Of a stretch of DNA of 64,000 bases, positions 1 to 64,000 are shown piece after piece. The first letter of the stretch is position 1. Each line of letters starts with the position of its first letter. The translations under genes were made by a program, and so were the position numbers. This DNA is from Phoronis australis (Eukaryota; Animalia; Phoronida). Location: contig NMRA01000025.1 in assembly GCA_002633005.1 (NCBI GenBank), positions 323,450 through 387,449 on the forward strand. The letters run 5' to 3'. The notes beneath the pieces were generated by a model that worked only from the letters and a program-made list of their open reading frames with translations, did not search any database and had not been told where the DNA came from.

Positions 1-522
1 ACAAATAAACATTGTTCTACTAATTATTAAATAAATACCATGTATCCGTACATAAATAAGAGCCAAATTTCGAAGGAAATCGCTGTACAAACGGACGCTA
101 TCGACTTTTCCGGTTTTGGTAAACTGTTCAATTTTACCTCCAATGCTGGAGAGCTTCATAGAATTGCCCAAAATTCTGCGTATTTGGCGGCATTTCACAG
201 GAACTGTGAAAAAACTCTCACAGATTTGACGATGGAATATTTTTAATTTACCTTATTTTGGTAGAAAGAAATATCTCACTTTAAATAGTTAGGAACTACT
301 TTCTAATAAAAGCCTTTTGAAATTCCACACTTACTACCCATTTCCCTATTGGAATACATGGGAATATTGGATATGCTGTAATCCATACAAAAACATTTTT
401 TTTGATTTTTAAAATAGCTTTTTATTTTATTGTTTGGTATCCTTTATAAAACCCCATTGACAAAATCCATGAAATTTAACATGCCTCCGCCGACCTCTGC
501 AGGTTTTCTCAGATAATGCCTC
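1..522. mobile_element. Probable right-hand end of a TTAA-flanked non-autonomous DNA transposon (Kolobok-like), left end outside the window
   Basis: Segment ends ...CTCAGATAATGCCTC immediately before TTAA (523-526); the terminus reads GAG on the other strand (RR start typical of Kolobok). The partner TIR is not visible. Confidence 0.35.
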
Positions 523-2343
523 TTAAATGCTTAGAGGATTGTGGGTTGTTTCTGTAAAACACTTCAGCATTATAGGCATACATGTTGGTGACGCTTTGGA
601 GATGACGTTTGAGTCATCGAGTAGAAACTGCAGAGACACTGACTTGGTGTAGTCTTGTGTTGACAAAGGAGGATGAAACGCTGTAAATTCTTGCACGTTT
701 TGATAGATACACTGTATGATTATAAGAATTTCGTCCTGAGTATCCGATGCCCCGCGTCCGTAAGAGTGCATTTGGAGAAGATAGGTAACATGCAACCATG
801 TCAAACGCAGAGGCGATATTGAATACATTGATCTAACAGTACAAAGCCCACTCTCAATTTATTCCGTAAATATTGACCAGCTTGTTGGGCACAATACCAA
901 ATCGGACATTTTAAAACTGCATTTTGCACGATTAGCTCTTTGACAACGAAATGGAATTGAGCCTTTAACTCTCATCAGATCGGTCGCATAACATTCCTTG
1001 ACGTAGAAGCTACCATCAACTCCCAAATCGTACGCTTCACAGCTCAACGGGGTTGACGAACTCTGAAATTGCAAATTCGAATATGCACTCATATTGCCGA
1101 GTTGTAAGAGGGTTGAACAATTTGTTGAATATCAATTCTTGAGATCTATAGGCTGAGACAAGCGACGATCATCTTTGTTTGTGAACAGTATTCTAATCAG
1201 CACCATACATCTTGTTTGTTTGTATAATTTTGTGGTATAAACTGGTGGTAAAAACATGTCTCTTTCAGTTAGTTTGGCCATTTTTTATAATTATATAGTC
1301 GCTGCAGTGCCTTTCATTTTTTGTCAACATGTACTTGTCTTCTTGTCGTGTCTGACTCCTGTAACTGACCTTTGAAACCGACATTTAATCCGACCAGTAT
1401 TGTTTTACAGTCAAACAAAGGTAGTCAAATATATGTAGTGAAGTTATTGGTAAATAGATCTTGTTTGTACATTATCCCATAAAAGGGCACACCATTCATA
1501 CTTATGTTCTTGATCTTATTGTTTTGCTATGAATGTCATTTTGTTTTTTGTTTTTTTTTCGAAATAAAACAGGTTCACGTGACCTAGCTAGTGGCAGATT
1601 GCTATGAAGTCAAAAATCAAATTCTAGAATTTGTATTTTCAGTAAATATGTACTTTTGCTGAGTTAACTTCCATAGTTTTGCAGATTTTTTTCGAAATCT
1701 GGGTCCGAGGCCTATTTTTTATTCAAATAAAGTTTGTGATATTTTTCAATCTACCTGAATACAAACTCAATTCTGTGTTGGAGTATGGTACAGTTTACGC
1801 AGACGAGTGTATTGTCTAATTTTGCACTGGGTTGTCCCAAAACTCGAGTAGAAACTCGAGATTACGAGATAAAAATTCGAGATTCAGTTTAGACTCAAAC
1901 TTAAAGCTTTAATTCTAGGGTCGTCAAGTGCAAAATAGGGCGTAGGATGTCGAAGGAGGATGTCGGCCATTAGGCGAATATGGCGATTTCGTTTCCAAAT
2001 CCCACCGATTGTGAGTTATCAGGTTGTACCATGTGATTTACTAATGAACTCTTTACTATGCAGGTCCCGTCCTCAAAGCATAGCTTCCACGAAGCGATAT
2101 ATGTAAACAGTATTCGTTGGCAGTCGCTCTTCAGCCAGGTACCCTTTTCGTCAATGTCACTTGCTGAAACTCCCGCGTATACGATATCTTATTTTGTGTC
2201 GTCGACAAAGCAAAACTAGGAGGTTATTAAATGGATGCAAGGCTCCGGTGGACGTGGATTGGATGTTCTTGGAAAGACCAGTATATGCACTTGATTGACT
2301 TTGCCGGTTGTTCTGGTTCAACCGAATAAGACATCTGCAAATT

Positions 2344-2585
2344 CATGCGCGCACCCACGAGGGGGCTCGGGGGACTCGAACGAGCCCCCCATTTGGCAAA
2401 GGTGGCAAAAAGGTCCACCACAGGGAATCAAAAAGTTGGAGAAAACGAGACAAAATTCCACTAAAAAGGTGCAGACGCACAGTGAAGGTGGTACCGTTTA
2501 TTTAGCCCTCCCGCTTTTTTGTCAGCAAAAGGTCCACATCGCCAGAAATTCGAGACCCCCATATTAAAGGCTGGGTGCTCGCATG
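2344..2585 (+). mobile_element. MITE (~240 bp), CATG-terminated TIRs, 5-bp TSD; family copy 1
   Basis: Ends CATGCGCGCACCCA...TGGGTGCTCGCATG, flanked on both sides by AAATT. Homologous to 39135-39349 and 49878-50139. Confidence 0.8.
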
Positions 2586-3015
2586 AAATTGAAATGATAG
2601 CAGGAAATCTCAAACGGTTGACCCGGCAAACCGGCGATGCCAATCACGTGCAGCGTTTGCTAGACCCATTTCTGTTGCTTGTATGTTTCTTTCTTGCTAG
2701 TTTGTTGTATGTGAAATGAACATGCACGTATGCGGCTCTCGAGTCACCGTTTTTCAAACTGATAGTAAATAATAAATGATAACGCTAAAAGATATTCATT
2801 GTCATATACACTTCGTTGCTGTGATTAGGGCGATGGCAGTGTAACACATAAGTAACTATAAAACTACAGAAGTTGTATATGATGGCACCCATATACACTG
2901 CGTGCTGTCGGATTGAGTATATCACATGGGGACACGCATTCGGTATACCCTTTAAAATCGGTTTGCCGTGTGGCTTGTTATTTTGCTGTGATTGGATAGA
3001 GCTAATGCCCAGCAC

Positions 3016-4039
3016 TGGTAAATCATTCAACAGCCTGACATTAGAGGAGCACAAATTGGTAAATAATTCAACAGATAAAACATTTGAGGAGCACAAATTG
3101 GTAAATCATTCAACAGATAAAACATTTGAGGAGCACAGATTGGTAAATCATCCAACAGCCTGACATTTGAAGAGCACAAATTGGTAAATCACCCAACAGC
3201 CTGACATTTGAGGAGCGCAGATTGGTAAATCATCCAACAGCCTATTAGAGGACCACAAATTGGTAAATCACTCAACAGCCTGACATTTGAGGAGCACAAA
3301 TTGTTAAATCATCCAACAGTCTGATATTTGAGGAGCACAAATTGGTAAATCATCCAAGAGCCTGACATTTGAGGAGCACATATTGGTTAATCATCCTACA
3401 GCCTGACATTAGTGGAGCACAAATTGGTAAATCATCCAACAGCCTGACATTTGAGGAGCACAAATTGGTAAATCATCCAAGAGCCTGACATTTGAGGAGC
3501 ACAAATTGGTAAATCATCCAAGAGCCTGAAATTTGAGGAGCACAAATTGGTAAATCACTCAACAGCCTGACAATAGAGGGGCAAAAATTGGTAAATCACT
3601 CAACAGCCTGACATTAGAGGAGCACAAATTGTTAAATCACTCAACAGCCTGACATTTGAGGAGCAAAATTGGTAAGTCATCAAACAGCCTGACATTTGAG
3701 GAGCACAAATTGTTAAATCATCCAAGAGCCTGACATTTGAGGAGCACAAATTGGTCAATCACTCAACAGCCTGACATTAGAGGAGCAAACATTGGTAAAT
3801 CACTCAACAGCCTGACATTTGAGGAGCACAAATTGGTAAATCACCCAACAGGCTGACATTTGAGGATCACAAATTGGTAAATCACCCAACAGCCTGACAT
3901 TTGAGGAGCATAAATTGGTCAATCATCCAACAGCCAGACATTTGGGGAGCCCAAGTTGGTAAATTATCCAACAGCCTGACATTTGAAGAACACAAATTGG
4001 TAAATCATCCAATAGGCTGACATTTGAGGAGCACAAATT
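3016..4039. repeat. Minisatellite, ~41-bp unit, ~25 copies
   Basis: Head-to-tail TTGGTAAATCATCCAACAGCCTGACATTTGAGGAGCACAAA with point variants and no unique spacers. Confidence 0.95.
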
Positions 4040-4353
4040 CAGTACATAAGGAGTCGGAGAACGGAGATTCATTCTTGAACACCCCCGTTCTGCTTTCATA
4101 CTTACTCCGAAATTACAATCGGCCATTTTGTGCTCGCCTGGTAGTCTATTGTGTTATTCGCATTACTGAGTCAGTTATCGAAATCGCATTGTCACCTAAA
4201 GGTTAAAATTTCAAGTTTGAGCTCGAATTCTCAACTTTTTAGGTCGAGTTGAGCAATAAATAGTACACCTAACTGGTCTTTGTAACTACTTGAAGTCCAA
4301 TAAGGTTTGATAAAGTGGCCGCAAATGACAATTGGCCTTAGAATAGTCACAAC

Positions 4354-5468
4354 CACAGGCGCTTGGGTTTATCGCAAATGACGTCACTAATAATATAAAT
4401 GAAAACATAAAGGTTGGACACTCGAAATCTGTTTGCTCAGAATTTTCTACTCAAATGTGCATGGAACTCCACGAAACTAGCATCGAACAACTCTTAGAAT
4501 GCTTTCTTTCATTCGATCTCTTCAAATTGCCTTCAAGTGGTAATTTGGCGACAAAATGCCAAAAGAATGCCAAAATCACAAATTCAAGGACCTAATTCCG
4601 TGATGTCATGGCAGACGGTCTTCGCACATCCGGGTATTGACAGACGCTCCCGAGCTAAATCCGAAAGTTTAATTTCGCGCGGCTTTCGCCGTCAATCCAT
4701 CGACTACTTGATCATGAGAAGCAGAGAACACTTTATTGCCAAATAAATATAATTACTCACATATTTGTGTCAAATATAAATTATCCTGATACTGTATTGA
4801 TATGCGAAGTTTTTTTTGTACTGTGATTTCTTATCAAGGTTTTACTTTTGGCCAAAAGCATTGAGTTAACTCGTCTGCCACGCGCATTGTAATACTTGCG
4901 CGGACTGCGTTTCCTGGCCGAGTGTGTGTTGTGCTTCAATCAAAAAAGTGCGTGATGTCAAGATGAGAAACAAGATACGCCATTTTATGTAATAAAATTC
5001 TAAGTTAAGGGCTAAAATGATCCGTCAGTGGAATAAAGTTACAAATAATCATTAAAATACTAACTTTAACATTCTCAATTAGTTGAGTTTTCGATTAGAA
5101 TTATTGAATTTGAAATATAGGTTGCTTGCTCAAATTGGAAGTTTCACCTACGACAGGCGTACAAGTTGAAGCACAACTGAAATCCGCCATGTTTACTATT
5201 CCAGGTCCTTGAATTCAGAGTTTTGAGATTGTGTTGGAAATTCCATCGCCAATTCACCACTCACGAAGACAGTTAATGGGATCTAGGAAAGATAAGGCTT
5301 CGAAGGTTTATGCAACACCAGACTGAGAGAGGTGCACGCAGATTTTATTTGGATTTTGGACGGTTAAATTTGGGAGCCTCGGCTTGGCAAAGTTTAAGTG
5401 TCCAACCCTTATGTTTTCTTATATGTATTATTGAGTGACGTCATTTGCGATAAACCCAAGCGCCTGTG
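4354..5468. mobile_element. Non-autonomous TIR transposon with 8-bp TSD (P-element- or hAT-like), 1115 bp
   Basis: TIR CACAGGCGCTTGGGTTTATCGCAAATGACGTCACT... matches at both ends and continues imperfectly for ~70 bp. Exact duplication GTCACAAC at 4346-4353 and 5469-5476. Confidence 0.9.
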
Positions 5469-6420
5469 GTCACAACAAGCGAGTTGTTGCTGCATGTAGA
5501 CAGTAGAGGTTCTGATAGGTTTAAGCACATTCTGTCGTGTAAAGACTAAAGATATTGTCCACATGTATTTGAATGTTGTTAAATCAAAAGTTTTTGGGAA
5601 AGTATGTCCGAATTTCTTTTTAGTGTAGAGAAATATGCAGACACTAATTTGGATGCTTTCACTCTCATATTTGAATTACGTGAGTGTAGGTTTAAATCGC
5701 TCAATGTTTTTATCACTCTAACTAAAAGGCATATCTTTCCCGTCAAATATAGAACCAATTGCAATGCATTGGATTTTTAAAGATAGGTTAAACCATTATT
5801 GAAAACAGTTTAAATATATTTACACCAAGAATTGAAACGAAGAAAATTTTGATTTATGAATAGCAGATTTTTAATAAAATTATTTGTCATTCGGTAACAG
5901 ATGCCGTGTGCATGCCTTTGGTGCAGATGTCTGCCAGTCCATTATTAAACGCAACAAATATTTAGACGTTATATTATTACAGGTGAGATTTTTTTCTGTA
6001 TTACGTGTACATTTGTACACGTTTGCCTATTCAACAAATACCAAAACACGAAACATTGGACTTCTAGCTCCAATAACGATCTTGGTCTGTGATGTGTTAT
6101 GGAAACGTAACCGGTCTAGTTCAATTTTACCGCATTTGTTTCGAAATTTTGTCTTGCCGAAGCACACTTTGTACAGTGTGATGGTTAGATGCCATTTCGT
6201 ATACACCGAAGTAAAGCTTGGTTTGCATACCATACATAACATTACCTCAGGTGTTTGTGTACCCAAAATCGGTTGAGTTCGGTTTAAGAAAACACACGTG
6301 TATGGGGTCAGAGCTCGTCATTGGAGACCTTTTCATTGAGCGCTACCAAATGTAACAACACTGTAGGTTAATAAATCCATAAATAACAAACTTTACCATA
6401 TGGCTTCCACCTGACATATA

Positions 6421-6624
6421 TGACGTCACCCATTATGCCGTAAAAACCCAAAAAATTAAATTCACTGCGTATAACATTTAGAATTGAGCGTTGCGGCGTC
6501 ATGTGACAGGCCCTGTGCTGCTGCTTGACAAACTCTTGATAGATTGCACACAACACAAGCTTAATGTCTCCATTTACATAATTTAATGCCAGCATCGCGA
6601 TGGTGACAGAAAGGAGTGACGTCA
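6421..6624 (+). promoter_or_regulatory. Two palindromic CRE/ATF sites upstream of the membrane-protein ORF
   Basis: TGACGTCA at 6421-6428 and 6617-6624, within ~260 bp of the ATG at 6674. Confidence 0.4.
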
Positions 6625-6673
6625 CCTCTTATCTTTACGTAAAACACCAAGTTTAAAAAGATGACCGGAAAGA

Positions 6674-9600
6674 ATGTGCTTTCTGCTCTTTCTATTTATG
6701 ATACAGCTATATTCTGACATCACCTCCGGTCAACTTGATGTTAGCTTTGACAAGGCTGACGAAAACCCGTTTTGCTATTTGCTCTTGAGCGGTTACTCTG
6801 CAATGCACCCGCCGTCAGACGTTGCTAAACTCTTTCGCATTCATCTTAACGTATTTCCATTGAAATTGGACGAAGTGGGTACATTTCCATCCATGCAGGT
6901 GTTTTCGTTCGATTATGATCCATCAACGTCACGGTATTATTTCGCAGCGCGTAAGCACAACAGTTTCCGAGAATCTTCTAGCAGTGTTTTTGTTACCCAC
7001 AAATTGGGCGGTTCGTTGAAGAAACTGAAGCCGTTCTATTCCGTTGATCACGTGGACGTTAAGGCACTAATCTTAGACGAAGAAGGTCGCCTCTATATCA
7101 AAGACAACGATATCACCAGGATAGGCCTGGACAAGAACGGTCCAAAGGCTGGAGTCCGTGTAGCGGATATCGAGAACTCTTCCCTTATTCTTGATCTTTT
7201 AGCAAGCGAAGGCTTTGTTTTTATGTCTACCAGTAGTGAAGATAAAACTGGATATAGTATTCAGCAATATGTTTTTCAAGCCTTTATTAAGCGGCAGCTT
7301 ACCACTGAAGTTACGGGTCACTTTTGTGGTATGTCGCTCAACCCTGGCAAACGAAAATCTGATAAATTCGATTTGTATTATTGCTCTCAAAATGATTTTG
7401 GATGGACATCACTGATCAAAATATACCAGAAAAGGCATGACTGGAAAGACGATATAATTGAACACACACTTTTTCAAAAAGAATTTCCTACTTATTTGGG
7501 ACATAAAGCAGTCGATTTAGTGAGCACAGTTAACTTTTTATACATGGTTGTTTCAACTTCTGCCAAGATTCCGTCATCGGAGGTGTGGAAAATGTCTAAA
7601 ATTGCACCAGAAAAATACATCAGATTAGTTTTGCCGATTAAAACTGACCTGACTTCGAAAATACGATTTGTTACACCAAAGTCTAGCTGTAACAACGACG
7701 AGTTGCGTTGCAGCGACGTATTGCCGAACATAATTTTGGAACCATCGTGTTCTGGTTCAACTGGAAAATCGTGCAATTATTCGTGTAAAGCATCACGGAA
7801 GACCGGGGTGTTTGAAAAATTGCGATGCAACAAGGGAATCTGGGAAGGAAACGTTTCACATGGGTGCACACATCTTTGTGCGGAGAACATCACGGGTATT
7901 GCTCTCGACGTCACGTGCACGAGAGAGTCTGGAACAGAATGCAATTACACTTGTGACACTGGCAGACCAACTAAAGCTCTGACGTGCCGAGATGGGCATT
8001 GGAGCGATACTGACAACTTGTGTACAGTGCTGTGCGAAAAAGAAATTCCTCGGGTCGTGATAGAACCAAACTGCACCAGACTGCCGGGTGCGCTGTGTAA
8101 TTATTCGTGTGCTGAAGGATGTAGAAAGGTGGACCCAATGCTTGTCTGTGGTTTTGGATTCTGGAAGAATCCAATTCAAGACATGTGTGTAAAACTGTGT
8201 GGAGCAAACATACCCCATGGAAAGTGGGACACAGTATGTTCGAGACAGACCGGAGACTACTGCGCGGTGACGTGTAAAGAAGGGTGGACTCCTAGAATGG
8301 GTAAAGTGGGATGTCGCGATGGTTATTGGGAAAACCCTGTTCAGACTCTTTGCAGCGAAGATTTTTCCGACTCGGATTTACTGCAGTCTTTATGGTTTGG
8401 AATAGCGTTGCTGGGAATAGTTGTATTTGTCGTTATCCTCTCCGTGATCATGGTACTTTGGAGGAAGCAAAAGAATGTGGAACTGCAACTAATTGAGCTG
8501 GAAGAGAGAGAAGCATTAGAGAAATCGTTGCTCAAATCAGAACACGAGGAACTCATTTGTAACCAGGAATTTAACATTCTCTCACAAAACACCATCAAGA
8601 TAGAAGAAGACGCGATGAACCGTGACAAATGCACAAAAGTAATCGAACCAGCATGCCAATTTCAATCAAAAGATAAATCAAAGGAAACACAGAAGACCAC
8701 AATTTTAGCAAAGAGTTTGACTAAAGCTACTGGTGATGTAGACCAGGTGAAAGGGCGAGACGAAACTGGGATGAAGAAATATGACCAAGAAAATGCTGCA
8801 ATGGATAAATGTAAAAGGAATGATGATAAACCTATCATTGACACTGAATCGCGTCCAGAATACGAAGAGCATTGTTCGCGCCCAAAAGACGAAGATCATT
8901 GTATAGCCTCTGAGTATAACCGAATGTTGAAAAACATCTCAGGTGCCACAAAAACAAAACAAGTCATGCGAATCAAAAAGGCTTACACACAATACCAACA
9001 GTTTTGTGATCAAAATAAAGGCAAACTGCCAAATATCGATAACGAGCCTATTTTTGAAGCCATCAATACGATGCTGACTATGACGAAACACATGGACTTA
9101 GCGAGCCAAGCCGCGAATCATGTTCTCGAAGTACTAGTGATGATGACCGCAGATCTTTCTCATGGAGATAACCATGGAGACGATGTAGCAGCGCATGCGT
9201 CAGAAGCCAAAAATAAGGTCAACGGGTTGCAAAGCGTCGCTACAATACAGAAGGAGCTTCTTAGCATAGACAGAAAAATAATGAGCGAAATACGCCAATA
9301 TCCCCAGCCACACCATCGAGTGCACGAAGTCATGATCGCGTCCCTTCTGCTATTAGGGCACGAAGAAAGAGACACACGCAAGTGGAACCAGTGTCAGAAA
9401 CTGTGCATGCCGCTTCCTGAGAAAGATTACGAAGGACTCTACAGTGTACTTAAACATTTCAAATTGGCTTCAGTGCATCCGGAAATAGCTATGCGCGTAA
9501 AGGAAATCCTGGGTAGCTACACGCAGGCACAGGTGTCAAGAGCTTGTTTCGCGGTGGGCGTGTTTTACAAGTGGGCGATGGCAGTCTGTGACGAGTGTTT

Positions 9601-9748
9601 AGCGAGCTGTGTAGATCTGCCGAAACCAGCTGTGGGTGAAAGGCAGGCCGAGATCCTTGGACTTGGGAAGGATACTGTTTCACATTCTAGACACCAAAGT
9701 GTTGCTAACATTAAACAAGCTAAACGCTATTCGAAGGTAGAAACATGA
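6674..9748 (+). CDS. Intronless type I transmembrane protein: signal peptide, beta-propeller-like region, 4 sushi/CCP-like repeats, TM, cytoplasmic dynein-MTBD-like domain
   Basis: Uninterrupted 1024-codon ORF. Hydrophobic N-terminus MCFLLFLFMIQLYSDITSG. Blade-like motifs (FDYDPSTSRYYFA, ILDEEGRLYIKD). Four repeats C...C...G..C.YSC...L.C..G.W...C (aa 346-560). TM WFGIALLGIVVFVVILSVIMVLW followed by RKQK. C-terminal EIRQYPQP..VHEVMIASLLLLG...W...VSRACFAVGVFYKW. Confidence 0.93.
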   Translation: MCFLLFLFMIQLYSDITSGQLDVSFDKADENPFCYLLLSGYSAMHPPSDVAKLFRIHLNVFPLKLDEVGTFPSMQVFSFDYDPSTSRYYFAARKHNSFRESSSSVFVTHKLGGSLKKLKPFYSVDHVDVKALILDEEGRLYIKDNDITRIGLDKNGPKAGVRVADIENSSLILDLLASEGFVFMSTSSEDKTGYSIQQYVFQAFIKRQLTTEVTGHFCGMSLNPGKRKSDKFDLYYCSQNDFGWTSLIKIYQKRHDWKDDIIEHTLFQKEFPTYLGHKAVDLVSTVNFLYMVVSTSAKIPSSEVWKMSKIAPEKYIRLVLPIKTDLTSKIRFVTPKSSCNNDELRCSDVLPNIILEPSCSGSTGKSCNYSCKASRKTGVFEKLRCNKGIWEGNVSHGCTHLCAENITGIALDVTCTRESGTECNYTCDTGRPTKALTCRDGHWSDTDNLCTVLCEKEIPRVVIEPNCTRLPGALCNYSCAEGCRKVDPMLVCGFGFWKNPIQDMCVKLCGANIPHGKWDTVCSRQTGDYCAVTCKEGWTPRMGKVGCRDGYWENPVQTLCSEDFSDSDLLQSLWFGIALLGIVVFVVILSVIMVLWRKQKNVELQLIELEEREALEKSLLKSEHEELICNQEFNILSQNTIKIEEDAMNRDKCTKVIEPACQFQSKDKSKETQKTTILAKSLTKATGDVDQVKGRDETGMKKYDQENAAMDKCKRNDDKPIIDTESRPEYEEHCSRPKDEDHCIASEYNRMLKNISGATKTKQVMRIKKAYTQYQQFCDQNKGKLPNIDNEPIFEAINTMLTMTKHMDLASQAANHVLEVLVMMTADLSHGDNHGDDVAAHASEAKNKVNGLQSVATIQKELLSIDRKIMSEIRQYPQPHHRVHEVMIASLLLLGHEERDTRKWNQCQKLCMPLPEKDYEGLYSVLKHFKLASVHPEIAMRVKEILGSYTQAQVSRACFAVGVFYKWAMAVCDECLASCVDLPKPAVGERQAEILGLGKDTVSHSRHQSVANIKQAKRYSKVET

Positions 9749-10689
9749 TTTAGACATAAGGTTGAGAGTGGACAGCAACAGAACGATGTTTTAATCTTGC
9801 ACTGTTACTGATCGATCATTAGTTGGATAAAACAGCGGGAACAGTAGTGTTGTATATTAAATATGCTTGTTGTGTGTTAGAATGAATTATCAACGTACGA
9901 GCCAACCGTATGTGTTGAATGAATTTTCACGAGACAACTCTTATCACAATACTGCATCCTGTGTAAATATCTCCATCGCTTAACTTATTTTCCGCGTGGT
10001 GCAAATATTGGAAAACATGTGGAAAAGACATTCCTTTTTCGTAATTAAGATAGCGTTTCTTACATTCTCGGAGGTGCCTCATCAGCGGGTTCATAGATAA
10101 CGACGTAATGATTCCTAAATGCGATAGTACCACTTGTTGGAGAAACGTGCAAATAACACTCAGGTATTAGATGTTCAGCTGCTGCAATTTGCTAACGACG
10201 AGCTGTTGTGTGCCCAATAACATAGATCTTGAGGAACCTTGATGTGAATCCTTAGCCTACACATACCAGTAGGTGGAAGTAAATTCCATAAAATCTAATT
10301 TTCTTAGTAGGACAAAGGCTCGGCACTGAACATCCTGCTCCGAGTTACTTCTTCCACGCTGCGTAGAGTTTGATTTTTCTGACGTTCTGTCGATATCAAA
10401 ATGAATTTAACGTTTTCAATACGAAAAATGGAATTTATTACAATTTAGTAGATCATTGAAAGCCACTGATATATTATACTCGCTAGAAATTTACTAAGAT
10501 ATGCAAACAAGATTAGGCTCTACGTTTTTCAAAAGTTTGTGGGTTTCAAAACTTAGAACACATCCGCTAATGGTCATAACATTGTCCAACATGGCTTCGA
10601 CTTTCACACAAATTTCCTGCGTAGTCTACAAAATATGAAGCGTGTTTTCCGGGATGACTGCAGTGCAGATAGTCGCAATTAAATTTCCA

Positions 10690-10845
10690 TGGCCAGATTC
10701 CCTATGAAAGAGTGTTTCTTTTTTCAGGTGAATCCTCCAACAAAAGGCTTCATAATAAGTTGGAAGTTTCCAAGTTTTGAAGCTGAGACAAATCTTAGAC
10801 TTAATTCAAAAGTGAGCTTCAGGCAGTTTCGTGGAACAGGCCACA
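10690..10845. repeat. Dispersed repeat (MITE-like fragment), inverted homolog at ~47027-47190
   Basis: GAAGCTGAGACAAATCTTAGACTTAA matches the reverse complement of TTAAGTCTAAGATTTGTCTCAACTTC near 47065-47090. Confidence 0.6.
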
Positions 10846-12307
10846 GGGCTTACTCACTGACTAGCAGCCATGTGTAGCCATATAGAACACATCACAAAAA
10901 TAGTTGTTATTTTTGTTTAATCGCGATAACAAAATTTATTTTCTCACCTTTACGTTTCAGTAAAGAAACTAAGTTTTAGCAAAATCACAATAAAATTTGA
11001 TAAGTGCGAGAAATTGCAAGGCCTTTCAAAATGATTTTGTCATACACACAAAGGTTCAAGTGCCCAACGTATAGACGTTTAACATGTTCGGATTTTTGTA
11101 GCACCCTATGTGCGCGAAAACAAGAAAATGCTTTAGTTGATTCCGCCATGAATTGCCAAGGAAGAATTGTTGGAGAATCGGAATTAACACATTGCTCCAC
11201 CCTTAACTAGATGGAGAAACACATGCACATTAAGTAGACATACGTGTAAGCACCCTCTGAGTATAGGAAGGAAAATGAAACAGCCGTTTGGCCTTTAGGA
11301 AACCTTTAGTGGTATTTTTGTAATTCTTCTATGTCCTCTCTCCCATTTTGAAAACCCAAGCAATTACAGCATGCATTTATCAAATATCGACTTATTTCAA
11401 TCATTTCATTACTATAACAAGTTGGTTTACTGTCAATGAATCTGGCAATACCGAAACATAGTGACTGGAGTTTTATGACCATTAACCAATGAGTCGTTGA
11501 ACCACTTCGCTTTCGCGCGTAATTCGCGTGACAATGAATGCAACACATGGATTGCGCCATACAACACGTCACGTTGAGACTGGTCATTTAGGACACGCTG
11601 ACACGTCAATGGCCAGGAGGTGAGGATAATTTAACGCATCCTCAATGCTCTACTAACGTTTCTCATGGAAGCTAACTCACATATCTTCAGATAACTAGGG
11701 ATGTAATAAAAGACAGACGAAACGCCGCAACACTTTTACAATGACGACCCTGGACGATGCATATTCCCAAATCATAGCCTAAGGGACACCTCTATCTAGG
11801 TGCTCACGAGTTGACAACCGTTCCATAATGCATTTGGAAACGACAGCAGCGCCGTTGATGAAATCCAGCTGACTGAACCAGCATAAATTGTACACTAGAT
11901 ACGATATCGTGGCTCGCAGCAGTTACAACGTACCTTATAAAAATAATAAAATAATACTGGTTTTGTCCAGCTCAAGCCTGCTTGCTGGCACGACCGCTAT
12001 TGAAACTGCATATGTTCATTTGACCTCAGTCACGGCAAATTATTGGCATGGAGCGCGGAATTGCTACAAAGCGCTACCAGAAGTTATTCGATAAAACTTG
12101 TTTGTTATTCCTCGATAATTTGTGATTTTGTTGTCGGACTGTCGTGATGCAACGCGCACACGAACTGTTCTATCGCCCAAGAACAATCGTATGGTATTGC
12201 TAGCCTTTATATACACGACACTTTAGTTAAGTCATTTTATTTTGGATACATCGTTTGCAAAGTGAGCTATGCATTTCTCTACATTTATCTATTTAAGCTG
12301 AAACATA

Positions 12308-14105
12308 CGAAGGCCCATTAAAGCCATGAAAAGTTAAATTTTGAAATTATTATTGCGGATTGCCAATCTGTTAATACGGATTGACAATCTGTTATTAAGG
12401 ATTGCCAATCTGTTAATACAGATTGCCAATTTTATACTACGGGTTTGCTAATCTGTTGTTATGCATTGACAATCTGTTATTATGGATTGTAAAATGTGTT
12501 TTTGGATTGACAACCCAATTAACATACATTCGCTTGTGTGTTTTATTTTCTCGGATACATTTTCATTTGGGCATTACATTGTAGCTATGATTAGACTTTG
12601 GTGTCGATGTCTACAAATCACAAGGTGTTTAAAAGCAGGCGAACTCTTCAACAGCAACTTCGAAATATGAAGTTGTTACGGTGCAAGAAGCAAACAAACA
12701 TAGATGTTGTTTGTTTTCTTCGAGAACAGACACCAGGACACATTTCTGGTAATCGATGAATGCATTTGAAGGGTATGCAAAATTGGCTTAATTATCGTCA
12801 AGGCAACCGTCCGCCATCTTTGACGATTAGTAGATACCAATGGAGTACGATCGGAATGCGTTACAAGCCAAGATATTTTCACAAGAATGCGCTTCTATCA
12901 ATTGTGAGGCATACACATGTACCTGTATCAAGTACACAACCTATACGCGACATTTTTGTGATACTCTGTTGATGAGCATCTAACAATCAAGGCCGGATCC
13001 GGAGGAGGGAGAAGTGTGTCGTGGCCCCCAAAGCTCCGAAAAGTGCAAAAAAAATAAAACCGAAAAAAATACGATCGACCCATATTGGTTCCTAGGTTCG
13101 ACCGGCCTACGTAAGGAACTAAACACCAATGCTTTTTTAACATACTAAGTACGCGTAACATTCCAAAAAATCAACGACCACTAACTACAAACTACAAACT
13201 ACAAATACACTACATATGCAAACGAATCACGAGATATTACTAACCAAACAAAATAATGAAGACTTTTCGAGCAAGCTATAGCACATTCCGTTAGAATGAA
13301 AAATGACGGCAAGTTCCTGAACTGATGAGCCGGAAATGTGGGTACGGAAATAACCGATGACAACCGGTAATCATACGCTCAGAGAGAAGGGTCAAATACT
13401 GTTCAAAAATCGCTTTTGGCAAGAAAGGCGAAAAGAATATAAAGAAAGGGTGTCGAAAATAACATTTTATGTAGTTAGTATTTTCAGATACTGGAACCAC
13501 ATGGGCAGTTTGAGAGAAGGACTTTAATGAAACAAAGTGCATGCAAGGCACTTTGTCAAACCACCACGTTTTAACAGTTCTTCGCAGAAGGAATACGTGT
13601 AACGGATTAATCTAAACATAGATGTTATCAGTTAAACACAAAGAGAGGGAGCTTGTGCCTTTTTGCAATGAGCAACCTACTACAAAGAAAGAGAAAAGAC
13701 CAAAATGAGTGCTTAGAATGTTTAACTATTTTAATATCGAACTTAAAACTTCTAGCATGCACTTAAAGTGTTTATAAACAATGATAATTCAATACCGTGC
13801 ACGATATGCTTTAAATCAACAAAGTTAATTATTTTGTGAAACTTCGGATGAAATCAAAAACATCTCATAGGTCGATTGACGGCACTTTCAATACTTTGCT
13901 CAGCGTATTAGCCACTAGTCGTAGCCGATCTGTAATAACAGATTGGCAATCCGTATTAACAGATTGACAATCCTTAACAACATATTGTCAATCCATAATT
14001 TGCAATTGAAAATTGACAACCCGTAATAACAGATTGGCAATCTGTATTAACAGAATGGCAATCGGTATTAACAGATTGATTTTTCCTGGCATCTATGGAC
14101 CTTCG
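12308..14105. mobile_element. Non-autonomous TIR element (Tc1/mariner-like) with inverted arrays of 21-bp subterminal repeats
   Basis: Left end TA|CGAAGGCCCATTAAAGCCATGAAAA versus right end TTTTCCTGGCATCTATGGACCTTCG. GATTGCCAATCTGTTAATACG repeats at ~12358-12490 appear reverse-complemented at ~13930-14080. Confidence 0.7.
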
Positions 14106-14345
14106 AAGAAACACGACTACCCCGCGATCTTACACATGTAAATCAGCACGTTGATATAGCATACGTACACCGAAACAACTATTAGTCTTCTTACACGACT
14201 TTGCAGGATGGGAGTTATTACCTTGGACCAGACCTAAAAAGTGATCACACCATTATGTTGTGATTTTATTACAAATCGCCAATTCTCGGCCATTTTGTGC
14301 CACGCATTGATTGGTGTCAAAACCGGCCACTACCAGTACTGTTAA

Positions 14346-16047
14346 AGGAGAATGCCACCCGATTTAATTAGTCTTTTTTACCGTCTTAGTCGGTCTATAT
14401 CCACATCGCCTCTTATATGATACGCTCGACCTCACCTTGCCGAGAGGTGTCGCGTTAACCTGTGAGGAAGGTGAGAACGCAGCGACGTCAGTGGTTCGTC
14501 TGCAGAGTGAATGCCGCTATCATGCGTTGCATCGCTCCCGCTTGTCCGAACTATGAAGCTTAGAAGAAGACGGGTATATCGTTTTTTCGACTTCCTCGAG
14601 AGCCTGAAATGCTTAGGAAGTGGCTCGTGGTAGTGAAAAATGAAAGGTATGCTGTTAATACCAAGTATGAGGCCGTGAAAGATATCCGTGTCTGTGGCCG
14701 GCATTCCGTCGACAGTGATTTCTTTGACGAATTCCGGCTTACCAAAGAACTATTCATACAATCCGTTGCCTGTGCATGTTCACGGGTCCTCCTCTCTACT
14801 ATTGTGGAGTATAGCTTGATCAGTGTATTCCGGTTGGAACTGATATCCTGTGAAACCTAAGGATCCGACCCCTGAAGTCTTCGTCGGATGAGCTCTTGAC
14901 TATGTCGGGATTGGCGCCGGGCGAGTTGCCATGCAAACTTTTATTATTCTGCGTTCTGTTTCAAAATGAATTATTCTCATCCTAACCAATGCTTATATGA
15001 AACTGAAACAAAAGTCCATATCATTAGATACAATTTGTAATGCCTTGGAGTGCTCGTGAGTGCAAATGTTTTAAGAAGCCAGCAATGAATAAACCACTGC
15101 GTTACCGGCTTTTGATGCCGGCAACAAAGGTAATTGATCGGGCACAGAGGCCGTGTGAGTGCATGCCACATGTAACTCAGAGTTGTCTGACAGAAAGCTG
15201 TTGTGAAACAATTATTAGATTTTATATGCTACGGTCACATGTTAGGGAAATCTTTATTTATAAATACAAATACATTATTCAAATCATTGTTACTGTACAA
15301 CCTTTGCCCCGACGGTCTGTGGAAGTGGAACTAGACTTCGCGGCTCCCTACAAGTAAGTAGATTATCAGTGGCTAATTCACATAAATAATTACGTGCACA
15401 TTATTTCTTCGGCTCACTATAGTCTTTTCGTGACTGGAGATTTAGTTTCCAACTCTGAAGCTGGTACTGTTCATGCCAGTCCCGGCGGACGCGACGGGCC
15501 CCATCGGTTTCCAAGCCACTGGCCGGGCCTCCGAGTCACGACAGTCCGGCCGTGACGCCGGGCCTAGAGATCGGGTTCCGAGCCACTGACCGGAATAACA
15601 AGCGTTTTGTGTGTTAAGAACTCAGAACAATACAGATCTAGGTTCTCCTGTCGAACTGTATTTCACGGAAGAATACTTCGAATTTATCTCCGAACAGACC
15701 CCAAACTCCTGCTACGGACATTGATGGCCTGCCGAACTTTGTATGCTACGGTGTGTCCAAATACCAGTGAATCCGTAACAGCGAAATAAAACAACACGTT
15801 TTTATGAGAACTCGGTGTATTTTTAAGGGTTTTGATGGTGTTAAACGATGAATTCAATCGATAAGCTGACACCACTAACCTGTGTTATGAACTGCTGAAC
15901 AGACTGCGTGTGAAACCAATTACGTCATAGGATAATTTCAACACCTCCGTGTGCCGTCAGGTAACGCATTCGAACGTGCCGTTATCGAGTAGAACTACTC
16001 GATCTAAACTGATACAAAATACGTTGTTTTTTGGGTGGCATTCTCCT
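14346..16047 (+). mobile_element. Kolobok-like non-autonomous DNA transposon with degenerate THAP domain
   Basis: 15-bp TIR AGGAGAATGCCACCC / GGGTGGCATTCTCCT with TTAA on both sides. Internal broken frame ...CPN...GISFFRLPREPEMLRKW...IRVCGRH matches the THAP zinc-finger pattern. Confidence 0.85.
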
Positions 16048-17049
16048 TTAAATACGCTTAAAGTATTGCGTCATTTAAGCGATTTTGATGTAGCTCCGCC
16101 AGCACAGCGTGTGTCTGCAACTGCAAGAATTTCAGGTAAAAACTCGCGTTGAGGTTGATCGTGGAAAATCACTTTTCTCACCGAAGGTATCACATTTTAC
16201 TTAAAAGTATCTGCCCAGCAGATTCTAATCCAATTCTATGTAATGCAGAGAGTCAGGCTAGCTCTATGCCCATTAAGAAAGCGTTTAATTTCCCTGTAGA
16301 TCGGACTAATATAGAAATCACATTAACGTAGATGTCTTATTTACGAACGATTGAACAACGCCAGTTCCTTTCCGACATCCGTATAAAAATTATTCGTATT
16401 GCTTCAGGTAATGTCCACGCACCTGCGTCACAACTGACATTTCAAAACTGTCACATAACCATCGTGGGCCGAGTCACGCCCTACGGAGGAAAGACATTAA
16501 CAAAAATACCAAATTCTGTTTGTAGTGCATGGAGGAATAGATTTCATTGGTCTCGTGCAAAGATTTTCACGCTGACAAACGTCACGACGGTGATCTTTGT
16601 GAATATCACACTGTCACGTGACTTGAAACGTTCAGGGCCCAGGGTCTGAACTTTGTGCTCGATATCGCACACTGAACTACATTCACATATTTCAGCTACA
16701 CCAAAAGATTTCATGAGTAAAAATTACCAGTTTGAGTTCATGGTTGCGGTCATCAAGTGCAAAACGGTATCAGACAATTATCCACGTGAACCATAATGTA
16801 CTTCAACACAGAATAATAGACAATTATCCTGATTTTGCGCAGAATGGAAAGTCTCAAAATAATTCCTCGAGTCCAATTTCGAGTACAAAGACTGAAACAG
16901 GGGCTTAGATGTTAGTCTTGAAAATAAAGGCATGTCACTCTACACACTTAAGTAGCGTGGAACACAAAAACTCATAAAAGTACCTTTTAAACTTCTTAAG
17001 GGTGTTAATGTGACAGGCTTTTACTCTGACTATAAATTTCTAGAAAAAA

Positions 17050-19010
17050 TCGCCATATTTACTATTCTTGAATCACATAACAAATATCAACCCTTTCATC
17101 AGTTTCCAAATTCTCCGCCCCTGATACCACAGTGTACTGTATATTTGTGCGCATGCGCCCAATGGCAAACAATAAACCATTACATTAAAGCATTTCCCAA
17201 GTGCATAATCGCCATTGTTGTGTGGCAAAAGGTCATATTTTTCATATAAGGGATACGAAATCTATCTTGCCATACCAAAAGATACATTCTTTGACCTGTG
17301 GAAGATAAATTGACCAAGTGACGAGTAGTTGACATGTCGTTTTTTGGAAATTTGAAAGTTAAGAAAAATCCTTTGTCATCGACAGAAAATCAAAATCTTT
17401 ACGAACAAATCGTAAAAAATCCTTGATGAATAGTAATTGCTTTTGTTTCAGTGATAAAAAACACTTTAAATAATGTTTTGGCGCGTTCTTTGCCACTTTA
17501 AAACATCTTGGAATAATAAAAAATTTTAAAACTATATCGTTCTTTCTTCAATGATACATGTAATTGACGCTAAGCGTCGCTTGTAACAACTAATGCCATC
17601 AAACAATGTTTTAGAGACCTGTGCATAAAGCATAATACGTGAAAGTTTCAAATCAATATGACAAACCAAAGTTGGCAAAATTTGGACATTCTCTTTGGGT
17701 CCTACATAACCTTGAAAGCCGTGATTGCTAGAATATCAACGGGTTTTTCCCTAGCAGACATGCGTATCAATGCTTGTAAAATTTATCCTCCTCCGCAAAT
17801 ACAGGAATAGGCCGCTGAGTTTTGACAATCAGCCAATCGTCATTCATTACTGGAACTAAGTGGAGAGACAGAGAAACAACAACACTGTGATAAATGCAAT
17901 GTCATACGCAGTGAAATCCCTCGGCAGTCGTGCAGTTAACCGTACAAACGAAAATTAGTCCACGACAAATAGGCAGCGTCTTCCTACAAGAAGCGGGCCG
18001 TTTTTGTAATAATTAGAAAACTCCTTTGATAGACAAAATCGTTTCCCTTATTAGCTTCAATGATGAATTCGGAATTATTAATATCGTGTAACTTCGCTAC
18101 ACATGTAAATCGCCATTCTTTATTCAATTAAACCTGGAATTCCAGATAGCCACTCTTCCCCCGGGATCTGCCATGCCAGTTAGTGTGGGTAACACGACTT
18201 GCAGACACGGCATGTTGAACGTTAATTAACGAACTCGAGGATTGCGCGCCGTTTTTTCTTTCACAACCCGTTAGCGAAATCGTACATCGGTCTGGCATTC
18301 ATTTTCATACATGTACGTAGGCTGTCTCAAAAATGTTACAAAAATACACCGAAATATGAATACTAGTAAACGTTATTACTGGCAACTATTTTTTTTTCGT
18401 ATTCGAGGACTCACCAAAGTTCACTTTGCAAAGCACGGTAGAAATATAAAAACGAAATGAAACGGTTAATAGAGGTGCACATGCATACAAAGTCCACAGA
18501 ATTTTCTCATTCAACTAACATTTAGCGCTGGATCTTGACGACACCTGGAACGCAGAGGAATGTAAAACATATCATTTGAACAGATCTTAGCTATTCTACT
18601 TCTTTGGGGTGTTAGCGTGAGATTAATTCACTTTGAATTGTGCAAGAATCTCTGAAAAATCGTTTTTGAAACACAGACGAAAACTCTTTCATTCCTATAC
18701 AGTTTTCAATTTCTCCCCTCCCCCGTGCGCCCAAAAATACCCAGTAAACATTTCCCATCCATAATCGCCACTGTTTTGTTTACATCTAAAGTAAAAGGTC
18801 ATATTTTCATAAAAGAGAAATGTGATGTGTCCCTGCATTGCAATACCAAATAAGGAGATGTGCTTTGCTTTGTGGGAGCGAAAAATCAAGGGAGTGATGA
18901 GTAGTTGACAGAACGTTTTGGTGTCAACAGAAATTCACAATCTTTACAAACAAACCGTAAAAATACTTTAATTGTGTTTCAGTGCCAGAGAACCACTTTG
19001 AATAATGCAC
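17050..19010 (+). repeat. Two diverged copies of a dispersed repeat (~17050-17480 and ~18700-19010)
   Basis: Shared collinear blocks GTAGTTGACA, AATCTTTAC(G/A)AACAAA, GTTTCAGTG, CACTTT(A/G)AATAATG. Confidence 0.55.
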
Positions 19011-19317
19011 TTTATTATATATTTCGCGTTCTGTACCACATTAAGCTCAAATCAAACATGTTCAGTGCAGAATAATGGAAAGTCTGTCTTAATTTTGTTG
19101 TTATAAAAACATGTAAATGAATGTGACATATGACGTGTGGGAAGTCTAACAACGCTTGTTGTAGTTGTTTTAATTGTTCTCCATCTTGGTCCATCAGCTT
19201 GGCCCTGCAAAAACAAACTGGCATTCCTAGAATAAAAAACAACATTGGTTCTCAGGAATAGTTTTGAGACACCTTGTACAAGCCTACATTTATACTTGCG
19301 CCCTCTGTTTTAAAAAG

Positions 19318-19428
19318 CATCGTAGTTAGACCTTGTGTTAAAGCAATACAAACACATCGTAGTTAGATCTTGAGTTAGAGCAATATAAACACATCGTAGT
19401 TAGATCTTGAGTTAGAGCGATACAAACA
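19318..19428. repeat. Short tandem repeat, ~37 bp x3
   Basis: CATCGTAGTTAGATCTTGAGTTAGAGCAATA..AAACA repeated. Confidence 0.8.
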
Positions 19429-20296
19429 AGTACCCTTCGTTATACATAAGTCTCAACGAAGCTTATCCTTTGCATTCAATAGGAGTGCTCCCATTAGGCG
19501 ATTACACGTCTACAGAGTGTGTCAAAGTAAACGCAACTCGTTAACACACCAACGAATATTCACTCATATAATAACCCCTAAAGAGGATTATATTTTCTTG
19601 GAGGTGCCATCTTTAAAATTACAAAATGAAGATTTAACGTGTTTAGCTCAGAGCAGATGTACATTAGAGTATACATTTCAAATGACTATTACTGTACTGC
19701 GAGTGATGACCAAACTTTTAGTCAATCACCATATCACACTCTTTCTTCATGGTGGCACGAATTTGGTCACTTTACTGAGTACAAGAGCATTAAAACGCAC
19801 CAAACCTGGGACTTACAGTGTACATGTATATGCCCTATAACAAACAATTTTTCCTCATGGCATGCTCAATGAATAAGGTGCGTGCTTCATCGCCAGCTGA
19901 AAATCCCAATGGACTTGTTTTCAAACCACCACCAAATCGTCTTGGCATAATATCTGACTAGATTTTGCATTTGAGCTCCATTTTGTAAAAGGAAGTTTAA
20001 GGTCATTGAGCACACCTGTATTCGTGAAAGACCCAGCTTCGTTTTGGGATGCACTTCACTTTTTGGTTTCCCTATCGAAAAATAGCTAACTGCATCACAG
20101 TGCCAGGTCTTGCAGTCAGCGTCCCCCTAGAACTTGGAGTTCCTAACTTCTTGCTGGAGTTATTGACTTTTACAGTGCCTTGAACTGCCGGTTCTGCCGG
20201 CTCAAGCGTATAAGACGCCTGTTTGGTCTGCAAACCGGAAGTCGTCATCGAGAACCTATAAGATGACTTAAGCTGTTGACCCGGCAGAATCGGCAT

Positions 20297-20405
20297 TTTT
20301 ACACGTGGTCACTATTTATCATGATGTCGCCTTTTACATGTGGTCACTAGTTATCATGATGTCGCCTTTTACATGTGGTCACTAGTTATCATGATGTCGC
20401 CTTTT
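20297..20405. repeat. Short tandem repeat, ~35-36 bp x3
   Basis: TTTTACATGTGGTCACTAGTTATCATGATGTCGCC repeated. Confidence 0.85.
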
Positions 20406-21512
20406 TAAGTCAGAAAAAATAAAACCCAGGTATTGGTCTTCACAGAATTATTAACAGTGACATATGTTGCATGTGTTTTGAAACACCATGTATTTTCGAA
20501 ATTAGTGGAAGTGTCGAGTTAATGTTAAGTCTCCTCTCGAGAATGCCGTTGGAATATTTAAAAGGAGCAATGGTTTGGAATAACCAAATGAGTATTACTA
20601 ATCAGCGTCACGTCTGTCATTTTATTGGCAGTATTGAATTAATATTTTACACGGAAGATTACTTTAATATAATTATATTTAATGAACAAGCTGAGAGTTT
20701 GCTGAGATATCAGAACAAGGCACGGTTCATGCACTCATGGACTGTTGCAATACGTTCATAAGCCCGTAAGCAGGCAATAAATAATAAGGAGTGCACAGAC
20801 ATATTCAGGTTCATAAAACACTGCTCACTTCCAATTCTGTCCTGAGTGTCGCCATCACTTTCGAATTTTGGTGCCGATCGCCAGAAAAATTGCGATTTCC
20901 CTCCGTTTCCACCATGCCCTGTCGACCCTTGAAGACTATGCCCAAGGTCCATTTGTAGGCACATTTGGAAAATCTGTGGTCCAAGCGCAAAGAAGGATTC
21001 AGTTTCTTTAGGAACATGACAGTATTTTGAAAATCGAACAACTCTAAACGAATTTGACACAGAAATCAAATGTATCCAATGCCCACTTTTCAAATAAAAT
21101 CAATTTCTGAACTAAAGGAGACCGTTTCTTGTGATTGAAATTCAAGACATGTCAAGCACTTGTTATCATAGCACGCCAAATGTGCAAATCAGTCCATTGA
21201 GACAATAGAACCACCAGATTAAAGGAATTATCCGTTAACGAGTAGGTAATTATTCGTGTTTCTATTGCAATTCGATTTCAAATAACTCCTCATCAGGTCA
21301 CTACTGATTAACTTCGGACAACTTTAACGCCAGTATCAATTTCCCCATTCTTGTAAACGTTTTAAATCATACTTGTGTCGTGCGTTGATTCTTAAAAACA
21401 ATCACCTTTAACTCAACACAAGAAAATTAGTAGTTGACTTGATGTAAAACATAAAGATTTTTTGATATTGTACGAACTGTTAGAAATACGTGGGACACGT
21501 AGAAATAAGTCA

Positions 21513-21611
21513 TGACGTCACGACGGAAAAGCTTCACAACGAAAAAGTATGACGAAATTAAACCTCTAAAGAATAGTCACGTGCTCAATAGGAACTGGCT
21601 TAGTATTTAAA
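21513..21611 (+). promoter_or_regulatory. Putative core promoter of the neuropeptide gene (CRE, E-box, TATA)
   Basis: TGACGTCA 21513-21520, CACGTG 21578-21583, TATTTAAA 21604-21611, about 100 bp before a strong splice donor. Confidence 0.6.
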
Positions 21612-21635
21612 GGGGATCCTCCTTGTCGGCAGAAC

Positions 21636-21709
21636 CATTATATCTTTACCTTCTCTTGTACATAGCAAGTGACTAATATTAGCTGATTTTCAGAGAACAT
21701 CTCGCAAAG
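21636..21709 (+). other. Putative non-coding exon 1 of the neuropeptide precursor gene (start approximate)
   Basis: Begins ~30 bp after the TATA start and ends at AAAG|GTAAGA (intron from 21710). The next strong acceptor (T-tract CAG, 22185) directly precedes the ATG. Confidence 0.55.
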
Positions 21710-22185
21710 GTAAGAGAACTTTATTTCCTTTTTTAATTCGCTGCCCTGATTTAGATTACTTACTGATATCATGTCGTGCTCTTCGCTCAGGAGATAAGTA
21801 GTTTATGGGCAGGCAAAAAACGACAGTTCATTATTTCCTGGTACAACTGAAGATTGGTGCATAATTGAACCCGCCGTGACAAACCAACTTTTATATTAAG
21901 CCTGTTCTCAAGGAAAATCTATCAGTTGTTCCGAAGCCTTGAAATCACCCCAGTACGTAAGGAGCAGTGTCAGGCCAGTTTCATAACAGAATTTCGTCTG
22001 AACCGAAAGTCGTTTTGGGATGTAAAGCTCTACAATAAGCAAGCAAAAAAATTACCTTTATAAGTGTGAACAATATTTCTCGCAGTTGTATAAACATGAG
22101 AAATCTCCGAGCAATAAATGTTGATAGATTTTTAGTACAAGACATAAATCTCGAAAAAATAAATTAATTTAGTTTTTTTTTTCAG

Positions 22186-22321
22186 ATGCGAGCCATAATA
22201 TCACTGGTGACGGCCTCGTTTTGTGTACAGTTAAGCGCAAGTGTACGAATTGCTGATGTGTGCGCCGGAGTTTTCGGCCCAGTAGATGACGCTGATCAGG
22301 GAATCTGTTCCTTTATATCAG
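22186..22321 (+). CDS. Neuropeptide precursor, first coding exon (signal peptide + Cys pair)
   Basis: TTTTTTTTTTCAG|ATG, translating to MRAIISLVTASFCVQLSASVRIADVCAGVFGPVDDADQGICSFIS-G. Length 136 nt, phase-1 donor G|GTAAAC, which joins in frame to the acceptor at 29715. Confidence 0.8.
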
Positions 22322-24909
22322 GTAAACTTGGCAACTAATGATTACACGCTCATTTCAAGCGATGTTTTAGCAAAAGAAAGCACTCAGATTGAATGTGAAA
22401 CCTGGTGCCTGTATTCCTTCTGCAGCAAATACTTTTAAAACGGATAAAATCCCGACTTCCCTAAAAAATTAACTTTCGATTTAGATGCCACTTAGCGCTA
22501 TACGTCTGTCACTATCTTTTTCTTTCTCGTTTTACAGACAATACCTGGCTTAGGACGAATCTGCCATAGCTCATAAATCATTTCTCATGTGTGTATAGAG
22601 CAATTTGAGAGAAATTGTATTATGGGAAGCGGTCTAATTGAAAAGCTAATTCTTGATTTCCGGGTTATTACCGCTTAAAACCTTAATTTCAAGTTTAGAC
22701 GGATCTTACCCACAAGTTCGTGCAATCATCCTAAAATCTGAAAAGTATCGTAAAACTATATTTTCTAAAAATAAAAAGCCTGTAGTATTCGATAGTTGAC
22801 CTTATACCTACCTGCCATTAAGTGAGTCATGTATTAGTAAAGTTTAGAATAGACGAAATATAGATTCATAGCAAAACAACGGAATCAACAACATGTCCAC
22901 ATTTAATTTGATATGCATATTCAAGGTGAAATGTTAAAGAAAGAAGTTACCATTTTTAAATTACCCTTTCGCTTTCGTTCTTCGTAACTTTGCTATTTTT
23001 CTTAAAATCATGAGCAATGTTTTGATAGCCCCTCACCAAAAAGAGGGACATTTTGATAAAAGTAATTCCTAACACAGTTTTGTACTGAGAACAGAGCATG
23101 TCTCTGAACGTTTCAGGCGAATCCGATCGAGCATTCTGGGATATCGTGTTCCGTTTCGATAGGGTCCAACATAACGTTAAGATAAATTGTTTACATGCGT
23201 GTAAAAATTGACAGCGACACCAGTACTTTTACCCCATACCCTCCTTCGTAAGGAACACGTTTCCACCAATTGCCGTCATAAATTCATTACTACCACTCGT
23301 CAGCCACGACAGCGGATGTGTCACACACGGATTTATTAAAACAAACTAGGCCTGGTGTTACTCGGTTACAAGGTAAATATCGCACCATTGTATCAAAGAA
23401 CTGCCGCCCGCAATTAGTTTAAAAAATTAATTAAACACGACACGAGCGTTTGGATAGCTCACACATTGGCTGAATGGCATGTACACTGTAGCACAGGTTC
23501 TGACTAACGACGAAAAACGGACAACTCTTTCACGCTTCTGAATGTCAGCGACAAAGAGTGTAATCGTAAACAACAAAGTTGGTTTACAAAATGTATATGA
23601 ACATGTATTTGAGCAAAACAGCGAGTCCCACTCGTGATGAAGACAGCTTTGTCAGAACCTCATCCGTTTGTGCGAATGGCAACGGTTTACACAGTACACT
23701 TCGCTACGTACAACTAGTAGTCCTAGAGTTTATCCAACATTCCTTTTAAAGCCTATCTTGAACAGTAGCACATGTAAATTTGGTTCCTACGGTATGTTAA
23801 GAGCATCGCTCTGAGCCCACTAGTGCCACAAATTGACAAATGTAAAGAACTGTTTGGCGCATTGGCTTGCTTTTTTCAACGTCACCGCGAGAATCGTCTT
23901 TTAATTCAAACAGCTTGGAATGACACCCACACGCAATGGCGTTCTATTGAGAATCCTATTCAATACAATTGTTATCGGATTTTGTTGCTCGAGCTAAGAT
24001 CTCAAGGTGACGTAACATGACATGAAAAGGCACCTTCACTTATCATTTGACGAGCTCACCTTTGCGTAATTGAATTCGCGTTTTCTTGTTTTAGCGAAGG
24101 CTCGTCTAGGACCATCTGGTTAGCCCAATACATCTTAAATAACAAAATTCCGTTGAAGTTAGGCTTTAAGCGCCTATAAACCATATCTAAGTTTCGAAAA
24201 CAATTATATTCTCCAGCATGAGATAATTCTCATTCAAAATCAACATTATTGCCTTCTTGTCCTATGTTAGAAGTGAGATAGTTTCCAACAATTCGCCTAC
24301 GCAAATCCATGTTCTCTTGAACTTTCGAGTTCAGAGTTGAAATGTTCACACCCGAAACTTTTTGAACGACGTCTGCCGGAAGCAGTAATAAACTAACATT
24401 TTTCCTGAGCTGAGAGAGCAGTTCAAACTAAGTGAGGAATTAATTGAAACCATTTTAAAATGTTGTTGTTTTTTATTTGACAGGATGCACGTGTTTAATG
24501 CCGCTTTGACAAAAAGTGAATAACACTAGGCGTGCGACTAGCAACCCGTAGGGTTGAAATAAAAACTTTGACCTATCATAGATTGTCAAATATACATGTA
24601 CAGTTCTCGACAAACCGTAGTCCTACGTGTACGAACCTGAGCACAGTACACAACCAGGAGTATTACTTATTCTGACTACCTTACACAATCACACACTTAA
24701 AAATTGCATGCAATGTCAAAATGTGATATCTGTTATGTCTGATCGTGTAAATTGAACTTTTTTGGTGCAATTTTTATCAGTTTATAGGAGAAAACCTTAC
24801 TTTTTAAATCACATAAAATAACCTCAAGTGCGTGTGTGCGATTAAGTGTTTAGTAGAGGCACGTGCCACTTATGCATTTGCAGCTGTTCACCGACTGCAC
24901 CTTCAATGT

Positions 24910-25010
24910 AGTAATAATAACGATAATGACAATGATAATGATAATATTAATAATAGTAATAATAAAAATACTAATAGCAACAGTTATGGTAATAATAATA
25001 ATAATAATAG
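24910..25010. repeat. Degenerate (AAT)n microsatellite
   Basis: AATAATAACGATAATGACAATGATAAT... tract. Confidence 0.8.
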
Positions 25011-28000
25011 TAGAGGAATAAAATTAAATATAATGCAATGTCATATGTATGTACCATACAATTAATAAAATTATTTTTATACAATAATGAAGTGCACAGA
25101 TTAAGCAGAAATGATGACTACTAACTACTTGTCAATTGTTGCATAATGTTTAATCTGGAAAGCCAGTATATAGTGAAATTCGATTCCAACCATTCTGTTC
25201 GTATTGTGTTATTTATTCCTACGCGTAGTTTCGTTCTCTGCCTATCCAGTAGGGAATATTTTTAGTTCAAGTTTCTTTTATTGTGTTATTTATGCATATA
25301 TTTCTACTCATGCCCTCTGGGAGATCAGTTTCACATCGACGAGGCCATCCAGATAACACACAATGAATAATTCTATAGAATGCTCAGAGCACATGCGAGG
25401 TCTTTGTCATCGCTGATTTCTTAGTTATGCGTAATATTATGCGCATTCAAACTTCAGAAGTCCTATTTAGAAGTTTATATGTTTGTAAACTCACAGATTA
25501 CTGGGTTTTTTTAAATTTCTATTGTCCTGCTAAGATTCTTAAAGGATCAGTCGCATGTGAGTACTTCCGATAAACTCTTTTTAATTTCCTGTCTCGGTCG
25601 GAGGTAACCTAAGCCAGCACATAACGGGAATCCAATGATTATAAGGTGTTTTGGTCGCTGTCGAAAACTTACCTCAACAGTACAGACCAACGACATGGAC
25701 TGTGTTAATGCACGTTATCCCTTCCGAACACCAGGGCCTCCAGAGAGCCCATTTTTATGGTTTCTATGTTCCCAAAAGCTTATTTAGCGAAAGTCAGTGC
25801 GTGCGGACTATGCGAAAAAAAATCCTGATTGCAATCCAGTATTTAACTCTTGATTAACGCCGTGCACGCCTTTGAACGATAATCTAACATCTCTCAATAG
25901 GTTTAAAGCCGGAAAACAACCCGATTGGGACTCCTGGTAATCGTCGTTAACACATCATGTAATATCAAAAAGTTTATGTCAGAAAAATGGACATGAATAA
26001 TAATGTCTGTGCGCAATTTGCTCAGGGAAAAATAAAATGATTCAAATGATCGTGTGCACCATCGCTTTGCAAAATCCACGTGACTATGTGTCTAAGCAAT
26101 TGAGTACTGGGTTTTCATTTCCATGATTGTAATCTTGCAGGTTCCAAAACTTAGTTTCAATGATACAAATTATGCAGATACGTGAACAACGACGTTAAAA
26201 TTACCCAAAGGTAGTGCAACTTTGACCGTAACGAGGTTTTACTACCGTATATCCAGTTCAGCTGAATGTACTGTAATCTCAGGTGAACACTACGTGACAA
26301 GCACGTATTTTCTCTATCTAAGATATTGTCACAAACAATGTGTAGCATAAATAAACGGTTCCTTGTAAAAGTAAAGAACTAATATCTCCAGTGGGTCATA
26401 AAACAAAACATGGACAGAAAGAGTTCGCACAGGAACTGCATGGCATTCATCAAGCCAGAAATATTGGCAAATGTAAAGATAAATAATTGACACTAGCCAC
26501 ATGGGAACGATGGTTATGAAACAGTACATTGTAAGAACATATTCCCAGCGTTAAGAAACGTGGAAGCACTGAATAACGCCTAGCCAATAAACAGAACTAA
26601 TAACAGAAGTCGATGTGTATTTATTAATTCTGTTATAAATTGCATGATTATCGTTAGTAACGTAAACCTCCAGCAAAGTAAAGTGGACGACTTGTTTTGG
26701 ACAAAGCGAAAGTTTCTACGAAGTCCAGTGCTAAATTTAAGGAGGGTGGCCAGTTCAACATCACATCATTGGCGGATCTACATGTAGGATTTCACAACCG
26801 AGTGCCCAACCACAGTTTTCGAAGGAAAACGACCGTGTAGATTATAAAGTTGGCCCCGACGGCTTTTCTTTTTTTCAGATTCATCATTGAAATGACAGGC
26901 GATTCGTTTGCGATAAATTTGCAACAAAAATAAAACTAAATCGAGACTATATACATGTATATAACGGAGGCGTGGATATCGCATGCGAGAGGCGTAGAGA
27001 AAACGACCAAATTATTTTAAGTGGCACGATAACTTAGTTAGAACAATGTTAGAAGGTGGATATGCTGGTAATGAAATAACTAGACGTATTAAAAACGTGA
27101 TAAGCATGAACAAATTTGTGAAGATCGATACAGACGCACAACAATGACAAGCCACAAGTTTGTCCTCAAAAAGCGACAGTACTTTGCGCGGTAGCAAGGG
27201 GTGGAGACGGTAATTTTAATATGAGCAAAGCCTCAGAAATCGCTTTCGCATCACATCCGGGTTATCATTCACTCTCTTGCATACATTCACTAGTACGACT
27301 GAGTTCAGAGGAGTAGGAGACACGTTGCAATGTCACACAGTGAAGCCAGGATTTGAAGCCAGATATCCCAAACAGAAGTGCGGAGCTCAAACCACAGAGC
27401 CACACGGTCTCCTCTCGGGAACGGTCCAGAGGGTTTTTCCATGGCATGATCCTAAAATTGGAAGGGCATTCAACTGAATGTTCATGGAAAATGCTTAAAG
27501 AACAATTGCTTAAGTAAGGCTGTACTATGGCCTCGTTTGGTTTTACATTCGAACATAAGCCGGTCGCCTTCGAAGAGGAATAATTCCAGAAAATACACGA
27601 TATTGGCTACTGTATATGTAAATGTGTGGAATTTAGGGTATTTATTAAAATGAATAAAATAAAAGTTTCAGGACTGCACACATTTAAAGAGTACCAACAC
27701 TAAAATATGAAACCCTTTTGTGCATTTCAGTCACAAAAATGATTCCTTTCCAAAGCCGGAAATCAACAACGACTAAAATTCTGTACAAATCACGCAATTA
27801 AGAAAATCCTTTGGGTGTTCTTAGGCGAATATGAACTTTGCTATTTCTATGGAGTTTCCCAAATTCAATCTGCTTGCTTGAACATGTACGTCGGAGCATC
27901 ACGTTTCAAAGAGTTATTTCCCCTGGCGGTTTAGCCAACGGCAGAGGCGTCCGGCAAAGCTGGGGAACCTGGAAGGACCAAATGGTCTCAAGAACAACAA

Positions 28001-28652
28001 CGTTTGTGCAAATGAGGCATAATATTATTTATGACAATGTTAAATTTTTTCACGTGAAGATACGTGATTTATAATTCACCTTATATGGCTAGTGTAGTTG
28101 AAGCGCTGAAGTTGGCGCTATAAAGATTCGTCCACTAATTTCTAATTTAAAAGCAAATAAGCAAAGCAAAAATGAATGTGTGCTAAAATGAACGTTTTAG
28201 TTTTTTGGTTCGGTGGTGGGCCCACTTAGCGAGTTATCCACGATGTAAATTTTAAATACGTGTCCCATTCTCGCCCCCTGCTGACAGTTGAGCCTATGCC
28301 AACTGTGACATCGCAACGTTTTGCAATAACATTCTGATCCGGCATTGGAGATAACTCCTACAAGTTCTAATAATAGACAAAAGATGGCTCACAAAAGGGG
28401 GGCGCGAGGATGGTTTACATTCAACAAACCTTGATTTGTTGTAGGAAAGCTAATAATGGATAGTAAGAAAAAACAAGGTAAGAAAAAACAAGACAAAAGG
28501 ATACAAAGTCATTGAGATGAAACCTATTGCTCTCACTAGAACGGAGTAGGTGTGAATATCTAAAAAGTTGACTTTGTCATACGAATAATCTAAATATGAC
28601 ATTAATACGAAAAGATATTTTTTGTGTTTGACACTCATCCCATCAAAAGACG

Positions 28653-28896
28653 CCATTTTGGAAAGGAGTTCCAATGATGGTAGAATCACTATAGTTACTC
28701 ACCATTTTGGAAAGGAGTTCCAATGATGGTAGAATCACTATAGTTACTCACCATTTTGGAAGGGAGTTCCAATGATGGTAGAATCACTATAGTTACTCAC
28801 CATTTTGGAAAGGAGTTCCAATGATGGTAGAATCACTATAGTTACTCACCATTTTGGAAGGGAGTTCCAATGATGGTAGAATCACTATAGTTACTC
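28653..28896. repeat. Minisatellite, ~49 bp x5 (intronic)
   Basis: CCATTTTGGAAAGGAGTTCCAATGATGGTAGAATCACTATAGTTACTCA near-identical tandem copies. Confidence 0.95.
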
Positions 28897-29714
28897 TTTT
28901 CTTTTTTTCCATATCAATGGTTCCATATTGGAGGGGCAGCTGATTACGAAGTTGTCGGTTCGGTTAACATTTTGTTGTTTTTGTTTCGATCAAACCATAC
29001 CATAAACTTTTGTTCGTTTTGCTTTTTGTGGAATTTTACTTTTTTTCATGCGGATGGTCACCACTCGAAAAGCAGGATCCGAAGATGGAATCAATTGTCT
29101 CTTATTAGCTTTTTGTATTAAGTGGTCCCTTTCGCAGGGGCCTCGTTTGCAAAGGGCCGATACAACTGCACCTTCCCTAAATAATAACAGTCCAGAAGCT
29201 AAGACACGAAAATAGACCAAGAAAATAAGAAAATCGTCAAAGCTAAAGCGACACACTGCTGCACAACTCAGTTCAGGGAATGTTTCAATTTTTATATTCC
29301 CGGATGGATTGTTTTTAAGTTTCCGACAAACTTTTGATATAATTGAATGGTTCAGTGCTTGAACATGTATATTTCACAAACTGAATATTCTGATCAATTT
29401 AACATGAAATAAAACTTTACTGGTAAATATTAATCACTTTCACAGATTGTCTTGTCGCTTAAGCGACTTGGGTACCGTACTTGGCAGTTTATGACGTCAT
29501 GTAACAACAAGCAGGAGCACACGGCGACATGGTATTGCCACGATGATGAAAATAAATCCGTGTATATGGGATAAATAGGTGATCCCACATACATAGGAAT
29601 GCTACTGCCATATCCTATGTCGAATCCATTTCTCTGGGATTGTCCCAACTCGACCCCGGACCAATATTTACACCAGGTGTTTCGTCCACATTTTAATTCT
29701 AAGGTTACTTTCAG

Positions 29715-30472
29715 GATTGCCAGTGGGGCGTAAGCGCCGCACAAGCAGTACTACCCGGACCCCCAAGCCGTATGGTTATGTCAGATTAACAAGATCGAGT
29801 CCATGGTCGCGAAACCTAGATTACAGTGACCAGTATGACAGCGTTATACCTATGCACAGGGTCAAAAAGCGATCCGTAGACGCTGCGCTAAAGCACACGG
29901 CAGGTAAACGTTCCCTCACGAATTTGACTCCAACACGTCCCCACGACGAAGACGATAAAATGGACGATGAAATGAGGGAATTCTTGGAAACTCTTGGCGA
30001 AGCGTTGGTGAAGATGTCGGCCGAGGAAAAACTGACCGACGGCGAGGCTCTTAAAAGAGCATTCGTGAGGATTGGCAGGGACCCAAACAATAAGCGAGCG
30101 TTTGTGCGCATCGGTCGCAACCCAGAGGAGCGAAAAAAAGCATTCATGAGATTGGCCAGAGCTTTTGTGCGGATAGGAAGAGGGGATTGGGGAGAACCTC
30201 CGTCAAAGAAAGCTTTTGTGAGGATCGGCAAAAACAATGACGATGAAGAAATAAATCCTGCACCGGAAAAGAAAGGGTGGCTAAGATTCGGTAAGAGGGA
30301 TTTAGAGGAAGCCCCGGACAAGAAAGGGTTTATTCGTTTCGGCAGAGGAGATAGTGAACTCTCCATGGATAAAAAGGCGTTCATGAGATTTGGTAAACGG
30401 GACGTGGAATCCACCAAAAAGATGAACGCATCCGCAAAAGACAAAACAAACAAAACGAGCACCAAAATGTAA
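29715..30472 (+). CDS. Neuropeptide precursor, peptide-encoding exon (FVRIamide/FMRFamide-related peptides)
   Basis: Acceptor TTACTTTCAG|GA then LPVGRKRR... Encodes 4x AFVRI-G, AFMRLA, GWLRF-G, GFIRF-G and AFMRF-G, flanked by K/R cleavage sites with acidic spacers. Spliced product ~297 aa. AATAAA at 30916-30921. Confidence 0.95.
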
Positions 30473-33400
30473 TTGCTTGTACACGGATTGATCTGTTGTA
30501 ACCATTTTTTCAATTCACATACTCAGCCCACCTACGTGTATCCTTCAAAGGACAGAATTGGTGTTTTGGTGATATCCTCTAAGACTCCTTTTGCAATCCG
30601 CTACTCGAGAATCTCCCATTGCGAAGAATGCCGTCTGAAAATTTGCCACAGGGTAGTTCGAAGTACATGTAGATTACACTCTGCACATGCGCATTTAATA
30701 GCCCAAAGCTAGCCTCACTACTACCGTCAACTTGCTCCTAATTTTTGTGAGTGGACGTTAAAAGGTATAGTTTTGTTAAGTTTTACTATTTCTAAAAGTT
30801 AACATCAGCTAATCACTAAAAAGTGCATTCTGTACCTTTATATTCCACCATTATTCCAATGGGTGCCGTCCGTGCATAGCGCAGACGAAATGACAGCGAA
30901 TTTGCTAACAAAAATAATAAATAGCACAAAGACCACTACATAAAGTTGACGAATCCTCCTTTCGTTTACTATTTCTGATCGTTTATGAACTGTTTGGAAT
31001 TGAAATTTAACAAGATTTTACGAGTTTTGTTTTGTTTTTCAACAGACAAGTCCATTCTTGACCGAAAAATAACCCTTGACAAAAGTAGGCAATCTTACAA
31101 CCAGGGCTTCTAAATATTGATTGTCTGCACTTGGCTCGCAGGTTCACAGGGTAGGACTTCTGCGTTAGTTTTCGATGACAACTTCCGACTTACAGGAGGA
31201 TCAAGTGTCTTAACTGCTCAACCCGGCGGAAACAGCAAATATAACTAAGTTGTAACCATTATAAAGCGTGTTTACGTATATACTGTACTTCCCAAAATGT
31301 AACGCACATAAAAACAATAATACGAGTGTACGGTGGCCTCCAGCGCACACTCGGCAAAAATACAATAAGTTCAGGACTATTGACTTCCTGTTTCTTGGAA
31401 AGTCACGTGAGTCGACTAACCTGACAGATGTCTCTTCAATGCTGGGCAATTACTACCAGCTATTACCATGGCAGTGTATACATATTCGGTGACATTATAA
31501 ATGTGTTGCATGCGCTCACATAAGGGGCGGGGAGTTCGTCGGCTCTAACGACGCTGTAGTTGCTGACCTCGACTTATGTAAATATCAACAATTCGTTGTG
31601 TTAATTGATTAACTTTCCGACCTAATAAAATCTTGGCAAGTTCGCTGTTCGTTTTCAAGGTGAGTTTCTTCCACAGGGCATCCCACCTTTGGACCTGTGA
31701 TCCACTCATATTTCTACCGTCTTTTCTTTTACCAATGTTCACGATTCTCTCGTGCTTTCTGTGTCACTATGAGCTGTGAACAATGATTTCCAGACAATCG
31801 TTGCCAATGCGTGTTGAACAGAACTACAACTTGTCCTCAGGGTTACTGGAGATCAGTTTTGACATTAATATTGGCAATAACCAATAATTATTAAAGTTTC
31901 ATTGCAAACACGCGACTAGAGTAAAAACAATGCCGCCAGTTTCCGTCATTCTTCAGTTAAATTTGTGGAGTTACCGTATAATGTGTTATGGTATGTGTCA
32001 CTCGCCGGCTGGTTATTCAATAAATTCTTCCCTTCACAAGGTTGTGTTACTAATGCAGCAAATAGTCCAAACTGTATGGTTTCATGTTGGTATATTTTAA
32101 GTAAGCTACTACAGGCCCGGCAGCCTTTCTGGACGACAAACTTGCACCCACTAGATTTATTTTTCAACAACGGAAAACGATCAGAAATGACGTATGGGGA
32201 CGCGAGACAGATGACCGCATCTGGTGGCAACGGTTAGCTGATCATTCTAACACCCGTTGCATACACTACTTCATTTAGTGAACTTCATAGAGGTAGTTTT
32301 GCTCCGTTTACTGTGGAGGACGTAACTAAAAGCACGGCCATACATTAATTATTTTCAATTACACCGATTCACAATTATATACGTTAGAAAATTGCTTTTA
32401 CCGGCCAATTTGGACCATTGCCTACGCTTTGTGCTGGCGAACGATGTAAACAACCCCCATGCTGTTCAAGCTTCGTTCCAGAGAGAAATTGATATTCTCA
32501 AGCTCGATCATATCAAGACTAGCAGGACTCCGTGAAAATGCAACGACATGTTGGCCTAGCAGTTATGCTTTCACAAAACGGTATCGTTGAATTACCAGGA
32601 AGACAGTTTACAAATATGAACCGATCAAGGGTGACATCAGGTTAAGTTCTTTTCCGATACCTTTGGCTCTAGTTATAGTAACGTGTTCGTACTTGCTAAA
32701 ATTTTGTGCCTTGTCATCGTCTCCTCGGTAAAGGGTTGGTTTCTGCTGCCTGCAAATGGGCGGGTGAATACGAGTAGCGACATCTGACGTACGTCCAGGC
32801 GCACAATCGGTGAAACGTTATGGATTTTACGACTTTCCGGTAAACATCGACGCGTATCGGAGGTTATTATACTGGGTTTTAGACAATCATTCAGAAACAT
32901 AGGTGGTCGTGTAAAGCAATAGGGTTTTCCGAGATATGACACCCATTCACTGACGTTATGGAGCCAACACGTTTCGTCACAGCCAGAATACGCCCGTTAT
33001 GTTCCAGTTTGCAAGACCTGGCGGCTGGCTTTCCACCGGCGTGGCAGGGCAGCAAACGTCGTGACTATTTTGCCCTACTTTTCTGCAAAGTTCGGGAAGT
33101 CGTTTTTTATTTGTTATATGATTACATCCGGTGAGTAATTCATGGAAGGAGGGCATGCAGTGTAGCTGTTTGGGCTCTTTGAGTTGGGCGCAATTCTCAC
33201 TCACTCGAACAATCAATTTACCAGTTTTTGTAACTCAAAACTTTGTGAAGATATTATAAAAATTGCAGGAAATGTCCGGAAAGCATGAGGGGACAATCTA
33301 TTATATTGTAGGGCGAGTTAATTTGAAGTCGCGCAACGATCGTTTTTAATGCAATGCATTGGCGTCGGCAAAAGCTACTTGGTTACGTGAGTTCAATATC

Positions 33401-34190
33401 AGACCTAAAGATACCTACTGTAGCGCACTCACAAACAACGTAAATATCGTAATTTAAAAAAAAACGAAATATACTTGAAGCATTCCCTCGAAGAAACTAA
33501 CTTTCGACCAAGGCCACTTAAAAGGATGCTAAAATCTGTTTTTTGGCGATTTCAACCAATCCTCGCTCTGTCACCTGCTAATGTATTACATTGGCGTCAA
33601 TATTGAAAGATAAAAGCAGGAATCAACTAAAATCTCATACTCCCCGTTTCGCAGATTGAATAGTTCGGTCGTTGGTGGGGTTTCCTTCCCCAAAGTTGAA
33701 TTCGCTAAAAGCGCAAGTCACGCTTGTACATTGAGCAGCCTTAGAAAGGAGTTTTCAAATTTTGCTCCATAAACAGGGGGTTGTGGAGGGTGACAGAGCA
33801 TCATTTTGTTTCAAAGAAATGGATTGGGAAGTCGTTTTTACTAGTAATGATCGGTTTTTAGGATAAAACCGGGTTTGGTATGCCTTTAGATTGCAGTAAA
33901 ATTTTCGAAAAGCAAATTTTTGTCTTGCATGGACATGCTATGAACATTCCCACTAAATAAAATTGGTTCTAACCCCGGTGTTTAAGGTAAACGGCGGGGT
34001 ATGGAAAATTGAACTAGACCGTATTTATCCACCTTGGCTGAGACGCGCTCGGCTCATGGTCAAAGGGATGCCGCCAAGCTGCTCTATTCATCGAGTCACG
34101 AGCGAGGATAATTGACTTCGCTCATGCGGATATGATCAGCTGATTACAGTCTAGCCTAACAACTGTACTTTTTATGGAGAGAATTTTACG

Positions 34191-35013
34191 NNNNNNNNNN
34201 NNNNNNNNNNNNNNNNNNNNNNNNNNNNNNNNNNNNNNNNNNNNNNNNNNNNNNNNNNNNNNNNNNNNNNNNNNNNNNNNNNNNNNNNNNNNNNNNNNNN
34301 NNNNNNNNNNNNNNNNNNNNNNNNNNNNNNNNNNNNNNNNNNNNNNNNNNNNNNNNNNNNNNNNNNNNNNNNNNNNNNNNNNNNNNNNNNNNNNNNNNNN
34401 NNNNNNNNNNNNNNNNNNNNNNNNNNNNNNNNNNNNNNNNNNNNNNNNNNNNNNNNNNNNNNNNNNNNNNNNNNNNNNNNNNNNNNNNNNNNNNNNNNNN
34501 NNNNNNNNNNNNNNNNNNNNNNNNNNNNNNNNNNNNNNNNNNNNNNNNNNNNNNNNNNNNNNNNNNNNNNNNNNNNNNNNNNNNNNNNNNNNNNNNNNNN
34601 NNNNNNNNNNNNNNNNNNNNNNNNNNNNNNNNNNNNNNNNNNNNNNNNNNNNNNNNNNNNNNNNNNNNNNNNNNNNNNNNNNNNNNNNNNNNNNNNNNNN
34701 NNNNNNNNNNNNNNNNNNNNNNNNNNNNNNNNNNNNNNNNNNNNNNNNNNNNNNNNNNNNNNNNNNNNNNNNNNNNNNNNNNNNNNNNNNNNNNNNNNNN
34801 NNNNNNNNNNNNNNNNNNNNNNNNNNNNNNNNNNNNNNNNNNNNNNNNNNNNNNNNNNNNNNNNNNNNNNNNNNNNNNNNNNNNNNNNNNNNNNNNNNNN
34901 NNNNNNNNNNNNNNNNNNNNNNNNNNNNNNNNNNNNNNNNNNNNNNNNNNNNNNNNNNNNNNNNNNNNNNNNNNNNNNNNNNNNNNNNNNNNNNNNNNNN
35001 NNNNNNNNNNNNN
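34191..35013. other. Assembly gap
   Basis: Run of N. Confidence 1.
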
Positions 35014-35425
35014 CTCGTTGTACCTAACAATAATTTGTTTCCGAGTACTTCGGGCATGGTTTAAAATTGAAAGGGGTCATTACAAGTTGAATTTATGAGA
35101 ATTGTATTGTTGCATTGCGAACTAAAAACTAGTCGATTGACGGGTAGTGCGAGACAAGGCAACGAGTAAGGACAGCTTTGATTTGCTTACGAGTAGTGAC
35201 TCATGATTGGCCAGACATCTGTAATAATATGTTTTGTCTTTCCTTTTCAACGGAATATATTTGAACTTTGGTAATTTGGGGCTACAAAATGTAGAACAAC
35301 CTTCCTGGTGCTTCTCTCCAGTAGACACGCGGAGAGTGAAGCGCTAACTGGTCCATAAGCGATGACCTAGTTTTCGCAGAGAACCTGGCGGATGACCTAG
35401 TTTACGAATTGCTGGTAATGACGCT

Positions 35426-36843
35426 TAATGGTGTCAACTTATCGCTTGAATTCATCGTTTTGCACAAATAAATCTTCAAAATTCGATGTAAACTCCTTAC
35501 AAACGTGTTGTTTTATTTCACTGTTACGGATTTATATAAATTTGAACGGTGAAATACAGACGGGGGAACATAGCTGTGTGTTGTACTTTTAGACTTGCGA
35601 TTTTTTAGTTCTAAACACACAAAACGCTCGTTACTTCCAGCCAGTGGCTCGGAACCCAATCAGGCCCGCCGCGGCCGCCGGGACTGGACATCACGAACAT
35701 AAACCAGCTTAAGTTGGAAACTAAACCACCAGTCACGACAAGACTACATGTATAATACTGAGCCCAGAGAAATAATGTACACGTAATTATTTATGTGAAT
35801 TATCCACGGAACTGAAAACCTACTTATTAATTTGTCGGGCGGGCCGCGAAGTCAGGTTCCCCTTCCACAGAACCGTCAGGGCAAATGAAGGTTGTACAGT
35901 AACAACGATTCGAATAATGTATTTGTATACCTACATAAAGATTCCCCTATGTGATCATAACATATAGAATCGAATTATAGTTTCACAACAGCTTTCATTC
36001 AGCAAACACTGAATTAGCATGCGCTCACACGACCTCGGTGCCCGGTCAATTACCTTTATTGCATCTAAAGCCGGTGAACGCAGTGGTTTATTCATTAATT
36101 GCTTGCTTCTCAAAACATTTGCACTCACAAATATTCCAAAGGCATTACAAATTGCATCTAATGAGACAGACTTTGTTTCAGTTTTATATAACCATTGGTT
36201 AGGGTGAAAATAATTCGTTTTGAAACAGAACGCAGAATAATAAACATCTACATGGCAACTCGCCCGACGCCAATCCCGACTTAGTCGAGATCTCAGGCGA
36301 CGAAGACTTCACGGATACTGGGATCGTTAGGTTTCACAGGCTATCAGTTCAAACCGGAATACACTGATCAAGAAATACTAGAGAGGCGCCGTGAACATGC
36401 ACAGGCAACGGAACGTATGGATAGTTCTTTGGTAAGCCGGAATTCGTCAGAGAAATAACTGTCGACAGAATGCCGGCCACAGACACGGGTGATGTTTCAC
36501 GGTCTCATATGCAGTGTACTTTGCTATAATTACAACGTACTTTTCATTCTTCACTACCGCGAGCCACTTTCTAAGAATTTCGGGCTCTCTAGGAAGTCGA
36601 AAAAACGACATGCCCGCTCAGTTTCTTCGCAGCTTCATAATTCGGACAAGCGAGAACGATGCACCACAATACAGCGGCATTCCCTCTGCACATGAACCAC
36701 AGACGTCGCTGCGTATTTTTTCACCATCCTCACAGGTTAACGCGACACCTCTCGGCAAAGTGAGGTCGACTGCATAGGAGGCGACGTGGATATAGACCGA
36801 TTAAGACGGTAAAAAGACTAATTACATCGGGTGGCATTCTCCT
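35426..36843 (-). mobile_element. Second, inverted and one-end-truncated copy of the Kolobok-like THAP element
   Basis: Reverse-complement homology to ~14346-15876. TIR GGGTGGCATTCTCCT at 36829-36843 followed by TTGA; the opposite TIR is not seen. Confidence 0.85.
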
Positions 36844-39134
36844 TTGAACCCTTTTATACATCCCGTCTCGAGACAATTCGAACAAAGCGAATAGAACTTG
36901 CGTGTACAGCAAGGCAGCATAACGCCCGAGGGTGTTTCCCACCACGCATGTTTTTAGTTTTTGAGCCAGTTAGCCAATATGAAATGAATACAATTAAAAT
37001 CTAACAAATAAGCATTTTTATGCCAAATTTATGCTATTTTCTATTTTTTTATTCTTGAAGAAGCTTCCCGCCAAATCCTGTTATGGCGGCCAGGGTGAGT
37101 GGAACACGTTTCAGTGGTGACTTGCAATGGACACAGAGCAAATCAGAAGACGAGGACCGGATTTGAGCGAGCCGGAAACTGGACAACTATTGAGCAAAAT
37201 AGACACTTACACCTGACGAGGGCCACAATGGTAAACCTGGGTGACACGTATTCAGTATTGCCATCATGAAATGAGCATGGTCTATAAACACGCAATTGAG
37301 TCTAAACACAATGCCTAGGTGTCCGGCTACAGCTGTAGCACACGATCTGGACGAGGGCCTGGCATCACTCGCCCTAGAATGGAAGCAATTTGCTCGTTAT
37401 TTATCATAAAATTTGCAAATGCACTTGCAAAGTACGTACGTGGCGAGTCCTACATCATAACGTCGCTTTTGCGTTTGGTCGAAACACGATTCCTTGAAAT
37501 GTGCTGAAAAAATGGTGGCGCCCGACCGAATTACATCACACTCTCATACGCAGACCAATGACAAAGAAGAGGAAATTTTTCAGGTGATGCATCATTCCAA
37601 AAAGTACAAGGCTTGTGTGATAAGAAATACTTTTTGTGATGTGAACTTAAACTGAAATTAACATTTTTGCTTGAATGAAGTCAAGACAACGATTAAATAG
37701 AAACGAAAAAAGAGGAAACTGGACATCAAAAAGAGGATATCGAAACCAAAAAGAGGAAATTTGAACAATTCAACATAAAGACGTTATCGGTCAACTTGCC
37801 GTTACTACAGCCACCACAAACGCACCCTTTCATGTCTGAAAAAGGTGGCTCTCCGCGGACTTTCCTCACAACTCCTCAGAACAATGGTGAAGACAACCCC
37901 CAAAAACAATTTTTTTTAATATTTGGCCTTTTTTCTTAAAAATTCTTTTTGAGACACATGGTCATGGTGGGAACTCTTTGAGGATGAATGTCAAGTTTGT
38001 CTAATGCCATTACTCAAGACACAAAACAGAACAAGTTAATTATATAATATATATTACCTCTCAAGCACACACACACAAACTAATAATAATGATTGCCGAT
38101 ACGAAATTTATTATAGTTCACAAGGGGCTCAGTGTCTCCTTAGGGTCCTACACGTGCCACAACTTTGGCTTGTCAGCATCATAGATTTTCCATTGCTTGG
38201 ACAAATGCTACAAGTTACGTCGAATGCACACGCGAGAAATGTATCCGATTGTACGAAGAATTCAATTTCGGAAGCCAATTTGATAGAAAAAAACACCCAT
38301 TTTCATCCACAATAGTTTTACTTATTTTAGCCAGTGCTTTGTTTCCTGGGAGTCATCGCTAATGTGATAATTGCCCTGATCCACACAAAAGGAGCGATTC
38401 CAAAGTTTCTGATGGTAAAGGGTTCTGTCTGCCACCTTATTTGCGAATTTCTTTGACATTGTGGGGGAAGGAAATAAAAGCACGCATTTATTTGCGGGCA
38501 GGTTGACAGATTTTGCCACTGCAACAGCAAAAGATCGAGTTTGAGAAGGGCCAGCCAATGGTTTGAAAAAGTGGCGGCATAGTGGGCCTAACGTGTTTTA
38601 AACAGTTTAAAAGCTGAATGGAATATCATTGTCCCTATGACGTCAAATCTGTCTGAAATAGTGGTGGTAACAGCAGATCAAGCCGTGACGTGAATACGTA
38701 AAAATGGGGGGCCTAGCTGGAGACTGAAATAGAAAATATTTTGATATGATCATTTTGCTCAAACCGGGTATAGGTCGCTAGTTTAAAGGGGCAATAGTCC
38801 GAATAACGCTGACTGTTGGTCTTCAAGGACTATAACAACATGCACTTTCTCTTTCAGTTATCTTTTAAGATGAAATATGAATTAAAATTTTTATTTGGTC
38901 AGTGTTCGTTATTTCCACGCACGCACGCACACACACACATAAGACAGGGATTGGACATTCTACTATTAATGGACGTGAGGCCATGTGTCTCATGATGTGT
39001 GTTGCAGCTCGTTGGTATATTAACCGTTTTGCTACATCCCCTAAAAAGCGCCTAATAAAAATCGACGTTGGCCGTTTTTGTTCCACACAACCCACTTTCA
39101 ATGAAACGTAGTTAGAATCACTCAGTTAAATCAC

Positions 39135-39349
39135 TATGCCCGCACTCAGCCTTCAATATGGGGGGTTCGAATTTCTGACGAAGTGGACAAAACGGGGGCA
39201 CCACCCGTGAAGTGCGCGTTTCTTCTTGTTTAGTGGACTTTTGTCTCATTTTCTCGCACTTTTTGTTTCTCAGAGGCGAACCTTTTCGCCACTTCGCCAA
39301 ATGGGGGCTCCTTTGAGCCCCCCCCCCCACCGCCCTGGGTGCGCGCATG
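39135..39349 (-). mobile_element. MITE, 5-bp TSD family copy 2
   Basis: TATGCCCGCACTCAG...CTGGGTGCGCGCATG flanked by ATCAC on both sides. Confidence 0.8.
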
Positions 39350-39641
39350 ATCACTGTGTTCTAGGAATGTTGGGGGTCCGGCCGTTCCACGTATGATTGT
39401 TGCGTGTTTTGTTAGTCCGTTACCAGCTTTTCTAACACGATGGCCGCAGATACAGCCGATTAGTCGCCAGTACTTGAAAAACGTCTGCCTCCAGCGTTCA
39501 ACTTGACGTAATTTCAGAACTTTTAATAAGCCCCAGTTCTTTGAAAAGGAGGCAAAAATGATTACACAGTGGATATCCTCACATTTAGATATAAATCGCA
39601 AGTAAAAACTTGCAGTCTGATTTCAGTTCTTGGTGGAAAAC

Positions 39642-39800
39642 CAGTGGCGCATTTAGAGGGGGGCCAAGGGGGCCATGGCACCCCTAAAATTCTCCCAGAT
39701 TCCATAAACCAGTTCGGGGGTGCGAATGTCCGACAGGCAAAATGCTGTCTAATACTCTGCCATGCCCCCCCCCCAACTCAAAATCCTGGATCCGCCCCTG
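39642..39800. mobile_element. Small MITE with CAG(T/G)GGCG termini
   Basis: CAGTGGCGCATTTAG...CTGGATCCGCCCCTG. Flanks AAAAC/CAAAC (4 of 5 match). Confidence 0.6.
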
Positions 39801-40606
39801 CAAACTGCAGAATGATATAGTTATATTTACAAACATACAATGCAGTGCTTGCCGACAGTTAAGAAATAATCATTTTTTGAAGTTGGTGCACGTTTAAACA
39901 AGATTTTAAATCTCAGCCTCCTCGTTTCCAAAAAGTAGTAAGGCCTACTCTGCATCCACAGCTGTCAAGACATTCCTCACAATATCGCTAAGGCTGAACA
40001 TGGGAACCCCTTTAAAATCCTTTTGAAAAAGCACTCGCTGCCCATTAATAAATAAGATGATTTTAAAATCTTTGAGGACCATGATGTACATGTACTAGCA
40101 TTTTGCTAAACATGTATTGTGTATATTGCACTGTGTCCCCGTTAAATAATCCAAAAGTATTCAGAATAATAATAATAATGATAACAATAACGAGTAATAG
40201 AGATAGCGGTATTGTAGTAATAACAGTGAAAGTAGTAATGAATAGCAGTAGTAGAAATGTAGTACATGTAGGTAATAGTAACAACGATGATAATGGTTCG
40301 GCAAATTCATGCCGTCATTCCGGAGTGTATTCCTATAGTTATACGAAAAGTGCCGCCCAAAAGGCTGTTTTTTCATAGCAAAATATACTCTCCAAAATGC
40401 TGTCATTTTGGACAAAATACTATCTAAAAGGGTGCCTTTTCTGAATTTCTGGAACAGTCACTTTTTTGTCCGAGCCATCTCTCTAAACGGGTAGGTATCC
40501 AAAATTTTTCGGCGGCATCCCTAGTCCAAAAATACTTCAGTATCCCCGGCCGTGTCAGATACCACTTGTGCGTGATTTTGGTCAGTTTCTTTGCCGGTAA
40601 TATGAC

Positions 40607-40763
40607 GTTGATTCCGTAAAATGTAACAATGCTTCATTCGTCGCTTGGGCATTCGCCGTAAAATTAACTACGTAAAATGCAACACTAAACTTATTGCATT
40701 TTAGAAGGGTAAAATGTAACAATGACGTAAAATGTAACAATTGTTACATTTTACGGATTATCA
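40607..40763. repeat. Fold-back element built from GTAAAATGTAAC units, containing a perfect 30-bp palindrome
   Basis: CGTAAAATGTAACAATTGTTACATTTTACG at 40726-40755, with further unit copies upstream. Confidence 0.65.
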
Positions 40764-43763
40764 CTGCACTGTCCAAAATTTCTCTCAGTGTATGCAATTG
40801 TTTACTCAAGACAGCTTCAAATGCCAGTCGTGGCACTCACTATCATTACTCTATAGGCGTCAAGCGTCCAAACCATGACTTTACAGTAATATTCACGACG
40901 GGAGGTGCGAGCTGATCCACGCACGCACGCTGTGCGGTGACGAGGAATATGGGACGTGCACATTTCGACGCAGCGGCAGCAGGTTTGCGCATATTAGGGA
41001 TTCTTGAAACATTGTTTGATAGACTTCCTGTGCCTACTTCATGGCAGCGCACTACAGGAGGCTGGGGCTACTGCCCCACTCACACTTGCCCATGCAATTT
41101 GTGGGGACAACCAAATTCAGTGAAGTAAGCTCACTTAGGGACAGTTTGCGCAAAGGAAGCACCAATTGTCGCAGCACAACCGAAACGCATTGGGTGCATT
41201 GACTGTTCAAGTCTCCAGATACTTGGAGGGACTGGCGAGATGCAATTGACGGTGACTAAAAGCAAACGCGGTATATGGACGTCTACCAGCGATATTGTGA
41301 AGTTATGTCCTACAGTATGTACTACATTTACCAGTGAAGCTTGAAATCGTTTTTTACGTCAGAAAAATGTTTCCAGTGTAACTTTAATTTGCAACCAGAA
41401 TTCCACTGCGCCCAAAATTGTATGTATATATCAACAATGTATCTCGCGACGGCTTGCGCTCGCTGGCTGGTTCCCTGCGTCCTTAGTCCGGCTACCGCCC
41501 CACCTAGCGGCTCGCAGGGAACCAGTGAGCGACTTGCGTAGGCTATACTGCCAAGACAGAGGTTAGCGGAACTATCCATAGCCACAAAGGAAAATACCGA
41601 CGGCATGTTCTTCTAATGTATGTAGAAACTCGCAGGGTTGGGAGTTTGTCCTCCCCAGCCCGGTGACAGCCGAACTTTCAAATTGTTTCAACAGTTTGTG
41701 GCCACTTGCACAATGTAAAGCAAGATTGGGACTCACTGTTTGTGGCGTTACAGCCCAAGCAGTCCATGTGTCAATATATATTCAGTGTTACACAGTGATC
41801 CTTCAGCTTCGATCGATAAACCCATGCACGACAGAAAACCCAAGTGCGACAACAGAAAAACACACAATGAAGACTCCTTAAAAATTTAACGTGTATTTAT
41901 TCATTGAAAGTAAAATATATTCAACAACAATAAAAAATAACTTATAAAAATTACGCCAAAAAGCTCAGTTGGACTTGACACCTTTACCCGAGCTTCAGTC
42001 TATTGTGTGGTCTATGAGCAAATCACAATGAAAAATGGCCAACATCTCACGGAATAATTCAGCGAGTGTATGGTAACCCGAAACGGAATACCAAAATGTC
42101 ATCAAAATGTCATAAAAAGATCATTCTCGAGCTGGATGACCTCCCAAATTAACTTGACTAACGCACCGCGGCGCATTTTAAAGTTCCATTCAACGGCGAA
42201 TACTTTCAATAACGGCTAATAGGCCTACACACAAAACGCATAAGTCAACAATAGCAAATTAAAACAACACTTGCACACTTTCAGACCTTTCACAATTTTA
42301 AAAAACGATTGAGGTATATACTCATTGTATAATTCGGGGGATTTCAACTACGACATTGCTGTCGTTTTTCAAATGCGAATGGTTATGGGTGTCAGCTTGT
42401 AAACACCCGGTGACATCACAGATAACTAGTCGACGAAATTTATATGGCGCGCGTCGTGCACCCGCAGCACTTCGCGAAAAACATTTGCAAACATAAATAT
42501 ATGCATACGTATATTGACTCGAGGTTCGCTTTCAATCTTTTTAATACTAATCCGATGGTCATACTCGCGCCAAATACATATGTTGCACAGGACCCGTGCT
42601 TTCAATTCAGGTACGCTCACGTGACAAATGTTTTCCGTCAAATTATTTACATGTCACCAAGTTGTCAGTGACGTCCCCGGCTGCTTAAGAGCCGACAAAA
42701 CTCCAACAATGCATTTCTAAAACGCCAGCAGCGCCGTAGATGAAATCTCCCGAAGTGTTCAAGTAATTATACCAATACGCTGTAATGCGCTCAGCTCATG
42801 TCACAGTCAATTCGCCCAATATTCAAAAGCAGGTTCCTTCCTTCGAGATGCTACTCAACTTGGCCGTAGTCATTTGTTTGAAAACTAAACACCACTCACT
42901 AGGTGAGATGGTTGTACGAAACTTCGTCGTATTTCAAGGGATACGGGAGGGAAAAAACAACCCCAAGCGTGCAAGTACCACAACACGATCATTGACAGAA
43001 GTCCTACAAAATGACGCAATCTCGAAATTTGACGACGCAAATGGAACGTCACGGATATCTCCCTTGTCCTGGAGGTAGGAAAACGCGTTGATACATCGGC
43101 TTCGTTTTAGAACTATCTTGTTGATTATAATAACCATATAGGAATATATCGCGCACACAGATACTTCTCAAGTTTATCCAACTTTCGGAGCTGCAGCCCT
43201 CATCACCGCAGCAAGATGTCGCTGCATGGCATTGGAGGTCGAATACAATTAATGCAAAAGCAAGACTTCGCGAGATTACGTGAGATATTGCCGTGTATTT
43301 CAAATGAGAGCACGTGACTTTGACTAGGTTTTAGCTAGGTACTACCGTAGATCCTAGCGTTACTGAACGCAGCCCTGGTATAGCTCTCTAAACATACTTC
43401 CAGCCAGCTTGTAACGTTCGCTACAGAAAACGCTCTCCGTTGGTCCACGTTTTCTACACTGTTACTGATACATAATGATGTTGAAATTGAAGAGGTAAAG
43501 GCTATTGAGCTAACTACAGTAACACAGGTGACGAAGCCTATTAAAACTGGGCAAATACTTTAAACAGAACCACCTTTTGTGGTGAACTTTCAAAAACATG
43601 CCGTTATTGGACGCTACGCTGGTCTGATAAATTTCAAGTGCAGAAGACAGTTGCTTTCCTGAATCACACGGACATAAGGACACGACGTCAAAATTCCTGG
43701 TTAAAATAAACCCTTTTCTTGGTTCAATCATCCGTTGTTGATTACATACAGTCACGTCTTCCT

Positions 43764-43833
43764 AACAACATTTAGCGCTAACAACATTTAGCGCTAACAA
43801 CATTTTGCGTTAACAACATTTAGCGCTAACAAC
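43764..43833. repeat. 16-bp tandem repeat x~4
   Basis: TAACAACATTTAGCGC repeated. Confidence 0.85.
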
Positions 43834-46800
43834 ACACCCGTTTCGAAAACAAAATAATCGTAGTTGCATATGCACATTAACTCGTCAATAACAATTCCTC
43901 AGCATGAAACAACACTAGTAGACGTGACGTGAAAAAGTCCAGCTCAACAAAGTTGCGAATATACTTTTCTACCAAGTGGTACTCAATGCACTCTAAAACA
44001 ACCACTACTGCTTTTTCACTTGTTCTGACCGCCACAGTGACGTCAAACGTGACAGAGTTGGTAGCTTGTACTACACCAAGTTCTTATTTTCCATTAACCC
44101 TATTTTCCTTTAACATCACAGTACATGAGTAGCAGCACACTTTCGAAACACACATTCGCAGAAAGTGAAGACGTGTAATTCATAAATAAGCATCAAGTAT
44201 CGGTAGACAACAGTGAAGAGTTCTGGCCGCCATGGTAGACACGGTTAATAAAGAGGATGAACTTAGTGAATACCTAACGCAATACCTAACGAAATCTCGC
44301 TTCACTGGACACCGGCTAGTTATCCGAATATCCGTGAAGGGCGCAGCTCTCTGCGACCATCTAGTTCCCATACACCATAAAAGTCCAGCTATAGACCCAA
44401 TTCACGCGGCGGACATTAAAATCCAAAGCGAGGCTCACTGTGATAAACAAAGCAGAAGTTGTAGTTGGGCGATTTTGGGGATTCAAACACGGAACATGAT
44501 CAGCATTTGACGAGGGATCTGAAATGCTATTGGTTTAAGCTCAAATATGTTATAACTTAACTTTCATTTTTATCAGCCCAGCCCAGCCCGTCTACATACA
44601 ATCTGATCGGAGATTAGAGCAATTATCGAACAAAAAAGCGCAGGCCCTCCAACCATAAATGCCAGAATGGAGTTAATCAGTCGTGTAAGATATTGGCTAC
44701 GGGGGTAAACTTCCCAACTTGTTGTTGGGCTACAGAATCGAACAAGTTGGGCGCAACGGGATGTCGCCGTCATGTTTTGAGTCCAACCTGGATATTAAAT
44801 CTTAAAAATGTGTCGATAATAGACCACAGAGACGTAGAAAAATACATTAGAGAACAATGCACCAAAGAGTTGTTTGACAAAAGGGTATAAATTTTTTCCG
44901 GAAAACTAGGTTCGAAACATGAAAAGTAAATATGACCAAACTGCGGCGATCGTAGTGTTACGGATTGCGTATTAGGCTGAATGTAGGGTTACTTTTCTTC
45001 TTGCAAATTGTTGATAAAAATGCTTTCTACACGAACCAGGTTATCTGCTTGTATTGTTGACGAGGTGGAAGATATATTCGACAGTGGTGGCTCATCGCAT
45101 TTTGCTGTCATGCGCAATAGAGTCACATCTGGTTTATTTGTTGATCAACCTGGTGAGGTAGGGACTACCGGGATTAACAGTTGATTTTTCATTGATCTGA
45201 AAGAATAACTGATGATATAAAATATATTTTTATTAAAATAAAAAACCAGGCTCGTAATTGAAAATAAAAATTATTTGACCATTTAAGTTTTAAATTTTGA
45301 AAAAAATTAACGAGCACAGCCCCGCTTTGGCATTATATCCAGGTTCTCATTCAATCCCTTGCATACATTCACAAGCAATTATTTGACCATCAATTCTGCT
45401 TTCTTGGTTTTAACAATTCTTACGTCTATTTTATGTGTTAGGTTTCAAATATCAATCTGAACCAAGTTGAATTTTAAAATTAAAACACCTAATTCGTTCG
45501 TCCAAAGCATAACCTAGTTTTAGAGCTCAATTTCAGTTAACCGGACAGAGCAAGCATTGTTATCATGTTTCTTCAGGGGCATCGTTCATCCAAGGGAAAA
45601 GGTGCCTGTGCCTTCTGAGGGGAATTTTTTCGCCGAGCGAAGTGAGGGGAAAAATCTACCTCCCGATCAACATCAATAGCACCCCCTGGCGCCCTGTTGC
45701 AAGCTCTCACAGGCTCTCTCTCAAGTAGCATTTTGTGCTCTTTCAAATTGTCACTTGGGTGGTTACAGGTGATTTGAACTTCGGAGAGAGCTTTTCTATC
45801 CCTATGGGAATTTTAGGCCTCGGCATTTCGGGGAATTTTTCAATATTTTTTAGAGTAGAATAAGGCTGATATTCGGCTCCAAAATCGAGGGATTGAGGGC
45901 CCTGTCCTTTTTGGAAAGAAAAATGCATCATCTTTCAAACCGTAGTAATGAAAACACAGCCTCATGGCTGGCCGAAGATTCTCCGGTCGTTGCTATGATG
46001 CTCGGCAACCGAGATGCGACAAAATATGGCCTCTAGTAATTTTTCGAAAACATTTAAATTTAACACGGACATGTTTTCCTTCGTCGCTGTTTATGGCAAA
46101 GACCCAACGCTTTCAAATCTCAACGTCCTTAGGGATTGTAAAACAGACAGTTGGGTGTCCGTATTTTTCTAGCCCGTCCGACCAACGCGGAATACAACCC
46201 CGAGTATGCAGATGAGCCAACAGAGTTATCGTAGCGAGCTTCGTTTTGGAACGCGCCTCCTGTCGGCGTGAATTGGGTCTACACCGCACTGAACGTGATT
46301 TTCAATTTCCAGACGCCCAGTTGCGACAGCTCGACATCACTGTGAGGAAACGCATCTAATATAACAGTACGCTAAACAACATCGCTAGAGGACTTCATCT
46401 CAATTCGCTAGGACGAAATAGTCAGTAACCTAACTATCAGCGCTCAATACTTACCTTTTGTTCCCAGACAGAAAGGCACAAAAAACGGCGATAGAACATA
46501 TGCATGTATCCAAGGACCACAGATCTGAAACCAAGCTTGGCACACGCTAGAACAGACAAGGAATGTAAAAATGTTTCCACCCACCCGCAATTCTCCGTAG
46601 TCACTGGAAAAACAGGACAAAGCTTCAGTTGATTAAATGGATGTTTCTCTCAAAGCTGGCAGCTAAGCAAAGCCACAGAGTGTGTTATCGATTCCTCAGC
46701 AATAATGTCATCTTTTGCACATACTCATGCTTCAAAGATAAAAGTTCTAAGAGGACACACAAACTATCCACAACTTTGGGTTTATGTTCACAACTTATAT

Positions 46801-47282
46801 AAAACCAGCAAATTGTCCAACAATCTTCATATTTACGAAAGTATGTACATCCCTGACAGATTCGTAGGACAGTGAACAGCAGCCTCAGAAAGTAAAACCC
46901 TAAAATAAAATCAGCGGTGTAACAATAGGCCAAAGTTAACGTGACAGCAGGAGCTTGAAATTAGATCAGGATTTCTTGAGTACCGCCTGTTGTTTGGAAA
47001 TGGCGAAAGATGTTTGATCAGTCCAAGGCCCGTTCCAAGAAACAGACTTAAGTTCATTTTTGACTTAAGTCTAAGATTTGTCTCAACTTCGAAACTTTGA
47101 AAATTCCACATCCGGTAAGATGGTCAAAATTAAGACAGAACTTTAACTCAAAATTTAAAGTTAAACTTAAGATCTCTTTCTTGAAACGGTCTTGAGACAA
47201 TTTTAAGTTTTATCTTTCCTACGAAATTGCCGGAGGGTGTGCATGTTGTAGACAGAGCAATTATTGCCGTCAACCTTGTCGT

Positions 47283-47420
47283 TTTTAACTTTGGACTGAC
47301 ACAGACGCCATTTACTTTTAACTTTGGACTGACACAGACGCCGTTTACTTTTAACTTTGGACTGACACAGACGCCATTTACTTTTAACTTTGGACTGACA
47401 CAGACGCCATTTACTTTTAA
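47283..47420. repeat. 33-bp tandem repeat x4
   Basis: TTTTAACTTTGGACTGACACAGACGCCATTTAC repeated. Confidence 0.9.
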
Positions 47421-49877
47421 TTGCGCAAAACCTTTGAGCAGCTCATCACATTTCTACGGATAAAATTTTTAACAGAAAAAATTATTAAGCGTTCCATAGC
47501 TAACTAGTCCTTCAGACAAAACCAAGCTAAAACACAAAAACTGGGGAGATTAAGCCCACACCATTTTCACTCACTATAGACATAATGTGTTACTTGCAAC
47601 TGGCATACTACCATCAATCACAGTAATACTAAGGCGCAACTACTTGTTGCAATATCTGGAAGACAACAGTATTTCCGTGGTCATAGTAGACAGACGGTTT
47701 AGGAGTCAATAATCTACCAATTGCTAAGATCACAGAGAGTCTTGCTCAGAAATGCATGTTGTCAAGTTGGACATTGATTACACAAAGTTTTGATTACTTA
47801 ACCCAAGTTGACACACATGATCCGCATATAATTTCAACTTTTTGAAAGCACGCAAAAATCCCGAAAACTGTGCCCAAAGACCTAGAATCAGCCTACAACT
47901 TGAATTTGCAACCGGCAGTATCCGGAACACCTCGGGTATTTTCGTAGTACAAAGTTTTTCCTCGAAGATGAATGCTATCTCAGTGCGCATGTTCGACCCC
48001 ACAGCAAGACTGACATCCGGCCTGTAGCAATAACCTGGTGAATATTTCGAAAATTATGCCATTTTATCAAATGTCTACAATAAAAGAGTCTGACTTGTAT
48101 GCTCAGTTCAACGACAACATTAACATTTAAAATTGCCCAGCTATTTCTGTAACTTTTCTGAGCCTAATATTTATTGAGAAGTTGCTCAATGATTTCAGTT
48201 AAACACTGTTCCTTCTTGGATAAATTTACGAGATGTGAAACTAGGAGTACAGATGTATTGTAAACTCAACAAAAGAGTTCTGCACCCAGTGCATAGCATT
48301 GACGCGCTCATCAACTTCACGTTCCAGTTACGCCAGTTATGGTTTTAAAACCGTGTTCAACCGATTTGAATACACCAGTTGACTTTATCTTCGATTCATC
48401 AATCAAGAACCAAAGGTCAGCTTTGTTCACAGGACCCTGAGGCTAATACAGACTCACGAGACTTCCAAACTGAAGAACTGAAGTTCGCACATGCGCAGAT
48501 AACGTTCACTAACGAGGCGAAGTTTGGGACTACGAGAATACTCTAGGCGCTCCGTATGCACCGAGAGAAGACAACACAGCTAAATCGGAATGTTATGATA
48601 AGCAACGTTACGAGCTAACTAACAAACTGGTATAAATGGATCTTACAAGGGAATTCATTCAATCCAGTAAACAATGACACCACACTGCCTGCCAGTTTTC
48701 TTATGGCTACACCATTCAACAACAGCTAATACATCCAGATTTCGATCAGGATGAAATCTAAGAAAAACAGTGTTCTTAAGACTTTTGTTATGGGGAGATT
48801 CGATAACCCTGTTTGTAATTTAAGGATCGGCCACTCAGGCGGAAAAAAACATATTATTAACAAAATCATATTAAACAACCTGTTTCAAGAAGAGGCGAAA
48901 GCGACGTCAGATCAGTCTTTACAGCAAGGAAAACAGCAGGTTAATTTGTAACTAGCGTTTATACACAATAATTTCATCTGATGAAAAAATAACAAATAAC
49001 ATTTAAAACATAGTCAAAAAGCCTCTTTTTGAAAAGGTGCAAAATTTTGTTAGCAAACATCTCTAAGATAACAAAACAAAAACAATGGAGAACGTATTAA
49101 CAGACTAAAGTTGGTCAAACTAAGTACAACAGAAACAAGGCTAATAACAGGATATCCAGTCAAGACATCTGATAAGCAAGTCACATCCTTGTTCACATTA
49201 AAGGGGTTGACGACAATCACGCTAAATTCACTTTAGGTTTACTAACTTGGAATTGTTTAACCAACAAAGACTCAATTCTAATTCACTACTGAGAATCTCA
49301 GAATCTCGTATTACACTGCATCCAGGGAAGGCTATATCAGTACAAGAAAACCACTATCGACTGCCCACGCAGTTACGCGGTTTTTCCATCAGTTTACAAA
49401 AAGCGATCCTTAGGGTAGAAAATCTAGACTCGATTTAAAAAAATCAAACGCCCCGCGACTCCCTTGAATATGCAAATGAAACTTAACCCATACTACACTC
49501 GCGCGGGTTTAACTGACCGTTAAGCAATACTTTAAAAGAATGCGTGGGCATTCCAGAGCAGATAAATAATGCAGTAGGTAACTAAACAAAGCGGCAACAC
49601 TGCCTCCTGTTTAGTACACGATTTTCCGTTCGCTTCCCACTAACTATCGCATTAACATGAACTTTCACACACACTTCCATAATTTAAATGGAACCAGTAA
49701 TATGTCACACCAGTAATATGTCACGGCAATAATATGTCACGCCAGTAGAATGTCGCGTCAGTAATATGTCACACCAGTAATACGTCACGGCAGTAATGTC
49801 ACGGCAATGGAAACACTTTCCATGAAATTGGTATGTAACCATCTCAGTAATTTTGACTAGTAATCGTTTTAACAATA

Positions 49878-50139
49878 CATGCACGCACCAAGGGAGGGGG
49901 ACTCGGGGAGGGGGCTCCGACGAGCCCCCCATTTGCTGAAGTAAGCAAAAAGGTCCGCCTCAGGGAAATAAATAGTCCGAAAAAGTAGAAAACAGACAAA
50001 AGTCCAGTAAAAAGGCATGAAGTACCAAAATTCGGGGAATGCACACTTGATAGCTCTGAAAGTACCCCGTTTTTTTAGAAAATGGCCCACATTCTCAAAA
50101 ATCCGAGCCCCCCCCATTTTTAGGCTGGGTGCGCGCATG
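49878..50139 (+). mobile_element. MITE, 5-bp TSD family copy 3
   Basis: CATGCACGCACCAAG...CTGGGTGCGCGCATG flanked by CAATA on both sides. Confidence 0.8.
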
Positions 50140-53100
50140 CAATACAATGATGAACTACTCCAAGTACTATAACTAACCATGCCAATGTTTCCTAGGCAAT
50201 CAGGTGAGTTTAGATAACAGGTTTTCCAAGGAAAAATGACATCTTAGGAGGTACAGTGTGACAACAGATCGCCTTACTCATTCCATTTTTTTCTGCATAA
50301 TTCAGTAATAACACCTCTTAGGCGTAAATTCAACTGCAATGTTGGAATGCGCTTTAGCAACAGTTGATGAGACAGAATTGTTACTTCAAACTAAAAAATT
50401 ATACCTACTAGTTTAATGTTTCTTTTGATTTATGATAACTTGTCTAATCAGTTAAGTGACCTTGGCTGAAATTATCAGACCTGGCCTCATGATATATATT
50501 CCACTAATGGATCTAGGAAGAACCAAGACATCTCTGAAAACAATTTCTAAAGTACAAGCGGTGACAGCAACCTTCAAAAGTCCCCCCAAATTGCCTTTGT
50601 ACACCATTAACACAAACAAACGCTGTTCACGCTCTTCTAAACAATCCACCCCAACAGAACATTCTCATTGACCAAAAACAAGCATAGTTTAAACAGTTGA
50701 AGGGGTAACAGGGTTACAAAAAATAGCCAAGTGAACAGGGAAAGTGCCTTTAAAGTCATGCTACCAATACTTAGCACAGATAAGTCAAACTAAAAGTCTA
50801 CTTTTGTAAAAGCACTGCTTTCATATATGGCATACCTTACTACCATGAAAGGTGATATGTGATTGGAATGTAATATTTCACACTGGACCAGCCATCCTAT
50901 TAGAGAAAGGGACATAGCTGAACAAAAATAGACCCATACAGGGTTAATATAAAACAGGCAAAAAGATTAAAGATGAACAGCATATTGATAAGGATAATAG
51001 TTCACAGGGGCAACTTTTAGTTACAGATAAGAAACCGACTTTTTAACATCTACAACTGGAGAGATGGAAGGCAATGTAGTTTTAATAAAATGACACTGAA
51101 CATAAATTATCAGGGAATTGTTTCTGTGAAGAACTTTGGCTACTGGAAGACCGGCAGGAGGTCCGAGGTCATTTCCAGTACTTTTATGCAGGCGTCAAGT
51201 TTTAGTAACCTAATAAATACCACAGCCTAAGAAAATGTTTTAGCTAGACTCAAACAAAAACCAAAATTTCTTCCAGAAACAAGACCCATTTCTTTTAGAT
51301 TGATTTTACAACGCATTAAATACTGGAAATATTAATATTTCATCATAAAACATTAGGTTAGTTTTTGTATGCAGATTGCTACTCAATCAAGTAATTGGAA
51401 ATTTTTAAGTATCTTTGTATCTTTTGACTACAATGTGATACACTACACACAGTCCTGCCAGTGGGTATTGAAAAAGAAATCCATGGTTCCACAACTTTCA
51501 ACCTAGCTAATCACCACACACAAACGAACTTTGGTTTTGTCCTCTAATGCACCCCTTCCTTAAAAATAGTCTCACAGAATATAAACCTTTAAATTTGCAC
51601 TACAATATTAAGATTGTTAGTTTAAAGTGAATTAAAAATCCATTCTTAAACTGCATCATGCAACCTAATTTGTTTTAAAAACCACTGTAACTTGTGAAAC
51701 ATTTGCGCCTATTTTGCAACAAACACTTTGTACATGAGAATCAAAACGTGACTTATTTTAAAATAAAACAAAGACAGTTCACACATAGGACATGACTGAA
51801 TCGATTCCTCTGGCACCAAATTAACTCCAGGTATCACAAATTCAGAAAAAATATCAAGAACCAGGAACTGCATCTTGAACTATGCCATGTGTAGCCTGTT
51901 CACTTTAGCTCTCCGGGAATATTTATAATAAGCAAACAGAAGCATTATAAGCACTTGACAACTGGGTAATCTAATGAACAACTTGAAACCTGTTCCAGAG
52001 TAATCTAATGAACAACTGGAATTTTAAGACCAACAACTACAAGCAAACATGTTGAGAGATACAGCAAAAGTACTGCTGGTATCAGAAGAGATCCAATGAG
52101 AAACACGACAGTCACTAAAAACTATTCAGATCAACAGGGGATCAACCATATTTAAGCATACCAAACTTACCATCACACTATAAATGTATGTACATGATAA
52201 AAAGAAAAATTTGGTTAATAATTGCTTAATGTTAACATTTGATTAAGTATATAACACACAGTGACACTGTACTACCAACACATCCCAACTTCTTCAATTC
52301 CAATAATGTCACAGAGAAAAACAACACAGCGAACAATGAAAAGTACACGTTTAATGAACACCAATAATCTAGTTTACATGAAATTGATGCAAAATTTAAG
52401 AAATATGCAACACTGATAACTCCTTTATTCCATAACTTCAAATTTCACTATTCTCTTTTCCATCACTCCAACAAACCAGCTTCCACTGTCTTGTCCATTC
52501 TACAACCATCTTCATTTCCTCCATCGACGCCTCCTTTCCTCACAATTTTACAAAAGCGCGCTCTGAATAGCAGCGGATATTTTTTCAACAACGTATTAAA
52601 ACATAGTCACATAGTCTTAAAACTCCTATACATCTAGAACAGTGTGCAAGAGGACTGGTTGGTCATATCAGCCATACTATGATAGCACCTACAAGGAATG
52701 GTAAACCAGCATTATAAATCAAATCAATGGAGGAGCACAGCGCACCTGTACAAAACAAAGCTTATACTATTCATTAGACAATCGAACATACAATAAAAAC
52801 AACTGAAAACCCAGTTTTGAGTATTGGAGCTCGTTTTCTACACCTGAGTCACTACATCTTGGAAATTAAGCATGAAGTTCATTTTCTTCAATTGAGCTGT
52901 TAAATCTTCAATACAACCAGAGATGCTCTTGCCTCTAGACAAGCAAATGAGCGCGACAAGTCGTACGCCCACAGTTGCGTGCAGGTTACCATAAAATTCA
53001 CAATGGGAAGTTTCCAAGTAAAATTGTTGGCCAACACATATTCCAGCTAACAGGAGACCAAAATAATGTAATGACAGTGTATTTTGTAATGAATTCTAAA

Positions 53101-53739
53101 TGAACAAGTGCTGCAGTAGCGAATCCATCAATAACCCAAAACTGAGTTTTGTGTTTTTTGAAACCTCTGGAATTCTAAACAAACCAAGGTTGAACTAACT
53201 TGACAGCCGCAGTAGACTCTGTGACGATGCTGATTGGTCACTATACCACTACAATAACAACTTTACTCTCTTCACAACTTGTGCACAATCTCAATGCAAC
53301 CAAAATTCCGCACCAAAGACAACTGCTAAATTATCACTGCACCAAACACGGCATGGAGACTTTGTCAACAAAGACGCTCCCATGTCAAATTACTCAAACA
53401 CATGAGCACACAAACAACTTCGGCGCATGAAGTTGAGCATTGGTCTCATTGCTACAGTCGAATCTCATAACAACCTAAATCAAGAGACCTTCAAAACATG
53501 TAAATTATAGCAATAGACAGGAATTGGAAATTTGCACCTACTGATATATTACTACTAACGATTGAACCAAGCTACGTTTTTACAAGGTTCGACTGTAACT
53601 AGAATCATCCAAATGTATAAAACATGGCACCATTATCCAATATGCCGTTTGCTGCTACGTCAATTAAATTTAAATGAGCTGAAATGAAAAGTTCTGGAAA
53701 ACAATTCAGTGTTAAGCTGCAGTAAAATGAACATGTAGC

Positions 53740-53858
53740 TATTTATAAACAAGTTAGTGTCAAATATTGGAATCACATTTATAAACAAGTTATTGTCAAA
53801 TATTGGAAGCACATTTATAAATAAGTTACTGTCAAATAATGGAATCACATTTATAAAT
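53740..53858. repeat. 36-bp tandem repeat x~3 in the presumed CPSF6 3' UTR
   Basis: ATTTATAAACAAGTTATTGTCAAATATTGGAATCAC repeated. Confidence 0.8.
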
Positions 53859-54469
53859 GAACAATTCACTTTTAAATATGGAGCATAAAATCAATGTATT
53901 ACTTCCTTACTAAATGGCCTGATTAATACTGCTCATCAAGTCTTCTTGCTTCAAACTCAGTAGTTATCCAAAAGTGGTTAAAAACATTTGCCGAAATTCA
54001 CCTGGCTTCCTCAATGGAAATGTTTGGTGAGAAATTCTGCCAATTTCGGACAGGAACAATATTGTCAATTTTGCTTATGTAAACTACTCTACCTCACAGG
54101 CAATTTCAGTAACAGTGTTTTCCTCTCATGAGCACAACTTTTTCTCTGGAACTACATTTCTTTTATCATATGTCACAACTCATCTCTTAAATCACATTTC
54201 TCTTTTCGCAAACAACACTTTCTTTCCCACAAAAAAGCGACCGCTACCAAGAAAAGCAATGCAAAGAGTAATGGTGTGTGACAAACAGTAAAGAGAAAAG
54301 AAAGCTGGTATTAAGAAGGCACATACAGTTCACGAGGTAAGGAAATTGGCCTGAAGACTAGTGACATACTAAATGCAGAAAAACTTGACAGGGACCATTT
54401 TAGCAGGCACTCTCCACAAACGTCATACCTACCTGCTAAAAACCAACAACAAACATGTATGCATACCAT

Positions 54470-54695
54470 TCAGTGCCTTCGGCTGCTACTGTAGTCCCGG
54501 TCTCGATCGCGTTCTCTGTCGTGCCCCTCACGTTCCCTGTGTGACGATCGTCCACTATCCTCACGGTACCTGTCCCGGTCACGACTTCGTTCCCGGTACT
54601 CGCGGTCACGTTCTCGACTGCGTGACCTATGGCGACTCCTCTTTTCTCGATCCCTATCCCGATCCCGTGATCTTGAGCGCCGGCTCCGGCTTTCA
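54470..54695 (-). CDS. CPSF6: CPSF6/CPSF7 (CFIm large subunit), last coding exon, RS/RD/RE domain
   Basis: Acceptor TTCTAG|T, phase 2 matching the previous exon. Translates ESRSRRSRSRDRDRDREKRSRHRSRSRERDREYRERSR...SSSRRH*. Confidence 0.9.
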
Positions 54696-54802
54696 CTAGA
54701 ACACAGACTTTGGTGTTGGTCCACAATTTCACCAATTTTTAATAGCCTTTGCAATTAGCATTACACAATGACAAACAATAAAATGATAGCAATCCTTTTT
54801 TG

Positions 54803-54892
54803 GTCAACTAACACATGTAAACTAACACATGTCAACTAACGCATGTCAACTAACGCATGTCAACTAACGCATGTCAACTAACACATGTCACA
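54803..54892. repeat. 14-bp tandem repeat x~6
   Basis: GTCAACTAAC(A/G)CAT repeated. Confidence 0.85.
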
Positions 54893-55044
54893 AACAACTT
54901 TCCCATCCAGTTCTCTAAGACTCCGTAACCCTTGACAACCCACAAAAGTTTGGAGGGAATTTTGAAAACTCCTCTCAAAGTCTCCTAAACGAGTTACACG
55001 ACAACTGTAGGGAAAGATCACCCACCATTTTGTAACACAGACTA

Positions 55045-57950
55045 CCGTATTCGCCGTAATAACCGCCCATGCCCCTTTAAGTGCCCCCCCCCCCCACTTT
55101 GCTGAAATAAGCGCCCAGTCCATGAATGTATACATGCGAACAATGACGTACCTACAGTCCTAAAACTCGGCTACAGTAACGTCTTCAATTTATCCAAAAA
55201 ATTTTGCACGGGTCTTCTAGACCACCAGCGGCACTGCTACTTTTGTATTTAGCCGTGACTTTACACTTCAAAGTAAGGCAGTGCTTCAAAAAGAACGCAA
55301 CAGCGTTGCTATACTCTCGCAACGACCGTGTCCCACTATGGTCTGATCTTTCAGTAGACACATCGACTGTCTCATGAATAACAAGAGCAACGCAGAGCGT
55401 TGAAATGCGCCCACAATTGCACCGCATACGGTATCCTTCTAGGGTTGTTTATTGGTACCACAAAGTGGCCAGTAGAGGGCATATATGTAGTATGTTGTAC
55501 TTAGCAAAATGGAAAGGCATGATGGTCATTGTCTCCTCAATAGGCTAGGGGCAAAATGTGAGTAATCTTCATAATACAAGCACATCCTATACACCAGTTG
55601 CTTAAAGCACCACAGAAACATAAAATAAAAACAAATTTACCAACATACGAGATTAGCACAGCATTAGAATGCCAGAAACAAATTTCTACTTGGAACTTTT
55701 CCTTCATAGTCACGAAGTAACACAAAGTATACACCTGAAGACCTATGAAAATACAGAGGTCAATGTAAAATACTATAAATTGCCACTAGAGGCAAATACT
55801 AAAATTGCCACTAGAGGCATACCGGTAGTCAGAATCATCCTAAAGTCGTCATCGTCCGTTGTCAACATCACATCAATACACTTGCTAAATTTAGTAAAGA
55901 TCCTGCAAACGGTTTGGGAGATACAACCATGGGCGCAAAAAAAAAAAAACTGCCACTAGGAGGTGCCACAGTAGTCCAAATCGTCTGAAAATCATTGTCA
56001 GCTGTCTTCCTTATAGTAAGCACATACACGGCAATTTTCACAATCATCCTTTGAGCGGTTTGATTGATAGAGGGGTGGACGCAAAAATACAGACTCGAAA
56101 ACAGTAAAAATGGCCACTAGGTGGCGCAAACTATGTCGAATCTATCTGAAAACGGGAGGATAGCGTCATCTCACTATTAGGTGCCTACATACCAAATTTC
56201 ATGAAAATCCGTTCAGGACTTTTGAAGATACAAAGGTAAGCGTAAAAAACTAAAATTGCCACTAGGGGGCACACCAGTAGTAGGATCCGTCCAAAAGTCG
56301 TCATCTTCCGTTGTTAACATCATATAAATATACTTACACAATTTCGTAAAGATCCTGCGAAAGGTTTAGGAGATATAGCCATAGGCGCAAAAAAAACAAA
56401 ACAGCCACTAGGAGGCGCCACAGTAGTCGAAATCGTCGGAAAATCATCGTCAACCGTCCTCTACATAGTAAGCACATACATGCCAATTTTCACAATCATC
56501 CTTTGAGCGGTTTGGTTGATAGAGGGGTGGACGCACAAAAACAGACTAGAAAACACTAAAAATGGCCACTAGGTGGCGCAAACTATGTCGAATCCATCTG
56601 AAAACGGCAGGATAGCGTCATCTCACTAATAGGTGCCTACATACCAAATTTCATGAAAATCCGTTCAGGACTTTTGAAGATACAAAGGTAAGCGTAAAAA
56701 ACTAAAATTGCCACTAGGGGGCACACCGGTAGTCGGATCCGTCCGAAAGTTCGCACATGCCGTCCCATTCATGAATGGAACATATGTGCCAAATTTCATG
56801 AACGTATGTCAAAGGGTTTTGGAGATAGAGCAGCGGACGCCGGACGCCAGACGCCGGACGCCGCCCGGACGGACGGACGGACGGACGGAGATGACGGCAT
56901 AATGCGTCCACATATAAATATGTGGGCGCATAAAAATAACTGGGTGTTAAACGCACGTGGCCAGGAAGCGCGCGCTACATACATGAACCTGTCATCAAAG
57001 ACATTAGTCGGGAACTATCCATTCATGAAACGGGTAGCATAGCATCGATAAGAAATGAATATTGGCACTAATTTCCGACAATTTCTAATACTATAAAACA
57101 TGTTTGCGTTCTTTTGAGATGGATTGTTTGATTAACCATAAAGGTGTTTTTAAGCCGAGTATACGATGAAATGACAACTGACAGTGAATGCTTACACACC
57201 CTTACACCGAAAAATAACTGTCAGATAGTTACGTACGCATTAAGCTACACGGCGACTAATATGGGCCTTACCGAGACAAATGTCGAAAGTTTTTAGCACG
57301 AGACCGGCAAGTGCTGAATGAAACACGCTCTGGTTTACGCCTACTGCTTGTGCAAATTTCTTTAGACATCTAGCTAGTTAGATTGCATAGCTCTGGCCAA
57401 AAGATGGTCTCTGCCTTGGCAAATGAACTCTGGTGACGAACTTCAAAACAAACGTCACGTGACAACAACATGTGTGTTCGTCCAGACATTTTTCTCGCCG
57501 TGTTGCCGATCATACATGTAGATGGCACGACGTTGCACAGATTTGTACTTAAACCTGCCGTTAATCCAGACTCCACGGGAACTTATAAAACTTAATGAGG
57601 AGTTCAGGTAATTTGCTTGAGTCGAAACCATTTTTATTTAAGCATTAAAGTCGCCATATCGAAGACGGCGATTTTGAGGCAGTCAGTCGGCGAGTTTTCG
57701 CCCTGGGATTTCAGCACAATGTTCTGTAAAATGATCGTAATTTAGCAGCAAAGTTTGATAGCAATGCACCACAGTTTTGCTGAGTCTTTCATAGCTTACA
57801 TATACGTCACAGAGCGTAAATTTGATGAATCTTAGCTTCCGATGTCGCCCGTTTCGGAGACCGGGTTTCAACCGCCTTCGGTTAAAATAAGCGCCCCCCC
57901 CTGAACCGAACTTTTCTAAGTGCCATGGGCGGTTATTACGGCGAATACGG
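55045..57950. mobile_element. Non-autonomous pogo/Tc1-mariner-like element with TA TSD, carrying a nested insertion
   Basis: Perfect 27-bp TIR CCGTATTCGCCGTAATAACCGCCCATG / CATGGGCGGTTATTACGGCGAATACGG, with TA on both sides. Confidence 0.9.
55380..56936 (-). mobile_element. Helentron-associated (HINE/DINE-1-like) non-autonomous element with internal tandem array
   Basis: On the minus strand: TTTTTATGCGCCCACA start, (GTCC)n microsatellite, internal tandem repeats, subterminal inverted repeat ATGCGCCCACA/TGTGGGCGCAT, terminal hairpin CAACGC-TCT-GCGTTG and CTTGTT end. Confidence 0.8.
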
Positions 57951-58036
57951 TAAGTGCTTTTTGTTGAATCCCATAGGCAGTTTGATATTAGCAAGACGGT
58001 ATACAAATTCCAACTTCAACAACCATAGCTACTTAC

Positions 58037-58187
58037 GATTTTGAGCCATATGACTTCAACTCTATGCCATGCAGTGTGTCCTGTAAGGAGCTGATCAAGA
58101 TCTTGGACCGTTCGTCATGAGCCAGCTTAGACTGCCTGATGAGGGAGACAGCCGTGACAAGCGTCTCAACGGCCCGGCCATAGTCAC
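58037..58187 (-). CDS. CPSF6: CPSF6/CPSF7 exon (conserved helical region)
   Basis: TAG|GT...TC|GTAAGT. Translates [49 protein letters not shown], recognisable as the CFIm68/59 post-proline conserved block. Confidence 0.95.
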
Positions 58188-58679
58188 CTATACAAGAAGG
58201 CGGAAACGGGTACAATTCAGGACAACGGAAACCTTAACCGTAACTGTCAATTCCGTCAGCAATTTTTTTCTAGATTATTCCAACTGAGACTGACAGGATA
58301 CTACCGGACATTACTCATCATACCGGCTATAATCCCAATTAATTCTATAATCTTCGTCGGACACAATGGGGCATTATACATGCACAGCAAGTTGACCCAA
58401 TTCCAGCCTGCACATTTTCAGTAAGAGGCATTTTATCAACAGCTTGACTTCCTAAAATGGCTATACGGCGACTTGGCAACAGTATTTCTACAATCAGCCT
58501 CTAAAGATGGCCAGAGAAATTATCAACACAAATATCATGTGAACATAAGTAGGCTTGAGACTGAGCGTATATATGTAAAAAATAGTAATTACAGAAGTAC
58601 CAGACATGCACTGATCACCTGGAGCCATGTTTGTGCATTGTTAATCTATTATTATAAGCAGGCGAAGGAGCTAGAGACC

Positions 58680-58870
58680 GGACTCAAGGGTCTAGCAGTG
58701 TGGCCCAGTGGGACTCAAGGGTCTAGCAGTGTGGCCCAGTAGGACTCAAGGGTCTAGCAGTGTGGCCCAGTGGGACTCAAGGGTCTAGCAGTGTGGCCCA
58801 GTGGGACTCAAGGGTCTAGCAGTGTGGCCCAGTGGGACTCAAGGGTCTAGCAGTGTGGCCCAGTGGGACT
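58680..58870. repeat. 31-bp tandem repeat x6
   Basis: GGACTCAAGGGTCTAGCAGTGTGGCCCAGTG repeated. Confidence 0.95.
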
Positions 58871-58925
58871 CGAAACCACGACCTCCAGCAGAGAAGGCGG
58901 GGATATATCATTAGGCCACACTGCC
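58855..58925 (-). mobile_element. tRNA-derived SINE head (degenerate)
   Basis: Minus strand GGCAGTGTGGCCTAATG (A-box-like)...GGAGGTCGTGGTTTCGAGTCCCACTG (B-box/T-arm-like). No intact cloverleaf. Confidence 0.6.
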
Positions 58926-59480
58926 TTCTCAGATTAAACGTAAAAAGACCAGTGGATATTAGAAATGAAATATGAATGACAGTTTTACTTGCACTAGACT
59001 TTCTCACTGACAGCACAGTGAAGTAAGTTTCACTACCTTCCATCAGTCAAAATCTCATTTTACCATTACTTAGAGTGTGGCAAAGCCGGCATAAACATGG
59101 AGAATCTCAACAGGGTGCTATGTATCGCACTCTGAACTTTGTTAGCAGTTCTACTTATAAATAAATCTTCACTTACACGCCTCATTCTGCCAGGGCAAGA
59201 GAAGAGAGTCGCATTCGAGAAAAGGGAATTAGTTATGAAATTAATGTAGTCACTATGATCACAAATAAATTACAACCTCACCTAATCTGATAAGAAATGA
59301 ATATCATTGCTCTAAGGAATTTACTTCATGTCAGTTTGCTTAACAGCAAAATTCTCCCAAACTAAACCCTACTATCCTATTTCCTAAGACAACATCGTAG
59401 ACAAGTTGAATAAACAGGCAAATTAACGCCCCTGCTATGAAATAAGGCAATTTACAAATCACACAAACATGGACACGTAC

Positions 59481-59593
59481 CCTTGCTAGCGTCTTCTACT
59501 GCCCTCGAGATTGCACTGCTGGACACAGTCTTGTTGCGTTGCGTGATCTCCTCAAATTCTGCCTCAGACAGAACGGGTGCGGCCACCTCTTGC
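59481..59593 (-). CDS. CPSF6: CPSF6/CPSF7 exon
   Basis: TTTCTAG|G...G|GTACGT. Translates QEVAAPVLSEAEFEEITQRNKTVSSSAISRAVEDASKG, a hallmark CFIm68 motif. Confidence 0.95.
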
Positions 59594-60130
59594 CTAGAAA
59601 ACCAAGAGCAAATTCACACAATGGACAGCGCGCAAAACCAGCAACTGGCTTTATGTCAATCGTGCAACAGATTAAAGCAACATGTATTAAACTGAGCAAT
59701 GCGAATAACATCAAAGATACACAACACATAGTGGACAAAATTTCTGAGTCGTTGCGCAACCCACACTCCTTGTGTAGCATTAAAAGGAAAAAAACGGTCA
59801 ATAACAAAACCATTGTCAAGCATTGACATGCGTCCATAGTGCAACATAATGGGTACGTTATTAAGAGTGTTCACCAGATACACTGAGTTAACAATTCGGC
59901 CACCAGGGGTAGTGCATGTAGTCAGAACTGACATAAAAGTGTTGGTACGTGATCATTCGGACTGAATTCAAATAAAAATGTTAAAAAAGGAAGTTCTCAA
60001 TATTTCCACACAACAAAGAACATTGACAATGAATTTGCAATAAATAACAGCTGAATTTGTTAGACCAGCTGCAACAACATTCATTTCACTAAGAATGTCC
60101 ACAAAAAGACCACATAAAAGGTGAACAAAC

Positions 60131-60225
60131 CTGTCTGGTATTGGTGGTCTAAATGGATCTGCTGGAAACGTTGGAGCCGGACCTATAGGTCTGCCAAACG
60201 CATCAACAGCTTGAGGCTGTGGTGG
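60131..60225 (-). CDS. CPSF6: CPSF6/CPSF7 exon (proline-rich region)
   Basis: TTTCTAG|CCA...AG|GTTTGT. Translates PPQPQAVDAFGRPIGPAPTFPADPFRPPIPDR; phases are compatible with both neighbours. Confidence 0.88.
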
Positions 60226-60505
60226 CTAGAAAAGGATGAGAAATATTAACAACAACGTGTTGCTGTAATGACCACAAAACAGTAGTTTTCAATCAACCAA
60301 ATGTACTGAAGCAAGCTTGAGTCAACTCCAGTATCTATGATTTTATGGCATGCTTTAATAACGTAGTAATGTGTCACAAACAACACTAAGAAACCAATTG
60401 GTTGAGGCTTGTCCATATTGAGAGTGGACGCTACAAGTCCAAACAGATGACAGCAATATGCACCCACATATTTATATACATTCATGTATGAAGTTGCCTA
60501 CTCAC

Positions 60506-60723
60506 CGGTACAGGTTGAGGGCCAGAGGGAGGTGGCAAGACAAAGGGTGCAGGGGCACCGCTAACAGGTGGACCCTGCTGGGGCGGGCCTTGGGGAGGGA
60601 AGAAGGCTGGGTTGACGTGTGGCGCTGGTTGCATGTGACCAGGCGGCGGAATGCCTTGAGGGGGAGGACCCTGCCCAGTGGGTGGGGGTCCCTGTGGACC
60701 GGGCCCCATGTTCTGTGGTGGTC
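60506..60723 (-). CDS. CPSF6: CPSF6/CPSF7 exon (proline-rich, APHVNPAFF motif)
   Basis: TTTCAG|GA...CCG|GTGAGT. Translates GPPQNMGPGPQGPPP...PAPHVNPAFFPPQGPP... Confidence 0.92.
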
Positions 60724-61418
60724 CTGAAAGTAAAACAGCAAAGTTACCTAACACACCAAAACGAATGAAAAAACAAAAACTGACATCCAAGCTAAGTCAC
60801 ATATATTATCGTTTGTTATGGAAAGCTTATCAGTTCAAAAAACTTATGTTGGAAATTTTGAGCAGGATTCAATAAAAATGCTAAATGACAAATATACTTT
60901 TAAAGAGTCCGGTGCTCTGACTTATGATCAACACAAATAAGACCAAGGATAAAGTTGTTGGAGCTGAGCATGGCCAATGAGATGGCTAAAATTGAAATAC
61001 CTTCGCACATTATATACACATGGAAATAAATCACGGTTTTTGTAATCTGTACAAAAAATCCCCAAAGTCGCACACACTTGCCTTCTCTTAAAATTTCAAA
61101 CAAATTTAAAAGCAGGTCTTGAGGAAAATCTGGCCCACAATTATTGTTAGTAAATGGACATTTTTTGTACTTCAACAAAAGATCAAGATTTGATTTGATG
61201 CATGAAATATATAACGTTTGGTCAAGTCTGAATTTTAGCCAACTTGGATCAACCAACGGGTGAGAAGAGAATGCTTTTAGGTCACAGTAGCTTTTAAAAC
61301 AGCAATTTTATGTAGCATGATTGTGTAACGCTTACTGTCACTGGGGATGGGTCACTATTGGGCCAAATATTTCAAGCCATGCAGATTACAAGTCAAATTA
61401 CCAGCCTTGACACATTAC

Positions 61419-61505
61419 CTGGCTGGCCTGGGAAACCGGGAGGTCCCATGGGCCGTTGTGGTGGTGGGCCACCAGGAGGCATGCCTGGGCCACCGGGGAA
61501 TGAAA
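61419..61505 (-). CDS. CPSF6: CPSF6/CPSF7 exon (proline/glycine-rich); upstream RRM exons not seen, presumably beyond the window
   Basis: TTTCAG|TT...CCAG|GTAATG. Translates SFPGGPGMPPGGPPPQRPMGPPGFPGQPG; phase 1 matches the next exon. Confidence 0.85.
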
Positions 61506-63040
61506 CTGAAACAATAGGTTAAATAGGTTAACTCAACAACAAGTTCGTAACCAGAACTCCACTGCGATTGCTTAGGGACACTTCCAATTTTTATGCTAAA
61601 AGGAATTTCTTTTATTGCAATTACATTATTTTGTTCAAATCTGATCATATCAGCTTACTAAAAAGAACTTCAACTTTCAAAATCTCTTGCAGTATTTATG
61701 GAATGGTAAAGGGGAAGTACAATGGCAACAGAAAAAAATAACTTTTTGAAAAAACTTGTGTCAGAAACTGGTTGTGCAATGTCACAGCACTGTTTTTTAT
61801 GACTTATTGAAAAAATAGAAAAAAATGAAAACACTGGAAATATAAATTGTATAAATTTTTTTAAGGCAAAAGTGTTCCCTCTGTCATGTTCCCTCCGTCA
61901 CGTTCCCTCCGTCACGTTCCCTCCGTCACGTTCTCTCTTTTCTCCAAAACTGCAGATGTGCACTTCATGGCATCGACGTCACAGGCACTATAGCAGTTCC
62001 CTTTTGATTTTCTTAGATTGATCCTCGCCGTTAAACCTCGCAAATAGGGGCATATATAATTTTTTCTGAATCTTTTGGAACTTTTCACAATTAAGCGAAA
62101 ATGTCACACAAAAAATTAGAAACAGTCACGTTATTTATTAGATAGTCACAATATTTATTTTATTGTGCCCTTCATCACGCGCTATCTACTGTGTAATCGC
62201 TTTCAAGTGGAACTTACGAGCTAATTCCTTGTGTCTGGTGTTAAATGCATCGGCAGAATTACTTTGGCATTGTGTTCTCAAGCCCAGTGATCCACTTCGT
62301 ACCTAATCGGGTCTAGTGATTTCAATGTGCTTAAATGTTGCATCTGGTGAAAGCTAGGAGCTGGCTCTTAGAAAATACTGGAGTTCTAAGTTTCCTCAAA
62401 AGTTTTTACAGATCAGATGCAATAACACACAGAACAAAACCATGAGACAGCAAGACGGGATTGAAGAATGAAGCATTACTTTCATTTCAAACATTTTCAA
62501 AATACAGGAATGTTTTAAGATGGCAATTTATTGTAAAGGATTGATTCGTTCTCCAGAGGAACATGCAGAAAAGTGATGTCATCTAGACATTTATTTGAAG
62601 AGAGACAAAAGAGAAGACAGAGGTAAATAATGACCGCATTCAGTGCGCAGCGACAAAAGACCATGGGGGTACTCTGCTAGACATCCACAAAACAAACCAC
62701 CAAGTTCAGGTCTATTTTTTATGAAAATCAAGTTGGCGGTGTGGAAAATCCACCCAAAGACGATCAAAAATGAAGAGGGATTTGTTACATTTACATGTAT
62801 GTATTTTGTGCAAATTTTCAAAACAAAACAAACACAGCAACTTGACTGAAATTGATGTGGGGTGGCATTTTATTATTGGTGGGTGTAAGTCTCAAAATGA
62901 ATATAGGTTAAGACCAGAACCAACTTTGCTTTTTGGCCTAATGAATATTTTAACTTTATTACCATTGGAAACAACACTTGCTGTTACTTCTAATCTACAG
63001 ATAATCGAGATATAATTTAAAACTTAACATTCTGTTTGCA

Positions 63041-63690
63041 TTTTTATGCACCCACCCCCATGTGGACACATTATGCTGTCATCCCCATTCGGCCGTTCGT
63101 CTGTCCAGCGTCTTCTGCTTTACCTCCAAAACACTTTGACGTATGTTCATAAAATTTTGCACATGTATTACTTTCCTGGATGGGACGGCATGAGCGAATT
63201 TTCGGACGGATCCAACAACCAGTGTGCCCACTAGTGGCAATTTTAGTTTTTTACATTTAACTATGAAACTTTGAAGGTCCTCGACATATTTTCATAAAAT
63301 TGGCATATTGGCATCTATAAACGAGATGATGCTATCCTCCCATTTTCAGACGATTCAACATAGTTTGCGCCACCTAGTGGTCATTTTTGTTGTTTACGAG
63401 TTTGTTTTTTGGCGTCCACACCTCAATCAACCAAACCATTTAAGGGATGATTTTAAAAATTGGCAAGAGTATTTATATGAAGCTAACAACAGACGACGTC
63501 GACTTTCAGGCAGATCCAACAAACGCTGTGCCCCCTAGAGGCAATTTATTTTTTTTCTGTTTTCCTTTCTTTTTCTGAAGTTCTTAGACAGAGTTTTATG
63601 AAATTTGGTAAATAGCTTTCTATTAAGGAAGCGATGGGACGTTCCCGTTTTTGGATGGATTAGACATTTTTGTGCTATCTACTGGCCAAT
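63041..63690 (+). mobile_element. Older, partial copy of the HINE-like element, opposite orientation to 55380-56936
   Basis: TTTTTATGCACCCAC...CATTATGCTGTCATC start, and CCACTAGTGGCAATTTTAGTTTTT / GCGCCACCTAGTGGTCATTTTT subunits homologous to the reverse complement of ~56250-56936. Confidence 0.75.
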
Positions 63691-63738
63691 TTTATGATGC
63701 AAATAAACAAACTTAGAAGCTGCGCAGAGTGCAGCGTA

Positions 63739-63792
63739 CGTCCATATTAGTGCTAGGGCGTCCAAATGGACGCCCTAGCACTAATATGGACG
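63739..63792. repeat. Perfect 26-bp inverted repeat with 2-nt loop
   Basis: CGTCCATATTAGTGCTAGGGCGTCCA-AA-TGGACGCCCTAGCACTAATATGGACG. Confidence 0.95.
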
Positions 63793-64000
63793 CTCTGGCA
63801 AGGACGCCCAATGTATCATTTGGACACCCACTGTCAATAGGAACTTTTCAAGTTTGGACACACACATTGTAATGATTACTAGGAAGCCTATGAAGGCTCA
63901 GTGGAGGCTCTTTTTTCAAAGCAGGAAGAAATATACAATGTTGCTATGCTCACACTTGGTTGATGGCATTGTAAAAGTCTTGGTCTACACCAATTTTTTA

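Follow-up and report, generated by a model that had tools for sequence, protein, structure and literature searches.

The usual link between a cell-surface receptor and microtubules is an adaptor or a whole dynein complex. Some membrane proteins, NOMPC and CLIMP-63 among them, hold microtubules directly, by ankyrin repeats or short basic tails. In dynein heavy chains, contact is made by the microtubule-binding domain (MTBD), a six-helix fold that corresponds to the middle of Pfam family PF12777 (structures 3ERR, 5AYH, 6RZB and 6KIO; flap-less type) and comes with an AAA ring, a linker and a long stalk. A non-motor globular domain is described on the Toxoplasma intraconoidal microtubule ICMT1, where it recurs every 8 nm and is placed between protofilaments; the accessible part of that report states no dynein likeness for it (PMC12819142).

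Here we analyse a 64-kb window, the whole stretch of 64,000 nucleotides of Phoronis australis DNA, which contains a gene for a predicted membrane protein whose tail holds a motor-less homologue of the dynein MTBD. The direct-tether idea is shared with NOMPC and CLIMP-63, neither of which uses a dynein-derived domain. The domain is a known one; for the membrane-anchored architecture we found no published description. The sequence-only reading that drew attention to the locus knew of no characterised protein of this kind. In agreement with it, the full-text literature, mostly non-subscription, yielded no account of membrane proteins or KY/hillarin proteins that carry a motor-less dynein MTBD. 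The accessible part of a paper on a ciliary transglutaminase does not describe an MTBD-like fusion. Papers on an 'MTBD-like' region of TTLL11 were ruled out, as their accessible parts concern a different motif.

Gene structure, transcription and selection

The ORF listing of the window gives a single long open reading frame of 1024 codons on the forward strand. The gene and the parts of its predicted product are as follows.

6500..9850, + strand: transcribed region, ends approximate, one exon according to stranded RNA reads
6674..9748, + strand: open reading frame, predicted type I membrane protein of 1024 aa; 18 variants, 11 of them silent
6674..6730, + strand: likely signal peptide, aa 1-19, with a short hydrophobic core; identified by eye, under the 19-residue hydropathy cut
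6731..7687, + strand: N-terminal outer domain, aa 20-338; beta-propeller as a lead only
7709..8353, + strand: four tandem six-cysteine repeats of 52-57 aa each, aa 346-560; probably divergent sushi/CCP modules
8402..8458, + strand: single transmembrane (TM) helix, peak window aa 577-595, then a basic stop; from hydropathy
8471..8893, + strand: charged cytoplasmic linker, aa 600-740, probably disordered from its composition
8894..9157, + strand: predicted three-helix region before the stalk stub, aa 741-828; from model helices
9176..9262, + strand: CC1-like stalk stub helix, aa 835-863; model helix 95-123, aligns from dynein residue 3263
9263..9547, + strand: MTBD-like core, helices H1-H6, aa 864-958; from profile, model, structure alignment and predicted complex
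9548..9607, + strand: CC2-like helix of about 20 residues, aa 959-978; model helix 219-238, aligns to dynein residue 3409
9608..9745, + strand: C-terminal tail, aa 979-1024; lower model confidence over the part folded

In runs X5 and X6, stranded RNA reads are spread evenly over about 6500-9850, at a depth of about 20-68, and show no splice joints, indels or loose ends across this region. The gene is thus transcribed and unspliced in two of the three raw RNA runs. The third, X7, has no reads at the locus, so expression differs between samples. Of the 18 single-base variants in the reading frame, which has 684 silent and 2388 replacement sites, 11 are silent (pN/pS about 0.18, p 0.0004), and the variants include no stop and no indel. 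Replacements account for three of the four variants in the charged linker and for both of those in the C-terminal tail; the MTBD-like domain holds only two variants, too few to show selection there. The RNA cover and the variant pattern establish that this is a functional gene whose protein is under purifying selection. Being intron-free, the gene would fit an origin by retrocopying or exon capture. No paralogue was found elsewhere in the 64-kb window.

At 6051-6650, immediately before the gene, a few reads map to the opposite strand at a depth of about 1, perhaps from a two-way promoter. A high-copy repeat transcribed on both strands lies at 4500-5470, about 1.2 kb upstream of the gene.

Topology and outer part of the protein

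Only one 19-residue segment of the protein rises above 1.6 on the Kyte-Doolittle scale. It peaks at aa 577-595 with a value of 3.35, and the basic residues WRKQK come next. Seven of the eight N-glycosylation sequons, together with regularly spaced cysteines, stand before this helix. Given this distribution, the lone TM helix and the WRKQK stop, the C-terminal domain is predicted to be cytoplasmic. A type I topology is predicted overall: the TM helix, basic stop and sequons agree, and a likely signal peptide was picked out by eye. Beyond the membrane, aa 600-760 contain 28 lysines and arginines and 35 aspartates and glutamates.

The same reading had proposed a sushi/propeller ectodomain, and the two halves of that proposal fared differently. 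Against the first six-cysteine repeat, the others show 33-36% identity, and C, G and W residues are invariant. Repeat 4 aligns over the full length of Pfam Sushi (PF00084) at E 0.004 and 17.9 bits, under the cut-off of 20.7, and repeats 2 and 3 have no match to this family. A profile of the repeats matches complement factor H modules at E 0.05-1. These are probably divergent sushi/CCP modules, a weakly supported assignment, and the propeller is no more than a lead. For the N-terminal outer domain (aa 20-338) there is no match in Pfam or the PDB, and its nearest proteins in the Atlas, of the LDL-receptor propeller type, score 0.78, short of the 0.9 mark. A single-sequence model of the ectodomain reaches a pLDDT of only 33.6, and a model of such low confidence gave no Foldseek match. 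A word-indexed search with aa 20-600, within its length limits, returned no homologue at E<=0.001.

A motor-less homologue of the dynein MTBD

The interval first singled out as dynein-like, 9245-9590, encodes aa 858-973 with the residues as originally quoted, C-terminal to the single TM helix, as ORF translation and hydropathy confirm. The homologous unit spans about aa 835-978 (window 9176-9607), taking in a short stub of each stalk helix. Pfam does not reach it: against PF12777 (MT, gathering cut-off 24 bits), neither the whole protein nor the domain alone has a match. Matches to the Pfam families RGS and Flu_M1_C fall below cut-off and were dismissed. When the lone sequence was compared with the PDB, the best six matches were all dynein MTBD constructs (E 0.027-0.27).

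The likeness becomes clear with a profile built from the query and 51 short relatives, which reaches the yeast dynein MTBD at E 3e-14. The best 60 of its 72 matches are all whole or fragmentary dynein heavy chains, one of which is otherwise labelled and 4583 aa long. An AlphaFold2 model of aa 741-1000 (pLDDT 87.6) predicts a six-helix bundle that is entered and left by antiparallel CC1 and CC2 helices. Dyneins take the top Foldseek ranks, and the model superposes on 3ERR and 5AYH with Z 17.0 at 2.8-2.9 A over 144 residues, CC1 and CC2 stubs included. In the Atlas, the domain adjoins mollusc clusters at 0.89-0.91, of whose members 14-54% carry PF12777. The tail domain is a motor-less homologue of the dynein MTBD, and the original suspicion of such a likeness is borne out by profile and structure alike.

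The sequence-only reading had also noted the lack of an AAA ring and a long stalk. Pfam finds no AAA family in the 1024 aa, the stalk is reduced to short stubs, and the transcript ends unspliced near 9850. Compared with dynein heavy chains, the protein shares the six-helix fold at 22% identity and lacks the AAA ring, linker and long stalk; it also differs in being a membrane protein. Within the fold, it has a three-residue insertion after H3 and has lost H3 arginines.

Other solved chains resemble the model. Toxoplasma chain 9YA2_L, which from size and numbering is probably ICMAP2, aligns over 125 residues at 3.2 A with 7% identity and Z 9.4, a value under the caution level for helical folds. 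Axonemal or radial-spoke chains (9FQR_Xl, 9E5C_2e, 7JTK_C and the radial-spoke chain 7JRJ_I) match the fold at ranges atypical of dynein heavy chains. It is possible, from these structural matches, that 9YA2_L and the unnamed axonemal chains are solved motor-less MTBD-like examples.

The predicted tubulin-binding face

Six residues of the yeast dynein MTBD that form salt bridges with tubulin are named in the accessible part of Nishida 2020 (PMC7042235). By alignment, the phoronid domain keeps four of them: K3117 corresponds to R867, E3122 to E872 (9287-9289), R3124 to R874 (9293-9295) and R3201 to R956 (9539-9541). The two basic H3 contacts, R3152 and R3159, are lost and replaced by N905 and M912. 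K909 lies inside the predicted interface and might replace the H3 basic residues, as in Dictyostelium. The positions of E872 and R956 are those of the dynein partners in the 'flipped ion pair' described in the accessible part of Uchimura 2015 (PMC4298687).

We counted residues over 125 family rows, those of 160 (query excluded) that cover more than 80% of the profile. The glutamate of E872 recurs in 123 of them, and position 874 is K or R in 99. Conservation of these two positions in motor-less proteins is hard to explain without tubulin contact. K or R at the R956 position is found in 19 of the 125 rows (73 if the neighbouring position is included). The core residues of the fold are intact in the query. 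The net charge of H3-H4 is +1 in the query against a family median of +4, with 19% of rows equally low. A glycine that is near-invariant in the family and three common basic residues are missing from the query in this region.

A complex with alpha- and beta-tubulin, predicted with stand-in tubulins from metagenome contigs of organisms other than the host, scored 0.61, compared with 0.01 for the best of three controls; as solved dynein MTBD-tubulin complexes exist, this docking may show likeness only. Among eukaryotic pairs, 71 of 105 solved ones and 2 of 126 unrelated ones reach the mark for such scores. The runs had at least 93% of their contacts in common, with a partner pLDDT of at least 78. 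Predicted contacts join H1, H3 and H6 to alpha 406-416 and beta 157-161 and 414-421, including R956 to alpha E414; alpha R402 is absent from the named contacts. A search with the tubulin motif gave no match in viral contigs.

From the retained contacts and the modelled pose, we consider it likely that the domain binds tubulin. The loss of two H3 arginines suggests that binding per monomer would be weak, and clustering in the membrane would then be needed to hold a microtubule.

Relatives of the domain form a mobile module

At E<=0.001, 194 relatives came up in a full scan, and the counts given here cover 150 of them. Among the matches listed, the closest relatives of the domain are motor-less modules, mostly KY/hillarin-like, with up to 40% identity. 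Ig-like_KY (PF23265) occurs in at least 44 of the 150, often together with Transglut_core (PF01841); the KY/hillarin-like examples include proteins of Owenia, Helobdella, Patella, Gigantopelta, Pinctada and Mya. The phoronid protein differs from this family in being membrane-anchored, with neither the transglutaminase-like core nor the KY Ig domain. Other listed relatives have VWA, EF-hand or LRR domains or tandem copies of the module, and many are fragments. The Pfam matches listed for the 150 include no dynein motor families. PF12777 itself is matched by 13 of the 150 at E<=0.001, six of these at 24 bits or more. Named hosts of the module are a sponge, annelids, molluscs, a rotifer, a hemichordate, amphioxus and a tunicate. 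No relatives were found in the metagenome scan, and word-indexed searches with aa 740-990 and with the domain alone gave no homologue at E<=0.001 within their length limits.

At least nine of the 150 listed relatives are membrane proteins with the full module after a hydrophobic segment. These remain from twelve with such a segment, after removal of P0081, P0145 and P0150 (a weak segment in a KY protein and two short fragments).

XP_078700756.1 and XP_035689228.1: amphioxus CLCA-like membrane proteins ending in the module
CAH1240778.1 and XP_066272931.1: amphioxus multi-pass membrane proteins, one CD20-like, ending in the module
XP_077867321.1: Saccoglossus EGF-repeat protein ending in the module
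CAF0857834.1: membrane protein of the rotifer Adineta ending in the module
P0092, P0089 and P0101: unnamed membrane proteins ending in the module

These candidate fusions, most of them database gene models, share with the phoronid protein the order of hydrophobic segment or segments, charged linker and C-terminal module. In contrast, their outer parts have no similarity to its own. Homologue searches and the metagenome scan found no full-length orthologue of the phoronid protein.

A quick tree, in which 55 of 122 forks are open, places the query among spiralian, largely KY-type domains and apart from eight of the nine other membrane fusions (fork support 82-87), on a long branch of 0.98 against a median of 0.38. 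This placement makes separate fusions likely, although it does not prove them, and suggests that the module was joined independently to different membrane proteins. The likely source of the query's module is a spiralian KY/hillarin-type gene, not dynein itself. Upstream of the domain, aa 601-845 have no detectable homology to those upstream of the module in relatives, and against a profile of the relatives' upstream helical repeats, aa 741-828 rank 94 among 301 sequences, no better than shuffles.

Two amphioxus CLCA paralogues, P0049 and P0083, have the module after a TM helix in several assemblies. Tandem modules occur as five copies after a Hemingway/CFAP97 domain in P0107 (937 aa), as three in a Pinctada KY-like protein (P0003) and as two in a Batillaria protein (P0115).

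Possible function

On balance, we lean slightly towards reading the protein as a passive tether between an outside ligand and microtubules, working through a motor-less MTBD in the groove of alpha/beta-tubulin. The outer part would bind a ligand or a partner cell, and the flexible linker of about 140 residues would give the tail its reach from membrane to microtubule. If the domain docks as dynein does, it would occupy the motor site without an ATP cycle, and its hold would depend on avidity. Because there is no AAA ring to run such a cycle, the register of the stalk stub is expected to be fixed or only loosely held. The sequence-only reading had further suggested that the tethered microtubules could be ciliary, sperm or neurite ones, or that adhesion and mechanosensing could be coupled to them; these suggestions are speculative.

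Alternatively, the fold may have been repurposed so that it binds no tubulin and docks another cytoplasmic partner (septin or cortical, for example), in which case the protein would be a signalling or adhesion receptor. The lost H3 basic and family-typical residues and the long branch point in this direction. Hillarin acts through septins according to the accessible part of PMC3081291, where the leech hillarin studied may lack the module, and the MTBD-like folds of 9FQR_Xl, 9E5C_2e and 7JRJ_I may not touch tubulin by this domain. Counter to this, all four H1 and H6 contacts noted above are kept, among them R956, which most relatives lack; E872 is near-invariant, and the predicted pose reproduces that of dynein. 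We regard repurposing as unlikely. A further reading makes the protein a regulated clutch or mechanosensor, in which ligand, clustering or tension would switch affinity through the upstream helices acting on the CC1/CC2 stub, replacing the ATPase. About 140 charged, variable residues between membrane and helices would carry a conformational signal poorly, and CC2 stops after some 20 residues; such regulation seems improbable to us, even though both stalk stubs are kept and align with dynein over 144 residues, and helical repeats lie directly upstream of the module in relatives. It would have a precedent in dynein, whose affinity is set by CC1 sliding and H1 movement, as described in the accessible parts of PMC7042235 and PMC4298687.

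The protein might also be a young chimera or a decaying retrogene in which the domain is a functionless passenger. Such an origin could account for an intron-free gene with a divergent domain, and for the failure to find orthologues, whether of the outer part or of the protein in full. It sits badly with 1024 open codons free of stop or indel variants, a pN/pS of about 0.18, sample-specific expression and an intact fold core, and we consider it very improbable.

Returning to the tether, a wider proposal can be put forward tentatively. An undescribed mobile module of invertebrates, derived from the dynein tip, may have been grafted repeatedly onto the tails of unrelated membrane proteins (sushi-like, CLCA, CD20-like and EGF-repeat) and onto KY/hillarin scaffolds. 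Receptors bearing it would hold microtubules at the motor site and compete there with dynein and kinesin, their grip perhaps tuned through the stalk stub.

If the tether reading is true, dynein's own binding domain on a receptor would join an outside ligand to the microtubule lattice within one molecule. Natural motor-free MTBDs would also offer a way to ask what sets affinity without an ATPase moving the stalk. Since the module ends at least 44 KY/hillarin-like and at least nine membrane proteins, a single binding assay would supply a function for a large invertebrate family that lacks annotation. Should binding fail, the protein would still show clearly how part of a motor can be reused as a signalling domain.

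Other features of the window

The last coding part of a neuropeptide precursor lies at 29852-30472 on the forward strand, with AFVRIG, GWLRFG, GFIRFG and AFMRFG units between basic sites. The units are of the amidated type, with a weak match to Pfam FARP (E 0.15), and the precursor is presumably of the FVRIamide/RFamide type. Like the nearest named relatives of the MTBD-like domain, which come from annelids and molluscs, it indicates a spiralian host. Open reading frames across 34191-35013 are artefacts, as this stretch is an assembly gap, a run of N.

Minisatellite arrays occupy 3013-4129 (41-base unit), 58649-58896 (31-base unit) and 28604-28897 (49-base unit). Dispersed repeats form inverted pairs that are 80-94% alike, at 14426-15878 with 35425-36769 and at 56032-56845 with 63103-63465. 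Two arrays of 21-base units, at 12336-12510 and 13911-14099, face each other like transposon ends.
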